The notes below the pieces were generated by a model. That model searched no databases, was not told the DNA's origin, and saw nothing but the letters and a program-made list of their open reading frames with translations. 64,000 nt of DNA from an uncultured Clostridia bacterium (GTDB lineage: Bacteria > Bacillota > Clostridia > Christensenellales > UBA1242), in the NCBI GenBank assembly GCA_944377165.1, contig CALWEJ010000002.1:69764-133763 (forward strand), given 5' to 3'. Made by a program: the position numbers and the translations under genes. Within the stretch, counting starts at the first letter, position 1. Every line of letters starts with the position of its first letter. Below, piece by piece: positions 1 to 64,000 of this stretch.

Positions 1-660
1 GATAATGTATTTTTAACTAAATCTATGCTAAATAAGTTTAGACGAGAAGTTATTGATAAAATTTATGTTGAGCTAACTAAAGTAAATCATAATAGCATTA
101 CAAAATGTAAATTAAGTCCGTTATATGAAAAAGCATCAATGTTTAAAGATTTTCAATATATAACAAATCTTAATGAGAAGTTAGTTAATAAAAATATTGT
201 ATTTTCACCAGAAACATATGATATGAATGAAATAAGAAATTTCAAGATAATGTGCGAAAGCAAAAATAAAAATGCATATTTAGATTTACCGAATTTCGCA
301 CTTAAAGAAGATATTGAAATTTTAAAAGAGATAATTTCTAGTACTAGTATTTCGGTAGTTGTAAACAATTTATGGGCTATTGGTTTAAATTGTAATAAAG
401 TCGCTGGTTGGGGTATGAATGTTTTTAATTCATATTCGGCTTTAGTCCTTTCAATTCCGTATATGAGTGCCGAAGGTGAAAATAAAAATTATAATGCACC
501 ATATATGACATTGCGACATTGTCCTTTAAAAGAGCAAATGCAATCAAATTGCAATAATTGTCCGTATAAAGATGGCTATAAATATGTATGTCAATCTGGT
601 AAAATCTTAAAGTTAAAACGAAAGAAGATTTCAAGTTGTACCTTTTATTTAGTGGACTAA
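1..660 (+). CDS. 3' part of a gene entering from upstream; U32-peptidase-like C-terminal region (tentative)
   Basis: Frame 1 is open from base 1 (no stop before the listed ATG at 25) to the stop at 658-660. The Cys-rich tail RHCPLKEQMQSNCNNCPYKDGYKYVCQSGKILKLKRKKISSCTFYL resembles the end of collagenase-like U32 peptidases. Family assignment is from memory only. Confidence 0.35.
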   Translation, partial: DNVFLTKSMLNKFRREVIDKIYVELTKVNHNSITKCKLSPLYEKASMFKDFQYITNLNEKLVNKNIVFSPETYDMNEIRNFKIMCESKNKNAYLDLPNFALKEDIEILKEIISSTSISVVVNNLWAIGLNCNKVAGWGMNVFNSYSALVLSIPYMSAEGENKNYNAPYMTLRHCPLKEQMQSNCNNCPYKDGYKYVCQSGKILKLKRKKISSCTFYLVD

Positions 661-693
661 AATAAAAAAAATTTATAAATTTTAGTAAAAGTC

Positions 694-722
694 TTGACAA
701 AAGTTGCATAATATGGTAAATG
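694..722 (+). promoter_or_regulatory. candidate promoter for tRNA-fMet
   Basis: TTGACA at 694-699, 17-nt spacer, TG-extended -10-like TAAATG at 717-722 (TG at 714-715), about 30 nt upstream of the tRNA 5' end. Confidence 0.4.
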
Positions 723-751
723 TATAGATGTACGAAACGTGCATCTAATAT

Positions 752-828
752 CGCGGGATGGAGCAGCACGGCAGCTCGTCGGGCTCATAACCCGAAGGTC
801 GTTGGTTCAAATCCAACTCCCGCAACCA
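752..828 (+). tRNA. initiator tRNA-Met (anticodon CAT)
   Basis: 77-nt cloverleaf: acceptor CGCGGGA/TCCCGCA with C1xA72 mismatch, D stem GAGC/GCTC, anticodon stem TCGGG/CCCGA (three G-C pairs), loop CTCATAA, T arm GTTGG-TTCAAAT-CCAAC, encoded CCA. Confidence 0.95.
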
Positions 829-1245
829 AGTAAACTTAGTTTAACTACTAAGTTTTTTTTATTATAATATAGACCTTCGGGTTGGGGTCCCAGTAAAACG
901 CAAGTTTTAATGGGGAAAGGAGCAATCGAGTAAAAGGCGAAAAATGCGAATGAAGAGAGCATTGAGCAAATACGAGAATTGCGACGCGGTCGTTGGTTCA
1001 AATCCAACTCCCTTTAGCGAAGTAAACTTAGTTTAACAGCTAAGTTTTTTATTATAATATAGACCTTCGGGTTGGGGTCCCCGTAAAACGCAAGTTTTAA
1101 TGGGGAAAGGAGCAATCTAGTAAAAGGCGAAAATGCGAATGAAGAGAGCATTGAGCAAATACGAGAGTTGCGACGCGGTCGTTGGTTCAACAAAACTCCC
1201 TTTAGTGAAGTAAACTTAGTTTAACAGCTAAGTTTTTTATTATTA
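797..1245 (+). repeat. tandem ~190-bp units each beginning with a copy of the tRNA-fMet T-arm
   Basis: GGTCGTTGGTTCAAATCCAACTCCC occurs at 797-821 (in the tRNA), at 988-1012 (identical) and at 1177-1200 (degenerate). Each copy is followed by the same terminator hairpin. Copies 1 and 2 are also followed by a near-identical ~125-nt GC-richer segment. Confidence 0.9.
832..860 (+). terminator. rho-independent terminator after tRNA-fMet
   Basis: Stem AAACTTAG (832-839) / CTAAGTTT (848-855) followed by a T-run to 860. The same hairpin recurs after each T-arm repeat copy. Confidence 0.8.
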
Positions 1246-1471
1246 TTTATACTTTTAATAAAAGAGAGATAAAATCAAACTATTATTTTTAAAAATTAAT
1301 TTAAAAGAAACTAAACTGTATTTATATGGTTCATTATTTCATTTTGCTAATTAAATATAAATTTTGAATTTAACATATTTTAATATGTTTGTCGTATTTT
1401 GGAATATTTTGCGAATAAGTACTATTAAGTATTTAAAAACATATTATATATAATATTGCTTAGGAGTGACT

Positions 1472-1735
1472 ATGATTCAAAAAAGATACAAGTTAATTAA
1501 TTTACAAGTAAATACAAACGGAGATTGTCGATTTGTTGCATTAAACAATAAGGAAGATTACGAAACTATTATTAAACAAGCGGTGGAATTTTATAATTTA
1601 TTGAACTTAACTGCATCTATTAAACTTATTTTAGAAAATATAGAACTATACATAGATAAAAATAAGTCAAAGGTTGATTTAATAAGAGAATTCGAACACG
1701 AATATTTTTTAACTACTGGTATTATGGTGGAATAA
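1472..1735 (+). CDS. hypothetical small protein
   Basis: ATG at 1472 is preceded by AGGAG (1462-1466). The track start at 1466 is a GTG inside the RBS spacer. No recognisable motif. Confidence 0.5.
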   Translation: MIQKRYKLINLQVNTNGDCRFVALNNKEDYETIIKQAVEFYNLLNLTASIKLILENIELYIDKNKSKVDLIREFEHEYFLTTGIMVE

Positions 1736-1980
1736 ATTTTTATTAGTCATTTAGTTGTAAAATTAAGGGTGTGTATTATTTTTTATTAAAAATGTAAATT
1801 TACTTAATAGCGGAAACTATTAATTATTGTTTTATTAGAGGTACAAATTACAACAACTTAAGTATAATTAAAGAAATAAATTACAATGACTAAGTCCGAA
1901 TAACATACTATTACAAAATAAAAAAGAATGATATTTTTCTATCATTCTTTTTGCTTATTGAGTCATTAATTATAATAACT

Positions 1981-4011
1981 TTAGAACAAATCGTCGTCAT
2001 CATCGTCATCGTCGTTTTGTTTAGCCATAAATTGATTTCTTTTACGTGCGTCGTAAAATACTTCATTTTCATCAAACATTCTGCGCGGACGATAAGTGTC
2101 GCCTTTTTGCGAGATATTGTAAACTTTTGAACCATAGCAAGATGAGATTTTTGTCTTTAAGCACGCATTAGGTGTAAAGGTTTTAATTATTATTTCGCCC
2201 TTATCTCTATAGGTCATTAATTGTTCAGGATATACAAGCGGTACAGATTCTACAACTTCGCTATACGACTTAGTTTCTTTGCCATCTGGTCCCACTGATT
2301 TGTTTTCAGAACCTTTTCTTATTGTTCGTTTGCCTAACAGTTCGCTAAATTCCTTATTAGTAGTCATATCTTCACTGGCAATATAAACTTGAATAGGGCA
2401 GTTATCTTTAATGATTTTACCTTCGTCTTGACCATATACTTGATACAACTGACTATATGATTGAACGGCAAGTTCAAAGAAAATACCACGTGATCTACCT
2501 ACCGTCATTATAGAACCGAATTGTGGGAACTTAGGCATATTACCAAATTCATCAAGCATAAAGTAAACATTTCGTTTTAATCTAGCGCCACTCAATGATT
2601 GTGCTTTTTCTACTAGACGTTTATATAATTGTGTGACGAACAAAATTGCTAGCGGATAACGGACACGAATTTCATCCGGTATAATAAGGAAGATTGCTGT
2701 AGGTTTTTCGTCCATATCTACGAAGTCGATTTCCGTTTTTTCCGTCAAGAAGCTAATACCTGCGTCACTAAATAGTGCAGTTTTACTAGAAACAAAGCCC
2801 ATATAGTTCTTTGTCGTTCCTTCCGCGTTATTCAAAGCGGTAGAAGCTAAGTCGTGAACTTGTGAGAATTTATCTCTATAGTCAAAAAGATATTTCTTAA
2901 TTGAAGCATAAGTATCACGTCCGCTATCTGTCATATTACATATTTTTTGTACATTGTATAGGTTGTATTTATCGCGGGTCATACCAAGTTCAGGGATACG
3001 GCTATCTTCAAGCATTGCAAGCATAACTGCGTGAATTAGTCGCTGAGCAGTACGTTCCCACGAAGGGTCTTTATCGCTCTCAATAGGTGCTAGGGTGGTA
3101 CAAATGTCGTTTAATGCGTTAAATGTATCATCGCGGAGTTTCCTTGACATAACGCGCATATCGTTTTCAAGCATTGATTTATCAACATATGCCTTTTTGT
3201 CAAATTCGAACCAAGTAGAAGAAGAATAATCAAAATCTCTTTGTATGATTAAATTATATTGCTTAGGATTATCTCCCGGTGGGTGCACGCGCACTTCATT
3301 TTCTAATGAGAAACTTCTTGTGTAAGTATCGAAAGGATAAGTCAAAGGGTTCCATTGAGTAGATGAGAATGGGTCACGAAGGTCAAGAACTTTAACATCG
3401 TATCCTTGGTTCATAAAGTGAACTGCATCTTTATCGTACAATTCGCCCTTAGGGTCAGTTATAACGAATGAAGGCTTTGAAGCAGTCATACTCATAAGTT
3501 GAAGAGAAGGCACTACGAAGCGTGACGTTTTACCAGAAGATGTTGTACCAACGACAAGGGTATGGATTGGCTCAACGAAGTTGATTTCCATTTTCCCTTT
3601 ACTTTCTTCCGCACGAACAAGGATTCCGTCTTTTTTGCTGTTCTTAATAGTAGATAAAGTATTATAATTAAATCCTTTATTTGTCTTTAATTCTTCTTCT
3701 GTGACGAAATCTCTATTAAAGAATTGACTCGTTTCATTGCCGTGTGTGTCTGTCACTTTGTCTATTGCTTTTTCTTTTTTCTTTTTGCCACCTTTACCAT
3801 CTAATACTCGCAATAGGTCATAAACCAATAGCGCGCCTAATGCTAAAAAGACGAAAATAAAAGGTTGTCCGCTTAACGCATATTTTACATTAAAACTGAG
3901 TGTCTTGTCATTTATATAAGTCATTATTACTGTCGCAACTAAGAACACAACTACCCCGACAATAACATATTTTAAGACTTTCATTAATACATTTTTTAAA
4001 TTGTCTTTCAT
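1981..4011 (-). CDS. virD4: T4SS coupling protein, TraG/VirD4/TraD family
   Basis: Two N-terminal TM helices, Walker A VVGTTSSGKTS, Walker B VYFMLDEFGN, 676 aa, C-terminal poly-Asp tail DDDDDDDDLF. Confidence 0.8.
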   Translation of the reverse strand: MKDNLKNVLMKVLKYVIVGVVVFLVATVIMTYINDKTLSFNVKYALSGQPFIFVFLALGALLVYDLLRVLDGKGGKKKKEKAIDKVTDTHGNETSQFFNRDFVTEEELKTNKGFNYNTLSTIKNSKKDGILVRAEESKGKMEINFVEPIHTLVVGTTSSGKTSRFVVPSLQLMSMTASKPSFVITDPKGELYDKDAVHFMNQGYDVKVLDLRDPFSSTQWNPLTYPFDTYTRSFSLENEVRVHPPGDNPKQYNLIIQRDFDYSSSTWFEFDKKAYVDKSMLENDMRVMSRKLRDDTFNALNDICTTLAPIESDKDPSWERTAQRLIHAVMLAMLEDSRIPELGMTRDKYNLYNVQKICNMTDSGRDTYASIKKYLFDYRDKFSQVHDLASTALNNAEGTTKNYMGFVSSKTALFSDAGISFLTEKTEIDFVDMDEKPTAIFLIIPDEIRVRYPLAILFVTQLYKRLVEKAQSLSGARLKRNVYFMLDEFGNMPKFPQFGSIMTVGRSRGIFFELAVQSYSQLYQVYGQDEGKIIKDNCPIQVYIASEDMTTNKEFSELLGKRTIRKGSENKSVGPDGKETKSYSEVVESVPLVYPEQLMTYRDKGEIIIKTFTPNACLKTKISSCYGSKVYNISQKGDTYRPRRMFDENEVFYDARKRNQFMAKQNDDDDDDDDLF

Positions 4012-4427
4012 ACCTATCCTTTTACCTAAAACAAATTTTCTTTATAAAATTAATACATATTTATAATAAATATTAATTAAAGTTTTGTCAATTAAAATAT
4101 ATACAGAAATTCATATCGGATTTTTGTATAATAAATAGAAGTTAAATTTATGTTTTAAATTAGGTGTTTAAACTAAGAATAAAATCTAAGTAAAAATCGA
4201 AGAATAAATAAAATAGTTCATTTTTGATAAATAAAAATAAAAAATATGATAATAATATCATAAAGTTTTTAATTAATATTTTTTAATTGATATAAAAATC
4301 ATTAATTAAAAATAAAAAATTTATAAAAATATATCAAAATTAGTTGATTTTATTTTTTAATATTGTTAATATTATGACATAAATTGACACAAAATAATTT
4401 TGTTGTGTTGTATAAGGGGGAAATTTT

Positions 4428-4784
4428 ATGAGTACTTTATTGTCAACTTTATTGGCAGAAGCTGTCAATACACCTGAATGGTTAAATACATTAACTAATG
4501 CTATTACAAATATTATTAATCCTATATTGATTTTAGTGGCTACAGCAGGTGTTATTTATGCTATCGTAGTAGGTGTTAAATTTGTTAAGGCTGATGAGAA
4601 AAACGAACGTGACGAAGCAAAACAAAAGTTAATTTCAGTTATCGTTGGTATAGTTGTCACAGCTATATTGATAGTTGTATTCTATTGGTTAGCGAGCGCA
4701 ATTAAAAGAGGAGACCTTGACTTTAAACAATGGTGGGGTGTAAACAACGGAGCTGTCACAATGGCAAAAGTTTTAGTTGCTTAA
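4428..4784 (+). CDS. small two-TM membrane protein, VirB2/TrbC pilin-like topology
   Basis: 118 aa with two hydrophobic helices separated by the charged loop KFVKADEKNERDEAKQKL. RBS GGGGGA upstream. Lies in the T4SS module. Family resemblance is from memory only. Confidence 0.5.
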   Translation: MSTLLSTLLAEAVNTPEWLNTLTNAITNIINPILILVATAGVIYAIVVGVKFVKADEKNERDEAKQKLISVIVGIVVTAILIVVFYWLASAIKRGDLDFKQWWGVNNGAVTMAKVLVA

Positions 4785-4801
4785 TTGTATTTATTATAAA
4801 A

Positions 4802-4826
4802 AGCGGAGAAATCCCGCTTTTTATTT
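4802..4826 (+). terminator. rho-independent terminator
   Basis: AGCGG (4802-4806) / CCGCT (4814-4818) followed by TTTTTATTTTT. Confidence 0.7.
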
Positions 4827-5257
4827 TTATTTAATACTTAATTTAATACTTTTTTAACTTATAAAATTTTGATTAAAGTAAATTAATACATTAAAAACAC
4901 ATTAATTATTTAAATTATTTAATTTTGAATAAAAATAATCCTTTCATATAAATAGATTTTAGATATATTAGATATATAAGACAATTAATAAAATTTTATT
5001 TAACTATGATTTATAAAAATATAAATAATTATAGAAATCATAAATTATATTTACTTAATTTTTTATTTTAACCTATTTCATATAGTTTGACGGTCTTCTA
5101 TTATATAATAATTTTGGTATTTTTTATAATAATAATTTTTATTGTTTATTAAGTTTACATTATGATAAAAGAATTAATAGCAATTAATGATTTATTTATC
5201 TTATAAAATAATTGTAATTTTATGCCGAATTTGATATAATAATTTTAAGGAGATTCT

Positions 5258-6736
5258 ATGGCAGATAATTTTAATGATACTGAGATTGAAGACGATGATG
5301 AAGAACAAGATGAATCCGAACTAGAGGAAGAATATCTTGAAGACCTTGAACTTGAAACTAATGCGAACGAAAGTGCTAAAAATCTTAGTTTAAAAAATCA
5401 GTTAACAGAATTAAGGAAAAAACTTCGTGGTAGATTACTGCCTGTTTTATCACCGTCTGAAAAACACCTTGTAAGTAAAGGTAGGCGCAAATATCCAAAC
5501 TTAGTAAAGAGAATTAATTCAAGTTTAAAAGCTAAACAAGATAGATTAAAATTCTTTTTAAGTATATTGGGGACGATAGTAGTTGTTGCATTAGGATTAT
5601 TTATTGTAATTTTTTTAGCAGTTGCAATTGGAGCTTGGTTTGATAGTATGTTTAGTTGGTTGTATGGCGGTGACGATAGTAAAGGTATATCGTCCGATAC
5701 ACCTATTATGACAGGTGCAAATTATTACGGACTCAGGGCAATTTTTAGAGATGAAGAACAAGCGCGCGCAGATTTAATTAATCAATATGTCGATATTGTG
5801 GATAACGCAATAGATTCGGTGGAAGCAGGTGCTCAAGATTATTCACTCACGATAAATATAGACTTGCCCGTGGAGTATGATTTTGCTTCGTTCGAAGAAT
5901 TGACATTTGCTAGTGAATATCCTGAACTATATACTATTATTGCAGGGAACGGCACGACTAACGGTATTGTAGATATAGTGTATTTAAATGATAATCCGCA
6001 AGGAACAGCGGTTGAATTATATGAACAATTAGACGCAATTATGTACTTCGGTCTATCGAGCGAATTGAATAGCGAAGTGGCTAATTTGTTGATAAATTAT
6101 ATTAATTCAAACGATTTGTATAGTATAAATTCAGAAAGTAGCGGAATGGATAATTCTCAAATAGAAACAAATATTGAAAACTCTATAAATCAATATTTTA
6201 CTAATGCCAGCACAGTTAGGACGGAAAAATTATATATTCGTGACTATATATTTAGTGGAAGTGATAAGGGAATTAATAATTTAGTTAGAGAAAATTATAT
6301 TTCGGCAATTTATATGCCTTTAACTAATGTTTCAGTAAGTGATTTTGAAATCGTTTTAGGAGGAGAAAATATTGACTTAAGTACTTTTGCTATCACAGTA
6401 TCAGATGGGACAAATAGTGCAATTATGTCAGCTGAACTTTTAGATGATAGTGATGGTAAAGGTGTGTATTACTTTAAAGCAAAGAATATGACATTTTCTT
6501 CTAATAAATACGAAAATATTGATGAAGATAATTTGTCATATTTAGCTAATGGAAAATCAATATATAATATTTTCACTGAATCTAGCGAAAGTGGTGTTGA
6601 TTATAATATTTATTTACAGGAAAAATCAAATACTGAAAACGAAAATATTAAATATTTGACATTTAAAGATAATGGCGGTATTAAACTTGATTTTTCTGGC
6701 GACTTTAACTTTGCTTTTGCTGATAGTAAAAATTAA
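5258..6736 (+). CDS. bitopic membrane protein of the T4SS module (acidic N-terminus, one TM, large extracytoplasmic domain)
   Basis: RBS AAGGAG. N-terminal run EDDDEEQDESELEEEYLEDLELE. Single TM helix ILGTIVVVALGLFIVIFLAVAIGAWF. No catalytic motif recognised. Confidence 0.55.
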   Translation: MADNFNDTEIEDDDEEQDESELEEEYLEDLELETNANESAKNLSLKNQLTELRKKLRGRLLPVLSPSEKHLVSKGRRKYPNLVKRINSSLKAKQDRLKFFLSILGTIVVVALGLFIVIFLAVAIGAWFDSMFSWLYGGDDSKGISSDTPIMTGANYYGLRAIFRDEEQARADLINQYVDIVDNAIDSVEAGAQDYSLTINIDLPVEYDFASFEELTFASEYPELYTIIAGNGTTNGIVDIVYLNDNPQGTAVELYEQLDAIMYFGLSSELNSEVANLLINYINSNDLYSINSESSGMDNSQIETNIENSINQYFTNASTVRTEKLYIRDYIFSGSDKGINNLVRENYISAIYMPLTNVSVSDFEIVLGGENIDLSTFAITVSDGTNSAIMSAELLDDSDGKGVYYFKAKNMTFSSNKYENIDEDNLSYLANGKSIYNIFTESSESGVDYNIYLQEKSNTENENIKYLTFKDNGGIKLDFSGDFNFAFADSKN

Positions 6737-6740
6737 ATTA

Positions 6741-6767
6741 AGTGCGGTAATTTATCGCACTTTTTTA
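6741..6767 (+). terminator. rho-independent terminator
   Basis: GTGCG (6742-6746) / CGCAC (6756-6760) followed by TTTTTT. Confidence 0.7.
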
Positions 6768-7051
6768 TTGTGAAATATATAAATTGCTAATTTATTAAAA
6801 TTTAACAATAAATTTTTAATTGTTTATTTTATAAATTTAAATTATTTGATTATTTTTTTATATAAAAATTATATAAACTATTTTTCTTATTTTTATTTAT
6901 TTTTAATGATGTATTATTATGTTTGTTTTTTAAAAAAATACTTAAATAAAATCAGTTATTGAATTGACTTACTTTAATTCTTCAAATTAAAAAATATTGT
7001 AAATTTTCTTTTATAAATAATGGTTTATTTATAATTTTTATTGTCTTTTTA

Positions 7052-7080
7052 TTGATTAATTTGTCGCAATAGTATATAAT
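7052..7080 (+). promoter_or_regulatory. candidate promoter for the 751-aa membrane protein gene
   Basis: TTGATT at 7052-7057, 17-nt spacer, TATAAT at 7075-7080. RBS AAGGAG lies ahead of the ATG at 7127. Confidence 0.5.
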
Positions 7081-7126
7081 ATATTTAAATAATATTAAAA
7101 CTATGGTTGCATAAGAAGGAGAAATT

Positions 7127-9382
7127 ATGGTTGAAGGACTTTTAGAAACTTTAGGTTCGTTAATATATCCGTTGTTTAGTATAATTTTTTTACTAGTAGA
7201 TTTATTGCAAGAATTATTTGCAATATTTGCCGGTACAAGCCTTCCGAATTTAAATTCAATTAATGCAAATATTAGTAATGAAAATACAGGAGAGTATAAC
7301 GAAACTGGGCTGGTGTTCTATCTATTAAATACGTCCGTTGTACGTAATTTGCTTGTATCAATATCTTTCTTAGCATTATTCCTTCTTATAATATTCACTA
7401 CAATGGCATTTATTAAGAACGTTTATGCTGCACAACCAAAGTCGTGGAAAGTCATTGCTGGAGATGCGATAAAGGGCTTAGCTAACTTTATATTCTTGCC
7501 AGTATGTTGTTTGTTAGGTATTTGGTTAGGTAATATTTTATTAAATGCTATCGATGGAGCGACTAGGCTTAGTGATTCTACAAACCTTAGTAGGCAATTA
7601 TTTGTTGTGTCCGCATATGATGCGAATCGGGTCCGAAATGGCGATTGGGGAGATACTATTGATATAGACGAATATAATCTAATAGCTACTATATGTGAAA
7701 ATAATAGCATCGCAATTAAAGAATTTAGCAATGACCCTAACGGAGACGGCGATGTGGAATATTATGCAGATATTATTGATCAATGCTTTTCTAAAATGAC
7801 TCAAAATGTGACGAGTTGGTCAGTTGTAAATAGATATTATAACCTTATGGGCATTAACTACATAATTTTAGGTGTAGGTGGTGTATCGATACTTTACTCT
7901 ATGTTCTATATAACATTTGGTATGGTTAAACGTATGTTTATGCTTTTATTCTTGTTTGTAATTAGTCCAGCATTATGTTCATTGTATCCACTAGATAACG
8001 GTAGTGCTGCAGGGAAATGGAAAAACAATTTCATTAGCAATACAATTAGTGCGTATGGAGCTATCGCAGGTATGAACTTATTCTTTAGCATTTCTCCTTT
8101 GATACAAGAAATTGATTTGACAACATCATTCGGCGGATTTAATGTAATAACTCAAGTAGCAGGAATTACAACCTTATTGTTATCTGTCGCAGGATTGTAT
8201 GTCGTAAAAGACTTCATTTCATTAGTTAACGGCTATATTGGTGGAGGAAACGCATTAGACGAAGGTAAAGGCTTGTGGGGTTCTACAAAAGGTGGAATTA
8301 AAGATAAATTAACTAAAGCTAGAGATAAGGTCAGTAAGAAAGTTAATGGAGCTTTTCAATCATATAATAAACGAAGAGGGCAGGAAAGATTTTTTGCTGA
8401 TCAGGTTAAAAGTGGAGCAATGACCCAAGCTGAAGCTGATGCAGAATTAAAGCGACAAAGAGAGAAAGCTACCAAAGATGCTTTCAAAGAAACTATAAAG
8501 AAATGGACGGGCATTGACACTAAAGGAATATCTGATGCCTCAGATGAAGGCTATCAGCGAGCAGGATCTGAATTTGCTAAACAAGCACATAAACGTCAAC
8601 AAAAGCAAGCACTAGAAAATATTAAAAATGAGATGCCCAAGATTGTTGAACAAAGGGCTCAGGTTCTATCCGATAGACGAGATAAAAAAATTACTAATGA
8701 AGAAGAGAAAAAGCAATTAGATGCAATTAATAAAAATCTAGAAAGATTGGTAGGCAAGGCGGAAGATGCTGGGACTAAAGAAGCTATTTTGTCCGTAGCA
8801 GGATATAATCCTGAAAGTTATAAAAAATACAAAGACGCGAAAAAAGAAGTTGATGATACTATTAATGATGTGAATAAAAAGGCGGCGGAAGTTGCATCGA
8901 TATTACAAACGTATAGGGGAGATACTAAATTCGAAGGATTATTGCGAAGTGGCGGATTGCATTCAGCTAAAGAAATAGAGAGAGCATCTTCTGATGCTGA
9001 GAGACAGGCTATGAACGAACGAAACCAACAATTAATAAGAGTTCGTGCATTGAATGATAGTATAGAGCAAATGAAAAAAGGATTTGAGGGTAAAGTCCAA
9101 AAATTTACAGAAACAGGATCAAAGGTGGATGGTAGAGATAAGGATAGGCAATATCTTGGACAAGAAATGGTTTCTTATATTTCGAAATTGTCTGAATCAC
9201 TTAAGTCAACTTCAACTATCGCTGCTGCTAACAGTGCTATTGATAAATTAAAAATTAATTTAGAATCATCTAAAACAATGGATAGGTCAATAACTGAAAA
9301 ATTAGCAAGGACTGTTGAATCAAAAATGGACGACATATTAGAAGCTGTTAAACAAAGAGAAAAGGCAAGCAATAAAAAATAA
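7127..9382 (+). CDS. polytopic membrane protein with long coiled-coil tail, VirB6/TcpH-like channel candidate
   Basis: At least 6 hydrophobic helices in the first ~370 aa, then a ~380-aa Lys/Glu/Ala-rich tail. Position immediately upstream of the VirB4-like gene. No motif-level proof. Confidence 0.5.
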   Translation: MVEGLLETLGSLIYPLFSIIFLLVDLLQELFAIFAGTSLPNLNSINANISNENTGEYNETGLVFYLLNTSVVRNLLVSISFLALFLLIIFTTMAFIKNVYAAQPKSWKVIAGDAIKGLANFIFLPVCCLLGIWLGNILLNAIDGATRLSDSTNLSRQLFVVSAYDANRVRNGDWGDTIDIDEYNLIATICENNSIAIKEFSNDPNGDGDVEYYADIIDQCFSKMTQNVTSWSVVNRYYNLMGINYIILGVGGVSILYSMFYITFGMVKRMFMLLFLFVISPALCSLYPLDNGSAAGKWKNNFISNTISAYGAIAGMNLFFSISPLIQEIDLTTSFGGFNVITQVAGITTLLLSVAGLYVVKDFISLVNGYIGGGNALDEGKGLWGSTKGGIKDKLTKARDKVSKKVNGAFQSYNKRRGQERFFADQVKSGAMTQAEADAELKRQREKATKDAFKETIKKWTGIDTKGISDASDEGYQRAGSEFAKQAHKRQQKQALENIKNEMPKIVEQRAQVLSDRRDKKITNEEEKKQLDAINKNLERLVGKAEDAGTKEAILSVAGYNPESYKKYKDAKKEVDDTINDVNKKAAEVASILQTYRGDTKFEGLLRSGGLHSAKEIERASSDAERQAMNERNQQLIRVRALNDSIEQMKKGFEGKVQKFTETGSKVDGRDKDRQYLGQEMVSYISKLSESLKSTSTIAAANSAIDKLKINLESSKTMDRSITEKLARTVESKMDDILEAVKQREKASNKK

Positions 9383-9452
9383 TGCCACATAATTAAAGTT
9401 GATAAAAAGTAATTTGTTGGAATTTTATTTAAACTAATTAAGAAGGGGTAAA

Positions 9453-12200
9453 ATGATTAGATATATTCCGGGTAAAACTAGGGTCAAAACTGAATTTTTA
9501 AAAAATATTTCGTTGGGAGATATCATACTTGCGATAATCTGCCTTATATTTGCTATCGTGATTGTTGCTAGTAATTTATTTAAAATTGATGGTGTAGATT
9601 ATCGTTGGTATGCCCTACTCGGTTGGTTGGCCATTGCTATTGCTATGTACATACCAATTGACGAAGGATTGAGATTGTATAGTTCAATAGGACTTATTAT
9701 TAGATTCGCAGCCTTCCCTAAGAAATATATTAAGCCTTCTTCAGCAAAAAAATCTAGAGCTAAGTCTATTGAAAAAATTACACCTTTCTTTAAAATTGAT
9801 GTTGGTAAATTCATAGATTTTGGTGATTATTCAGGAATGGTGATTGAAATCCACCCTGTTGCGTTAGACCTTATGCAAGAATCTGCGCAAGATTCATTAA
9901 TTATGACTTTTAGTAAAGCGCTTAAACGTATATCGCAATATCAACGTGCGAGTTTAATTAAAAATGTTAAACCAATGAGATTTGATATTTTCTTGCATAA
10001 TGACGATAAGAAATTCGAACTTTTAAATGAACTATACGAAGCGGGACAATATTCTGAAGCAGAAATGGAAGCACGTTCAATTATATTCCGTGAGCGTGTT
10101 GATAGATTAAATAATGCTATTCGCGCAGAACCTGTATTACAAGACCACTATTATTTCGTGCTTTATGGTAATGACAGAGAAAACTTAGAAGAAACGTGTA
10201 TAGGTATTTGTAATGATTTAGCTACAGGACAATACACGATATCAGCCGACATATTAACTGAAAATGATTTAGTTAGTTTCTTAAAATCAAATTATCAGTC
10301 AGTGTATAGCGAAAGAGAGATTGAAGGTTTGGCTCCAAGTCAGTTTAATAACTGGATTATGCCAAATCAAGTAAACTTTAAAGTAGCACGTGTTGAAATC
10401 GATAAAAAGAATTATAAACAAATGGTGATTTCAGATTATCCGCTTGAAGTGGGTAATGGTTGGGCTTACACAATATTTGGACAACCGGGCACGCGTGTTA
10501 TAATGAACATTATGCCGGTTGATAAGGAAAAGGGCGAACGAACAATTGACCGTGCCGTAATGGAAAAAGAGTCTAAACTTGATAGAACGTTCCGTTCAAG
10601 TGAGATTATAGAAAAAGAAGCTGATATTGATTCGCTTCAAACATTGTTAAAAGACTTAAAAACTAACAATGAACAGTTATATGATATTTCTATTCATATG
10701 CGAGTTGAAGAAGAACGTCGTAAAGAAATTAGAAATGTATTAAAGCAGTATGGTTTTAAATATTCAGATTTGTTCGGTAGACAAGTAGATGCATTTATTT
10801 CGTCTAGCGTAAACAGAATTGATACCTTAAAACCATTCTATCGTAGTATGCCGTCAACTACTATTGCTGCATCGTTCCCTATGGTAGATTCAATAATGCA
10901 AGACCCAGCTGGCTTTGCTATAGGACAATCGTCCGCTAGTGGTTATCCTGTGTTTATCGATTTCTTCGTGCGTGATGCACGTAAAGGCCGTATTAACTCA
11001 AATATGATGGTTATAGGTAAGTCTGGTTCAGGTAAATCGTATGCTACTAAAACCATTCTAACAAACCTTGCCGCCGACCGAACAAAAATGTTCATTCTTG
11101 ACCCAGAGCAAGAATACGATGTTATGACTAGAAATCTTGGCGGAAAGGTTATTGACGTAGGTACTAACACATCTGGTATTCTAAATCCGTTCCATATAAT
11201 GGCATCACTTGAAGACTTAGACGCGGCTAATACTTCGGACAATATTGATAATGAAGCTATTGACGATATTGTGAAAAAGGGTAGTAATAAAACATTCTTT
11301 ACTCACTTACAGTTCTTAGAACAATTCTTCCGCGCAATTTTGGAAGGAATTAGTTCGGACGCGTTCGAAACATTGAATACTCTTGTCGTTGAATTGTATA
11401 ACAAAAAGGGTATTAATGAAAAGACGAATATCGGTAAATTAAAAGCGGAAGATTATCCAATATTTGACGACTTATTCGCACTGATTAAATCGAAAATTAA
11501 GACGGTTAAAGACCAGTTCTATCGAAACAACCTTTTGATACTTGAAACATATATTCAGAAGTTCGCTACTGGTGGACGAAATTCGGATTTGTGGAATGGA
11601 CCAACGTCAATTCTTACAGACGAAAACTTGATTACATTTAACTTCCAGACATTATTCGCTAGTAAAAATAATAAGCTTGCTAATGCACAAATGCTACTTG
11701 TATTCAAATATTTGAACAACGAAATTATTAATAATAAACGTTTTAACGAGCAATATTATCAACGTACTGGTAAAGATATTAAGCGACAAGTCGTAATTGC
11801 CGTCGATGAAGCACATATGTTTATTGACCCAGATAGTCCGGTCGCTTTGAACTTTATGGCGGAAATGGCTAAACGTATTCGTAAATATCAAGGTATGCAG
11901 ATAGTTATTACGCAAAATATTAAAGACTTTTTAGGTACACCTGAAATTCAACGTAGGTCAGCAGCAATTATTAATGCTTGTCAATACAGTTTAATTCTTC
12001 AGTTAGCGCCTAATGATATGGCTGACTTGTTGGAACTTTATAAATCAGCCGGCGGTATTAATGCGCGAGAGCAAGAAGGTATCGTCACTGCGCCACGAGG
12101 TAGAGCATTCTTTATTACAGGTCCAATGGATAGGTCATTCATTGATATTGTTGCATTTCCTAATGTTCAATACATTATGGGTGAAGGTCCTAAAAGATAG
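9453..12200 (+). CDS. virB4: T4SS ATPase, VirB4/TraE/TcpF family with N-terminal VirB3-like TM segment
   Basis: Two N-terminal TM helices, Walker A MVIGKSGSGKSY, Walker B VVIAVDEAHMF, 915 aa, RBS AGAAGGGG. Confidence 0.8.
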   Translation: MIRYIPGKTRVKTEFLKNISLGDIILAIICLIFAIVIVASNLFKIDGVDYRWYALLGWLAIAIAMYIPIDEGLRLYSSIGLIIRFAAFPKKYIKPSSAKKSRAKSIEKITPFFKIDVGKFIDFGDYSGMVIEIHPVALDLMQESAQDSLIMTFSKALKRISQYQRASLIKNVKPMRFDIFLHNDDKKFELLNELYEAGQYSEAEMEARSIIFRERVDRLNNAIRAEPVLQDHYYFVLYGNDRENLEETCIGICNDLATGQYTISADILTENDLVSFLKSNYQSVYSEREIEGLAPSQFNNWIMPNQVNFKVARVEIDKKNYKQMVISDYPLEVGNGWAYTIFGQPGTRVIMNIMPVDKEKGERTIDRAVMEKESKLDRTFRSSEIIEKEADIDSLQTLLKDLKTNNEQLYDISIHMRVEEERRKEIRNVLKQYGFKYSDLFGRQVDAFISSSVNRIDTLKPFYRSMPSTTIAASFPMVDSIMQDPAGFAIGQSSASGYPVFIDFFVRDARKGRINSNMMVIGKSGSGKSYATKTILTNLAADRTKMFILDPEQEYDVMTRNLGGKVIDVGTNTSGILNPFHIMASLEDLDAANTSDNIDNEAIDDIVKKGSNKTFFTHLQFLEQFFRAILEGISSDAFETLNTLVVELYNKKGINEKTNIGKLKAEDYPIFDDLFALIKSKIKTVKDQFYRNNLLILETYIQKFATGGRNSDLWNGPTSILTDENLITFNFQTLFASKNNKLANAQMLLVFKYLNNEIINNKRFNEQYYQRTGKDIKRQVVIAVDEAHMFIDPDSPVALNFMAEMAKRIRKYQGMQIVITQNIKDFLGTPEIQRRSAAIINACQYSLILQLAPNDMADLLELYKSAGGINAREQEGIVTAPRGRAFFITGPMDRSFIDIVAFPNVQYIMGEGPKR

Positions 12201-12202
12201 AG

Positions 12203-12236
12203 AAAAAATCGAGTATTTAATTTACTCGATTTTTTA
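12203..12236. terminator. bidirectional terminator between convergent genes
   Basis: ATCGAGTA (12208-12215) / TACTCGAT (12223-12230), flanked by an A-run upstream and a T-run downstream. Confidence 0.75.
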
Positions 12237-12252
12237 ATATATTTATTTTACT

Positions 12253-12699
12253 TTATATTTTTTCGCTTGTCTCATTTTCAGGTGTAGTAGGATTTGATTG
12301 CTTATTCTTCTTTACTAAAGATAATATTCCTGCGCTTAGAGTCATTGCTAATACTATTATCCATATTGTATAGATTATAAAAATAGAGAAATTTAAGTTC
12401 AATTTATATGTAGCTAAAGTTATTGGGAAACTAGCACATAATACAGTCGATATAATTAAAATTATTCCGCCGGCTTTTGCGTGTTTGTATGACACAATTC
12501 CACCGATTATTGCGAGTATAGAAGCGAATAACGAAATATAGGAAACGACGGTAAAGGGTAATACATTAATCTCATTATTTACTGTGATTATAAATGTTAT
12601 TGCAATAACCATTACAAGCATCATAAGCAAAGACATACAAAGTAATGCTAGCCCTCCAATAAGACCTAAGATTAAACCCAATTTATTATTAACTTTCAC
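12253..12699 (-). CDS. hypothetical integral membrane protein (4 TM)
   Basis: 148 aa, almost entirely hydrophobic helices with a polar C-terminal tail. No motif recognised. Confidence 0.55.
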   Translation of the reverse strand: MKVNNKLGLILGLIGGLALLCMSLLMMLVMVIAITFIITVNNEINVLPFTVVSYISLFASILAIIGGIVSYKHAKAGGIILIISTVLCASFPITLATYKLNLNFSIFIIYTIWIIVLAMTLSAGILSLVKKNKQSNPTTPENETSEKI

Positions 12700-12772
12700 T
12701 TTTATCTCCTTATTGATAAAATAAGCATAACATATGAAAAATTATATGTCAAATGATATAATAATCTTTTTA

Positions 12773-13309
12773 TTAAGTAATTTGGTCGCTTAGGTATTTG
12801 CTAAAAGCCTTGCAAACCTTTACACTGCTGTCATCAAAACACATATTTTCAGTAGCAAGTATGATTATTGCTCCTATAGCATCTCCGTCTTTTATTATAG
12901 GGACAATAAGTTGACAGGAATATTCACCCGATAAATCATTAAAGAATTTCAGCATATCACTACCGTCTGACTGCTTTTTAATAATGATTTCTTTGTTGTA
13001 AATTAATTCTTGCACTTCTTCGCTAAGTGTTTTATTTATGTACTTTTTTTTGTTTGAAGAAAGGACTTTTTCCATATCTGAAATTAGAACATCGTGTTCA
13101 ATGCTAACTGAAATAGCGCTGGCTACCGCATCACTATATTCCTTAAGGCTTGCCATATCGCTGTATTTTGTTAGCAAAAATTTATTTCCATCGACAATCC
13201 CTATTTCTAATTTTGTGCCCACACGTACATTTAACATTTTTCTCATTTCGCGTGGAAGAACTATTCTACCTAATTCATCAACTCGTCTTGTTATACCTTT
13301 TCCTTCCAT
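12773..13309 (-). CDS. spoVT: stage V sporulation protein T (AbrB/SpoVT N-domain plus GAF-like C-domain)
   Basis: From the internal ATG at 13309 (RBS AGGAGA) the product is 178 aa. GITRRVDELGRIVLPREMRKML is the swapped-hairpin AbrB fold motif. IVPIIKDGDAIGAIIILA parallels the B. subtilis SpoVT C-domain. Confidence 0.85.
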   Translation of the reverse strand: MEGKGITRRVDELGRIVLPREMRKMLNVRVGTKLEIGIVDGNKFLLTKYSDMASLKEYSDAVASAISVSIEHDVLISDMEKVLSSNKKKYINKTLSEEVQELIYNKEIIIKKQSDGSDMLKFFNDLSGEYSCQLIVPIIKDGDAIGAIIILATENMCFDDSSVKVCKAFSKYLSDQIT

Positions 13310-13396
13310 AAAATCTCCTAATCGTAGTATTGCGCAATTATTTATTTTTATGCGGTTAAAGTGCAAAGAAAATATAGGAAAGAATATAATTATATA

Positions 13397-14308
13397 TTAT
13401 TTATTGCTTTTGAATTGGCTTAATAATAGTAAATAACTTTCTTGCCCGCTTTTGCATAAATTAATTAAAATATTGCTAGAACTTTTCCAATCTTTAAAAC
13501 ACTTTTTGTATTCATTGTCGAATTTGTGGTCGATGTAAAAAGGAACTATTCCATTTTTCAAACATTCTTTTAGGGTAATAAGGCGACCGATTGCATCATT
13601 ATAATTATCAAATGGCGATATCTTTACAAAATAATATAAGAATTTAATAATCGCACCTAAATTTTTTGTCTTTAAATTATTGTAGCAATTAAGTAATGAA
13701 ACCAATTTGTTTTCATTGTCATTAATCTTGCTGTTTTCAGTTTCAGGGCTGAATTGATTTGATTTTTTATAAGAAAAAAATTCTTTTATTACACTATTAT
13801 CTGAAGAGTCCGTACCTTCATTTAATATGAAATATAACGTTTTAATAAAATCTTCATCTAACTTTTTGTTTGCATTGTCTATGACGTAGTCTATACATTT
13901 AAAGTGATTTTGTATTTTAACTAGCGTGTTAATAGCGGTTGATATTGGTAGGGTGGCAATATTGCTTGTTTCGAATATGTGCGCAATTTGATTTTCAGTT
14001 AAGCCATAGTTTTTCACATCAAGCGCGGAATACGTAAATTTTACTTGAGTTGCTTCGTACAATTTTCCTTCTATACATTCGTCTTTTTCTTTTTTAAGTG
14101 TTTGCAATAGTCCACAGTCAAAAGATATCTCATTTGTTTTGCATTTAAGGAAATTGCATATTTTATGTATCTTTTCTGGAGAAATATCATCACTTAATAG
14201 AATGCTTGACAAAGTCTTTGCGTCTATGCCTACCGAATTGATTAATTCAGTTATTTTACAACTTCGTTTAGTTAAAATCAAATTTAACTTTGCCATATTA
14301 ATCCGCAT
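13397..14308 (-). CDS. HTH plus Fic-like protein with degenerate active-site motif
   Basis: N-terminal XRE-type HTH (ITELINSVGIDAKTLSSIL). C-terminal SPFDNYNDAIGR stands in place of the Fic signature HPFx(D/E)GNGRxxR, so the catalytic His is absent. RBS AGGAGA. Confidence 0.5.
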   Translation of the reverse strand: MRINMAKLNLILTKRSCKITELINSVGIDAKTLSSILLSDDISPEKIHKICNFLKCKTNEISFDCGLLQTLKKEKDECIEGKLYEATQVKFTYSALDVKNYGLTENQIAHIFETSNIATLPISTAINTLVKIQNHFKCIDYVIDNANKKLDEDFIKTLYFILNEGTDSSDNSVIKEFFSYKKSNQFSPETENSKINDNENKLVSLLNCYNNLKTKNLGAIIKFLYYFVKISPFDNYNDAIGRLITLKECLKNGIVPFYIDHKFDNEYKKCFKDWKSSSNILINLCKSGQESYLLLLSQFKSNK

Positions 14309-14592
14309 AATTTCTCCTAATTTTTACTTTAATATTATACAAAATATGACATAATTAGTAAAGAATTTTGAACAATATTTAATTATTTTTTTACAAAAAT
14401 ATCAATATAGAGTATAATATGTTGAAAAATATTTTATTTTGTACAAAAATATATCGTAAAAATAATACGATTGATAGCATATATTATATAGACTATTAGT
14501 TTTATAAGGAATTTAAATAAACGAATATAAAAATAAGACAATGTAAATGTCAATTAGCATTGAAAATTCTTATTACAATAAAATTTAGTCTA

Positions 14593-14616
14593 AATAAAAA
14601 GCAGTCAGAAGACTGC
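14593..14616 (-). terminator. terminator downstream of the orphan tRNA-Arg 3' half
   Basis: On the minus strand: GCAGTC-TTCT-GACTGC followed by TTTTTATTTA. Confidence 0.7.
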
Positions 14617-14625
14617 TACAAATCT

Positions 14626-14669
14626 TGGTGACCCCGCCGGGACTCGAACCCAGAACAATTCCTTAGGAG
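14626..14669 (-). pseudogene. 3' half of a disrupted host tRNA-Arg(CCT), left junction of the island
   Basis: Minus strand reads CTCCTAAG-GAAT-TGTT-CTGGG-TTCGAGT-CCCGG-CGGGGTC-ACCA. This is an anticodon loop, T arm, acceptor 3' strand and CCA with no 5' half adjacent. Confidence 0.85.
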
Positions 14670-14812
14670 CAATAGAAAATCATTAAAATATCATTTCTAA
14701 CACCAATTTTATTAATTATCATCAAAATTATAGTCAATTTTGTCCAAAATCTCAACCAAATTGACTATCTTTTCTAACTTTTAATCAAACCTCTCCAAAA
14801 TCACGGTGACGA

Positions 14813-14853
14813 TTTGGTGCACTTTTGAGCAAAATTGCAGTTTGGGTGCACTT
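14813..14853 (+). promoter_or_regulatory. left-end copies of the TTTGG(G)TGCAC repeat (candidate integrase arm-type sites)
   Basis: TTTGGTGCACTTT at 14813-14825 and TTTGGGTGCACTT at 14841-14853. The same two motifs occur at 32451-32470 just inside the other island end, in the same orientation. Confidence 0.45.
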
Positions 14854-14893
14854 AGATAAAATTAAATAATTTAAACAATCTTTGCTACCACTA

Positions 14894-14921
14894 TTCAATT
14901 TTACAATTTTTGTGTTATAAT
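14894..14921 (+). promoter_or_regulatory. candidate promoter for the helicase gene
   Basis: TTCAAT at 14894-14899, 16-nt spacer, extended -10 TGtTATAAT (TG at 14913-14914, TATAAT at 14916-14921). RBS GGAGAAA lies before the ATG at 14945. Confidence 0.5.
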
Positions 14922-14944
14922 GTAAATATATTTGGAGAAATTGC

Positions 14945-17900
14945 ATGCTTAAAAGTATAGAAAATTTTGTAGAAAGTAAAGATAATGGTTTAATGCTTTT
15001 AGATCTACCAACTGGATTTGGTAAAACCGCTAGTGTTATTAATTTCATAAAGAACTTTATTAATAATGACTCACCAGTTGTTAAACGGGTTTATTTTGTC
15101 ACGAACCTAAAAAGCAATTTGCCAGAGAAACAACTTAAAGAATTGTTTGGAAACGCTTACAATGATTATTGCTTATATCTAAAACCATATTGGCAATCGG
15201 TTACCGAAAAGTGGAAATATATTCAAATCAATAATTCTGAAATTCTTAATTCAGATGAATATAAAAATTTAAATCTAGATATTGAAACTCTTTATAAATT
15301 TAGAGCCGATAAAGAAAAATTCAAAATTGAAAAAAACTTTGATCACGAATATAAACAGACAAAAAGATTGATTAAATCTTATGAACAAAAAATTGAAAAA
15401 GATACTGAAGTAAAATTTAGACAATTTATTAAAAAGAATTATCTATACAACAAATCAACAAATGACAAAGATAAGTTTCTTAACAGCAATAATTGGATAA
15501 TGGAATTATATCCAGCATGCAAACTTAAAGATGAAAAAATAAAAGTTGTCTTATCGAGCACTAAAAAGTTTTTTAGTCCAATAGATACTTTTTCGCGTAT
15601 GCCTTTTTACATTTATAACAACAATGCAATGATGGATAATACAGTAACATTTATTGATGAATTTGATACTACAAAGGAAACTTTACTTACCCAAATTATA
15701 GATGATGGTTTAAAGTTCGATATTGATATTTTTGCATTGTTTTTAAATATCTACTATTCGCTTACAAATTTGAAATTCCCAAATACGTTAATGAAGCTTA
15801 GTGATTATAGAAAAGAGAAAATCTCAAACGAAGAATGGGAAGACATTGAAACATTAAAAAAACAACTAGAATCACACTTTGTTCAAGTTTATAATGATTA
15901 TAATTTTGAATTGTTTACAAAAAGCAAAGGATTTGAAGAAAAAAAGGCTTTCATTTTTGATGATGGGAAAACTCTGAATATTTTTAATGATAATTCAAAG
16001 CGAGTACTCCATACTAAATTAGATAAAGATGAAAATAATATATCTTTATATGCTGAAACAAAAAGCTGTAAAGAGCAAAATGATAAGAGATTTGATAATG
16101 TATTGAGAAAGGTTAAGTTTGCTATTGATGATTTTGTAAATAAAACAGCATATATTTCAAAAAACTACACAGATTATAAAAATCAATCCTTAAAAGGTTA
16201 TAAAACAAAATACTCTTTTGAAGAGTCGGTATTGACCATTTTATCCGCCTTTAACATAGCAAATGAGTTTAAACAATACCTACTAGATCGTATAATAGAT
16301 AAGGATGCGAATTTAAAGTTGGATTTGCCACTAGATTCAGAATTTGAATTTATGCGTAAAGGGTTTGAGTTTACAGAAATTGAAGACGACCATAACCATG
16401 ATTTACAAACAAAATCTCACGCTTTCAAATTTGATACTACACCAGAAGATATAATAACCAAATTGAGCGTCAAGTCTCGCGTTGTGGGAATTTCCGCCAC
16501 TGCATCAATTGACACAGTTATTGGGAATTATGATATAGATTATCTTAAAAAAATTTTAAAAAATGATTTTTACATAATTCCAATAAATGATTATTCTAGG
16601 TTGGAAAATCAATTTTTAGATAGTCAAAAAATATACAATGATTACAAGATTGAAATAAACACTATTCCTATTGATGATTTTAATTTCTTCTCAGACAAAG
16701 AAAAATGCATAGAAATTATAAATTCATTATTTAATGATGAAAACAAAAAGTTTTATTTGGAACACCTTGAAAAGAATATTAGCAACTATCATTTCTTTAT
16801 AATCTGCAAACTTATGAAACTTTTTAAAGAAGTTGCTGAAAGTAAAAATCTGTATTCATTTTTAGCGTTTCTAAATTCATTCCCAACAACAAAAGATAAA
16901 ACTAAAAGCGAGCATTTTTTAGATAAAGATATTTTAGATAGAGCCATACAAGACTTGATATCTCAAAATAATTATGATAATCCCCCAATGTTGCACATTG
17001 TAAAAAGTAATAATTATGATGAAGAATTTATTAAGATTAATGGAGAATTAGCCGAAGGTAAAAAGGTTTTTGTTTTAAGTACATATAAAACCATTGGAAA
17101 TGGTAAAAATATTCAATATAACATCCCAAATCTAGAACAAATAGAACAAAATGTAATATTGTTTCCAGAAAACAAACCTCAAAAAGACTTTGATGCTATT
17201 TACCTCTCTACTCCTACGAATTTAATTCAAATGTTATCCTACAATTCTGAAAATAAAGTAAATGAGTTATGTAAATACCTTTTTCAGCAAGAATATTTGT
17301 ATCAGAAAAAATACATATATCATAGCGAAAGAAAGACAAACATTGAAGCTGGATTTAGAAAAACATTTTATGGTGATAAAATATTTTCTTCATATAAACG
17401 AAATCAAGATATATTATTACATACGGCACAATTGGTAATTCAAGCCGTTGGAAGAATCTGTAGATGTAGAAATAAAAATAAAACAATAAACATCTTTTAT
17501 GATCAAGAAGTTTTAAATAGATTAAGTATCATAAAAGATGAGTTATTAAGCGAAAGATTCATATTTAACAAAGAATTTCAACAATTGTTAGAGCAACCAA
17601 TAAAAAATGATGATTTAGAATTTGTAAAATATACAAACAAAAACAAAAAAGCTTTTGTAACTATTACAAAAATGTCTAAAGCTGTTAGGAAATCGGAACA
17701 AGCAGTTTTTGACTGGCAAGATCTACGAGATTTTGTTTTAAAGAATCCAACGTCAAACTATATACCAGATAAGTATAAAGAGTTATATTTTGAATTTGAT
17801 ATTGCTTATTCTGGGTATGCGTTTAAACTTAATAGTAAGCACGAATTTACAAAAATCTCATTTAACAATTCTTATGAAACAGATCAAGTTTCTGCAGAAG

Positions 17901-18385
17901 AATGTGAGTTGATTAGATTAATGAATATTCCAGAACTCAGAAAATATTTTGAAGAAAATGGTTATGCAACTGAATTTAAAAGTGGCAAATTCATTATGTC
18001 AGAATCGTTATATAAACAAGTTTACAAAGGAGCTTTGGGAGAAGTTATCGGTAAATATATTATTGATAAAGCTCTCGGTTACGATTTGGAAGAACTTGAT
18101 CATAATGGACAATATGAGGCTTTTGATTTCAAAATAAAAAACTTTTACTTTGATTTTAAACACTGGGACTACTTTATAAAAGATAATGATGGCTATTGTA
18201 ATTTTATAGAATGGAAGCTTAGTACAGTGCAAGGAGCAAAAGCTGTTGTTGCAAATATTCTTCAAAGAGGCAACCACAAAATAAATACATCTGTAGACGA
18301 TAAAATAATTCAAGTTCCTTATTTGATAAATGAAGAAAATGAAATAGATTATAAATTCATAGAAAACTTAATAGACATCATTTAA
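14945..18385 (+). CDS. large SF2 (DEAD/DEAH-like) helicase with C-terminal nuclease-like region
   Basis: Motif I LLDLPTGFGKTA, motif II TFIDEFD, motif III-like GISATAS, motif VI QAVGRICR. The C-terminal ~150 aa carry GEVIGKYI...EAFDFKI...FDFKHW, a possible PD-(D/E)xK signature. Confidence 0.7.
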   Translation: MLKSIENFVESKDNGLMLLDLPTGFGKTASVINFIKNFINNDSPVVKRVYFVTNLKSNLPEKQLKELFGNAYNDYCLYLKPYWQSVTEKWKYIQINNSEILNSDEYKNLNLDIETLYKFRADKEKFKIEKNFDHEYKQTKRLIKSYEQKIEKDTEVKFRQFIKKNYLYNKSTNDKDKFLNSNNWIMELYPACKLKDEKIKVVLSSTKKFFSPIDTFSRMPFYIYNNNAMMDNTVTFIDEFDTTKETLLTQIIDDGLKFDIDIFALFLNIYYSLTNLKFPNTLMKLSDYRKEKISNEEWEDIETLKKQLESHFVQVYNDYNFELFTKSKGFEEKKAFIFDDGKTLNIFNDNSKRVLHTKLDKDENNISLYAETKSCKEQNDKRFDNVLRKVKFAIDDFVNKTAYISKNYTDYKNQSLKGYKTKYSFEESVLTILSAFNIANEFKQYLLDRIIDKDANLKLDLPLDSEFEFMRKGFEFTEIEDDHNHDLQTKSHAFKFDTTPEDIITKLSVKSRVVGISATASIDTVIGNYDIDYLKKILKNDFYIIPINDYSRLENQFLDSQKIYNDYKIEINTIPIDDFNFFSDKEKCIEIINSLFNDENKKFYLEHLEKNISNYHFFIICKLMKLFKEVAESKNLYSFLAFLNSFPTTKDKTKSEHFLDKDILDRAIQDLISQNNYDNPPMLHIVKSNNYDEEFIKINGELAEGKKVFVLSTYKTIGNGKNIQYNIPNLEQIEQNVILFPENKPQKDFDAIYLSTPTNLIQMLSYNSENKVNELCKYLFQQEYLYQKKYIYHSERKTNIEAGFRKTFYGDKIFSSYKRNQDILLHTAQLVIQAVGRICRCRNKNKTINIFYDQEVLNRLSIIKDELLSERFIFNKEFQQLLEQPIKNDDLEFVKYTNKNKKAFVTITKMSKAVRKSEQAVFDWQDLRDFVLKNPTSNYIPDKYKELYFEFDIAYSGYAFKLNSKHEFTKISFNNSYETDQVSAEECELIRLMNIPELRKYFEENGYATEFKSGKFIMSESLYKQVYKGALGEVIGKYIIDKALGYDLEELDHNGQYEAFDFKIKNFYFDFKHWDYFIKDNDGYCNFIEWKLSTVQGAKAVVANILQRGNHKINTSVDDKIIQVPYLINEENEIDYKFIENLIDII

Positions 18386-18617
18386 CAAACAATTCCTTAC
18401 AAACTTTGTAGGTAATCTCAATCACATGGTCAACTTCAAGGTTATGAAGTTGACCTTTTTCTATGTCTAAATTAAAGTATTCTTTCCATTTGTCTTTTGA
18501 AAACCCTTTAACAAAAGCATCTTCAAGTTCACAAATTTTGTTTAATTGCAATTGCATTTCTGCAGACATTTTCTCAGTTTCGAGAATATCTCTGACTAGT
18601 TGTAAAACGTGGTTCAA
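18378..18617 (-). CDS. small hypothetical protein, paralog of 18944-19177
   Basis: TTG start preceded by GGAGGTG (8-nt spacing). Shares FV.G(L/F)(S/T)...(T)(Y/H)K(V/I)CK(E/D)(L/V)F with the other ~78-aa protein. Overlaps the upstream gene by 44 nt. Confidence 0.5.
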   Translation of the reverse strand: MNHVLQLVRDILETEKMSAEMQLQLNKICELEDAFVKGFSKDKWKEYFNLDIEKGQLHNLEVDHVIEITYKVCKELFVK

Positions 18618-18939
18618 CTTTCACACCTCCATTAGATTTTATTGAGCAATACTTGGGATAATTTTCTCCATCGCTATATACCAATACCATTACATCACAT
18701 TGAATACAGCAATACATAAGAACATGAAAAATACCATTTTCATCAATAAACATGTCTTCTTGATACTTAGCAATATTGGGCTCATCTTCTAGTAACCTTT
18801 CACGAAAAGGTATAAACTCTCGCCTTGAAAGATAAACAACCCGCTCAACCACATATTCAGCTTCAAAGCCTTCGCCTTTATCAATTCTATTTCTAAGCAA
18901 TCTGGCATTAGAAACATTACATATAAATCGTGTCTTCAT
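18574..18939 (-). CDS. hypothetical 121-aa protein
   Basis: RBS GAGGT ahead of the ATG. Cys pair MYCCIQCD. No family recognised. Confidence 0.5.
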   Translation of the reverse strand: MKTRFICNVSNARLLRNRIDKGEGFEAEYVVERVVYLSRREFIPFRERLLEDEPNIAKYQEDMFIDENGIFHVLMYCCIQCDVMVLVYSDGENYPKYCSIKSNGGVKVEPRFTTSQRYSRN

Positions 18940-18943
18940 ATCA

Positions 18944-19177
18944 TTACCTCAACTTAAACACATCTTTGCAGATTTTGTGAGTATGCTTGATATATTCTTC
19001 TGTTTGCATTTTAATTATATCTTCGACTTCTACCCAAAACTCTAAAAACTTAATACATTGCTCATCAGTTAAACCAGAAACAAAATTCATCTTCTTTTCA
19101 GCAACTTTTTCTTTTTGAGTTTTAAGTTCTCCAGAACTTATAAAAGACTTATTTACTAAATTAATTAGTTGTTTCAT
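18944..19177 (-). CDS. small hypothetical protein, paralog of 18378-18617
   Basis: ATG at 19177 is preceded by AAGGAGG. The track start at 19183 is a GTG inside the spacer. 77 aa, predicted helical. Confidence 0.5.
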   Translation of the reverse strand: MKQLINLVNKSFISSGELKTQKEKVAEKKMNFVSGLTDEQCIKFLEFWVEVEDIIKMQTEEYIKHTHKICKDVFKLR

Positions 19178-19238
19178 AAACACCTCCTTATAGGTGTTTG
19201 TCTTTTACCGTACTTTCAACTCTTTTGCAAGTCAATTC

Positions 19239-19345
19239 AAAAAAAATGTCACTAAAACTAGCAAAACTGCAAAAAATGTGCAATAACACCTTAAAAAGAT
19301 GTAAAAAATGTGTAAAATATACCAAGAAAAAGTGTAAAAAATGTG
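19239..19345. promoter_or_regulatory. four phased AAAAAATGT(G) direct repeats in a divergent promoter region
   Basis: The ATGT cores lie at 19246, 19276, 19308 and 19341, giving spacings of 30, 32 and 33 bp (about 3 helical turns). The last three copies are G(C/T)AAAAAATGTG. Confidence 0.5.
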
Positions 19346-19488
19346 GTTTCATCACATATCCCTCACATTTACAATTTAAAAAGCACCCTAGTAATTATTA
19401 TAAATAATCTAAAATATTTAATAAATTTTGTTAAATAAGCAGCTTTTTAGAAAAGTTTATGTTATAATACTCACATAGGAGAAATTTC

Positions 19489-20613
19489 ATGAAATTAGAA
19501 ATAAAACAACAAGACATAATACCTTATGTTTATTTTGTTAGTAGCATGGCTCAGCAATCAAAATCTGGAATGTTTGGATCTTTAAGTTCAAAAAGCGATC
19601 TTGTAGGTGGAATTTTTGATAGATGGATAAATATTATTCCAGAAAGTATAGTGTTTAATCAATATTTCTTACCTGAAGCAGTAAAAAAATTAAATATGAA
19701 TAAAAAAGTAAGAGTTTTTTCTGATTTCTATATGTATGATCCAAAAGTTGTAGGTATTGCACCAGATGTAATTGGTTTGCAAATTGAAAACAAAATTGTT
19801 CCTTTTGTTAAATACGATGACACAAAAGAAGATACAAAGTTTTGGGTTCCTCAAACAGAATGTCCTCAAATAGAAGTTAAGTCTTTTTTTGGTAAAAAGT
19901 ATATGGTTAGTTTAAGAGATCAACATTATGGAGATAAGTTCCTAGTAATGGTTGGAGCAAACATTGATGTTGACTACTTGCTTTCTTTCTTTGATAAAAA
20001 TATATTTACTGAAAATGAAATAAGTAAATTGACGATGCCTAATGACTTTATTGAGTCTGATAATAAAGGCTTAATTTCTAAAACAAAGCAAGTTGAATTT
20101 AACAGATGTAGTTTGGGTAGTCTGGAGCTACTTTGTGTCACAAAAGCTTCTCAATTTAGAAATATGGCACTAAAACTTAATGCAGGAGAAATTCCAAGAT
20201 ATTTCGTTGATGTAACGCAAAGAAAAGTTAAAGTAAAAGAAAGTAATTACAGTCCAAACTCTTTATTGAGTGATTATTGTGATAAACAAGAAAGTGGACT
20301 ATACAGATTTAATGACAACTGGTATTCGTTATTTACAACGCCTAAGGAAAAAACATTAGACATTGAAATTGGAGGTCCTAATGCATTAAGAGTTATAAAA
20401 AAGACCACTAATTCTATAACCGTATTAGCCGAAAGCGATACCTTCGTTAATGACTACAACCTACAAAAAGGAAATCAATATAATATAAACTTTGGAACTT
20501 TTGGTTCAATTGCAGGTGAAGAATATTTCATTAATAAAGGATTATTAAAGTATTTGCCTAATATGGAAAGCAATCTAATCGAATCATTAAGTCAGATTAT
20601 AAGGAAAAACTAA
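19489..20613 (+). CDS. putative type II restriction endonuclease (or REase subunit) 1
   Basis: RBS AGGAGA. PD-(D/E)xK-like APDVIGLQ...PQIEVKSFF. First gene of a tightly packed R-R-M-M operon. No family recognised. Confidence 0.4.
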   Translation: MKLEIKQQDIIPYVYFVSSMAQQSKSGMFGSLSSKSDLVGGIFDRWINIIPESIVFNQYFLPEAVKKLNMNKKVRVFSDFYMYDPKVVGIAPDVIGLQIENKIVPFVKYDDTKEDTKFWVPQTECPQIEVKSFFGKKYMVSLRDQHYGDKFLVMVGANIDVDYLLSFFDKNIFTENEISKLTMPNDFIESDNKGLISKTKQVEFNRCSLGSLELLCVTKASQFRNMALKLNAGEIPRYFVDVTQRKVKVKESNYSPNSLLSDYCDKQESGLYRFNDNWYSLFTTPKEKTLDIEIGGPNALRVIKKTTNSITVLAESDTFVNDYNLQKGNQYNINFGTFGSIAGEEYFINKGLLKYLPNMESNLIESLSQIIRKN

Positions 20614-20626
20614 GGAGAATATACAA

Positions 20627-21229
20627 ATGAAAATATCAAGAGAGATTTTACATTTACCCGAAGGAGATAAAAGGGCTGATGTAACAATATTTGATCAGAG
20701 AGATAATGATGAATTGAAAAAAATCTATGATGGTTGGAGATTGTTATGTGATAACTTAAATAAACTAAATGCAAGATCAGTAAATCTCCCAGAAGGACTA
20801 TCTGAAATTGGTTTTGCAATGGCTAAAAATATGTGGAGATGTACCAGCTCAATAACTGGTGCTAACTCTTCTTTTGATTGTTATGATCCTAACGGTTCTA
20901 GAGGCAACAATAGAATACAAGTAAAAGCTTGTAGTGTTCTTCCAGATTTAACTAGTTTCGGACCTCACTCGCAATGGGATAGAATATTTTTTGTTGATTT
21001 TTATAGAGAAGGAAACTGGGATAGAACTTTTGATGTATACGAAATTGCTACAAGCGATATAGAAAACTTCCCTGTAAATGCAAACCAGACAGTTGCGGAT
21101 CAAAAAGCACAAGGAAGAAGACCTCGTTTCAGTATTTATTCTGGATTAATTGAAACTGGAAGATTTATATCTAAAGAAACCTATTGCATAACAGACAATG
21201 GTGTTAAATTAATTAATAAAACAAAATAA
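20627..21229 (+). CDS. putative small type II restriction endonuclease (or REase subunit) 2
   Basis: RBS AAGGAG. FDCYDP...NRIQVKACS...LTSFGP is a PD-(D/E/Q)xK-like pattern, reminiscent (from memory only) of small Bsp6I-like enzymes. Confidence 0.45.
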   Translation: MKISREILHLPEGDKRADVTIFDQRDNDELKKIYDGWRLLCDNLNKLNARSVNLPEGLSEIGFAMAKNMWRCTSSITGANSSFDCYDPNGSRGNNRIQVKACSVLPDLTSFGPHSQWDRIFFVDFYREGNWDRTFDVYEIATSDIENFPVNANQTVADQKAQGRRPRFSIYSGLIETGRFISKETYCITDNGVKLINKTK

Positions 21230-21289
21230 AAATTTCACTGGATATTCATTAGAATTTGTGATATTTTGTTTGCTAAAGGAGAAAATAAT

Positions 21290-22408
21290 ATGCAAAAATT
21301 TAAAGTTGGAAGCCTATTTGCAGGCGTCGGAGGAATATGTTTAGGATTTAAAAATGCAAAATTTGAAGATTATTCATATAGTCTTTCATGGGCAAACGAA
21401 ATTGATCAATACGCATGTGAAACATATAGAACAAATTTTGAGCATTCTGTATTAGAAGGAGATATTAATAAAATTCTCGATACCTCATTATGTACAGAAG
21501 ACGAAAAAGAAAGATATGAACAAATGCAAAATGAGATTTTATCAAAAGATGTTGATATTCTAACAGCAGGATTTCCTTGCCAGGCATTTAGTATAGCCGG
21601 AGAAAGAAAAGGGTTTGACGATGAAAGAGGAAACTTATTCTTAAGTATTGTAAAATTGGTTAACAAAATGAAACAAAAACCAAGAGTATTATTCTTAGAA
21701 AATGTAAAAAACCTATTATCTCATGATAAAGGGCAAACCTACAAAGTCATTAAAAGCGAAATAGAAAAACTAGGTTATCATATTAAAGAGAAAGTATTCA
21801 ACACAATGGAGATGTCCACTCTTCCACAAAATAGAGAAAGAATTTATATAATCTGTTTCAAAAACAAAGAAGATTATGATAAATTTGATTTCACAATTAT
21901 AGAAAAGAAATATAAGAAGAAATATACTTCAGAAGAACGATCTGAGCAAGTTTCAAATATCATAGATTATTCATTAAAGGCAGATAATAAATATTATTAT
22001 ACCGAGTCAAAATATCCTCATTACTTCAAGCATGAGATGGATGGCGAAGATTATGTTAATTTAAATGAGCAGATTACTGAAAGATATCAATTTTATCAAT
22101 TAAGACGTGGTCTTTATGTAAGAAAGAATAAAAGCAATGTATGTCCAACACTAACTGCAAATATGGGAACTGGTGGACATAATGTACCATTGATATACGA
22201 TGGATTTGGAATTAGAAAATTATTACCTGCTGAAACATTTAGATTGCAAGGATTCCCTGTTGGCACAGAATACAAACTTCCAATAAAATTCAAGGGGAAA
22301 AATTATCCCGACTCTATGTTATATAAACAAGCAGGAAATGCTGTATCAGTTCCTGTAATTCAATTATTAGCAACAGAAATACTAAAAGTATTCAAGGAAA
22401 ACAACTAG
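21290..22408 (+). CDS. DNA (cytosine-5)-methyltransferase 1
   Basis: ATG at 21290 after AAAGGAG. Motif I FAGVGG, IV GFPCQAFSIAG, VI ENVKNL, VIII QNRERIYII, X GNAVSVPV. Confidence 0.9.
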   Translation: MQKFKVGSLFAGVGGICLGFKNAKFEDYSYSLSWANEIDQYACETYRTNFEHSVLEGDINKILDTSLCTEDEKERYEQMQNEILSKDVDILTAGFPCQAFSIAGERKGFDDERGNLFLSIVKLVNKMKQKPRVLFLENVKNLLSHDKGQTYKVIKSEIEKLGYHIKEKVFNTMEMSTLPQNRERIYIICFKNKEDYDKFDFTIIEKKYKKKYTSEERSEQVSNIIDYSLKADNKYYYTESKYPHYFKHEMDGEDYVNLNEQITERYQFYQLRRGLYVRKNKSNVCPTLTANMGTGGHNVPLIYDGFGIRKLLPAETFRLQGFPVGTEYKLPIKFKGKNYPDSMLYKQAGNAVSVPVIQLLATEILKVFKENN

Positions 22409-23353
22409 ATGAAAGTTGCAAGTATGTTTGCGGGAATTGGTGGTATATGTTTAGGCTTTAAACAGGCTGGATTTGATATTGTTTGGGCAAATGAAGTTGA
22501 TAATGATGCATGCAAAACATATAGAAAAAATTTAGGCGATCACTATCTAATTGAAGACGATATTAGAAATATTGATCCTAAAACATTGCCAGATTTTGAT
22601 GTTCTAACCGCAGGTTTTCCTTGTCAACCATTCTCTATTGCTGGAAAGCAAAAAGGATTTAAAGATAAACGAGGAAATCTATTCTTTGAAATTGCTAAAA
22701 TAATAGATGTAAAAAGACCTAAGATTGTCTTTTTAGAAAATGTTAGAAATCTTGAAGAGCACGACAATGGTAAAACTTTTTTGGTTATATACAATACATT
22801 AGCACAGTTTGGTTACGGTGTAAGATATAAAGTCTTAAATGCTAAAGACTATGGAGTGCCACAAAACAGAGAAAGAATATTTATTATTGGTTTTTTAGAT
22901 GATTGGCAATGCAATAATTTCAAATATCCTGAGGCTATAAAATCGCCAGAGTCTATTTTTGACATAATAAGAACTTCGGACAAAAAACATCCATTTTATT
23001 ATTATGACGATAAAAGTCCATATTTTCAAATGCTAAGTAAATCTATTATTGATAAAAGCAAAATTTATAAATTAACTGACTATGGAGTAAGAAAAAGCAA
23101 AACTAGTATATGCCCCACTTTAACAGCAAATATGGGGACATTTCCAGATAGAGTCCCTATAATAAAAGATGATTTCGGCATAAGAAAACTAATGCCATCA
23201 GAATGTCTTTTACTTCAAGGCTTTCCAGACAATTTCCAGTTTCAGAAAAACATTTCAATAGAAAGTGCGTACAAGCAAGTTGGAAATTCTGTATGTGTAC
23301 CATTAATAAAATTTTTAGCAGAACAATTAAAAGTTATTATGGAGATTAAATAG
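22409..23353 (+). CDS. DNA (cytosine-5)-methyltransferase 2
   Basis: The ATG abuts the upstream stop (TAGATG). Motif I FAGIGG, IV GFPCQPFSIAG, VI ENVRNL, VIII QNRERIFIIGF, X GNSVCVPL. Confidence 0.9.
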   Translation: MKVASMFAGIGGICLGFKQAGFDIVWANEVDNDACKTYRKNLGDHYLIEDDIRNIDPKTLPDFDVLTAGFPCQPFSIAGKQKGFKDKRGNLFFEIAKIIDVKRPKIVFLENVRNLEEHDNGKTFLVIYNTLAQFGYGVRYKVLNAKDYGVPQNRERIFIIGFLDDWQCNNFKYPEAIKSPESIFDIIRTSDKKHPFYYYDDKSPYFQMLSKSIIDKSKIYKLTDYGVRKSKTSICPTLTANMGTFPDRVPIIKDDFGIRKLMPSECLLLQGFPDNFQFQKNISIESAYKQVGNSVCVPLIKFLAEQLKVIMEIK

Positions 23354-23686
23354 ATGAAAGCATTAATTATTAAAAAGCCTTGGATTGATTACATTTTAGA
23401 GGGTAAAAAAACATGGGAAATTCGTGGAAGTAATACTAATATCAGAGGTCAAATAGAGCTTATACAAAGCGGAAGTGGTTTGGTTGTAGGTTCTTGCGAG
23501 ATTATAGATTGTAAAGAATTGACTTTAGATGATTATAAAAACAATACTGATAAACACAACATTAAAAACGTTGAGGCTCTTCCCTACAAAAAGACATATG
23601 CTTGGGTTATGTTGAACGCAAAGAAATATGAAACAGCTAGAAAATATAAACATCCTAACGGTGCGATAATATGGGTAAATTTATAA
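23354..23686 (+). CDS. ASCH (PUA-like) domain protein
   Basis: 110 aa. IKKPWIDYILEGKKTWEIRG followed by beta-rich segments is typical of ASCH domains. The start abuts the MTase-2 stop (TAGATG), suggesting translational coupling. Confidence 0.55.
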   Translation: MKALIIKKPWIDYILEGKKTWEIRGSNTNIRGQIELIQSGSGLVVGSCEIIDCKELTLDDYKNNTDKHNIKNVEALPYKKTYAWVMLNAKKYETARKYKHPNGAIIWVNL

Positions 23687-24074
23687 GAACGGATAATATC
23701 TGCTCTTTTTTATAGTTTTTACCCTTTTATATACAAAACACCTGCGACACCTGCAACTCCTGCAATATAATCTTTAATAAAATAGCCTTACGATATGTTA
23801 TTTTAGTGAGTAAGTGTTTATATGTACTCACGTATTACAGGAGTCGCATATGGTTACATTAGAAATCCTCTAAAACAATTAAAAATTAATAAAAAGATTT
23901 TCTTTTTGCTAAATTGTGTCTCGATCTAAAGAAAACTTATAAAAAGGCACGAAGTGAAACAAAAGGGAACAAAATGAATACAAAAAGCGTGACCAACCCC
24001 GTATAATAGAAGTATAAAGAAAGAAATTGCCGATAAGAGAAGTTGTAAAAAACTTCTCTTTTTTTGTTGCAAAA

Positions 24075-24625
24075 TTTTTTCCGTCGTAAAAGATGTGTTG
24101 ACAGCGGGCTTTATAAACTATAAGAAAAAAACAAAAAAATTTCCCGTTGGTTCAAATGGTGAGCCAGCGGGAAATGTAAAATAACTTTATAAATTTTTAT
24201 GATCCACAAGATGTGTGTAACAACAAGTGTAAAATTTTATAAAAAATAAATCTCGTAGCACACAACGTGTGTGATGCGACTTTGTTACCATAATAAAGAA
24301 AATAATATTTCCCGCTTGACCAAGCGTTGGTAAAGCGAGCTTGATACAATTTTATAAAAAGATTTCCCGATAGGAAAAATGGTTTCCGAACGAAAGAATT
24401 AAAATAAAAAAAATTTATATTAGGAACAATGATTTCCGAGTTGAAAATGTATTATATGGCAAAGGAGATAAAAATAAAAAATTTTCCCCGATAGGACAAA
24501 TGGTGTCTTATCGAGATTGATAAAATCAAATAAAGTTATAGGTATTCCAATTATTGAAGCACCTTGCCAAATGGAATATAAACACTAAAACCAAAATTGG
24601 TTTTACCGATGGACTGCAGCCGTCG
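24075..24625 (+). repeat. array of about 10 imperfect hairpins with ~55-60-bp period and A/T-rich spacers
   Basis: Stems at 24081-24107, 24140-24174, 24253-24279, 24312-24325, 24368-24392, 24422-24437, 24489-24513, 24543-24578, 24587-24604 and 24607-24625. Recurrent ATTTCCCG and AAATGGT motifs. Confidence 0.7.
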
Positions 24626-24694
24626 TTAAAATATAGCCAAAGTTAAGACTTGATCAACCTTAATATAGGCACAAAATCTAATAAAGGAGATAAA

Positions 24695-25348
24695 ATGAGA
24701 AATTTCATATTTGAATTTGAACAAGATAAAGCATTAGAATTTGGCTTAAAATTAAACGAATTGTTATTGCTTGATTATATGTTGAAATTCTTCCATACAG
24801 ATCGAGTTAAAAGACAAAGAAAAGGAGAACGATTTTATTGTAGACTTACTTATAACAAAGTTCTAGGCGACCTACCTATCCTTAGAATAAAGGAAAGACA
24901 ATTAAGGAATATGATTATTGGTCTTGAAAAGAAAGGAATAGTTGAAAGGTTCTCTGAACTGAAAAATCAAATGTATCTATATGTGGACTTTAATAAGTTA
25001 TTTGGCAATGATTTGCCTAACGATACAAATGGACAAGCAAGTTCTTGCCCAGATGTCGGAAGCAAAGTTCCTACAATAGATAATTATGATAATAATAAAA
25101 TAAAAATAAAAATTAATAACGCGCGTGTACGAGAGTTAGATTTAGAAATTTTCAATAAAGTACTGCATGAGTTATTAAAAGAAAGAGTAAGTAAAATATC
25201 TTACGATTTATTCTTTTATGTTACCAAAGCAATTCAATTAGAAGATGATGGAATTATATTCAGGGTCAAATGGAAAGAACGTATTGAACAGGCTTTTATG
25301 GATAAATTCACATCAATAGTTGAAGAAGCTGTCTCAAAATTTATTTAA
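24695..25348 (+). CDS. winged-HTH, replication-initiator/DnaD-like protein (tentative)
   Basis: ATG at 24695 after AAAGGAG (the track TTG at 24650 is less likely). wHTH-like LTYNKVLGDLPILRIKERQLRNMIIGLEKKGIVERF. Repeat arrays lie on both sides. Confidence 0.35.
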   Translation: MRNFIFEFEQDKALEFGLKLNELLLLDYMLKFFHTDRVKRQRKGERFYCRLTYNKVLGDLPILRIKERQLRNMIIGLEKKGIVERFSELKNQMYLYVDFNKLFGNDLPNDTNGQASSCPDVGSKVPTIDNYDNNKIKIKINNARVRELDLEIFNKVLHELLKERVSKISYDLFFYVTKAIQLEDDGIIFRVKWKERIEQAFMDKFTSIVEEAVSKFI

Positions 25349-25424
25349 TACCCCCAGGGGCGGTCAAATCTCTAAGCAAAACCCTTTTATGAGCGGGACG
25401 GCAGTCACGCAAAAACTTTCGCAA

Positions 25425-25548
25425 AATCAAAAATCAAAGAAAAAATCAAAAAATGAAAAGAAAATGGCTCAAAAGAGTCTAAAAATATGGGGTTTATAGT
25501 GATTTTGATTTTGTGAGATTAATCAAAATAAATCAAATTGAAATCAAA
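25425..25548. repeat. AATCAAA iteron-like repeats directly 3' of the rep-like gene
   Basis: AATCAAA at 25425, 25432, 25444, 25521, 25531 and 25542. Inverted copies lie in GATTTTGATTTTG at 25501-25513. Confidence 0.6.
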
Positions 25549-25680
25549 AATATTCAAAATACATATTGTTCGGCAATTTTAAGTTTTGGAAAGCCGTTAA
25601 AAACGATTGTCGCAAACTTTATTTCAAAATGGATAAATTATTCAAGAAATATGGTTTCAAGCGATTTGAAAGGGTTTTTG

Positions 25681-25766
25681 CAAGGATTTGAGCATTCAAA
25701 CAAGATTACAAAGATGCAAGAATTCAAGATTACAAAATTTCAAGGATACAAAGATACAAGGATTTT
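25681..25766 (+). repeat. CAAG(G)AT(T)ACAAA direct repeats upstream of xis
   Basis: CAAGATTACAAA at 25701 and 25725, CAAGGATACAAA at 25741, and partial CAAGGATTT at 25681 and 25757. Confidence 0.6.
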
Positions 25767-25867
25767 AATTTATTTTGCTGTTTCACTGGACTTGTAAAGT
25801 TCTTTGCGGTACTTTTTGTATCGCATAGAACCTCAAGTCTGGTGTGCATCAGCACGAGAGAGGTATC

Positions 25868-26086
25868 ATGAAAAGAATTAGAACAATAACTGAAACATTA
25901 CAAATGTTAAAAAAAGAAGATCCAAACACTGGGCTTAGCGAGTTCTTAATTAGAAAACTTGCAAACAACTACAAAATTCGCTCATTTAAAACTGGAAATA
26001 AAATACTAATTGACTATGATTCACTAATGGCGTTCTTGCAAAGTCAAGATTATGACCTACCAATGGAACAAATCGTAGTTAGATAA
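25868..26086 (+). CDS. xis: excisionase-family HTH DNA-binding protein
   Basis: ATG at 25868 after GAGAGAGG. 72 aa. The pattern ...LIRKLANNYKIRSFKTGNKILIDYDSLMAFL is typical of Tn916-type Xis/MerR-like excisionases. Lies immediately upstream of int. Confidence 0.65.
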   Translation: MKRIRTITETLQMLKKEDPNTGLSEFLIRKLANNYKIRSFKTGNKILIDYDSLMAFLQSQDYDLPMEQIVVR

Positions 26087-26100
26087 AAGGAGAATTAAAT

Positions 26101-27492
26101 ATGGCATGTATACAGAAAAAGAAATTATTAGATGGAACAATATCTTATAGAGTTCAAGTAAAGGCTAAAAATCAAAGAACAGGAAAATTTGAGGCAAAAG
26201 CAATTACTTGGAAGAAACCGCTAGAACTTACAGAAACTCAAGCAAAGAAAGAACTACAAAGGATTGCACTAGAACTTGAAGAAAGATTTAATAAACAACT
26301 CAACGGGCTATTAGCAGTCGACAACGATATAACCTTTATAGACTATGCCGAAAGATGGCTAGAAAAGATTAAGAATACACGTTCACTTAACTACTATGTT
26401 AAGGGTCGAGATTGCTTGAAGAAATTCTATAAATACTTCGGAAACATAAAACTCAATCAAATAACACCAGTAATGGTGCAAGGTTTCCTAGATGATATGA
26501 TGATGAAAAGATACGAAAAGAAATCCGCTAGACTTACTGGTGACTTAAATCAATACTTAAAATCTCACTGCATCAAGCAAGTAGATGCTTTGAAAAAGAT
26601 TGGAATATCTAAATCAATACTAGCATCGGCAAATGCAGGATATTGCATACGAATAGAAAATGCAGAAAAGATATGTAATGCACTAGGCTTAAAGTATGAA
26701 GATTACTTTACAACAGAGGTGCAAAGTCGCGCCTATGCAAAAGAAACAATAATGAAACTAAAACGAACACTAGCAACAATACTCGCAGATGCAAAGCGAC
26801 AAAGATTGGTTGAGCACAACTTCGCATCTCGTGACTATATAGCACCAATACAAGGTTATAAAAAAGAAGTTAAGATACTTAACGATAAAGAAGCTAAGAT
26901 ATTAGCCAGCTACTTACACACAGAACCAAACCCTAGATGGAAGATTGCATTACTCACAGTATTATTTATGGGATTAAGGCGTGGTGAACTTGCAGGGCTA
27001 GAATGGAAAGATATTGACTACGAAAACAAAACAATGACCATAGCAAGATCGGTTCAAGATATTATAGGGTTTGGACTTATAACCAAAGAACCCAAAACTG
27101 AAAACTCAAAAAGAACAATCTCAATGCCAGACAAACTGATTGACTATTTGAAAGAATACGAAATATGGTGGCTAAATCAAAAGAAATATCTTGGAGATAG
27201 ACTTGGAAATACCGATAGATTATTCTGCACAGAAGATGGCACAGATATCTCACCAGGATTATTCAGAGTATGGCTACAAAAAACACTGGCAAAAGTCGAC
27301 CTGCCAAAAGTAACTCTCCACTCCCTAAGACACACAAACATAACCTTACAATTAGTAGCAGGAGTAGATATGAAAACAGTATCTGCCCGTGCAGGACACT
27401 CAAAAGCATCAACCACAAGCGACTTCTACAGTCACTTCATAAAGAACTCAGATATCCACGCAAGTGAAATACTAAATAAAATATTTGAATAA
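26101..27492 (+). CDS. int: tyrosine site-specific recombinase (phage-integrase family, Tn916-like size)
   Basis: 463 aa. Box I GLRRGELAGLEW, HSLRHT (H-x-x-R), GHSKASTTSDFYSH (catalytic Tyr). N-terminal arm-binding-type domain. RBS AAGGAG. Confidence 0.9.
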   Translation: MACIQKKKLLDGTISYRVQVKAKNQRTGKFEAKAITWKKPLELTETQAKKELQRIALELEERFNKQLNGLLAVDNDITFIDYAERWLEKIKNTRSLNYYVKGRDCLKKFYKYFGNIKLNQITPVMVQGFLDDMMMKRYEKKSARLTGDLNQYLKSHCIKQVDALKKIGISKSILASANAGYCIRIENAEKICNALGLKYEDYFTTEVQSRAYAKETIMKLKRTLATILADAKRQRLVEHNFASRDYIAPIQGYKKEVKILNDKEAKILASYLHTEPNPRWKIALLTVLFMGLRRGELAGLEWKDIDYENKTMTIARSVQDIIGFGLITKEPKTENSKRTISMPDKLIDYLKEYEIWWLNQKKYLGDRLGNTDRLFCTEDGTDISPGLFRVWLQKTLAKVDLPKVTLHSLRHTNITLQLVAGVDMKTVSARAGHSKASTTSDFYSHFIKNSDIHASEILNKIFE

Positions 27493-27498
27493 CAAAAA

Positions 27499-27532
27499 GA
27501 TTCCTAAGAGATGAAACTCTTAGGAGTCTTTT
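27499..27532. terminator. bidirectional hairpin between int and the STAND-like gene
   Basis: GATTCCTAAGAG (27499-27510) / CTCTTAGGAGTC (27517-27528), flanked by A- and T-runs. The right arm contains CTTAGGAG, identical to the island core repeat. Confidence 0.65.
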
Positions 27533-30500
27533 AATGTAGATTAAATTCGTCTAATAAAACTGCCGCTTCTGGAATTCTTAAATTTATTAAGATTTCTAAC
27601 ATTTTTTTGTAAGAATCTATTAACTTTTGGTTCTTTTTTATTAATCTATTTGTCTTTAAATATGCTGTGGTAATAATTTCAACAACTATAAATCTAAATT
27701 CAAAAACTAATTGTTTTAGCAAAACTGCATTTTTATTAAATAAACTTTCAATTATTACACTTAAGGAAATTAAAATATTTGGTACAAGTTTATCAATTTT
27801 AAACTGCTTAATTGTTATTAATACATCTTTAAAACAGAACTCTCCAAATTTTATAAATTGATTATTAATAAAATCAATATTTTCTTCTGTAAATTCTGTT
27901 TTACACTTTTCAAAACTAGACAACCATTTTGGCATTCCAAATATTAATGATTTGTACATACTCTGAGGAGTATTATTATTTCCAAGTATGTAGTCTTCTA
28001 TTTTTAAAATTATGTTTTGATATAACTTTCTTTCAGTTTGGTTATTATAGGAGTCAAAATAATTTAAAGATAATTGAGAAAAAATTTCATTGCAAAAATC
28101 AACAGCCTCATGATCAAAATTTACATTATTTAAATTATTAAACAACATATCAATAACAAAAGAATGTGCTTTTGCATCTATTATTTGTGTTTTTAAAAAA
28201 TCTTTCAAGTCACATACATTATAATATGAAACTACGTCTAACCAACCATGGTTGCTTTTGAGCATGTTGTTAAATAAACAATTTAAACATTGATTAACAA
28301 TCTCTCCTTGCTCATTATTTAATAAAGAAATATTACAGTGCACAATGCTTAACAAAAGAGAAATATCATAATTATTAATGTTAAAATCATTTAAAACGAG
28401 AGCTTCTTCTTTTATTAAATATTTTGTAATTATTTCGTCTTCTTTGCTTTCAAATTTATTTGCACCGTTTTTTTCTATTATATAATCAACTCTAGAAAGA
28501 TGAGGTGTTTCATTAGGAACAAAATCAATGAATTCATTTTGGGTATCTTGATAATATTTTAAGTTATAATACTGATGATTCATTTCATTTTCTGATAACT
28601 TAATAATGGTATTATATAAAGCTTTAGATAATGTTAAATTTTTTCCCAAATATAAATTTAGGATTCTTTTAAATTGAGAAATAGTGCCATCTTGACCATC
28701 AAAAATTATTATATTTAACATTAATAATTTGATTCTTTTTTTCATTTTTGCTGAAATATTTTCGTTCACTTGAGAAAATAAAATTATAATAGGATGCAAA
28801 TCATTTATGATAAATCCTTTATTGTTTAAAAACCCTTCAAATCCAGAAAGTAAGTAATTACAATATTTTTCACGATGATAACTGTCCAATTCTTTATTGG
28901 TTAATATTGATCCTAAAACAACAATTATTGCATCGTCAAATTGTCTCACAATACATTTATTTGAATTTCTTAAAATATTATTTATTAACTTTAAGTCTTT
29001 ATCAAAATCAAAGGTTTGTTCTTTAATTTTCATTAAGCATGCTGAAATTTCTTTATTAATCAAAACATCATATTTGTTAATCTTTTTTGAATGATTTTGA
29101 ATTTCTTTTGCCTCACCAGTTATATTTGCTTCTAAAACTTCTATTCCTGGTGCAAAATTTCTTTTCTTATAAGTTCTGACATCCATTTTCTGAATTTGTA
29201 ATAAATTATTTGGATCTCCATTCTGATTTTTTTTATACAAATAATCTATAATTTTATAGCATTTTTTAACTATAGAATCATCAGATAATAGCTGGCAATT
29301 AGCCATATAATCAACTAACAAAGATGTGTTTTTGTGTTCATATCTATCTTTTATATAAGGAAGTCCTATTTTTAAACACATTTGCTTTATTAAGATTTCT
29401 TTTGTAGGATTTTTTGCCACTAAACTATATCTGGTATAATCCAATAAAACAAAATCAATATTTGTTACCAAATCCAAAGCGTAGCCTGGTAATTCTTTTG
29501 AACACGATAGTCCTATTTCTTCTATGATAGAAAGCAGAAAGATGTTGTTTGTTTTTTCATAAATGGTATTTTTTATAAAATTTGCAAAATTTCTTCTCTT
29601 GTTTATATCAATATTTATGTTTTTAATTTGATCAATACAATAATCTTTCAAAATATACAACAAATCACCAACAAGCATTGGATTGTTATAAGTTTGTGAT
29701 GTTGCCATCCACATTTCTGGCAGTCCCCAATATGTTTTTGTTTTATCAGAATCTACAAATACCACCTCATATTCTAATAAAGGATTCTCTAAGTCAGAGT
29801 ATCTTGAAACGATTTTGTTGACAATCTCTATTGTCCAGTTCAAGCCTTTAATAAAGTTAAAATTAAACATATTATTAAAGAAATTATTATTGTATAAAGA
29901 TTCATTAGAACTATGTTCATATGATTCTGCATTGTGGCTTAGATTATAACTTTTGATTAGTCCTTTCTTTTCTTCTCTGCAAAATACTGGTATTTTTGAA
30001 TAGTCAACAAATTTATCTTCAAACCAATAAAGTTCTAACAATTCACATAATGGTTCTAATAAATATATTGACAACATAAAATTATCCGCTTTGATTGTAT
30101 TTTCTATAATCGTTTTTGCAAAGTCTGATAAATCCTCATCCGGTTCTTTATACCATTTATTCAGTTTCTTCCAAAATAAAATTATCCAATCCTTTGCGAC
30201 TTTTGAATATTTATAGAGAATATTTAAATGATCTAATATTAAAGATTTTAAATGATAATCATTTGATTTTATAAAATCGTCAATTTCAGCTTCTAAATAA
30301 TATTCTAATATACTGCAAGCATCATTTAAATAGCAATCTGAGATTTCATTTTGAATTGTTAGATGATTGCACATCATTAATAGATCTTCTTTGTATTGAG
30401 TATCTTTATAAATCTCTTTTTCATTGCAAATATGTATAATAGCAGAACGTGCTTGTCCGCTTGGGGATAATAACATATGATTGGTAAATCCATTTAGTTT

Positions 30501-32264
30501 TGTTATGTTAAAAGCATATAAGTTAGTCAGTTCTATTAATTCTTTTAAAATTCCACATTCTATAATATCTTCAGAATAGTTTATAATTAAACTAAGACAA
30601 TAATCAGACTTTATAATTCCTATCAATGTCTCTTTTTTTAATGCATTCGGAGTGGTATCAGAAAAAATAATATTATGTAAAATATTGTAGCCAGAGGCTT
30701 GGTTAAAAAGTTTGTTTGAAATCCATATTTGGTATCTTCGATATGCACAGTTTCCATATTGAAGAATAGCGTTGTAGAAATTTAAATAATTGTTTTTGCA
30801 ATCATCAAAAGACTTATCAAAAAGATGTTCAAAACATATATCTTCATAAATATCATATTTTAATCTTATCTTATCATCATCAATGCAACAAAGCACATCT
30901 TCTGAAATTAGAGCATTTATAATGTCACTATCATAGTCTTCTTTATGGACACCAATTAAAAATCGCATTGATCTAGTAGTAGTTATTTTAACGACAGTGG
31001 ATAATATTTCATTGTATTTTAAATCATATTTTTTGCAAACATCTTTTAGACAAATAACATTTTCCCAAATAAACTTTCTTAAAACATGTTCATTCTCAAA
31101 ATTTGATGAGATATTACATTTAGTTATTATTAAATTAAGGTAAAATGGAGATTTGAAAAACTCGCTATATTCAAAGTTTGATGACAACTTAGAAATAATC
31201 GGGTATTTATTTTTTATTTTTGAAAATTCATCTGTATCAATATTTCCAATACTATAATAATCCATGTATTTTGACAATGTAAGCAATATTCCGTTATCAG
31301 TATTTCTGCAAGATGTTATTATATTAATATTTTTAAAATCATTTGTTAACCAATAAAGTTCTTCCAATAATTCTAATTTTGAGTTTTTATCAGATATAGA
31401 CTCTATAGAATCTATAAAAAAAATAATTTTTTTGCTTTTTGTATATTTAATTAAATCCTTAATATTAATATCCCATATATTATTCAAATGGTTTGCTTGC
31501 AAAAAACTTTCGGCTCTTGCATATAATAAAACATTTTCATTTTCAACTAGATTTTTGCAAAGAGCCGATTTACCACAACCAGCTGGTCCTATTATGCAGA
31601 TATTGTTTTTGTTTAAAGCTTTAATATTTTCTATATCTTTAGTTCTGTCTATATGATATTCTCCGTTTATAGTATCCACTATTTTAGGAAGATAAAAATT
31701 TTTACTACGATCAGATATATGTTTAAGCTTCTCTTGTGTTCTTTCGATTTTCTCTGTCTCATCATGTAAAAGATTGTATAAAGAAGTTTTAAACAATCTA
31801 TCGTTTTTTGCTCTTTCAATTATTTTTGTTATTGTTATTAGATTTTTAGATTTTCTAAACGATATATTTCCAATTTTATTTTTACCTATATAATCTTTTA
31901 TTTTTTCTTCATTTGGTGTTAAAGCAAAAAATATTATTTCAGGAATATCTTTGTATTTGTTCGATTTTGAGTCTCTAATCTTTATAAGAGTATTGTGTAT
32001 TTTTTCATTTAAATCAGACTGAGAAGTAACTTGTACATATAAATTAGAATCTTTCGAAATTAAGTCTATATATGGAAATGTAAATGTTCCAGCATTTAAA
32101 TTCTCAAATTCTACGCCATACCATAATTTACAAATCTCTTTTGCAAACAACTCATATAATACCGCATTATTAAACAACCCAGCTTTGTTTGCTGTTTTTA
32201 TTTTTGCAACATATGAAGATAAATATTCAATAATATAATCAATTTCTCTCTCTGCTTTTGTCAT
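27531..32264 (-). CDS. giant P-loop NTPase, STAND/Avs-like architecture (N-terminal module, NTPase, ~1200-aa helical C-terminal region)
   Basis: ATG at 32264 after GGGAGA (the track TTG at 32282 lies in the leader). Walker A IIGPAGCGKS (31566-31589), Walker B-like KIIFFIDSIES. N-terminal FPYIDLISKDSNLYVQVTSQ module. Long Leu/Ile/Asn-rich helical remainder. Confidence 0.65.
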   Translation of the reverse strand: MTKAEREIDYIIEYLSSYVAKIKTANKAGLFNNAVLYELFAKEICKLWYGVEFENLNAGTFTFPYIDLISKDSNLYVQVTSQSDLNEKIHNTLIKIRDSKSNKYKDIPEIIFFALTPNEEKIKDYIGKNKIGNISFRKSKNLITITKIIERAKNDRLFKTSLYNLLHDETEKIERTQEKLKHISDRSKNFYLPKIVDTINGEYHIDRTKDIENIKALNKNNICIIGPAGCGKSALCKNLVENENVLLYARAESFLQANHLNNIWDINIKDLIKYTKSKKIIFFIDSIESISDKNSKLELLEELYWLTNDFKNINIITSCRNTDNGILLTLSKYMDYYSIGNIDTDEFSKIKNKYPIISKLSSNFEYSEFFKSPFYLNLIITKCNISSNFENEHVLRKFIWENVICLKDVCKKYDLKYNEILSTVVKITTTRSMRFLIGVHKEDYDSDIINALISEDVLCCIDDDKIRLKYDIYEDICFEHLFDKSFDDCKNNYLNFYNAILQYGNCAYRRYQIWISNKLFNQASGYNILHNIIFSDTTPNALKKETLIGIIKSDYCLSLIINYSEDIIECGILKELIELTNLYAFNITKLNGFTNHMLLSPSGQARSAIIHICNEKEIYKDTQYKEDLLMMCNHLTIQNEISDCYLNDACSILEYYLEAEIDDFIKSNDYHLKSLILDHLNILYKYSKVAKDWIILFWKKLNKWYKEPDEDLSDFAKTIIENTIKADNFMLSIYLLEPLCELLELYWFEDKFVDYSKIPVFCREEKKGLIKSYNLSHNAESYEHSSNESLYNNNFFNNMFNFNFIKGLNWTIEIVNKIVSRYSDLENPLLEYEVVFVDSDKTKTYWGLPEMWMATSQTYNNPMLVGDLLYILKDYCIDQIKNINIDINKRRNFANFIKNTIYEKTNNIFLLSIIEEIGLSCSKELPGYALDLVTNIDFVLLDYTRYSLVAKNPTKEILIKQMCLKIGLPYIKDRYEHKNTSLLVDYMANCQLLSDDSIVKKCYKIIDYLYKKNQNGDPNNLLQIQKMDVRTYKKRNFAPGIEVLEANITGEAKEIQNHSKKINKYDVLINKEISACLMKIKEQTFDFDKDLKLINNILRNSNKCIVRQFDDAIIVVLGSILTNKELDSYHREKYCNYLLSGFEGFLNNKGFIINDLHPIIILFSQVNENISAKMKKRIKLLMLNIIIFDGQDGTISQFKRILNLYLGKNLTLSKALYNTIIKLSENEMNHQYYNLKYYQDTQNEFIDFVPNETPHLSRVDYIIEKNGANKFESKEDEIITKYLIKEEALVLNDFNINNYDISLLLSIVHCNISLLNNEQGEIVNQCLNCLFNNMLKSNHGWLDVVSYYNVCDLKDFLKTQIIDAKAHSFVIDMLFNNLNNVNFDHEAVDFCNEIFSQLSLNYFDSYNNQTERKLYQNIILKIEDYILGNNNTPQSMYKSLIFGMPKWLSSFEKCKTEFTEENIDFINNQFIKFGEFCFKDVLITIKQFKIDKLVPNILISLSVIIESLFNKNAVLLKQLVFEFRFIVVEIITTAYLKTNRLIKKNQKLIDSYKKMLEILINLRIPEAAVLLDEFNLH

Positions 32265-32284
32265 ATAATTCTCCCATTGCAATC

Positions 32285-32313
32285 ATTATAGCACATTTTT
32301 ACAAGATTGTTAT
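32285..32313 (-). promoter_or_regulatory. candidate promoter of the STAND-like gene
   Basis: On the minus strand: extended -10 TGcTATAAT (plus-strand 32285-32293) and a weak -35 ATAACA at 32308-32313. The implied leader is short. Confidence 0.45.
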
Positions 32314-32320
32314 AAGTATA

Positions 32321-32348
32321 AATAAAAAAGACCAACTTTTTGGTCTTT
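32321..32348 (-). terminator. terminator downstream of the island-borne tRNA-Arg
   Basis: AAAGACCAA (32327-32335) / TTGGTCTTT (32340-32348), followed by a T-run on the minus strand. Confidence 0.7.
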
Positions 32349-32353
32349 AAAAT

Positions 32354-32430
<77 letters not shown>

Positions 32431-32450
32431 ATATTAAGTTTTTTAGTGGT

Positions 32451-32470
32451 TTTGGTGCACTTTGGGTGCA
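32451..32470 (+). promoter_or_regulatory. right-end copies of the TTTGG(G)TGCA repeat (candidate arm-type sites and/or tRNA promoter -35)
   Basis: TTTGGTGCAC at 32451-32460 and TTTGGGTGCA at 32461-32470, matching 14813-14853. On the minus strand GTGCACC lies 17 nt upstream of TAATAT, ahead of the island tRNA. Confidence 0.45.
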
Positions 32471-32555
32471 AATCGTAATTGTGCGTGTTTTGAGTAGTTG
32501 TTAAATGTCCGTGTTTTAGGGATATGTAGCAGTTTTATTTTAGTACAAGTCGGTA

Positions 32556-32595
32556 CTTAGGAGGGAACCGTAATATCCTGTTTTACTACGAGATC
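32556..32595 (-). pseudogene. 5' half of the disrupted host tRNA-Arg(CCT), right junction of the island
   Basis: Minus strand reads GATCTCG-TA-GTAA-AACAGGATA-TTAC-G-GTTCC-CTCCTAAG. It pairs perfectly in register with the orphan 3' half at 14626-14661. Confidence 0.85.
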
Positions 32596-32851
32596 ATATA
32601 AATTATTTTTTAACAAGTATATATTGTGTTTGTTAATACATTTTGCACTTAAATTTATTTTGATTAGCTTAAAAGCAAAGAGAAAATAAAGTCTATTATA
32701 TACTAACAAGGCAATTAATTATTGCTAATCAATATAAACCTTTGTTAGTATATCATATATTTGTTTTAAATGCAAGAGTTTGAGTTTTTTGTTAAATTGA
32801 ATTTTATTAATTTTGTATTTTATTTTTAAAAGAAATATAAATTAAAGGAAT

Positions 32852-33778
32852 TTATTCACTATTTGATAGTGTAAGAGAAGATAATACTTCGTCTATTGCT
32901 TTTAAAGTTGTAAATTGTAATATTTTTAGTTTTGTGCTAGTAGAATTTGGAATAGACTTTACATACCACATTAAATGCTTCTTAAAATAAGCTACTAAAG
33001 TTCTTTCAGATTTAAAATATGTTTTTAATAACTCTAAGTGCTTCTTAATTGCCTGAATTTTAGTATATGGTGGAGTAGTGTTTTTTAATATAGAAAAAAT
33101 TTCAGGATTTCCCATACTTGCACGACCTATCATAACACCCACACAACCTATTGATTTTGCAAATTCTACGTCTTCTTTAGTCGTAATATCTCCGCTCCAT
33201 AAAACTGGAATATTGACCGATTGTACTAATTTTTTATATGCAGTTTTATCGACTTCACCTGAATAACCTTGTTCACGTGTACGTGCGTGTAGAGTTAGAA
33301 AGGATACTCCTTCTTCTTGGCACATTTTAGCGAATTCAAGGTAATTAATATTGTTGTCTATTCCTAGTCTAAATTTGACAGATACAGGTTTATTGGAATA
33401 TTTGACAAGAGTGGAAATTACTTTTCTTGTTTTTTCTATATCGCGCATCATTGCAGAGCCATCATTATTTTTTACGATTTTAGGCGCTGGACAACCGCAG
33501 TTAAGGTCAATAAAATCGAAGTGAGAAAATCTTTCATCTGATATTAATTGAGCGATTTCTGGGTCGTGAAAAAATACTTGACAACCACGTATTGCATTTG
33601 ATTCTTCACGCAACATTTTTTCTGTCAGTTTGCTATTGCGTTCAAATGCTTTTAGACTAATCATCTCAGTGACTACCATATCTGCGCCAAAATCGGCACA
33701 TATTTTTCTAAAAGCAAAATCTGTCACACCTGCCATAGGAGCAAGCGCAATTATAAAGTTCTTGAAATTTAAATCCAT
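32852..33778 (-). CDS. dus: tRNA-dihydrouridine synthase
   Basis: APMAGVTDFAFR, LNCGCPAPKIV (catalytic Cys), FLTLHARTR, 308 aa. Confidence 0.9.
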   Translation of the reverse strand: MDLNFKNFIIALAPMAGVTDFAFRKICADFGADMVVTEMISLKAFERNSKLTEKMLREESNAIRGCQVFFHDPEIAQLISDERFSHFDFIDLNCGCPAPKIVKNNDGSAMMRDIEKTRKVISTLVKYSNKPVSVKFRLGIDNNINYLEFAKMCQEEGVSFLTLHARTREQGYSGEVDKTAYKKLVQSVNIPVLWSGDITTKEDVEFAKSIGCVGVMIGRASMGNPEIFSILKNTTPPYTKIQAIKKHLELLKTYFKSERTLVAYFKKHLMWYVKSIPNSTSTKLKILQFTTLKAIDEVLSSLTLSNSE

Positions 33779-33952
33779 AAAATGATTATAATACTTTTTT
33801 CATAATTTTGAAAATAATTTGTATTATTTTAAAGATTTGTTTTTAAATTTACTTTTATAAAAAATTAATCACTAAATTAAAAATTTTTAATAATTTTTCA
33901 TAAAATTTTATTAATTTTCAATAATTTATTTAAATTTACAGAAAATAAAGTT

Positions 33953-35461
33953 ATGAAAAGAAATAATTTGATGACTGGCGCGCTAATAATGTCGGTGGGC
34001 GGAGTAATGGCAAAACTATTTAGCGCAATATACCGAATAGCAATAACACGAATTTTAGGCGGAGAAGGAATTGGCTTATATCAATTAGTCTTTCCTTTTT
34101 ATTCATTGTGCGTTGTGCTTGCGACTGCTGGGCTACCTATGGCAATATCAAAAGTTATAGCAAAAAACAAAAATAGTGAAAAGTCTGTGTTGAAAAAATG
34201 CTTATTATTTACAACATTGATTTCTTTAGTTTTAACCTTTATACTACTCATTTCAAGTAGAAGTATGGCTCACATTCAAGGGGTAGATGACATATCAATT
34301 TGTTATATGATTCTTGCGCCGAGCATTATAATTGTAAGTACATCGAGTGTGTTGCGTGGTTTTTTCCAAGGGAAAAGGAATTTCACACCTAGTGCTGTTT
34401 CTAATATAGTTGAACAATTCGTAAAACTTGTTGTAGGTTTAGTGCTAAGTTTGTCGTTAATTAGTCTTGGTATTTTACCTGCATTAATAGGCGCGTTTGT
34501 TAGTATAGTCTTTAGTGAAATAATTTCAATAATTGTACTTTTTGTTTACTATAAGCGCTACACACCAAAAGACGAAAGTGAAAAAGAATTGCCTATGAAT
34601 AATTTAATCAAAGATATCTTACCTATTGTATTTACTAATATGATTATGCCTATAGCTGTATTCATAGATAGTTTAATTGTAGTAAATTTGTTAGCAGTAA
34701 ATTTTACGCGCCCTATGTCAATCTTTATGTACGGGCTTGAAAGTGGAGCGGTATCCAGTTTAGCGACGCTACCTACAATATTTTCGTTCGCAATAGCGAG
34801 TGTAATTCTACCAAGCATAACAATGCGCTCAAGCAATTTTAACAAAAATCATCAGTTGAGTTTAGCGATAAAAATAATTTTAATTTTATCTATACCTTTC
34901 ACTTTGCTATTTGTCTTGATACCTGACAGATTAATTGAACTTTTATATTCAAATAGATTAAATGGATTGGGAGTTGAAGGGCTTAATATTAGTTGCAGAT
35001 TGCTAGCAATTTCTGGGATAGGAGTAGTTTTCTTAGCAATTAATCAAGCATATTCAAGTAGTTTGCAAGCAATAGAATTAAGGTATGTGACAATAAGAAA
35101 TTTGACTTTAGCGGTTATTGTGAAATTTATAATTGAAATGATATTTTTGCCGAGTGTACTCGTGAATATTTATGCACTTTCGATTGCAAACACTGCCTGC
35201 TATTTAACGGCGATGATTCTAAATCATCTTGAGATAAAGAACCATTTTAATCTAAGCATAAGTTCTAAATTTTATACAAAATTATTCTTTTCTAATCTAT
35301 TAATGACGTTGGCACTTATAACTGTTTTAGTATTTAATAATAGTTGGCAAAATACTATTTTAGCTTTGTCAGTTGCGGGTATTGTATATTTAGCAAGTTT
35401 ATTCTATACAAAGATATTTAGCGATAAAGACCGCGCGATGTTAAAATATAAATTAAAATAA
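33953..35461 (+). CDS. MOP-superfamily flippase, SpoVB/YabM/MurJ-like
   Basis: 502 aa, about 14 TM helices. The N-terminal RILGGEGIGLYQLVFPFYSLCVVLATAGLPMAISKVIAK is typical of SpoVB/YabM proteins. Confidence 0.8.
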   Translation: MKRNNLMTGALIMSVGGVMAKLFSAIYRIAITRILGGEGIGLYQLVFPFYSLCVVLATAGLPMAISKVIAKNKNSEKSVLKKCLLFTTLISLVLTFILLISSRSMAHIQGVDDISICYMILAPSIIIVSTSSVLRGFFQGKRNFTPSAVSNIVEQFVKLVVGLVLSLSLISLGILPALIGAFVSIVFSEIISIIVLFVYYKRYTPKDESEKELPMNNLIKDILPIVFTNMIMPIAVFIDSLIVVNLLAVNFTRPMSIFMYGLESGAVSSLATLPTIFSFAIASVILPSITMRSSNFNKNHQLSLAIKIILILSIPFTLLFVLIPDRLIELLYSNRLNGLGVEGLNISCRLLAISGIGVVFLAINQAYSSSLQAIELRYVTIRNLTLAVIVKFIIEMIFLPSVLVNIYALSIANTACYLTAMILNHLEIKNHFNLSISSKFYTKLFFSNLLMTLALITVLVFNNSWQNTILALSVAGIVYLASLFYTKIFSDKDRAMLKYKLK

Positions 35462-35509
35462 TACGAATAAATTTCAATCCGTTGGCAAAAATCAGAGCGG
35501 AGGGTAAAT

Positions 35510-35782
35510 ATGAATAAAAATGAGTTCGTAAATCAAGTATATTCAAAAACTGGATTAACAAAAAAAGATTGTAAATTATGTCTTGATGCAATTATTAATG
35601 TTATTAAGCAAGCATTGATAGAGGGTGATAGTGTGACACTATCTAATTTCGGAAGATTTAAGGTTAGTGAAATTAAATCAAAACAAATGTATAATTTTAA
35701 AACAAAATCTATGCATACCGTAGAAGCACGAAAATCTCCTTCTTTTAAGCCTAGTTTGAATTTAAAGCAGTGTATTAAATAA
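35510..35782 (+). CDS. hup: HU/IHF-family DNA-binding protein
   Basis: 90 aa. MNKNEFVNQV...GDSVTLSNFGRFKV...SPSFKPS. RBS GGAGGG. Confidence 0.85.
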   Translation: MNKNEFVNQVYSKTGLTKKDCKLCLDAIINVIKQALIEGDSVTLSNFGRFKVSEIKSKQMYNFKTKSMHTVEARKSPSFKPSLNLKQCIK

Positions 35783-35785
35783 TTA

Positions 35786-35818
35786 AAAAAGATAATATCG
35801 TTAAGGTATTATCTTTTT
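35786..35818 (+). terminator. rho-independent terminator after hup
   Basis: GATAATA (35791-35797) / TATTATC (35807-35813) followed by TTTTT. Confidence 0.7.
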
Positions 35819-35874
35819 AAGTTAAAATATAAGATTTTGTATATAATCGTATAGAAATAAATAAACATATAAAC

Positions 35875-35935
35875 TTATTAAATTATTAAATTATTAAATT
35901 ATTAAATTATTAAATTATTAAATTATTAAATTATT
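35875..35935. repeat. (AATTATTA)n octanucleotide microsatellite, about 7.5 copies
   Basis: Six perfect AATTATTA units at 35881-35928 plus partial units on each side. The tadA stop codon (35931-35933) lies in the last unit. Confidence 0.95.
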
Positions 35936-36383
35936 TCTTGCGCTTTGATTTGAAAAAGTCTTTAATTAATTTAACATTTTCCGCTTCATAATTTGTTAGT
36001 TGGACTGCTTTTGTTGTGTGATTAAGGGTACTATCTAAAATATTAAACCTAGAAATTCCACCGCTAGACTCATCTTTAACGGCATAATATACTGTTCGAA
36101 TCCTAGCATTAATTATAGCGCCAGCGCACATTGGACAGGGCTCTAAAGTCACGTACATATCGCAATCATCTAGTCGCCACGAATGTAATTTTTTATTTGC
36201 CTTTTCAATCGCTTTAACTTCGGCGTGGTGAGTAGCAATTTGGTCTTTTTCACGCGTGTTGAAGGCGCGCGCAATTATTTTATCGTCCTTTACGATAATT
36301 GCGCCAATAGGAACTTCTTCTAGCGTACGCGCTTTGCAACCTTGATAGGTAGCCTGTTTCATGTAATCCATTTTGTTTTCCAT
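35931..36383 (-). CDS. tadA: tRNA-specific adenosine deaminase
   Basis: HAEVKAIE and PCPMCAGA zinc motifs, EVPIGAIIV. The start is ambiguous (ATGs at 36383, 36371 and 36362; the track start at 36419 is less likely). Confidence 0.85.
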   Translation of the reverse strand: MENKMDYMKQATYQGCKARTLEEVPIGAIIVKDDKIIARAFNTREKDQIATHHAEVKAIEKANKKLHSWRLDDCDMYVTLEPCPMCAGAIINARIRTVYYAVKDESSGGISRFNILDSTLNHTTKAVQLTNYEAENVKLIKDFFKSKRKK

Positions 36384-37284
36384 TACTCTTATTTTGCACA
36401 TTTGGTAAAGTAAAGTCAATTTCTTTTGCGTACTGATTTGCTTTTTCTAGTGCAATAAGTGGCACGTCTTTGTTCCTAGCATAAATTTCGGGTAAATATT
36501 CTTCGCCTATGGGGTGTGGCAAGCTGTTATCTCCGACTTCGATAGTGTAAGCTGGAATTTTTAAACTATTTATGCACCAATCTTTGTATCCGCCTGTGGA
36601 ATTCTCAGTAAAGACGAGCGGGTAGCCGGTCACTTCACTTAATGCTTCGCCTATAGTTTGGTCACGTGCAATGTTTTCACTTGTTTCATTTTCAAAACCG
36701 TAATAAATTATATTGCCTTTGCTATGGTAAGAAATAGTTAATAGTGGACGAGTGCGCAGTGTAAAATTAATTAAAGACTGAACTTCGCGTTCGCTGTTTG
36801 GGTAAAAGCCAATGAAGTCTTCAGTCGATGGGCAGAAAACATTTTGACTACCGCCTCCCCACAGCGCATCAAAATTTGTGTTTAGGTCAACAAGATTTAT
36901 ATTTGCTTTATATTGCGAAAAATCAGTACTCGAATTATTAGCCATAATTAAATAATTTTTAGTAATTTCACAATTAACGCTATCAATTCCGTCTAAAACG
37001 ATTTCCGCGCCGTCTGGATTAACTAAAAATACGAAATAAATACCGCCGTTTTTTACTAAATCATTATTGTGAAGATTCCTTGCCATTTCAACTAATAAAA
37101 GTGAAGTTATGTACTCGCGCGCGTGTATTCCGCCTTGAATTAAAATTTGAGTTCCACTATAGTCGCCTACGTGTGTAGCAAGGATATTTTTCCCTAAAAC
37201 AGATTTGCCTGCATTAAAAAGTTCTAGTCCTTCTTCTTGAAGCTGGACTATTCTATTAATCAATTCTTGATATGTCATAATCAC
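36280..37284 (-). CDS. M14-family zinc carboxypeptidase (gamma-D-glutamyl-diamino-acid peptidase-like)
   Basis: GGIHAREYIT (H-x-x-E zinc ligands), 334 aa. The 3' end overlaps the tadA 5' region by about 80-100 nt. Confidence 0.7.
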   Translation of the reverse strand: MIMTYQELINRIVQLQEEGLELFNAGKSVLGKNILATHVGDYSGTQILIQGGIHAREYITSLLLVEMARNLHNNDLVKNGGIYFVFLVNPDGAEIVLDGIDSVNCEITKNYLIMANNSSTDFSQYKANINLVDLNTNFDALWGGGSQNVFCPSTEDFIGFYPNSEREVQSLINFTLRTRPLLTISYHSKGNIIYYGFENETSENIARDQTIGEALSEVTGYPLVFTENSTGGYKDWCINSLKIPAYTIEVGDNSLPHPIGEEYLPEIYARNKDVPLIALEKANQYAKEIDFTLPNVQNKSNGKQNGLHETGYLSRLQSAYARRSSYWRNYRKGR

Positions 37285-37286
37285 CT

Positions 37287-37757
37287 CTATTTGTGATATG
37301 CAATATTTTTTACAATTGTGAATGAGCGGTAAAGTTGTTCTAAGAAAATGACGCGCATAAGTTGGTGCGGAAAGGTCATTTTTGAAAAACTTATTTTTTC
37401 ATTACATTTTAATTTAATGTCTTCCGCAATACCGTTTGACGCGCCGATGATAAAGGTTATTTCGCTTGTACTTAATGACAAATTATCTATTTTGTTCGCG
37501 AGTTCAACACTTGAAAGCATTTTTCCGTTAATATCTAATGCTATTGTATAGCCTTTTAAGTGCTTTTCAATTTCGACAGCATCTTTTTTTAGGGCAATTT
37601 GTATGTCTTTTTGCGAATTTGAAGTGGGTACGTGTTCATTTAGTTCGATTATTTTAACGTTGGCAAATCGAGTTAGTCGTTTTAGATATTCGTTTATTGC
37701 GTCCACGTAGAACTTTTCTTTGATGTCACCCATTGCAATAATGTTTATCTTAAGCAT
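37287..37757 (-). CDS. rlmH: 23S rRNA (pseudouridine1915-N3)-methyltransferase
   Basis: 156 aa SPOUT protein. IIGASNG...FSKMTFPHQLMRVIFLEQLYRSF is characteristic of RlmH. Confidence 0.85.
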   Translation of the reverse strand: MLKINIIAMGDIKEKFYVDAINEYLKRLTRFANVKIIELNEHVPTSNSQKDIQIALKKDAVEIEKHLKGYTIALDINGKMLSSVELANKIDNLSLSTSEITFIIGASNGIAEDIKLKCNEKISFSKMTFPHQLMRVIFLEQLYRSFTIVKNIAYHK

Positions 37758-37765
37758 ACTTCTCC

Positions 37766-38818
37766 TTAAATTAAACCATAAATAAAACTGGTTATTGTGA
37801 TTAAACTTCCTAATACAATACTTGAATAGAAAAATATTTTTTCATTAAAATACAATTTCCTTCCCTTTGGAATTGATTCAGCGACTGGTGATAACTTGCA
37901 TTTTTTCAATATATCATTTGCCACATTTATTCTAACCTGCGCTTCTTCTATAGATAAATTAGATAGCTTTAGCGAGTCGATAATCTTTTTAACGTCCGAT
38001 TTTGCTTTTTCAATAGCTAACCGTTTAGTTAGATATAGATATAACCATACCATAAGCGCGATAAATAAACTTAATGAAATTACAAATAGGAATACATTGC
38101 TCATTAAAAGTGATTGAATTTCATAATAAAGACTAGCAAAAGACCAATCTAAATAATATCCATAATAGAAATATATGCTAAGCGCGTTGTTCATAAAGTG
38201 TATAATCATACTCGGGTATATGCTTCCACTAGCCAATGATGCGTATCCCATTAAACAGCCTAAGATTGTAGCATAGAAAAATTGATTAATATTCATATGC
38301 ATTAATCCAAATAAGATAGAAGAAGCGAGTAAGCAAAAGCGTGGATTTGCATATTTTTTACCCGCATTTAGTACAAGACCGCGGTGCAAAATTTCTTCAC
38401 AAAATCCGGGTAATACAGCAGTTAATAAAAATTCTTGCAACAACATTGAATAATTAAATTCAACCGTGGTAGGAGTGCCTATATTTTCAAAACCAAGTAG
38501 CGAAATAATAGTTTGTGTTGCGTTGGCAACAAAAGTATTAATAAAATACAATACAAAACCTAGAATTACAGATATAATTAGGGCAGAAGCACTTATTTTT
38601 TTGAATCCAAAATCACGAAATGTCTGCTTTACGTTTTTAGTCACTAATAGCGAATACATAAGTAGCGGAATTGCGAACATTACTACAATTTGTATTAAGA
38701 AAGTCGTTATATATGAATTGTCAAAGATTCCCATATATCCTAATACAAAAATTACCGCTATACACAGCATAGCAATAAAATATATTAAGTTAATTTTAAA
38801 GAATGTTGATTTTTTCAT
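37766..38818 (-). CDS. CPBP-family intramembrane glutamic endopeptidase (CAAX protease-like)
   Basis: Motifs CEEILHRG, FGLMH and HFMNN in a polytopic membrane protein with an extra C-terminal extension. Confidence 0.8.
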   Translation of the reverse strand: MKKSTFFKINLIYFIAMLCIAVIFVLGYMGIFDNSYITTFLIQIVVMFAIPLLMYSLLVTKNVKQTFRDFGFKKISASALIISVILGFVLYFINTFVANATQTIISLLGFENIGTPTTVEFNYSMLLQEFLLTAVLPGFCEEILHRGLVLNAGKKYANPRFCLLASSILFGLMHMNINQFFYATILGCLMGYASLASGSIYPSMIIHFMNNALSIYFYYGYYLDWSFASLYYEIQSLLMSNVFLFVISLSLFIALMVWLYLYLTKRLAIEKAKSDVKKIIDSLKLSNLSIEEAQVRINVANDILKKCKLSPVAESIPKGRKLYFNEKIFFYSSIVLGSLITITSFIYGLI

Positions 38819-38826
38819 TTTTTATT

Positions 38827-39744
38827 TTATAGTCTATTAAAATTAATGATAATGTAAATTATAATCATTATAACTAAACTTAGATATAAATATAATTTTT
38901 CGTTATTTGATAATTTAATTGCGCTTCCTTTATTTTTCCTTAAAGTAAAGTAGAGTATTATTCCTAAATATATACAAAATAGTATAACAGCAAGGAGGAT
39001 ATAAGTCCAATGATTAAAGACTAAACTTATATTAAGATAAGATAGAGTTAATGATAGAAAGTTATTTACTGCGTGAACGATGATAGTATATAATATGTTG
39101 TTCTCATTATACATTATTACACCTAAAAGCATACCAATCAAGATAGGATATAACGTTTGCTCGAACGACATATGATAAAGTGAAAACATAATGCTAGATA
39201 TTAAAATTGAAAATGCTTTACCATTTTCTTTTAATCCTTTAAATATTAACCCTCTAAATAAAAGTTCTTCGCATATTGCAGGGAATAAGACTAAAGAGAA
39301 AATTGAAATAATGTATGCAGGGGTATCTAGTTCGTAAGATATTGTATTTAAAGGTATTCCCAATTTTATTAAAAGTGTATCAATGCAGTTTACGATAGGG
39401 GTTAGAGCAAAGAATGAAATTATAGCAATTAAAATATATAAGAATATTTTTTTTGTATTCGGCTTTGAAATAATTTTATTATCTTTTTTTCTATTAAATA
39501 AAATGAAAATTAATACCATTGTCAAATCAAATACAGCCACATTTAATAAATAGCCATAAGGATTTTCTATAAAACTTATAAAAACATTACTATCTAAGTT
39601 GAGAAAAGAGCAAATAGTGACTCCAATAAGTAAAAAAACTATACTTGCGAACTGACAAGCAAAGAAACTAATTATGAAGCCTAATGAAGAAATTGTTGTA
39701 TTTAATTTTTGTTTTTCCACATAAATATTATAATATATAAACAA
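38827..39744 (-). CDS. CPBP-family intramembrane glutamic endopeptidase (second paralog)
   Basis: Motifs CEELLFRG, FSLYH and HAVNN in a polytopic membrane protein. Confidence 0.8.
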   Translation of the reverse strand: MFIYYNIYVEKQKLNTTISSLGFIISFFACQFASIVFLLIGVTICSFLNLDSNVFISFIENPYGYLLNVAVFDLTMVLIFILFNRKKDNKIISKPNTKKIFLYILIAIISFFALTPIVNCIDTLLIKLGIPLNTISYELDTPAYIISIFSLVLFPAICEELLFRGLIFKGLKENGKAFSILISSIMFSLYHMSFEQTLYPILIGMLLGVIMYNENNILYTIIVHAVNNFLSLTLSYLNISLVFNHWTYILLAVILFCIYLGIILYFTLRKNKGSAIKLSNNEKLYLYLSLVIMIIIYIIINFNRL

Positions 39745-39853
39745 TTTTTTAGCAAATATTATAATAATTATAATTAATATAAAATTTTTCTTATTTTATA
39801 TTTTATTCTAACATAAATTAACATAAATTAAAATTTAATAAATATATTAAAAT

Positions 39854-40531
39854 ATGTTAGAATTAAATGATTTAGAAAATATTGATAAAGCGACCCTATT
39901 ATTAATGAATATTGTCATATCAAATTCGGCAATAATTGGGAAAAATGTCAAACTAGGTTCGAATGTAATAATTTCAGGTAAGTCAATAATTGAAGATAAT
40001 GTTGAAATAGGGTCTAATTCACACATAGAAAATTCGCATATTTATAAAGACGTTAAAATTCGTTCTAGTTATATTCAAGATTCTGCTGTTAAAGATAAAT
40101 GTAATATAGGACCTTTTTCGCATATTAGGGCGGAATCAGTTATTGAAGCTAATTGTAGGATTGGAAATTTCGTAGAAATAAAAAATTCAACGATTGGCGA
40201 GAATTCTAAATGTGCACATTTATCATATGTAGGAGATGCAATAATCGGGAAAAATTGTAATATTGGTTGCGGAGTAGTATTTTGTAATTACGATGGCGAG
40301 CAAAAGTATAGAACAACGGTAGGAGATGATTGTTTCATAGGGTCTAATACTAATATTATTGCGCCTATAAAAATTAGCGATAAGGCATATATTGCAGCTG
40401 GTAGTACAATAAATAAAGATATAGCTAGTGGAGAGTTCGCAATAGCGCGTGCTAGACAAGAGAATAAAAACAACTTTAACAATCCTTACATAAAAAATTT
40501 AGCAAATAAAAAATCAGATAGTAATAATTAA
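39854..40531 (+). CDS. left-handed beta-helix acetyltransferase equivalent to the C-terminal half of GlmU only
   Basis: Hexapeptide repeats with NFVEIKNSTIGENSKCAHLSYVGDAIIGKNCNIGCGVVFCNYDG...TTVGDDCFIGSNTNIIAP match the GlmU acetyltransferase domain. There is no uridylyltransferase domain and no clear RBS. Confidence 0.6.
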   Translation: MLELNDLENIDKATLLLMNIVISNSAIIGKNVKLGSNVIISGKSIIEDNVEIGSNSHIENSHIYKDVKIRSSYIQDSAVKDKCNIGPFSHIRAESVIEANCRIGNFVEIKNSTIGENSKCAHLSYVGDAIIGKNCNIGCGVVFCNYDGEQKYRTTVGDDCFIGSNTNIIAPIKISDKAYIAAGSTINKDIASGEFAIARARQENKNNFNNPYIKNLANKKSDSNN

Positions 40532-40735
40532 AAGATTAAATAAAGATATAAATTTCATATAAATATAATTATTTAATATTAAAAAAATTACATAAATACA
40601 ATTAAATTAAATTTTAAAAATCTATAAAATATATTTATTGGAAATAAAAATATATAAAAATTAACAAAAAATCATAAAAAATAATAAAAATACACTTAAT
40701 TTATAGGATTTCAAGTATATTTTTTAATGATTTAT

Positions 40736-41293
40736 TTATTTTTTTGAATTTTCAATATATTTTAAGTATTCAGAATAAATTATATCAGCAAGAGCTTCTG
40801 GAGAAATATTTTCGCTAGAAATAACTAAATCATAATTATTTGGGTCTGCCATATTTACATTGTATAATTTATTATATCGTTCAATTTCTAATTTCTCTCT
40901 ATTTAAAAGTGAATTTAAAGCGGACTCTTTATTTTTATAAATATATTTATCTTTTCTATCTGAGTTTAATAATCTATTTGCCATTTCATCTTCACTTAAA
41001 TCTACATATACTTTAAATGAGTGTGGGACAAAATGCCAAGCCATTCTACTATCAAATATCAATTTTTCATTAGCTCTATCACGTCCGATGCGCGCTGTTT
41101 CATTATCAATTAATTGGTCAAACGAACTATCAGATGAGCATAACTTGTTAAATTCTTCTATTGTGATTCCGCGTTTGTTAGCTTCTTCTTTAAAGATATT
41201 TCCTATCGCAATATGTTCGAATCCGTATTTTGATGCTAAAATTTTTGCAACTGTAGATTTTCCGCTACAAGGTTTTCCTGTTATAGTAATCAT
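40736..41293 (-). CDS. cytidylate-kinase-like P-loop kinase
   Basis: MITITGKPCSGKSTVAKILA Walker A, 185 aa. The start overlaps the upstream stop (ATGA). Confidence 0.6.
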   Translation of the reverse strand: MITITGKPCSGKSTVAKILASKYGFEHIAIGNIFKEEANKRGITIEEFNKLCSSDSSFDQLIDNETARIGRDRANEKLIFDSRMAWHFVPHSFKVYVDLSEDEMANRLLNSDRKDKYIYKNKESALNSLLNREKLEIERYNKLYNVNMADPNNYDLVISSENISPEALADIIYSEYLKYIENSKK

Positions 41294-41520
41294 ATTTCTC
41301 CCTCAATAACAACGTCGTTGTCTATAGATGTATCATTTTCGTTTTTATTTTCCCAATAGTTTAGTTCTTCTTCTAAACGAGAAATTTCTTTTTGCTGTTC
41401 AGCTATTAGATTTTGTTTGTTTTTTATATTCACAATTTGCACAACAGAAATAACAAACAATAATATTATAAGGATTATTGCTAAAATTATAAATAATTTA
41501 ATTTTATTTTGAGCTTGCAT
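41290..41520 (-). CDS. divIC: septum-formation initiator, DivIC/FtsB-like
   Basis: 76 aa: one TM helix followed by the coiled coil QQKEISRLEEELNYWENK. Lies directly after yabP-yabQ, as in Bacillus. Confidence 0.6.
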   Translation of the reverse strand: MQAQNKIKLFIILAIILIILLFVISVVQIVNIKNKQNLIAEQQKEISRLEEELNYWENKNENDTSIDNDVVIEGEI

Positions 41521-41974
41521 TTTTAATTATTTTCCTTTTCTTGCGTTTTTCTATTTTTAAAGCGCGCTTTTCTTTAAGTAGGGCAAGTTTATTTTTGTGT
41601 CGAATTTGTTTTTCTAATTTTACTTTTTCACGTAATAGTTTTCGCGTGTCATATTTAGCTTTTAAAAAATTATACCACTTTAGACTAATAAAATCAACTA
41701 AATTAATACTAAGCCTATTTATCCAGAATATTCCTAAAATAAATGATAAAATTAAGACATATGATAAATGTCCAAAATTATAAAAATTTAATAAAATTAC
41801 AAAAAATATTGCAAAAAATGTATAAAAAATGCTATCAAAAATGATTTTTTGATAAATTTTTAAATATTTCTTCAAAAAAATAATTGAAAATATCTCTAAA
41901 ATTATACCAAAAATAAATCCCCAAAATAGGAATACGAAAAATATAAATAATTGGTTATTTGTTGAAAATATCAT
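41504..41974 (-). CDS. yabQ: spore cortex biosynthesis protein YabQ-like
   Basis: Multi-TM N-terminal region followed by a Lys-rich tail. Overlaps the yabP stop. Conserved yabP-yabQ-divIC order. Confidence 0.6.
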   Translation of the reverse strand: MIFSTNNQLFIFFVFLFWGFIFGIILEIFSIIFLKKYLKIYQKIIFDSIFYTFFAIFFVILLNFYNFGHLSYVLILSFILGIFWINRLSINLVDFISLKWYNFLKAKYDTRKLLREKVKLEKQIRHKNKLALLKEKRALKIEKRKKRKIIKNASSK

Positions 41975-42258
41975 TTAAAAATTTTCCTAAAAAATGGTTC
42001 TTTGCTTTTCCCTTCAACAAAGCGTAAGCTATCTATATTCCCTGATATTTCTGCGCGCTTTGAATTATCGTCTAATTTGATTAATTCAAGGCTAGTACCA
42101 GAAATCATTAGACCGCCGTAAACTGTAGCTAATTGAATTAAATCAGGCTTTAAACTAACAATTTTTTCTGTCCCTGTAATAGATAGCAAATTTCTATTAT
42201 TTAATGTGATAATTTGTTCTTTATTTTTTACGTCTTTATTTTCAATTTTATTTTCCAT
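41971..42258 (-). CDS. yabP: sporulation protein YabP
   Basis: 95 aa. ITLNNRNLLSITGTEKIVSLKPDLIQLATVYGGLMISGTSLELIKLD matches the YabP/YqfC pattern. Confidence 0.75.
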   Translation of the reverse strand: MENKIENKDVKNKEQIITLNNRNLLSITGTEKIVSLKPDLIQLATVYGGLMISGTSLELIKLDDNSKRAEISGNIDSLRFVEGKSKEPFFRKIFK

Positions 42259-42450
42259 AAAATAATATATTTTTAATTATTTTCAATTATGCAAATATTT
42301 AATTTATTTTAAATTAATCGGAAATTTATTTGACAAAATATTACAATTATTTTTATAATTAAAAAGAGTAATTTTAAATTAATTATTTATTAATTTATTT
42401 AATATTAAAATATTTATTGCGTTTTAGCGCAAATTAAATTAGGGGTTAAA

Positions 42451-45400
42451 ATGAGAAAATTTAGGGGTGTAGTTTTAATTGTAATAGCATTCATCTCGTG
42501 CTTTGTTTTTTCTGCGTGCGGAAAAGATTATTCATCTCTAAAAATGAGTTTCTATTCTAGTGATGGAGAAAGTATTTCGAATATTAATCTAATCCTAGAT
42601 GAAAATAATACTGCTACTATCGGTGTAAAATTTGAAGGGATAGAAACAGACGATATAGGAAGCATTAGTGCGCGAACTGAACCCGCTAATCTAGCTGACA
42701 CACCAATAGGCAATTTAGAAGGGAATACATATTTTATAACAATTAGTGCTAATATGGTCAGCAGTGACAATGCAAGATTAATTGTACATCACGATAGTTC
42801 GGGCAAAGAGGCGAGTATTCCGCTTTCAATAAGTAAGCGCTCGACAAATAATGGCATATCGCTAATTAATGAAAATTATTTCTTACCAATTAAAGGTGAA
42901 GAATATACTGCAATTATTGACCCATACGATATTATTAGTATAGACGGTTCGGAAGATGTCTATTTTGCTTTGAGTGATAACTCTAATATGGGCGCACTAA
43001 CTAGCATAACTGAGTCAATTAATGGTGAAGAATTGATTACAGGCTTTACTGTCCCTAATACAATTCAGACAGGGTTTAAGGTTGATTTAATTCCTGTTTT
43101 AGTTCTTAATCAAGATACTAACAGACATTTGACCGACTATACGTTCAGTTTAAATTTTGTTCGTCAATTTAATGAAAGTGAAATAGTGATTGATACCGAC
43201 CAACTTCACGAGCCATATATAAATAACGAACCGATTGTTTTAATCGCTGGAGATACAGATTCGAATCTTTCTCCAGACGGCGAATCATATAACTATAATA
43301 ACGTGCACGTTGAATTAAAGCTAATGGCAGACGAATTAATTGACCTAACTAATGTAGATGGTGTAAATTTTTATAACTACTACACTGTTAAGGCAACATA
43401 TGACGATAGTCTTCCTTTACGAGTAGAATATAGTGCAAACAAAGTAATATTTACCGCCACCGATTATTTTGCAGATGAAACAGATGTGAAGCTTGAATTG
43501 ATTCCTAAGGGAAGCGGGCAAGTAGAGAGCATAGTTAAGTCGTTTAAAATTAAGTGCGCGGTTAAGCCAAATAACATTGAAATAGCTATGCAAGATGAGA
43601 TAATAGATACGGATTCAACTCTAAGTCTATTTGACTATTATCCAAACTCTTTAGGTGCGAAATTTGACTTTAGCGTAATGCCTGAGATAGCATACTCTGA
43701 CTTATCAAATATAAGATTACAGGTGACTCCACAACTCTTAAATATAAGGGTGAATTTCGGAAACGATAATGTAAACGTCATTTATACAGACGATAGTTTC
43801 ACTACTTTAAACACGAATACTAGTGTCACTCATAACGACGGCACTGTCACACAATTCGGCGACAATATGTATTTATTGCAGTTCTATAAAGGTTCAACTC
43901 CGCTTAAATTCTATTACGACGCAGGGTTAAATAAGTTTGTTTCAGAAGAAATAACAGAGAATGATGTAGTATTTGTAAAATATGTAGAAACTGACAGCAT
44001 AGTTGACAGATTCGGGACATTAATGTTTGACGTATGCAATTATTATTCAGGTGATTTAGATTATTTACAAAATATCAAAACACTTTCTAAGACTCTTACT
44101 TTCAACCGCAGAGATGGAGTATCTGATTTAACAATCAATGCAGGCTATATCAGTATCGACGGAAATCACGACCAAACATTTTATCAAAACGCAGAAGGTT
44201 CTATCGAAGTTAAGCAGTTATATTTAGACCGTAATCAAGGAATAGATAATCCTAATGCAACTACATATTTCATTTATGTAAAAGATGTGTTGGGCGAGCA
44301 GGGGAATAATTTAACTAGCGCTACATTTGATGTAAAAGTTGTTGGAGGGGGAGATAATCCTTTAAAAGTAAAACAATATGCAGTTAATGACGGAAACGCA
44401 AAAGATATAGTTGGTCAAACTGAGATAAAATTCAACTACACGTCCGAACTAATATACAACGATATTTTGTTAGTATTTGATAGTAATACAGACATAGGCG
44501 ATTACGAAATTTATATCTATTTCCCTAACTATGACGGCGGAGAAAATGGATTTGTAAAAATTGATTGTAAAGTATATCAATCGCTAACAGAAAAAGATAT
44601 TGAATATGTGATTGAACAAAACGATACTGCGTTTAAAAACTTCTTAGGGTTTAACTTCGATGGAACTAAACAATATTTATTCGATGAATATCAGTCCGAT
44701 TATATTGTTGCTAGCGGTCAAGAATTAAATTTCGCTATTGACTTAGATGAAGTGTATGAAGTTGAATCGTATTTATTTACAGCGGATTATACCGGTGGCG
44801 GAAATTATACTGCAAATGAATTTATTAGTATAAAAAATAATGGTGCGAATGATAGCACTGCAAAATTGTCTTTCGTTAAAGGTAGTTTTGTAGATGGTAT
44901 TCAATATGTCACTCTACACTCATTTATCACTGTGGAAAATTATTCTAATATTGTGACTATTGACGGAACGAATACTATCGAACTTGCTTTAACCTTCTTC
45001 ATATACGAGCCTATTAGTTTAGAAGATATTAATACAAATATAACAATAGACGGGCAAACCCTTAAAGCTAGTAGCGAAACTAGATATATGAATGAATGTT
45101 TAGGCGCATATTACAAAAATTTATCAGTTGCCGAACTTTCTATCGCGTTATCGGACGAATCGTTATGGAATTATGTGCTAAAAACTAATAGTAATGAATC
45201 GACAGACGATAATAATGAAGACGTCAATACCGAAATTCCAACAGAAAATCCAACCGAAACTTCAGGAGATAATACTTCTGAGAATGAGAATGCGGAAGGT
45301 GACACAGGTTCGAGCGAAAACAATAATCAAAATCCTATATACGTGACTTGGAGTAGCGAAACGGATAGCGACCTTGTTGAAATTTTATCTCAGGATTATA

Positions 45401-48400
45401 ATTCTATAGAACTTAAATTCAACAATAATTCGTCATATACAGCATATTCAGTTGTTATTTATGCAACTTTTGTACAATTTAATCAAAAACCTTTCACTTT
45501 GATATTTACGATAAATGTGGAAGTGCCGGTTTTAACTGAACACGTGCAAATACTCAGCGAATTAGAAGAAATTGTAGAAGGAAGCACTGATTATAGCCTA
45601 AACTTAAAAGCAGGCGAAGTATATACTCTTACTGCTAAAAACATTGCAGGAAATAGAGAAGTGACGTCGCCAGAAGTCTATATGGTAGTAGTTGACCGAT
45701 TCGGTAATGTAAGTACTAATAATGTCACTGTAGATAATGAAAATCTCACTTTAACAGTGAACGATAACTTATTGGGCGGAAATGACCTTAAATTAATAGT
45801 GTTTGCTAAAGATGCTTTGAGTGAAAATTTAGAGCATTTTGCATCAGGATATAATGACCCTAAAACATTTATCTTAAATGGTTGGGACGCGACGACTGAA
45901 GGCAGTTTCTATGAAGCTTATATAGTAATAGATTTGATTTTATCAAACGGAACTATTAGTCACCCATATATGATATACAATGCAGACGATTTTTGGGAAA
46001 TTAATTATAGCGATGCAATGAAAAGCGCTAATTACAAACTCGTCGCAAATATTAATCTAAATAACACTACTTATTTAGGACCTAGAGTTATAGACGGATT
46101 TAGTGGTTCAATTAGTACATATGTTGATGATAAGGGTACTGAATATATGTACACTATTTCTGGATTGACATTAGACGAAAATAATAGAAATTTATTTACA
46201 AATTTCTTAGGAAGCATATCTAATATTAACTTTAATGTTCTATATAATTACAATTTGTCACTATCAAAAGAGAGCGAGAAATTAGGTATATTCGCTACAA
46301 ATGAAGGCTCAATAATTAACACTACTGTCACATTCACAACTAACAGTTCAGCAAATTTAGTCGGTAGCGATAGCACTATTAACTTTGGTGGGCTAGTAGG
46401 CGAAAATTATGGAGAAATTAAATATACATCAAATATCATTATAGGTGCTAGCGGAAGCATTACACTAACCGGCAATGCGAACGTGAATTTCGGCGGACTC
46501 GTCGGTTTAAATAGCGCTACAATCTCTGGTTATTCAGGGGAAGAAAGTGCACTAAATGCTAATTCGACTGATACGACAACTGATAGTAATAACAAAAATA
46601 TTATATTCGGTATATTTATCGGCAATGACGGTGCAATCGCTAATGTAAATATCATTTCGAATATGACAAACAATAATAGTTCGTTAGGTGGAGTTATCGG
46701 TGAGAACGAGATAGATGCATCAATTAGCAACGCGTTTGTGACAGGGAATATAGATGCGACGCATAACAATGTTGGTGGTGTTATAGGTAGGAATTTAGGT
46801 GTTAAACATAGTGTATTAGTAGCATTAGATGGCACTACTAATAATATAATCGATTTGACTGTACAAGATAACAATGTAAATTATAGTGTATATAAAGTCA
46901 CGTCTATAGTTAAAATCGCATCTACAGGCGACAATATAGGCGGAGTGACAGGAATAGACACAAACGGTATTTATAGCGAAGTCAAATATCAGATAATGTC
47001 CGATTCGGCTAGGTCTATAGTCGGAGGAAATAACGTTGCAGGAATAATTGGAAATGCAACAAATAGTTATCTTGAATATAGCTCAGTATATAGCTATCGT
47101 TGGGATTATGCGTCTTGTAGTGCTATTGAAGGAGAAGAAGACATTTCAGGATATAACTATGTATCAGGACTTATCGGTATAGCGAACGACGGTGTGACAA
47201 ACGTTTCAAGTGGAGCAAAATATGCGGTTAGTTCAGTAAATAAATCTAATGTGAACGCGTATATTTCAGGTGAAGGTAATACTTCAGGCATAATATCAGT
47301 GAACATTTCTAGTTCTGTTCGATCACCACTAATCATATATTCATCATTTATAGGTAAATTAACTGGCGCGAATACGCAAAATCGATTAGTTGTATCAAAT
47401 ATAGATAATACTTCACTTCTATCTAATCAAGTATTTTCAGTGAATGGAATATTTGAAAATAGTGACACATTTAATTGGACTATTAAAAATCCTAGTGAGT
47501 TAAATAGTGATATATGGGGATATAATGCAGGTATAAACGGCGGATATATTTACGTAATGAAAGACGGCGAACCAATATTTGACCGCGTGCCTAGCGATAT
47601 TACAGCGACACCATCAGATAATGTAAATTCATTTGAAGATAATGTTATATATTTAGAATATTATAACTTTATGAATGACGAAGATAGTTCAATAACTATT
47701 AGAGAGAACACTTATTCTATACTAGATATATTAAACTTTACTATAAGTCCTTCAGATTTAGACAATGTACGTATTAATGTGGCTAGTTCAAATTCGAATG
47801 TAGTTATGATTTCAAATAGCAATATTTTAGTACGTGGCATCGGTCAGGCAACTATCACATTTAGCGCGCAGTTGAATGAAGATATAAATACAAGTGTGAC
47901 GATATATGTAGGACTTCCTTTAGGTAATATATTTAATATTAGTCGTTCGAGTGTGGATAGTAGTTTATCTATAAATAATACAGATTTACGCATTGCTAAA
48001 GACAACGGAGAACAATTCTACATTATTTCTTCAGGCGAAGAAGATTATTTGGGCAATACATATTCGTATGAAACAAATAAGAACGTAAATCTACATATAG
48101 AAGCAAGCACTCCTGCAAGTTATAATATAGATGGTTCTAGCGAAGATGGGCATACTAACATAAATTATTATCTAAATATTAGCGGAGTTAATTTAACGTA
48201 TAAAGAAGAAAAAGATACCTATGATATTTGGGAAGTAGATTTAAGTTATGACACATTATTCAGTATATTTGTATTAAACAAATTAGAAGGTGGAAAGTTT
48301 GCTTTCAGTGTGACACCGTATATTATGGTGGCGGAGCAATATAGATTAACATTTGATAAAAATGTTGTAGTATTTGATTTATATACTCGGAGCGGGCCAA

Positions 48401-51400
48401 CTTCCGTTTCATTGAATTATAACAGCCTTATCCTTTACCCTAATGACGAAACAACTTTGTCAGCATATATCTCAACAGACGTTGAACTAGACGAAACAGA
48501 CTTTAGGGATATGCTAAATTTGACTTTCGATAATGTTGTAGTTAATACTGGGGATTATGATAAATATATTGACATTTTATCTTTAGGCAGTTTAAATGAA
48601 AACACAAATCAACAGATAGTGACATTCTCTGTTAAATTTAACAAGGACGATAGTATTAGCGAAACAATCACACACTCTCTTGATTTAAGTATAGACATTG
48701 AAAACGGCAATAGTGCTAAAGTGGAATTCACTTTAATACCACAACGAATAAATACTCTTGATGTTAAGAATTATCTTGTAAATGAAAAGGGCGAATTAAC
48801 TGCTAGTGATATTATTAAATCAGGTAGTGACGAAGAGCCTAATACTTACGGAATAATAATCATAAATGTTGCACCTATTAACGCATACTATGATTACTTA
48901 GAAATTAGTGACATCACAGGTAGAGAACTAATCGTGTTTACGCAGGTAGATGCGGAGCATAATAGAGTTGGTGTTGATATTCCTTCACGTGACGGAAATG
49001 GAATAATTTTAAATAAAATGTCGGACAAAACAATATATGTTAAAACATTGATTAGTAGAAATTATTCTTCAATAATGCACACTATTCAAGTAAAAGCATA
49101 TGTGTTTAATGATGGTGCTAACGATACAAATAAGTTAGACGATATTTGTGTTTCTCCAAGTACGATAAATGTGACCGCTCGTATGATGCCTAACATAACG
49201 ATGAATTATATTAGGCCAGACGGCAGTATAGAGAGAGAACAAACTACAAAGCATTTAGCAATAGGTACAGTAAACGATTTCTTAATATACGCAACAAACG
49301 CAGATAGCGCTATACCGACATTTAGTTATTCGTTGTCAAAGGCTGGGGCAGTTGACTTAGATTTCAACGACTATTTCATAGAATTATCTTCTAATACTAA
49401 TTTCTATCAATTAACTCCACGTCAAAATGCTAATTTTAGAGATCTATTAGGTTATACTCTTACAATTACAGCAACAGCAACGGCTACTAACGAAAACGGC
49501 GATTTCGATACAACAAGCAAGAGTTTAAGCTTTACATTCGTAAATTTTGTAGTACATAATGTTAGCATTTCACACTCAGTAAATAATGGCTCAACTCTTT
49601 ACGGAAATTATGGTGTAGATATTGATTTCTACTTCTATTTTGACAGTAATGATATTAGTTTCTACGGCAACGACGGAAATAATATTTATTATGACTCTAC
49701 TATAACTAGCAAAGAGCAAGGAACAATTTACTATATAAATGAAATACTTAAGAATTTAAATTCAAGTTTAAGTTTATTTAATTTTAATGAATTTATATCA
49801 GAAAATGAAGACAGTACTATTGAAATAGATACGACTAATTCAATTTTGACGTTAAAAAATAATGGTATAGAAGTTTTAACTATCAAGAATAATAGATATA
49901 CTTATACAATTAATGTCACAGGCAACGAAGAAATTGATAGTATGAACATTATTTTCTTCTTAGATGTGAATGAATTTAACTGGAGTTTTGCTAGTGAAGA
50001 TGCAGAAAAACAATCAAATAATACCCAATTAAAGTATGATTTAGAGTATGGTTTAAGTTTTACTAATGCGCTCACTAATCACGAAACAAATTTGATTGTG
50101 ACGGCAGAAGAATTCTTAAATATGGAGTCTGGTACAGGTTATACTTTAGGACAAGATATAACATTAGAAAATTATACTCCGCTTGACTTGAATTTAACCT
50201 ACTTTGACGGAAACGGACATACGATTACTATTAAGAATTTCTCTACATTCGCAGACGCAAATATTATGGCTGGATTATTCGAACAAGTATATGAAGGTAT
50301 GCGCGTAGAGAATCTTGAAGTGCATTATAGCGAAGGGGATAAAACAGGATTTGGAACATACAAGCGTACTTCGACGAGCTTTGATGTCACATATTACGAT
50401 ATAACAAAGAACTCTGAAGTTGATTATGAATCTGTTATATTCGGCGGAATTACTCCTTCAAATTCAGGTATTATTACGAATTGTAAAGTAAGCGGTATAA
50501 TGGCTCTTACTGCGCCTACAGTCGAAGCTAAGGTGAGCGGATTAAATGTCGCTTTCTATATCGGTGGACTTGTTGGCAACAACAATTCTACTGGCTATAT
50601 TACAAATTCGGTTAGCGAATTGCAGATTTTCGCTAAGGCGAATATTGGGGGCTTTGTTTACTCGAATGCGGGTAAGATTGTATCTAGCGCTTTCGATGCA
50701 AATACTACAACTACAGTAGCTGGTACGATTTCACAAAATAAACACGGATTAATTTATGCATATAATAGAACCAACAGTTATACAAATGTTATACAAGTAT
50801 CCGGTTTTGCAGTGAATAATAGCGGTGAAATATCTATGAGCTATGTGGAATCTGGAGTCACATATGCTACTTTAGGCGCTTCAGCTTCTAACAATAACCC
50901 TATAGGAAATATTTCAGCGAAAGACGTTTCAGCAGGATTTGTATATAGCAACAGCGGTCTAGTTTATGATTCATACGTCCTAATGGAACAAGTTGGAGAT
51001 AATAGTAATAACATATTTTCAGGTTTTGTAAACTCTAATTCGGCTAGCATTGAAAATTGTTATACAATGATTAATAATGGTAATAAGTCAAGTGCGATTA
51101 TTAATATGTTTGCGCCTTACGGAACTACAGGAATAACTAATAGTTATGAGATAAAAATACCGGTCGTTGGTTATACTAACGGAATTGAGGGCTTAAACGA
51201 AATAGAATTTAATAACCGATTTGATGTTAATCAATACAAAACGTTTACTTTCGGCGATAATACAAGCGCAGTTTGGACGATTAGCGGAACTAATACTCCA
51301 AAACTCGTTTCGACTATTGAAAAAGTAGAGTTTAATGGCACTGAAAAACCAGACGGCAATTTAGTTAATATCGACGGAGTAGATTATTACAAGAACTATT

Positions 51401-53448
51401 ACGGATTAAGGAAAATCACGCGTGAAGATAACCCTATCTACGACGAAAATGGAAATGTAGTAGGTTATAACTATAAGTGGATTGTAAGTGATAATGGCTA
51501 TGGCGAGAGCTCTAACCCTATTCTAATTTACGATTTAAATTCGTTTGAAACGTATTTCATACAGTCTAATATGGGTGCATATTTTAGATTTGTTTCAGAC
51601 ATTGACTTTAGCTCTAAGAGCGCTAATCCTACAACTAGCAATTTGACTTTCTCAGGGAATATTCAAGGTAATAATATGCGAATAGACGGCCTTATGATTT
51701 ATTCATTAGAAAGTCTTGAATCTATTGGTCTATTTGGGAAAATCGAGAGTGCGGATAGTTCGGCATATAACTCAATTAGAAATCTAAAAGTTAATGCTTC
51801 TTCTATTTTAGCTAGTAGAACGCAGTCGGTAGGTGTTTTGGCAGGTATTATTCAAGATTATCGCTTGTACAATATTGAATTAAGTGCAGACGATGTTATT
51901 GTTGGTTCAAATGCGGTCGGCGGTTTAGCAGGTATCGTTAGAGGTAGATTTGATATTCAAAATATTTCAAGCTCGGTAAGTGTAAATAGTGTACGTGCTT
52001 CAACTCAATATCAATATTCGATTTATGAGTCAATTAATAATCGTTCAGAAATATCTTCTAACCTTGATACAATTTATTACGCAGGAAGTATTGCAGGAAT
52101 TTTGGACGGATATGATAGTAGCAATTATGATATCACGAAAGCAAGAGATTTAATTGAAGCTAATTATTTCGTTGCGGACGACTTGTACGTTAGCGGAAAT
52201 ATTACAGCAATTGGTGACACAGTAGGTGCTATGTTCGGATTGGTTGGCGAGAGAGTAAAAGTTTCTTCTGCTAGTGTAGAACTTTCTGGCGGAATACTAT
52301 ACGGATATCAATATAGCGCTGGACTTGTGGGTGAAAATCGTGGTTGGATTGAATCAGCAACTGTTAGTAGCGAGACATTGAATTTATTTGAATATTCTAA
52401 TAATGTTAATGCCGGGATTGTAGGATTTAACCTTGGTGGAATTATATTAAATAGTAGTGCGGATATAGTTATTACAAAAGATAATACTTCTTCAACTGCA
52501 GGTGGAATTGTCGGTAGAAACCTTAATGGTTATATCAATTCAAGTGCGTTTAGTGGAGAAATCATAAGTTTCTATGCTGGTGGTATAATGGGTGCTGATT
52601 ATACTTACGAGACGTTCATTAATCGTACTAGCGGTTCGGGAGCTATTGATAGAAATAATCTAAATGTATTGTTGGAAAATAAAGTTGAATATACATCTAA
52701 TGGCATAGAGCTTAATCAATTCAGCGACTTGTCTATTTCAAAGGATAGCCTTGAATATTGGTTAGATAATACACGCGAGTTCTATTCATATCAAGTCAAT
52801 CAAACAGATTTTGATTCTGCTATAAATTATAGTAAAGTCTTAGGTCTATTCGTTGGCTTAAGAACTAACGGAATAGATTATTCAGGCTTAACTTATGGAC
52901 TTTCCGATAATGGATTTATAATTTATCCTACTGATTCAAACATTACTAATTCGGAAGTCGGATTAGTGCAAAATGCAAACTTGATAGGAAATGTACAATA
53001 TGACCTTCCTTATGCTAACATTTTCACGTCAATTACAGTTGATTATACTTACATTACTTACATAGTAGGTTCTAGTGTTAGCGCGTTTGATTCGTGGACT
53101 AGAAATAGTTATGACGATGAAATGATTGTGTTTACAAATTCAACTGATATTAGCTATCCATTCGGAAAAGTTGAAGGATTTTATGCTCGTGGTGATAGGA
53201 ATAATGTCTATTTACGAAATGTTTTAGCTGAGTTAACTTTTGACTATTCATATTTGTTAGATAACTTTATAATAGATGAGGAAAATCCTTTAACTGTTAA
53301 AGTCAATTCAACTGAATTAAGTGAAATAGAAGATAATATAATTAATCTTAAATTTAGTAGTAATGTATGTACTTTAGAGTTCAATGGCACGTCAGCTACT
53401 ACGAACTTAGCATTAAAAATTACAATAAGAATAAGTAAAGTAGATTGA
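42451..53448 (+). CDS. giant (3665 aa) surface lipoprotein with Ig-like N-terminal region and more than 20 GLUG-type beta-helix repeats
   Basis: Signal peptide plus lipobox (VFSAC-G). Repeated motifs include FGGLVGENYG, LGGVIGENE, VGGVIGRNLG, YIGGLVGNNNS, AVGGLAGIVRG and YSAGLVGENRG. Acidic low-complexity insert near 45190-45340. Confidence 0.8.
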   Translation: MRKFRGVVLIVIAFISCFVFSACGKDYSSLKMSFYSSDGESISNINLILDENNTATIGVKFEGIETDDIGSISARTEPANLADTPIGNLEGNTYFITISANMVSSDNARLIVHHDSSGKEASIPLSISKRSTNNGISLINENYFLPIKGEEYTAIIDPYDIISIDGSEDVYFALSDNSNMGALTSITESINGEELITGFTVPNTIQTGFKVDLIPVLVLNQDTNRHLTDYTFSLNFVRQFNESEIVIDTDQLHEPYINNEPIVLIAGDTDSNLSPDGESYNYNNVHVELKLMADELIDLTNVDGVNFYNYYTVKATYDDSLPLRVEYSANKVIFTATDYFADETDVKLELIPKGSGQVESIVKSFKIKCAVKPNNIEIAMQDEIIDTDSTLSLFDYYPNSLGAKFDFSVMPEIAYSDLSNIRLQVTPQLLNIRVNFGNDNVNVIYTDDSFTTLNTNTSVTHNDGTVTQFGDNMYLLQFYKGSTPLKFYYDAGLNKFVSEEITENDVVFVKYVETDSIVDRFGTLMFDVCNYYSGDLDYLQNIKTLSKTLTFNRRDGVSDLTINAGYISIDGNHDQTFYQNAEGSIEVKQLYLDRNQGIDNPNATTYFIYVKDVLGEQGNNLTSATFDVKVVGGGDNPLKVKQYAVNDGNAKDIVGQTEIKFNYTSELIYNDILLVFDSNTDIGDYEIYIYFPNYDGGENGFVKIDCKVYQSLTEKDIEYVIEQNDTAFKNFLGFNFDGTKQYLFDEYQSDYIVASGQELNFAIDLDEVYEVESYLFTADYTGGGNYTANEFISIKNNGANDSTAKLSFVKGSFVDGIQYVTLHSFITVENYSNIVTIDGTNTIELALTFFIYEPISLEDINTNITIDGQTLKASSETRYMNECLGAYYKNLSVAELSIALSDESLWNYVLKTNSNESTDDNNEDVNTEIPTENPTETSGDNTSENENAEGDTGSSENNNQNPIYVTWSSETDSDLVEILSQDYNSIELKFNNNSSYTAYSVVIYATFVQFNQKPFTLIFTINVEVPVLTEHVQILSELEEIVEGSTDYSLNLKAGEVYTLTAKNIAGNREVTSPEVYMVVVDRFGNVSTNNVTVDNENLTLTVNDNLLGGNDLKLIVFAKDALSENLEHFASGYNDPKTFILNGWDATTEGSFYEAYIVIDLILSNGTISHPYMIYNADDFWEINYSDAMKSANYKLVANINLNNTTYLGPRVIDGFSGSISTYVDDKGTEYMYTISGLTLDENNRNLFTNFLGSISNINFNVLYNYNLSLSKESEKLGIFATNEGSIINTTVTFTTNSSANLVGSDSTINFGGLVGENYGEIKYTSNIIIGASGSITLTGNANVNFGGLVGLNSATISGYSGEESALNANSTDTTTDSNNKNIIFGIFIGNDGAIANVNIISNMTNNNSSLGGVIGENEIDASISNAFVTGNIDATHNNVGGVIGRNLGVKHSVLVALDGTTNNIIDLTVQDNNVNYSVYKVTSIVKIASTGDNIGGVTGIDTNGIYSEVKYQIMSDSARSIVGGNNVAGIIGNATNSYLEYSSVYSYRWDYASCSAIEGEEDISGYNYVSGLIGIANDGVTNVSSGAKYAVSSVNKSNVNAYISGEGNTSGIISVNISSSVRSPLIIYSSFIGKLTGANTQNRLVVSNIDNTSLLSNQVFSVNGIFENSDTFNWTIKNPSELNSDIWGYNAGINGGYIYVMKDGEPIFDRVPSDITATPSDNVNSFEDNVIYLEYYNFMNDEDSSITIRENTYSILDILNFTISPSDLDNVRINVASSNSNVVMISNSNILVRGIGQATITFSAQLNEDINTSVTIYVGLPLGNIFNISRSSVDSSLSINNTDLRIAKDNGEQFYIISSGEEDYLGNTYSYETNKNVNLHIEASTPASYNIDGSSEDGHTNINYYLNISGVNLTYKEEKDTYDIWEVDLSYDTLFSIFVLNKLEGGKFAFSVTPYIMVAEQYRLTFDKNVVVFDLYTRSGPTSVSLNYNSLILYPNDETTLSAYISTDVELDETDFRDMLNLTFDNVVVNTGDYDKYIDILSLGSLNENTNQQIVTFSVKFNKDDSISETITHSLDLSIDIENGNSAKVEFTLIPQRINTLDVKNYLVNEKGELTASDIIKSGSDEEPNTYGIIIINVAPINAYYDYLEISDITGRELIVFTQVDAEHNRVGVDIPSRDGNGIILNKMSDKTIYVKTLISRNYSSIMHTIQVKAYVFNDGANDTNKLDDICVSPSTINVTARMMPNITMNYIRPDGSIEREQTTKHLAIGTVNDFLIYATNADSAIPTFSYSLSKAGAVDLDFNDYFIELSSNTNFYQLTPRQNANFRDLLGYTLTITATATATNENGDFDTTSKSLSFTFVNFVVHNVSISHSVNNGSTLYGNYGVDIDFYFYFDSNDISFYGNDGNNIYYDSTITSKEQGTIYYINEILKNLNSSLSLFNFNEFISENEDSTIEIDTTNSILTLKNNGIEVLTIKNNRYTYTINVTGNEEIDSMNIIFFLDVNEFNWSFASEDAEKQSNNTQLKYDLEYGLSFTNALTNHETNLIVTAEEFLNMESGTGYTLGQDITLENYTPLDLNLTYFDGNGHTITIKNFSTFADANIMAGLFEQVYEGMRVENLEVHYSEGDKTGFGTYKRTSTSFDVTYYDITKNSEVDYESVIFGGITPSNSGIITNCKVSGIMALTAPTVEAKVSGLNVAFYIGGLVGNNNSTGYITNSVSELQIFAKANIGGFVYSNAGKIVSSAFDANTTTTVAGTISQNKHGLIYAYNRTNSYTNVIQVSGFAVNNSGEISMSYVESGVTYATLGASASNNNPIGNISAKDVSAGFVYSNSGLVYDSYVLMEQVGDNSNNIFSGFVNSNSASIENCYTMINNGNKSSAIINMFAPYGTTGITNSYEIKIPVVGYTNGIEGLNEIEFNNRFDVNQYKTFTFGDNTSAVWTISGTNTPKLVSTIEKVEFNGTEKPDGNLVNIDGVDYYKNYYGLRKITREDNPIYDENGNVVGYNYKWIVSDNGYGESSNPILIYDLNSFETYFIQSNMGAYFRFVSDIDFSSKSANPTTSNLTFSGNIQGNNMRIDGLMIYSLESLESIGLFGKIESADSSAYNSIRNLKVNASSILASRTQSVGVLAGIIQDYRLYNIELSADDVIVGSNAVGGLAGIVRGRFDIQNISSSVSVNSVRASTQYQYSIYESINNRSEISSNLDTIYYAGSIAGILDGYDSSNYDITKARDLIEANYFVADDLYVSGNITAIGDTVGAMFGLVGERVKVSSASVELSGGILYGYQYSAGLVGENRGWIESATVSSETLNLFEYSNNVNAGIVGFNLGGIILNSSADIVITKDNTSSTAGGIVGRNLNGYINSSAFSGEIISFYAGGIMGADYTYETFINRTSGSGAIDRNNLNVLLENKVEYTSNGIELNQFSDLSISKDSLEYWLDNTREFYSYQVNQTDFDSAINYSKVLGLFVGLRTNGIDYSGLTYGLSDNGFIIYPTDSNITNSEVGLVQNANLIGNVQYDLPYANIFTSITVDYTYITYIVGSSVSAFDSWTRNSYDDEMIVFTNSTDISYPFGKVEGFYARGDRNNVYLRNVLAELTFDYSYLLDNFIIDEENPLTVKVNSTELSEIEDNIINLKFSSNVCTLEFNGTSATTNLALKITIRISKVD

Positions 53449-53479
53449 CAAAATTACAAAAATCATTAAAATAATCAAT

Positions 53480-54049
53480 ATGAAAATTGATTATAATAAG
53501 TTAATGTATGAAGAAATAAGCAGTTTTGGTGATAAACCAAGACTGCTTTTGCATTGTTGTTGCGCGCCTTGTTCAAGTGCGGTTATAGAAAAAATTGCTA
53601 AATATTTTTCTATTACATACCTTTATTTTAACCCTAATATTTATCCTGAAGACGAGTATTATCGAAGGAAGGACGAGTTTTCAAAATTAGGTGTTAATGT
53701 AGTAGATATAGGCTATGACCATAACGAATTTGTCCAACTTGTAAAAGGTCACGAATTAGATAAAGAGGGCGGAGATAGATGTAGAATTTGTATTGCATAT
53801 AGACTAGATAAAGCTTTTTCTTTTGCGCTAGAGAATGGTTTTGAAATAGTGACAACCACTTTGTCTATCAGTCCACATAAAGATGCACAATTTATTAATA
53901 TGCTAGGCGAAAATCTAGAGAAAAAGTATGGTATTAAATATCTTCACGCAGACTTTAAAAAAGAAAACGGCTATTTGCGTAGCACAGAGATTTCAAAAGA
54001 AAAAGGAATTTATAGACAAAATTATTGTGGTTGTGAGTTCGCAAAGTAA
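53480..54049 (+). CDS. queH: epoxyqueuosine reductase QueH (DUF208)
   Basis: LLHCCCAPCSS, GGDRCRICI and the C-terminal YCGCEF. 189 aa. Confidence 0.8.
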   Translation: MKIDYNKLMYEEISSFGDKPRLLLHCCCAPCSSAVIEKIAKYFSITYLYFNPNIYPEDEYYRRKDEFSKLGVNVVDIGYDHNEFVQLVKGHELDKEGGDRCRICIAYRLDKAFSFALENGFEIVTTTLSISPHKDAQFINMLGENLEKKYGIKYLHADFKKENGYLRSTEISKEKGIYRQNYCGCEFAK

Positions 54050-54050
54050 A

Positions 54051-54075
54051 AAGGCAAGATACTTGCCTTTTTTTC
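54051..54075 (+). terminator. rho-independent terminator after queH
   Basis: AAGGCAAG (54051-54058) / CTTGCCTT (54062-54069) followed by TTTTTT. Confidence 0.8.
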
Positions 54076-54106
54076 ACAAAAAAATTAATTTATCATAGAT
54101 AAATAT

Positions 54107-55120
54107 ATGTTTAATACTTTTATTGTTGATACGAAGCGACTTATTAAGAATATAAAATATGTAAGATTAACTAATCCTAAATCTATGATTTGCGCTATGG
54201 TAAAAGCAAATGCTTACGGAGTTGGACTTAGCAGTGTAGTAAAAACTATTGATAATTATGTAGATTATTACGGGGTAGTATGTGATAAAGAGGCACGTGA
54301 GACATATAGACTTACTAAGAAACCTATTTTAATAGTCGGCGCGTTGTCTAATAAAATTGATACTAGATTTATTTATACTTGCCACGACCTAGCAGATATA
54401 AAACGGCTAATCGAATTAAAAAAAGATATAAGAATTGACCTAAAAATTAATTCCGGTATGAACCGCTTCGGCTTTAAATCTAAAAATGAATTTATTAATG
54501 CGTTAAAATTAATTAAATATAGCAATCTACATTTACACGGAATTTTCACACATTTTGCAACGGCGGACGAGTATATTCATACGCAAATGCAAGTTTTTGA
54601 CCAATTTGTGCAGTTGGCTAAAAAAATGGGTTTTAATCCGATTGTGCACGCAGATAATAGTATTGTTAGCGAGATAGAAAATCATAATCTTGATATGGTG
54701 AGAGTTGGATTTAGCCTATATGATAAAACTAGCGAACATTTTTTGCCTGTAGTTTCTATTAAAACAAAAATTGTCCAAATCAATAATGTTGGTAAGGGTG
54801 AATTAGTAGGGTATAACCGCATATTTGTTGCACCTAAAAAAATGAAAGTCGCGATTATACCTATAGGATATGCGGACGGATTTGACTTGTCTTACGTAGG
54901 GTTAAATTTGAATATTCGTGGCAAAGATTGTAAAGTTTTAAATATTTGTATGGATTGCTTTATGTTAGATATAAGCGGACTTAGATTAAAAAAGGGCGAT
55001 AGTATTTTTATTCTTGATACTAATAACCCTTTAAGTAAATATTCAAATTATAACAATTCTAGCGAGTATGAAGTAATGACTAAGTTTTCAAAAATCCGCG
55101 CTAACCGACGCAAAATCTAA
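54107..55120 (+). CDS. alr: alanine racemase
   Basis: PLP-lysine motif AMVKANAYGVG. 337 aa with a C-terminal beta domain (PIGYADGF). Confidence 0.85.
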   Translation: MFNTFIVDTKRLIKNIKYVRLTNPKSMICAMVKANAYGVGLSSVVKTIDNYVDYYGVVCDKEARETYRLTKKPILIVGALSNKIDTRFIYTCHDLADIKRLIELKKDIRIDLKINSGMNRFGFKSKNEFINALKLIKYSNLHLHGIFTHFATADEYIHTQMQVFDQFVQLAKKMGFNPIVHADNSIVSEIENHNLDMVRVGFSLYDKTSEHFLPVVSIKTKIVQINNVGKGELVGYNRIFVAPKKMKVAIIPIGYADGFDLSYVGLNLNIRGKDCKVLNICMDCFMLDISGLRLKKGDSIFILDTNNPLSKYSNYNNSSEYEVMTKFSKIRANRRKI

Positions 55121-55846
55121 TTATTTATCTCCGCCACGTACCATAAAGATGAATAGGACTAATCTAAGCAAAGAGAGTATGGAAGTGACAAGCGCCGCAA
55201 CATACGTCCACGCCGCTGCCGAAAGTACTTTTTTTACTCCCTTCGCCTCTTCTAAATCCATTTCCCCTGTAGAGATTAACATTTTATATGCTCGTTTGCT
55301 AGCATTAATTTCAATAGGCAAAGTGATTAAACAAAATATTATATTTAATGCGTATATGCATATTCCTGCGATGAGTAGCCAATCAGCAGAAGTGGAATAA
55401 TATGTCATCTCTAATATTAATCCAATAATAATTAAAGGCCAGACGAAATAACCCAGAATATTAATTGTTGGGACAAGCACGTTTCTGAGTTTGATTAACC
55501 CGTACCCTTGTTTATGCTGAAATACGTGACCTATTTCGTGCGCCGTGACGCCTATCGCAGCGATAGATGATTCGTTATATACCGACTCAGATAAAGAAAC
55601 AGTGTTTGTCTTTGGATTAAAATTATCAGTGAGTTGTCCACTAATTGGTTGAATATTCGTGTCTAAGCAACCACCACCATCTAGCATAAAGCGAGCAACT
55701 TCTTTCGCTGTTTTTCCGTGTTTAGTTTCAATTTTATTATATTCATTAAAAGTCGAATAAACTTTTGTTTGTGCCCAAATTCCTAGCAATATTCCCGGTA
55801 TCATAACAATACCTAATATATAATAGATTATATACATTGACCACAT
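55121..55846 (-). CDS. YugP-type membrane zinc metallopeptidase
   Basis: HEIGHVFQH (HExxH) with flanking TM helices. 241 aa. Its stop codon abuts the alr stop. Confidence 0.75.
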   Translation of the reverse strand: MWSMYIIYYILGIVMIPGILLGIWAQTKVYSTFNEYNKIETKHGKTAKEVARFMLDGGGCLDTNIQPISGQLTDNFNPKTNTVSLSESVYNESSIAAIGVTAHEIGHVFQHKQGYGLIKLRNVLVPTINILGYFVWPLIIIGLILEMTYYSTSADWLLIAGICIYALNIIFCLITLPIEINASKRAYKMLISTGEMDLEEAKGVKKVLSAAAWTYVAALVTSILSLLRLVLFIFMVRGGDK

Positions 55847-56222
55847 AAATACTCCTTTTAATAATTATAATAAAATAATTTATTTTCGTCAATACAGTTT
55901 AATACCATTATTCAATATTAACAGTAAATATGTATATATTTTATTATAATATTATAAAATTATAATTTTTTAATATAAAAATGTATTTTTTATTATATTT
56001 TTATCATATTTTTTAATTATTTTTTTAAAAATAATAAAATTAATGAAAAAAAATAAAAAATAAAATTAAATTATACCATTAAAATTATAAAAAAAATAAT
56101 ATAAAAAATTTTTAAAAAATTATAAAAAATATTTAAAAATTATTAGTAATTAATAATTATTTGTGTTATAATAACATTGTAAATATTTGTCGTATCTAAG
56201 TTTTTAGATAAAAGGGGATTAT

Positions 56223-58787
56223 ATGAACATTTTCAATGAAATTGATAGATTCTTTAGTTCACTATATGGTTATTTAACACTTAACGATTCATTCTTAATA
56301 TTTTTAGGAGTGTTTTTGTTCGTCATTTTAGTGACTATTATTTCAACATCAAAATCATACGAAGCAAAATTAATAAAAACAATTGATATGTTTAATAATT
56401 ATTTCATATCTAATCCGCAAATTAATGAGGCTAACTTAGTTTCGTTTAATAATCGTATGAAAATGAGCAAAGTCCCTAAACATTTGCGTAAACAATGGCA
56501 ACAATTTGTTCTTTATCGTGACCATCCAGCAAGTTATTATATGTCATTTGATATATGTGTTTCTTCTCCGATAAAAAACAGTACATTTAAACGCGATATT
56601 ACAACAATGAATATTATCGCATACATATTAGCAATCGTCAGTTTCTTATTTAATCTTTATTCTGTAATGGCTACCGACCTTGTTTCAGTATTACAACAAA
56701 CATTGCTATGTCCTATATTCATATTAGTATTAAATTATATTGTCACAATTTTCTTAGATATTCGTCATAATGCTATTGTAAGTGACCTAAATCAAAACTA
56801 TCAATATTTTGAAGTTAATATGGATAAGGCTACTCAAACTTTGCCTGAATATGTTGACTATGAAGTCCTATTTGACCGAAATGAAATTAAGCGCGGAATT
56901 CCAATACTTTACTCGTATTTACAAAGACGTGCCGAAGAAGAGAAGAAAGAATTGGAGCGCGCACGTCTGCGCAATGTAGAACACGAGAAATTTAATTTCG
57001 ACGAAGCTGGTGTCGAAAGTTCGCTAGTACTAGAACGTGCAATGCAGGAAGCGGAAAGTTATATTGCAGAACGTAAAAAGTTTATGCAAGATATGGAACA
57101 AGTAAATAACGATATAACGCAAGAAGAAATGAACTTCCGTGAAATTACTAAAGAATATCAAAGACAAATGCAAGTCAGCAAAGAGTCCTTTGAGAACTTT
57201 AAGACTCAACTTAATGAGGCAGCTAGTGCTATCGAAGCAAACTATTTGAAAAAGCAACAACAACAAGAACTTGATAGACAACGAAACTTGGAAAGAGATT
57301 ATGATACGGCTACCGATAGACATAAGAAAGTATTGGAAGGTTATCAAGAAGAACTTACCGCAATTGAAAACGACATTAAAGCGGTAAGGACTAACCTTGA
57401 AAAAGGTATGATGAGCGAATTCGACACATATAGCTCTAAAGTATATAAAGCTGCTGTTAAACAGGCTGAAGAATCTCAAAGCAAGAAAGTTAAAGGTCTT
57501 CAAGACAAAATCAAAGAATTGGAAACAAAACTTGCTAATGCGGATAGTGAATTATCTAATATAAAATCACAACAACCAAATCAGCAACAAGATAATCAAA
57601 CCACAGATAATGGACAAGTTGATAAGCAAGTTGCAGAGCAAGTTCAGCCAGTTATAAATAATGAAAGTCAAGAATATTATAATCCTGAAGATGGTCAAGC
57701 AGAAACTGCAGAAGTTGAAAATACTCAAGATAATAATTCAGAAAACTCCTACAACAATAGTTTAGATGATTCTCAAGTTGAAAATAACGGTTATCAAGAA
57801 GAAAATTATGATACTAAACAAGAGCTAGAGAGTACTGAGAACGAACAAAATGAATATTTGTCGCAAAATGACAATGAACAACCTTTTACCTTCAATTATC
57901 TAGACGAAGATAATCAATCTGAACAACCTACAAGTGAAGACGATACAATGTCTTTAGAAGAAGGGCAGGACGATAATAATGAGGGAATAGCAAACGAAAC
58001 AAATAATTTAGATAATAACGAACCTATTGCAAAAGATGGGGAAGCAATAGGCGAGCCATTCGACACTGTTCAAAGTGAAAGCATTAATCAAAAGAAAAGA
58101 CCGGGCAGACCAAGAAAAGAAAAGGTAGAGAAAGAACATCGCCCAGTAGGTCGCCCTAAGAAAGTTGTTTCAGAAGAAGTGACTAGCGAAAAGAGAAAAG
58201 TCGGCAGACCTAAAAAAGAAACAAACGTAGATGCTTCAAGTGAAACAGAGAAAAAGAGGGTTGGACGACCTAGGAAAGAAACAAACTTAGCCGATGAGAG
58301 CACAACGGAAAAGAAGAAAGTCGGCAGACCTAAAAAAGTCGTAGATGAAAATGCAGAAGCAAATCTTCCAAAACGCGGACGTGGTCGTCCGAAAAAGGTT
58401 ATAGAAAATCCTCAAGAAAGTATAGAAGAATATGACGTTAAACCTACGATAGATTCGAGTGTAGAACCAACGGTTAATGAAGTTGATAATCAACTAGAAG
58501 CTGAAAATCAAGTTGAAACACAATCGGATTTAGACGAAAACAAGGCTAAAGAACCTACAGTAAAAAAGAGGGGAAGACCAAAAAAAGTTGTAGAGAATAC
58601 TGAAGCCGAACCTGTAAAAGAGAATGTAGAAATTCCTAATGAGGAAGAAGGCGACAACGTAGAAGATATTGACGCATATTTAAAGAAAATAGACGAACAA
58701 ATTGCTGAAGAAAATGCAAAAATCGCGGAATCTGAAAAGCAATTAGAGAAGAAATCTAGAATATCGCGTAGAACGACTAAAAAATAA
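56223..58787 (+). CDS. membrane-anchored coiled-coil protein with seven C-terminal AT-hook motifs
   Basis: About 3 N-terminal TM helices, long coiled coil, acidic Q/N/E/D-rich linker. Then RPGRPRKE, PVGRPKKV, KVGRPKKE, RVGRPRKE, KVGRPKKV, RGRGRPKKV and KRGRPKKV (DNA 58090-58590). Confidence 0.8.
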   Translation: MNIFNEIDRFFSSLYGYLTLNDSFLIFLGVFLFVILVTIISTSKSYEAKLIKTIDMFNNYFISNPQINEANLVSFNNRMKMSKVPKHLRKQWQQFVLYRDHPASYYMSFDICVSSPIKNSTFKRDITTMNIIAYILAIVSFLFNLYSVMATDLVSVLQQTLLCPIFILVLNYIVTIFLDIRHNAIVSDLNQNYQYFEVNMDKATQTLPEYVDYEVLFDRNEIKRGIPILYSYLQRRAEEEKKELERARLRNVEHEKFNFDEAGVESSLVLERAMQEAESYIAERKKFMQDMEQVNNDITQEEMNFREITKEYQRQMQVSKESFENFKTQLNEAASAIEANYLKKQQQQELDRQRNLERDYDTATDRHKKVLEGYQEELTAIENDIKAVRTNLEKGMMSEFDTYSSKVYKAAVKQAEESQSKKVKGLQDKIKELETKLANADSELSNIKSQQPNQQQDNQTTDNGQVDKQVAEQVQPVINNESQEYYNPEDGQAETAEVENTQDNNSENSYNNSLDDSQVENNGYQEENYDTKQELESTENEQNEYLSQNDNEQPFTFNYLDEDNQSEQPTSEDDTMSLEEGQDDNNEGIANETNNLDNNEPIAKDGEAIGEPFDTVQSESINQKKRPGRPRKEKVEKEHRPVGRPKKVVSEEVTSEKRKVGRPKKETNVDASSETEKKRVGRPRKETNLADESTTEKKKVGRPKKVVDENAEANLPKRGRGRPKKVIENPQESIEEYDVKPTIDSSVEPTVNEVDNQLEAENQVETQSDLDENKAKEPTVKKRGRPKKVVENTEAEPVKENVEIPNEEEGDNVEDIDAYLKKIDEQIAEENAKIAESEKQLEKKSRISRRTTKK

Positions 58788-58815
58788 AAAGACGGATACT
58801 AATCCGTCTTTTTTA
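58788..58815. terminator. bidirectional terminator
   Basis: AGACGGA (58790-58796) / TCCGTCT (58803-58809), flanked by A- and T-runs, between convergent genes. Confidence 0.8.
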
Positions 58816-58853
58816 AATAGGCATTTAATATTTAACTAGAAATAATAATTAAT

Positions 58854-59039
58854 TTATTTATTTAAAGCTTTTAGTAATTCATTCACATCTATTTGATGGA
58901 CATAACAAGCTTCTTCTAATGTCTCACCTTGTGCAGAAGGACAATATATGCAGTGGAAACCAAAACTCGTTAGAATTTCTTCTGCTTTTTTATGATTTTG
59001 TAATACATAACTAATTAAATCTGTAGATTTAAATTTCAT
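58854..59039 (-). CDS. DUF1858-type redox-disulfide small protein
   Basis: From MKFKSTD (ATG at 59039). FGFHCIYCPSAQGETLEEAC...IDVNELLKALN is typical of hybrid-cluster-associated DUF1858 proteins. Confidence 0.65.
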   Translation of the reverse strand: MKFKSTDLISYVLQNHKKAEEILTSFGFHCIYCPSAQGETLEEACYVHQIDVNELLKALNK

Positions 59040-59137
59040 AATACCTCCAAAATTGCAAATACTAAAATTGCAATACATTAAAAAATTATATACTCCACTT
59101 TTAGATTAGTCAAGAAAATATAACTATAAAACATTTC

Positions 59138-59166
59138 TTGACATTATTTATGCTAGATATTATAAT
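59138..59166 (+). promoter_or_regulatory. consensus sigma-70-type promoter of the LtaS-like gene
   Basis: TTGACA at 59138-59143, exactly 17-nt spacer, TATAAT at 59161-59166. The track start codon (TTG at 59138) is actually the -35 box. Confidence 0.7.
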
Positions 59167-59182
59167 ATTTATAAGGAAAAGT

Positions 59183-61387
59183 ATGGGTAAGACGGTCGCA
59201 AATAAGTTGCTTATCTTGTTGTATTTTGTGGTGAGTGCGCTAATTTTAGAAGCGGTCACCTTTTATTTGCTCGACCTAGGCGGTATGCCTGATTATTTTT
59301 GGTACGATTTTGCTATTATATTTTTTATAGCACTTTTGATTTATGCTATACCGAATTATACTGCACAGTTCGCTGTATCTTGCGTCGTGCTCGGAATTCA
59401 AATTGTACTTATTTACACTAACTATTCGCTCACTATGATATATGGCGATTTGTTCTCGTTTGATATGTTTAATCTGATGGGCGAAGCTGTGAATGCTGTG
59501 ACAACGAATTTTATATATTTTTCAATCTTATGTTCACTTATTACATTATATATGGTTATCGTAATTTTAGGTACACTTTTGTTAAAGTACGTGAAGCGCG
59601 ACAAAGTAGATGCTAAACAACATTATTCTTCACTTATGGTCATTTTGCTAGTTGTTATGCAAGTATTTTCGCTGGGAATAATCGCCTATGATAGATATAA
59701 AGTAAATAATGATGTATCTCTTCAAGATTCCGACTATTATACAAGCGACGCATTTTTAATGAACTCAACATTGCTTAAAAAGAGTAGTTATTCAAAGTTC
59801 GGAACTTACGGATATTATACCAATTTGTTATTTAGTTTAGTTGCGCAAAAGGACCAAGAAGTAATAAATGCTACAATTTCATACTTTAATAACGGCAATA
59901 TGTATGATGGTACTTTTGTTGATTCAGAAAATAACGAAGTTGTCTCTAACAAAGTGTTCGGAATAGATGAAGGGAATAATGTTGTCGTTATAATGATGGA
60001 GTCACTCGAGTGGTTTGCATTTGGTGACGGCAACTATGACAATAGCTTTTCAAATTTCTCATACGAATTAACACCAAATATCTATTCGTTAGTTTATGAT
60101 AATAGTTTAATTGGTACAAATTTCTTCGCAAAGTCTAAAACTAATATATCTGAGAGCTATGCTATATTAGGTATGTATCCTATTGGCGAAACACTTAAAG
60201 ATGTAGTAAAAGATGAAGATGTTGATTCAAATATCTTAGGCTACTCAATGCCGAACGTGCTACAAGAAATGGGTTATACCACTAACTACGTACACTCGAA
60301 TGTAATTAGTTTTTACAATAGAGACGATAGTCATAATTATTTAGGTTTTGATAACGTAATTGGTAAAGATAATTTGACCGATTCTAATGGAGAAAAAGTT
60401 TATACTGGTAAAGAATTGAATTGGGATAATTGGGCGCCTGAAGAAGATTTCGTAAATAATGCAATGGAGTATATTATTCCTAGTGATTATGAAGAAAATC
60501 CTTTTTATACATTTTATCTTAATGTTTCATCGCACGGAGCATATACCGAATCTGCAAATCAAAATGATGGCGACGCACTTAGATACTATGATTATGTAAT
60601 GTATGGTAAAGAAAATTGTGTTCAAGACGATGACGGAAATTGGCAATTAGATGATGAAGCTAAGCGCGATAATCCAGATTATTATACTGAATGGTATTCA
60701 AATGTTGTTAACAAATTTTCTGAAACTGACCCTAGTTTAATTACACAACTTGTTTATTACGAATGTGGAGCTATAGGGCTAGATTCAGCTATTGGTGCTA
60801 TAGTCAATAATTTGAAAAATACTTATTATAATAATGGCGAAAGCTTGTACGATAATACGACGATTGTACTTTTCTCAGACCACTATGCCTATTATGACAA
60901 TTTGTCTAGTAGATTTAAGCGCGGTATAAATGAAAGCGGGGTCGAAGATATAGAGGTAAATACTATTCCGTTAATAATTTCCAGCCCGGGGCTTCGTTCA
61001 TTAGTGTCAAATAGTACAACTTCACTTGATTATATTATAAATGATAGATTTAGTTCCGCTTATGATATTATTCCTACACTTTTTGACCTTTTGGGAATAA
61101 CGTTTAATGAAAATTTCTATGTGGGACATTCGCTATTTAGACCAGCTGATTATGTGTATGTAGATAAGTTTGGCAATAGAGATATGGTGGTGTATTATTC
61201 AAATACTGGCGGAATATTCAGTAAAGATATATATACGTATGACTTAACTCATTTCAATTATGTTGATGAGGAATATGAAAATTTAACTAAATATTTTATT
61301 TCTGAGTCATATAACGTGATACAAAAAATAAATTATTTAAACATTTTAAATAAATATAATTTATACAACAATGTAAATTTGAAATAA
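59183..61387 (+). CDS. LtaS-family (sulfatase-fold) lipoteichoic-acid synthase / phosphoglycerol transferase-like enzyme
   Basis: ATG at 59183 after AAGGAAAAG. 5 N-terminal TM helices followed by an extracellular sulfatase-like domain (VVIMMESLEWF..., FSDHY). Confidence 0.7.
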   Translation: MGKTVANKLLILLYFVVSALILEAVTFYLLDLGGMPDYFWYDFAIIFFIALLIYAIPNYTAQFAVSCVVLGIQIVLIYTNYSLTMIYGDLFSFDMFNLMGEAVNAVTTNFIYFSILCSLITLYMVIVILGTLLLKYVKRDKVDAKQHYSSLMVILLVVMQVFSLGIIAYDRYKVNNDVSLQDSDYYTSDAFLMNSTLLKKSSYSKFGTYGYYTNLLFSLVAQKDQEVINATISYFNNGNMYDGTFVDSENNEVVSNKVFGIDEGNNVVVIMMESLEWFAFGDGNYDNSFSNFSYELTPNIYSLVYDNSLIGTNFFAKSKTNISESYAILGMYPIGETLKDVVKDEDVDSNILGYSMPNVLQEMGYTTNYVHSNVISFYNRDDSHNYLGFDNVIGKDNLTDSNGEKVYTGKELNWDNWAPEEDFVNNAMEYIIPSDYEENPFYTFYLNVSSHGAYTESANQNDGDALRYYDYVMYGKENCVQDDDGNWQLDDEAKRDNPDYYTEWYSNVVNKFSETDPSLITQLVYYECGAIGLDSAIGAIVNNLKNTYYNNGESLYDNTTIVLFSDHYAYYDNLSSRFKRGINESGVEDIEVNTIPLIISSPGLRSLVSNSTTSLDYIINDRFSSAYDIIPTLFDLLGITFNENFYVGHSLFRPADYVYVDKFGNRDMVVYYSNTGGIFSKDIYTYDLTHFNYVDEEYENLTKYFISESYNVIQKINYLNILNKYNLYNNVNLK

Positions 61388-61390
61388 TAT

Positions 61391-61437
61391 AAAGTGCTTA
61401 ATTAAAGTAATCGCTACTTTTATAAGCACTTTTTATT
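61391..61437 (+). terminator. terminator after the LtaS-like gene
   Basis: AAAGTGCTTA (61391-61400) / TAAGCACTTT (61423-61432), with a nested small stem and TTTTATTT. Confidence 0.5.
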
Positions 61438-61501
61438 TAAACGACCTCATTAAAAGAAAGAAAAAATAATATAAATATTTATAAAATTTTTAGAAAATTT
61501 G

Positions 61502-61530
61502 TTGACAATCAAAATTTTTTAATATATAAT
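61502..61530 (+). promoter_or_regulatory. consensus promoter of tRNA-Asn
   Basis: TTGACA at 61502-61507, 17-nt spacer, TATAAT at 61525-61530, 14 nt upstream of the tRNA. Confidence 0.75.
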
Positions 61531-61544
61531 AAGTACGTTTAGTT

Positions 61545-61619
61545 GCCTCGATAGCTCAATGGTGGAGCACTCGGCTGTTAACCGATAGGTTGTAGGTTCG
61601 AGCCCTACTCGGGGCGCCA
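61545..61619 (+). tRNA. tRNA-Asn (anticodon GTT)
   Basis: 75 nt: GCCTCGA...TCGGGGC acceptor, anticodon loop CTGTTAA, T arm GTAGG-TTCGAGC-CCTAC, encoded CCA. Confidence 0.92.
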
Positions 61620-61634
61620 AAATTATAATGAATT

Positions 61635-61666
61635 GTAGTGTAAGATTACTTGCACTACTTTTTTTA
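61635..61666 (+). terminator. rho-independent terminator after tRNA-Asn
   Basis: GTAGTGTAAG (61635-61644) / CTTGCACTAC (61649-61658), followed by 8 T. Confidence 0.85.
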
Positions 61667-62038
61667 TTTATTACAAACCTAAGTTGACTTGAACAATATA
61701 TATTGTCAATAGTTAAATTATGACTTAAAATTGACATAAATATGGAGATAATTGTGTTGATTAAATGATATTGTCCTTTTTTATTCTAATAGTAAAAGGT
61801 TAATAGTTAATATGATGTTTTGATTATTTTTATGGTTTATAATAATTAATGTATATATAGTAGATATAGTGGTAAAAAGATATGCAAGATATTAGTTTTC
61901 TAAATAAAAAGTAGCACACACATATAAATTCAGTAGCACATACTATAAATTCAAACAATAAAGTTATCTTAAAACGCAAATTTCGATTGACAAACATAAG
62001 TAAAATATATTAACATTAAATTAGGAAAGGGAGGTATT

Positions 62039-62548
62039 ATGAAAAAATCTAAATCTAAATTAAAACTATTTAATGTGATTATGATTTTCGCGACAGTTGC
62101 TCTTGCTGTAATGACATTTGTTTCTATGTCATTTAAGTTCGTAATAACGAACGGCGAAGTACTAGGTTTCAGTGGTTCAAAAGAAATGGCTTTGGGCGAT
62201 TGGATGGACTTAGTTTCAGAAGCAACTATTGAGCAATTCGACGTGTGGAAAACTGCGCGCGTATTTATGATTGTGTTATTAGTTTTAGTTGCAATATTGG
62301 CGGTTGCTACACTTTTAAAATTCATTCTTAAAGGGAACAAAATCCTTGATTTAGGTGTGCAAATTTTAGCAATATTGACACTTGTTTGTGCTATTGTATT
62401 TATTGTATTAATGTACGTCGGCGCAAACAATCTAAATGCGGACATTGGAGTAGCATCAAGTGGATACACAGTTTCTGCCGGGGCTTTGTGTATGGCTATA
62501 TTCGGTGGATGTGGTGCGATTACAGGCTTCTTAGCAGTCAAGAAATAA
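62039..62548 (+). CDS. hypothetical integral membrane protein (about 4 TM)
   Basis: RBS GGGAGG. 169 aa. The hydrophobic helices are on this strand; the antisense 190-aa ORF is a shadow. Confidence 0.6.
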   Translation: MKKSKSKLKLFNVIMIFATVALAVMTFVSMSFKFVITNGEVLGFSGSKEMALGDWMDLVSEATIEQFDVWKTARVFMIVLLVLVAILAVATLLKFILKGNKILDLGVQILAILTLVCAIVFIVLMYVGANNLNADIGVASSGYTVSAGALCMAIFGGCGAITGFLAVKK

Positions 62549-62699
62549 AAAATTAGATTTTTAAATTACAAGTATCAGGATTATAATTTAGCATATAATT
62601 TTGATGCTTGTTTTTTATTTTATAAAAATTACAACAAATTTTTCTAAACCTATTTACAAACCGACAAAAATATGATAGCATATCAACGCGAGGTTAAAT

Positions 62700-64000
62700 A
62701 TGCAATTAATTTTCGATTTAATTAAATATCAAGGCAACATACCGCTACCTTCGCCTATGTATGCTTTTATATATTATTTTTGTCAAGTAATGGGATTAAT
62801 TTTCTGCTTAATGTATTTTCATCAGACAATTTATATTATTGTGGGGTCTTTTAAACATTTTAAATTTAAAGGTACTAATTATAATAAACACAAATACGGG
62901 ATTGTTATTAGTGCAAGAAATGAAAGTAAAGTTATCGCAAACTTGATTAATAGCATTAAAGCTAGCGATTATCCGCAAGATTTATTGAAGATTTTCGTAA
63001 TTGCAGATAATTGTACTGATAATACTGCACAAATTTGTCGTGATATGGGCTGTATTGTGTTTGAACGTTTCAATAAAGAAAAGGTGGGTAAAGGTTATGC
63101 ACTTAACTTCCTTTTCACTAAATTGCACACAGAACCAGAGTTTGCAGATATTATTCCGGAAGCCTATATTGTCTTAGATGCAGATAATGTTATTAAACCA
63201 GATTTTATAACCGAAATGAATAAAGCTTATGACAGCGGATATGAGATGGCTACGTCGTATCGTAATTCAAAAAATATGGGCAAAAATTGGATTAGCGCAG
63301 GCTATGGATATTGGTTTATGCACGAAGCAAGACATTTAAATAACTCTAGAATGATGCTAAATTCTTCGTGTGCTATTTCAGGTACAGGATTTTTAGTAAG
63401 CTCAAAAGTCGTTAAAGAATATGACAACTGGAATTTCTTTATGCTTACAGAAGATATTCAATGTTCTACTGAATATGCGCTTTCAGGTAGAAAGGTGGCA
63501 TATGTTAGTACTGCTGAATTATATGATGAACAACCTGAGACTTTCCGTCAGGCTTGGCGTCAGCGTGAGCGCTGGGCTAAAGGCTTTTATCAAGTTTTTG
63601 GAAAGAACGGCGGTAAATTATTAAAAGGTTCGTTTAAGAATTTTGCTTGTTGGGATATTTTGACTACAATTTTCCCTGCACTTATAATTACTATGTTAAT
63701 GTTGATAGTAATGCCTATATGTGCAGTTATTAGCCTATTTATGGGCGAGTTTTATACTGCGTGGTACGCGATAGAATCTGTACTGTGGTCGTTTGGCTCA
63801 CTTGGAATTCTTATGCTCATAATAGGGGCAACGATTGCTATAACAGAATGGAAAAAGATAAAGACATCTAATTGGAAAAAAATCTTATATATATTCACTC
63901 TACCAATATTTATGTTTACTTATATTCCTATTGCTATCGCAGCCTTATTCAAGAAGGTAGAATGGAAGCCTATTACTCATACGGCGAATGTTTCTATTGA
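62700..64000 (+). CDS. family-2 glycosyltransferase, processive membrane-embedded type (3' end beyond window)
   Basis: Not in the ORF track because it has no stop within the window. ATG at 62700 after GAGG. ISARNES, DADN (DxD), TEDIQ and RQRERWAKG (QxxRW), followed by C-terminal TM helices. Confidence 0.75.
   Translation, partial: MQLIFDLIKYQGNIPLPSPMYAFIYYFCQVMGLIFCLMYFHQTIYIIVGSFKHFKFKGTNYNKHKYGIVISARNESKVIANLINSIKASDYPQDLLKIFVIADNCTDNTAQICRDMGCIVFERFNKEKVGKGYALNFLFTKLHTEPEFADIIPEAYIVLDADNVIKPDFITEMNKAYDSGYEMATSYRNSKNMGKNWISAGYGYWFMHEARHLNNSRMMLNSSCAISGTGFLVSSKVVKEYDNWNFFMLTEDIQCSTEYALSGRKVAYVSTAELYDEQPETFRQAWRQRERWAKGFYQVFGKNGGKLLKGSFKNFACWDILTTIFPALIITMLMLIVMPICAVISLFMGEFYTAWYAIESVLWSFGSLGILMLIIGATIAITEWKKIKTSNWKKILYIFTLPIFMFTYIPIAIAALFKKVEWKPITHTANVSI

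What the first reader, a model, noticed from the sequence alone, without database searches (positions are those of the whole stretch)
56223..58787. Membrane-anchored coiled-coil protein ending in seven eukaryote-style AT-hooks
After about 3 TM helices and a ~250-aa coiled coil, the C-terminal ~170 aa contain seven (K/R)x(G)RP(K/R)K(E/V) motifs spaced about 20-40 aa apart. These include the textbook PKRGRGRPKKV. AT-hooks bind the minor groove of A/T tracts. This genome has long intergenic spacers that appear to be about 90% A+T, including the 375 bp directly upstream of this gene. A protein that tethers AT-rich DNA to the membrane could serve chromosome or forespore DNA anchoring, nucleoid organisation, or capture of incoming DNA. 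At the DNA level the hooks form ~60-bp quasi-repeats (58190-58340), suggesting expansion by duplication.
Basis: partly seen in the sequence, partly recalled or inferred. Interest (0 to 1): 0.6.

Follow-up and report, generated by a model that had tools for sequence, protein, structure and literature searches.

The report
Membrane protein with AT-hook DNA tail
A gut bacterium with a genome of about 1 Mb encodes an undescribed three-pass membrane protein whose long cytoplasmic arm ends in seven AT-hook DNA-binding motifs, so it probably holds the very A/T-rich chromosome against the cell membrane, a design not reported in bacteria.

Summary
ORF 56223-58787 encodes 854 aa, built in five parts:
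- three TM helices
- a conserved helical stalk of about 220 aa
- a 163-aa acidic disordered linker (net charge -42)
- seven GRP(K/R) AT-hooks (Pfam AT_hook 30.2 bits against a cut-off of 17.4)
- a conserved C-terminal helix

The hooks are conserved in orthologues, at 2-11 per protein. The positive-inside rule places them in the cytoplasm.

- **Anchor fold.** The anchor is predicted to fold like ZorA/TolQ/ExbB motor subunits (TM-score 0.54-0.56). It has no sequence match to them, and no MotB/ExbD-type partner was detected in the genome. I read this as a shared fold only.
- **Tail type.** In sister genera the hooks are replaced by lysine-rich, histone-H1-like tails, the same swap known from myxobacterial CarD.
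- **Short forms.** Other families of the order carry forms of 260-480 aa without a basic tail.
- **Gene context.** Outside Candidatus Onthoplasma the gene sits directly after addB-addA. It always keeps its own promoter, TTAGTA-N18-TATAAT/TATACT preceded by TGTGT, which occurs once in this genome.

My best reading is a nucleoid-to-membrane tether. This is inferred and untested.

The scan has reported this family at least ten times on other genomes, with the same ZorA-like and addBA reading. I found no paper describing it.

The parts
56143..56172 (+). Promoter: -35-like TTAGTA (56143-56148), 18-nt spacer, extended -10 TGT-TATAAT (56164-56172)
   Evidence: Read from the sequence. This combination occurs once in the 1.02-Mb genome, whereas TGnTATAAT alone occurs 260 times. 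It is conserved upstream of nearly all orthologues across genera, as TGTGTTATAAT in Onthoplasma and TGTGTTATACT elsewhere. That it functions as a promoter is inferred.
56212..56217 (+). Shine-Dalgarno AAGGGG, 5 nt before the ATG
   Evidence: A GGGG or GGAG motif is conserved at the same place in the orthologous loci.
56223..56918 (+). N-terminal membrane domain, aa 1-232: outside-facing N-terminal helix, TM1 (aa 23-41), 87-aa basic cytoplasmic loop with the PKxLxxxWQQ(F/Y)(V/I)L(Y/F)R motif, and the TM2-TM3 hairpin (aa 129-180) whose last helix extends into the cytoplasm
   Evidence: Hydropathy and charge. AlphaFold2 gives pLDDT 85 and pTM 0.70. Foldseek top hits are ZorA (TM-score 0.54-0.56), TolQ and ExbB. 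No Pfam, NCBIfam, PADLOC or PDB sequence hit.
56919..57587 (+). Helical stalk, aa 233-455. Residues 233-410 are very strongly conserved.
   Evidence: AlphaFold2 helices cover aa 227-449. Mean column conservation is 0.86 for aa 233-410 and 0.93 for aa 181-232, against 0.62 for TM2. Many residues are invariant.
57588..58076 (+). Acidic, Q/N/E/D-rich disordered linker, aa 456-618, net charge -42
   Evidence: Composition. The sequence is not conserved (0.27), but an acidic block precedes the basic block in 105 of 112 full-length family representatives.
58077..58607 (+). AT-hook array, aa 619-795: seven GRP(K/R) cores, 45 K+R. It contains the 60-nt quasi-repeat at 58188-58338.
58608..58787 (+). Conserved C-terminal helix, aa 796-854 (DIDAYLKKIDEQIAEENAK...), and TAA stop
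   Evidence: D815, D817, L820, I823, I827, A828, E830, A832, K833 and L841 are conserved at 90% or more. Related (I/L)NxxLxxLL-type C-terminal helices appear in long and short relatives. The motif comparison was by eye.
58786..58819 (+). Intrinsic terminator: 12-bp stem AAAAAGACGGAT/ATCCGTCTTTTT followed by a T-run. It is shared with the convergent DUF1858 gene.
   Evidence: Folding energy is -15.2 kcal/mol, z = -5.55, and 0 of 200 shuffles fold as well.

Best explanation
The gene encodes a core, chromosomally fixed integral membrane protein of a family of uncultured gut Christensenellales with genomes of about 1 Mb (the Candidatus Onthoplasma group). Its likely role is to tether A/T-rich DNA, meaning the nucleoid, to the cytoplasmic face of the membrane.

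**Proposed mechanism (all steps inferred unless marked)**
1. A three-TM base with an ExbB/TolQ/ZorA-type fold sits in the membrane with the N-terminus outside and the C-terminus inside. Sequence statistics and structure prediction support this.
2. The third TM helix continues into a strongly conserved helical stalk of about 270 aa (aa 181-450). The stalk probably forms an oligomeric coiled coil, as the ZorA tail does, and projects tens of nanometres into the cytoplasm.
3. A 163-aa acidic disordered spacer follows. It may keep the basic tail off the anionic membrane, or mask it as the acidic regions of HMGA and CarD are thought to do.
4. Seven AT-hooks per chain insert into the minor groove of A/T tracts. 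These tracts are most abundant in the intergenic spacers, which are 90-94% A+T. Each hook binds weakly, so avidity would come from the array and from oligomerisation.
5. A conserved C-terminal helix probably makes a protein contact.

The gene is a single transcription unit with a conserved sigma-A-type promoter, so I expect vegetative expression. The biological outcome could be nucleoid organisation, segregation, exclusion of the division site in the manner of Noc, or holding DNA near membrane-associated repair. That outcome is not resolved.
For: - **Architecture and hooks.**. The hook array is far beyond chance: 7 observed against a maximum of 1 in 20,000 shuffles.
- **Topology.** K+R counts follow the positive-inside rule in 24 of 24 sequences.
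- **Conservation.** At least 355 homologues in protein clusters, 145 GTDB species, and 310 clusters at 50% identity among 1.84 billion proteins. The G, R, P and fifth-position K of three hooks are invariant and those of three more are nearly invariant.
- **Swap of tail type.** The basic tail is exchanged between AT-hooks and K/A/P/T-rich, histone-H1-like repeats in sister genera, while the acidic-then-basic order is kept in 105 of 112 representatives. The same swap is functionally equivalent for DNA binding in CarD (PMC2919716, which cites Garcia-Heras 2009).
- **Targets are abundant.** The genome is 31.4% G+C, has 321 stretches of at least 100 nt with at most 10% G+C, and has 8.9 A/T runs of at least 10 nt per kb.
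- **Core gene.** It is single-copy, found in 19 of 20 and 21 of 25 sampled genomes of its family, has stable synteny, and gives no PADLOC hit.
- **Own transcription unit.** Promoter, Shine-Dalgarno site and terminator are all present.
- **A second case in the same genome.** Another TM protein, next to an HU gene, ends in a single AT-hook.
- **Rarity.** Paired-hook arrays are at background level elsewhere in Bacillota: 3 of 400 genomes matched, and at least one of those matches looks like chance.
Against: - There is no experimental evidence of DNA binding, localisation or phenotype.
- Five of the seven hooks lack the first arginine of the RGRP core and may bind weakly.
- AT-hook-like motifs can also bind RNA (own knowledge).
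- Short relatives (260-480 aa) in other families of the order, and in four genera of this family, have no basic tail or only one hook. DNA binding therefore cannot be the ancestral function of the membrane domain.
- About 15 of 62 hook-less long representatives have no clearly basic window.
- Oligomerisation is inferred only from fold resemblance. The heptad/hendecad periodicity test was inconclusive.
Confidence: 0.55

Rival explanations
1. The protein is an accessory of the AddAB double-strand-break repair machine. The membrane domain would be the ancestral partner of AddAB, and in the small-genome lineage it gained a DNA-binding tail that holds broken or replicating DNA at the membrane for end processing.
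For: - The gene lies directly downstream of addB-addA on the same strand in all 25 non-Onthoplasma species loci where the upstream side is visible.
- The same holds in L002-L012.
- It also holds in about 15 of 20 loci from other families of the order, short forms included, with gaps of 32-300 bp.
Against: - Even beside addA the gene carries its own conserved promoter.
- In Onthoplasma it has moved to the alr / Zn-peptidase / ltaS neighbourhood, while addBA stays on another contig. It shows no sign of decay there.
- No physical or regulatory link is shown, and adjacency alone may be historical.
Confidence: 0.2
2. The protein is a sporulation-specific chromosome anchor, a functional analogue of Bacillus RacA. 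It would fix the chromosome to the membrane or pole during asymmetric division and forespore packaging.
For: - The genome encodes Spo0A (143 bits) and SpoIVA (346 bits) despite its 1.02 Mb.
- SpoIVA is found in 24 of 25 sampled genomes of the family.
- DivIVA gives only a sub-threshold match.
- RacA is not known in Clostridia (own knowledge).
Against: - The conserved promoter is a sigma-A-type extended -10, not a recognisable sigma-F/E/G/K type. This is inference from consensus only.
- AT-hooks have low sequence specificity and their targets are spread over the whole genome. That gives no origin-proximal addressing of the kind RacA has.
- Tail-less short forms occur in some genomes that carry SpoIVA.
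Confidence: 0.1
3. The protein is a ZorA-like subunit of an ion-driven 5:2 motor or sensor, for example a Zorya-like defence or envelope-sensing device, whose tail signals to DNA or to nucleases such as AddAB.
For: - Foldseek puts ZorA first for both models (probability 1.00; TM-score 0.54-0.56 over 232 columns), followed by TolQ, ExbB and MotA.
- It has the same layout as ZorA: three TM helices and then a long helical tail. ZorA forms a pentameric tail of about 70 nm that communicates with DNA-binding ZorC and the nuclease ZorD (PMC11946911).
- The gene is adjacent to a helicase-nuclease in relatives.
Against: - Foldseek E-values are only 0.01-0.08.
- There is no sequence-level signal from Pfam MotA_ExbB or the PADLOC ZorA models, from hhalign against Clostridia MotA (probability below 1%), or from a profile search of PDB sequences.
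- The genome has no MotA_ExbB, no ExbD, and only a sub-threshold 14-bit MotB_plug match.
- No small TM gene is adjacent in any locus inspected.
- TM2 and the outside loop are the least conserved parts of the domain, whereas in stators the TM hairpin is the conserved core (own knowledge).
- The gene is core and syntenic, not on a defence island.
Confidence: 0.06
4. The basic tail does not bind the chromosome. It would bind another polyanion such as RNA, ribosomes or polyphosphate, or the acidic and basic blocks would drive a membrane-attached condensate.
For: - The tail sits in a long disordered polyampholyte: net -42, then 45 K+R in 177 aa.
- Hook sequence and number drift quickly and can be replaced by generic lysine-rich repeats.
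- Extended AT-hooks are reported to bind RNA (own knowledge).
Against: - The GRP cores are conserved much more strictly than their surroundings, which argues for the specific minor-groove contact.
- Both AT-hooks and H1-like repeats are established DNA binders and are interchangeable for DNA binding in CarD (PMC2919716).
Confidence: 0.09

Closest known systems
ZorA, the A subunit of the ZorA5B2 motor of the Zorya anti-phage system (PDB 8qyd, 8qyy, 8qyk, 8vvn; PMC11946911)
   Same: - It is the best structural match to the predicted N-terminal domain (TM-score 0.54-0.56).
- It has the same order of parts: TM1, a cytoplasmic helical insert, a TM2-TM3 hairpin, then a very long helical cytoplasmic tail.
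- The ZorA tail also ends in a link to DNA, through the separate DNA-binding protein ZorC.
   Different: - There is no detectable sequence similarity.
- There is no ZorB partner and no ZorC or ZorD.
- The gene is a core gene, not on a defence island.
- The TM hairpin is poorly conserved.
- DNA binding is built into the same chain.
ExbB / TolQ / MotA stator A subunits (Pfam PF01618)
   Same: Three-TM topology, with the N-terminus outside, a large cytoplasmic insert after TM1, and a last TM helix that extends deep into the cytoplasm. Fold hits are 9ddm, 9kpz and 5sv0.
   Different: - There is no PF01618 match in the protein or anywhere in the genome.
- There is no ExbD/TolR/MotB partner.
- TM-scores are only 0.3-0.46.
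CarD of Myxococcus xanthus and CarD(Ad) of Anaeromyxobacter (PMC2919716)
   Same: - It is a bacterial protein with an HMGA-like C-terminal module, a highly acidic region next to several AT-hooks.
- In a related species the AT-hook module is replaced by a histone-H1-like lysine-rich domain with no loss of function. The same alternation is seen here between genera.
   Different: - CarD is soluble. Its N-terminal domain binds RNA polymerase and CarG, and it acts as a transcription factor.
- The two proteins share no homology outside the motif.
- This protein has 7 hooks, and relatives have up to 11, against 4 in CarD.
Noc (Bacillus subtilis) and RicO (Staphylococcus aureus; bioRxiv 10.64898/2026.03.06.710092)
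   Same: They are Firmicute proteins that bridge chromosomal DNA and the cytoplasmic membrane, which is the function proposed here.
   Different: - Both bind specific sites through folded domains and attach to the membrane peripherally through an amphipathic helix.
- This protein is an integral three-TM protein with a long stalk and low-specificity minor-groove hooks.
- There is no homology.
MFP1 and PEND of plant chloroplasts (review PMC4154389)
   Same: [quoted passage not shown]
- PEND anchors nucleoids to the envelope.
   Different: - They are eukaryote-encoded organelle proteins with unrelated sequences.
- PEND binds DNA through a bZIP domain.
- Neither has an AT-hook array or a ZorA-like base.
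Eukaryotic HMGA proteins (Pfam AT_hook PF02178)
   Same: They share the motif, including the textbook PKRGRGRPKK, and the neighbouring acidic region.
   Different: HMGA proteins are small, soluble nuclear proteins with 3 hooks. Here five of the seven hooks have V or P in place of the first Arg. Nothing suggests common descent rather than convergence of a short motif.

Membership tests
Pfam AT_hook (PF02178) motif-bearing proteins | Match to the AT_hook HMM above the gathering score | tested here: met
   30.2 bits against 17.4, with two stretches passing on their own; the best is aa 717-727.
Pfam AT_hook (PF02178) motif-bearing proteins | Canonical R-G-R-P core flanked by basic residues | tested here: inconclusive
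   Two of the seven hooks are RGRP. The other five are (P/V)GRP(K/R)K. The consensus of the orthologues is mostly RGRPKK.
Pfam AT_hook (PF02178) motif-bearing proteins | Binds the minor groove of A/T tracts | not testable with these tools
   This needs EMSA or footprinting with netropsin competition.
MotA/ExbB/TolQ/ZorA 5:2 motor A subunits | Sequence match to PF01618 or to the PADLOC ZorA models | tested here: not met
   - No hit at E <= 1 in Pfam or PADLOC, either for the protein or for 24 family members.
- hhalign against Clostridia MotA alignments gives probability below 1%.
- A profile search of PDB sequences finds none.
MotA/ExbB/TolQ/ZorA 5:2 motor A subunits | Fold: TM1, cytoplasmic helical insert, TM hairpin with a long last helix | tested here: met
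   The AlphaFold2 model has pLDDT 85 and pTM 0.70. Foldseek gives ZorA TM-score 0.54-0.56 with probability 1.00, and about 35 of the 50 listed hits belong to this superfamily. E-values are weak, at 0.01-0.08.
MotA/ExbB/TolQ/ZorA 5:2 motor A subunits | Adjacent B-subunit gene (MotB/ExbD/TolR/ZorB), a single TM helix with a conserved Asp | tested here: not met
   No such gene is next to the gene in the window or in the related loci inspected. The genome has no ExbD, and MotB_plug gives only 14 bits, below threshold.
MotA/ExbB/TolQ/ZorA 5:2 motor A subunits | The TM hairpin lining the ion path is the most conserved part | tested here: not met
   TM2 scores 0.62 and the outer loop 0.49, the least conserved parts. 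The cytoplasmic loop scores 0.84 and aa 181-232 score 0.93. Only P164 in TM3 is nearly invariant.
MotA/ExbB/TolQ/ZorA 5:2 motor A subunits | Pentameric assembly | not testable with these tools
   No multimer prediction is available. The periodicity analysis of the stalk was inconclusive.
Zorya defence system | Operon zorA-zorB plus zorC/D, zorE or zorF/G, usually in a defence island | tested here: not met
   The gene is a monocistronic unit between a Zn-peptidase gene and a DUF1858 gene. It is core and syntenic across species.
HMGA-like module as in CarD | A highly acidic region contiguous with multiple AT-hooks, replaceable by an H1-like domain | tested here: met
   A block of net charge -42 is followed by the hook array. 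The acidic-before-basic order holds in 105 of 112 representatives. H1-like tails occur in sister genera. This is a resemblance of module, not homology of the proteins.
Noc/ParB-type membrane-DNA bridges | ParB_N and HTH domains plus an N-terminal amphipathic helix | tested here: not met
   The protein has no ParB domain. The single ParB_N gene of the genome is elsewhere, at C6:68423.

The most novel reading that the evidence does not exclude
The family would be an orphan branch of the ZorA/ExbB stator superfamily that lost, or never had, its B subunit, and was turned into a static or force-bearing pentameric stalk coupling the chromosome to the membrane. It would work together with AddAB, the gene it has followed since the origin of the order. 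In the lineage with genomes of about 1 Mb, a stalk carrying 35 hooks per pentamer would replace missing nucleoid-organising systems. This would be the first case of a motor-stator fold used for chromosome anchoring, and the first integral-membrane AT-hook nucleoid protein in bacteria.
Probability: 0.12. Interest if true: 0.8.

Novelty: new variant of a known kind. Interest (0 to 1): 0.55.

Why it matters
How bacteria attach and organise their chromosome at the membrane is known for only a few model species (Noc, RacA-DivIVA, RicO). In those cases a site-specific folded DNA-binding domain pairs with a peripheral membrane helix.

This family suggests a different solution in an abundant but uncultured group of gut Clostridia with genomes of about 1 Mb. 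It is an integral membrane base with a motor-stator-like fold, a long stalk, and a multivalent low-specificity minor-groove tail matched to extremely A/T-rich intergenic DNA.

It also extends to a second, unrelated lineage the interchange of HMGA-like and H1-like modules, known so far only from myxobacterial CarD. The hypothesis can be tested with ordinary biochemistry on a tail of about 240 aa.

The persistent addB-addA linkage hints at a tie between break repair and the membrane that nobody has examined.

Tried and rejected
- **Sequence annotation of the whole protein.** NCBIfam, PADLOC and PDB sequences gave nothing beyond AT_hook.
- **Homology to MotA.** hhalign of two family alignments against Clostridia MotA and long MotA-like alignments gave probability below 1%. 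A profile search of PDB sequences gave only spurious SGBP-A and claudin hits. Homology to stators is therefore not claimed.
- **Short forms by word search.** The search for homologous proteins with the 235-aa N-terminal piece returned only fragments of long forms. The short forms came from the genome search instead.
- **First search for related loci attempt.** With the 10-row alignment it failed because no stretch was conserved enough. A narrower alignment worked.
- **Survey for AT-hooks with PF02178.** Across 300 Bacillota genomes it did not even detect the window's own gene, so it is uninformative. I replaced it with a back-translated two-hook DNA pattern.
- **Hooks versus genome composition.** I tested whether hook-bearing and H1-like forms come from genomes of different composition, using GARP/FYMINK content of the conserved part. 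The difference was trivial, 0.154 against 0.161, so I claim no such link.
- **Stalk periodicity.** Hydrophobic periodicity gave a weak 3.5 signal in the first helix and a weak 3.67 signal in the second. This is inconclusive for oligomer type.
- **Sigma-70 consensus scan.** In a 91% A+T spacer it is swamped (28 hits against 16.5 expected). I found the promoter by conservation instead.
- **Spo0A box.** A possible Spo0A box (TGTCG/TGTCA) in the Onthoplasma 5' leader was noticed by eye but is absent from the other genera, so I dropped it.


Full report
**1. The observation**

The ORF 56223-58787 (+) is real and encodes 854 aa.
- It has an AAGGGG Shine-Dalgarno site 5 nt before the ATG.
- A strong intrinsic terminator hairpin follows the TAA stop directly, at 58786-58813 (-15.2 kcal/mol, z = -5.55).
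- Seven GRP(K/R) cores start at aa 628, 643, 661, 681, 701, 721 and 784.
- Pfam AT_hook scores 30.2 bits against a cut-off of 17.4.
- In 20,000 shuffles the count never exceeded one.
- TRF confirms the 60-nt quasi-repeat at 58188-58338.
- The upstream spacer is 376 bp and 91% A+T.
- The whole 1.02-Mb, 31.4% G+C genome holds 321 stretches of at least 100 nt with at most 10% G+C.

Three small corrections apply. The first six hooks are 15-20 aa apart and the seventh is 63 aa further on. Only two hooks have the canonical RGRP core. The helical stalk is about 220 aa.

**2. Anatomy**

Hydropathy gives three TM helices at aa 23-41, 129-149 and 158-180.
- The N-terminal 22 aa are acidic, the 87-aa loop 1 carries 13 K+R, and the 8-aa loop 2 carries none.
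- The same pattern holds in all 24 diverse relatives tested: mean K+R is 0.9 in the N-terminal tail, 15 in loop 1 and 0.1 in loop 2.
- By the positive-inside rule the N-terminus is outside and everything after TM3 is cytoplasmic.

After TM3 come four parts:
- a helical stalk to about aa 450
- a 163-aa Q/N/D/E-rich linker of net charge -42
- the hook array, with 45 K+R in 177 aa
- a conserved C-terminal helix

Within the genus the most conserved parts are cytoplasmic. Column conservation is 0.84 for loop 1, 0.93 for aa 181-232 and 0.86 for aa 233-410. TM2 (0.62) and the outer loop (0.49) are the least conserved parts of the N-terminal domain. The stalk is therefore more than a spacer.

**3. The anchor**

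No Pfam, NCBIfam, PADLOC or PDB sequence match exists for aa 1-620.

AlphaFold2 with family alignments gives confident models:
- pLDDT 79 for aa 1-450
- pLDDT 85 and pTM 0.70 for aa 1-235

Foldseek against the PDB puts ZorA of the Zorya ZorA5B2 motor first both times.
- Probability is 1.00, and TM-score is 0.54-0.56 over 232 columns for the domain alone.
- TolQ, ExbB and MotA follow. About 35 of the 50 listed hits belong to that superfamily.
- E-values are only 0.01-0.08.
- ZorA is likewise a three-TM protein followed by a long pentameric helical tail of about 70 nm (PMC11946911).

The defining features of a motor subunit are not met:
- hhalign against Clostridia MotA gives probability below 1%.
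- The genome has no MotA_ExbB and no ExbD, and only a 14-bit sub-threshold MotB_plug match.
- No small TM gene is adjacent in any locus inspected.
- The TM hairpin is the least conserved part, not the most.

I therefore describe the anchor as ZorA/ExbB-like in predicted fold and layout. I do not file it as a member of that family.

**4. Distribution and evolution**
- The protein has at least 355 homologues of 680-930 aa in the clustered protein database. All of those listed carry 3-11 hooks.
- 145 GTDB species encode a relative, named Candidatus Onthoplasma, 'uncultured Christensenella' or 'Clostridia bacterium'.
- A profile of the N-terminal domain finds only 310 clusters at 50% identity among 1.84 billion proteins. 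The family is narrow.
- In the order it occurs in 93 of 401 sampled genomes, spread over many families.
- In the window's own family, whose genomes are 0.8-1.3 Mb, it occurs in 19 of 20 and 21 of 25 sampled genomes.

Outside that family the proteins are short, 260-480 aa. They have the same three-TM domain, an acidic stretch often made of PE repeats, and a C-terminal helix of the type (I/L)NxxLxxLL, but no basic tail.

Within the small-genome family the tail is highly plastic:
- AT-hook arrays of 4-10 hooks occur in seven of the sampled genera, some as near-perfect tandem repeats.
- Lysine/alanine/proline/threonine-rich, histone-H1-like repeats occur in several others, for example PAAKPAAK.
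- Four genera have short forms of 375-484 aa with one hook or none.

Of 112 full-length cluster representatives, 47 have at least 2 hooks and 62 have none. Of those 62, 31 have a 60-aa window of net charge +10 or more, and 47 have one of +6 or more. An acidic block precedes the basic block in 105 of 112.

This is the same HMGA-like to H1-like exchange that was shown to be functionally equivalent in CarD of myxobacteria (PMC2919716). It is the strongest indirect argument that the tail's job is generic DNA binding.

**5. Gene context**

In Onthoplasma the order is queH - alr - Zn-peptidase (opposite strand) - this gene - ... - ltaS-like.

In the other genera of the family the order is addB - addA - this gene - (uppP). 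This holds in 25 of 25 loci where the upstream side is visible. It also holds in about 15 of 20 loci fetched from other families of the order. In the window's genome addBA lies on another contig, so the gene has moved.

In nearly every locus the gene keeps its own promoter: ATTAGTA, a spacer, then TGTGTTATAAT (Onthoplasma) or TGTGTTATACT (others). In this genome TTAGTA-N15-19-TGnTATAAT occurs exactly once, while plain TGnTATAAT occurs 260 times. The gene is thus an independent unit, probably sigma-A dependent. Its promoter has been conserved through about 70% protein divergence, which is unexplained.

**6. Context in the cell**
- The genome has one ParB_N gene, two HU genes and only a sub-threshold DivIVA match.
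- It unexpectedly has Spo0A and SpoIVA.
- SpoIVA is found in 24 of 25 sampled genomes of the family. The vegetative-type promoter argues against a sporulation-only role.
- The only other GRP(K/R) hook in a plausible gene belongs to a 275-aa protein with a single TM helix, encoded right after the second HU gene. It ends in KHRGRPKKS.
- A back-translated two-hook pattern matched in only 3 of 400 other Bacillota genomes, no more often than its reversed control. Hook arrays are therefore a speciality of this lineage.

**7. Interpretation**

The best-supported mechanism is a membrane-to-nucleoid tether. Its parts would be a ZorA-like base, a conserved and probably oligomeric stalk, an acidic spacer, and multivalent minor-groove hooks that favour the 90-94% A+T spacers.
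- Shown by computation: architecture, conservation, topology statistics, predicted fold and synteny.
- Inferred: DNA binding, oligomeric state and physiological role.

Rivals are an AddAB-linked repair role (0.2), a sporulation anchor (0.1), a binder of another polyanion or a condensate scaffold (0.09) and a true ZorA-type motor (0.06).

**8. Novelty**

Full-text searches for bacterial membrane-anchored AT-hook proteins found nothing of this kind. The nearest functional analogues are Noc and RicO (bioRxiv 10.64898/2026.03.06.710092) and the plant plastid proteins MFP1 and PEND (PMC4154389).

This scan has already reported the same family at least ten times on other genomes, with the same ZorA-like and addBA conclusions. 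I had reached both before reading those notes.

- the H1-like tail swap
- the tail-less short forms with a shared C-terminal helix
- the unique conserved promoter
- the relocation of the gene in Onthoplasma
- the absence of any detectable B subunit in the genome
- the retained sporulation genes

Noticed in passing
G000 contig C7:51453-52277 (+), outside the window; L130:1871-2695: This is a second membrane-anchored AT-hook protein. It is 275 aa, with one N-terminal TM helix, a helical region, and an N/P/T/Q-rich disordered region, and it ends in KHRGRPKKS. It is encoded directly after the second HU gene (C7:51083-51337). It has no Pfam family.
   Followed up: partly
G000 C6:38268-38576 (Spo0A), C9:26631 and C4:67325 (extra Spo0A_C ORFs), C9:41162-41860 (SpoIVA): A 1.02-Mb genome keeps Spo0A (143 bits), two further Spo0A_C-domain ORFs and SpoIVA (346 bits). 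SpoIVA is found in 24 of 25 sampled genomes of the family, all 0.8-1.3 Mb. These would be very small genomes for endospore formers.
   Followed up: partly
window 56143-56172 and the orthologous loci L013-L092: The promoter TTAGTA-N18-TGTGTTATAAT occurs once in the genome. It is conserved across genera whose proteins are only about 30% identical, although it lies in spacers of about 88% A+T. This suggests a specific regulator or an unusually constrained promoter.
   Followed up: partly
L119, L120, L121 (other Clostridia genomes G219, G204, G245): These are MotA_ExbB-domain proteins of 479-514 aa with an ExbB-like TM part and a helical tail of about 300 aa. Two of them end in basic KKKRGRLRI and NKKRGKR. 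They may be ZorA-like proteins of Clostridia, and they are unrelated in sequence to the family studied here.
   Followed up: no
L155 (G809:C1:1704394-1704465, -): This is one of the three other Bacillota genomes among 400 that matched the two-hook pattern. It encodes GRPKKRIEEERGASAAKKRGRPKK. I did not examine the protein.
   Followed up: no
window 58786-58813: A symmetrical A5-stem-T5 hairpin serves as a bidirectional terminator between the convergent AT-hook gene and the DUF1858 gene 58854-59078 (-).
   Followed up: yes
L183 (genus g505) and L184 (genus g497): In two sister genera the hook arrays are near-perfect tandem repeats, EEKRSVGRPKK repeated and KKGPGRPKKEEVRGPGRPKKEV repeated, running to the C-terminus. 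This points to very recent expansion.
   Followed up: partly
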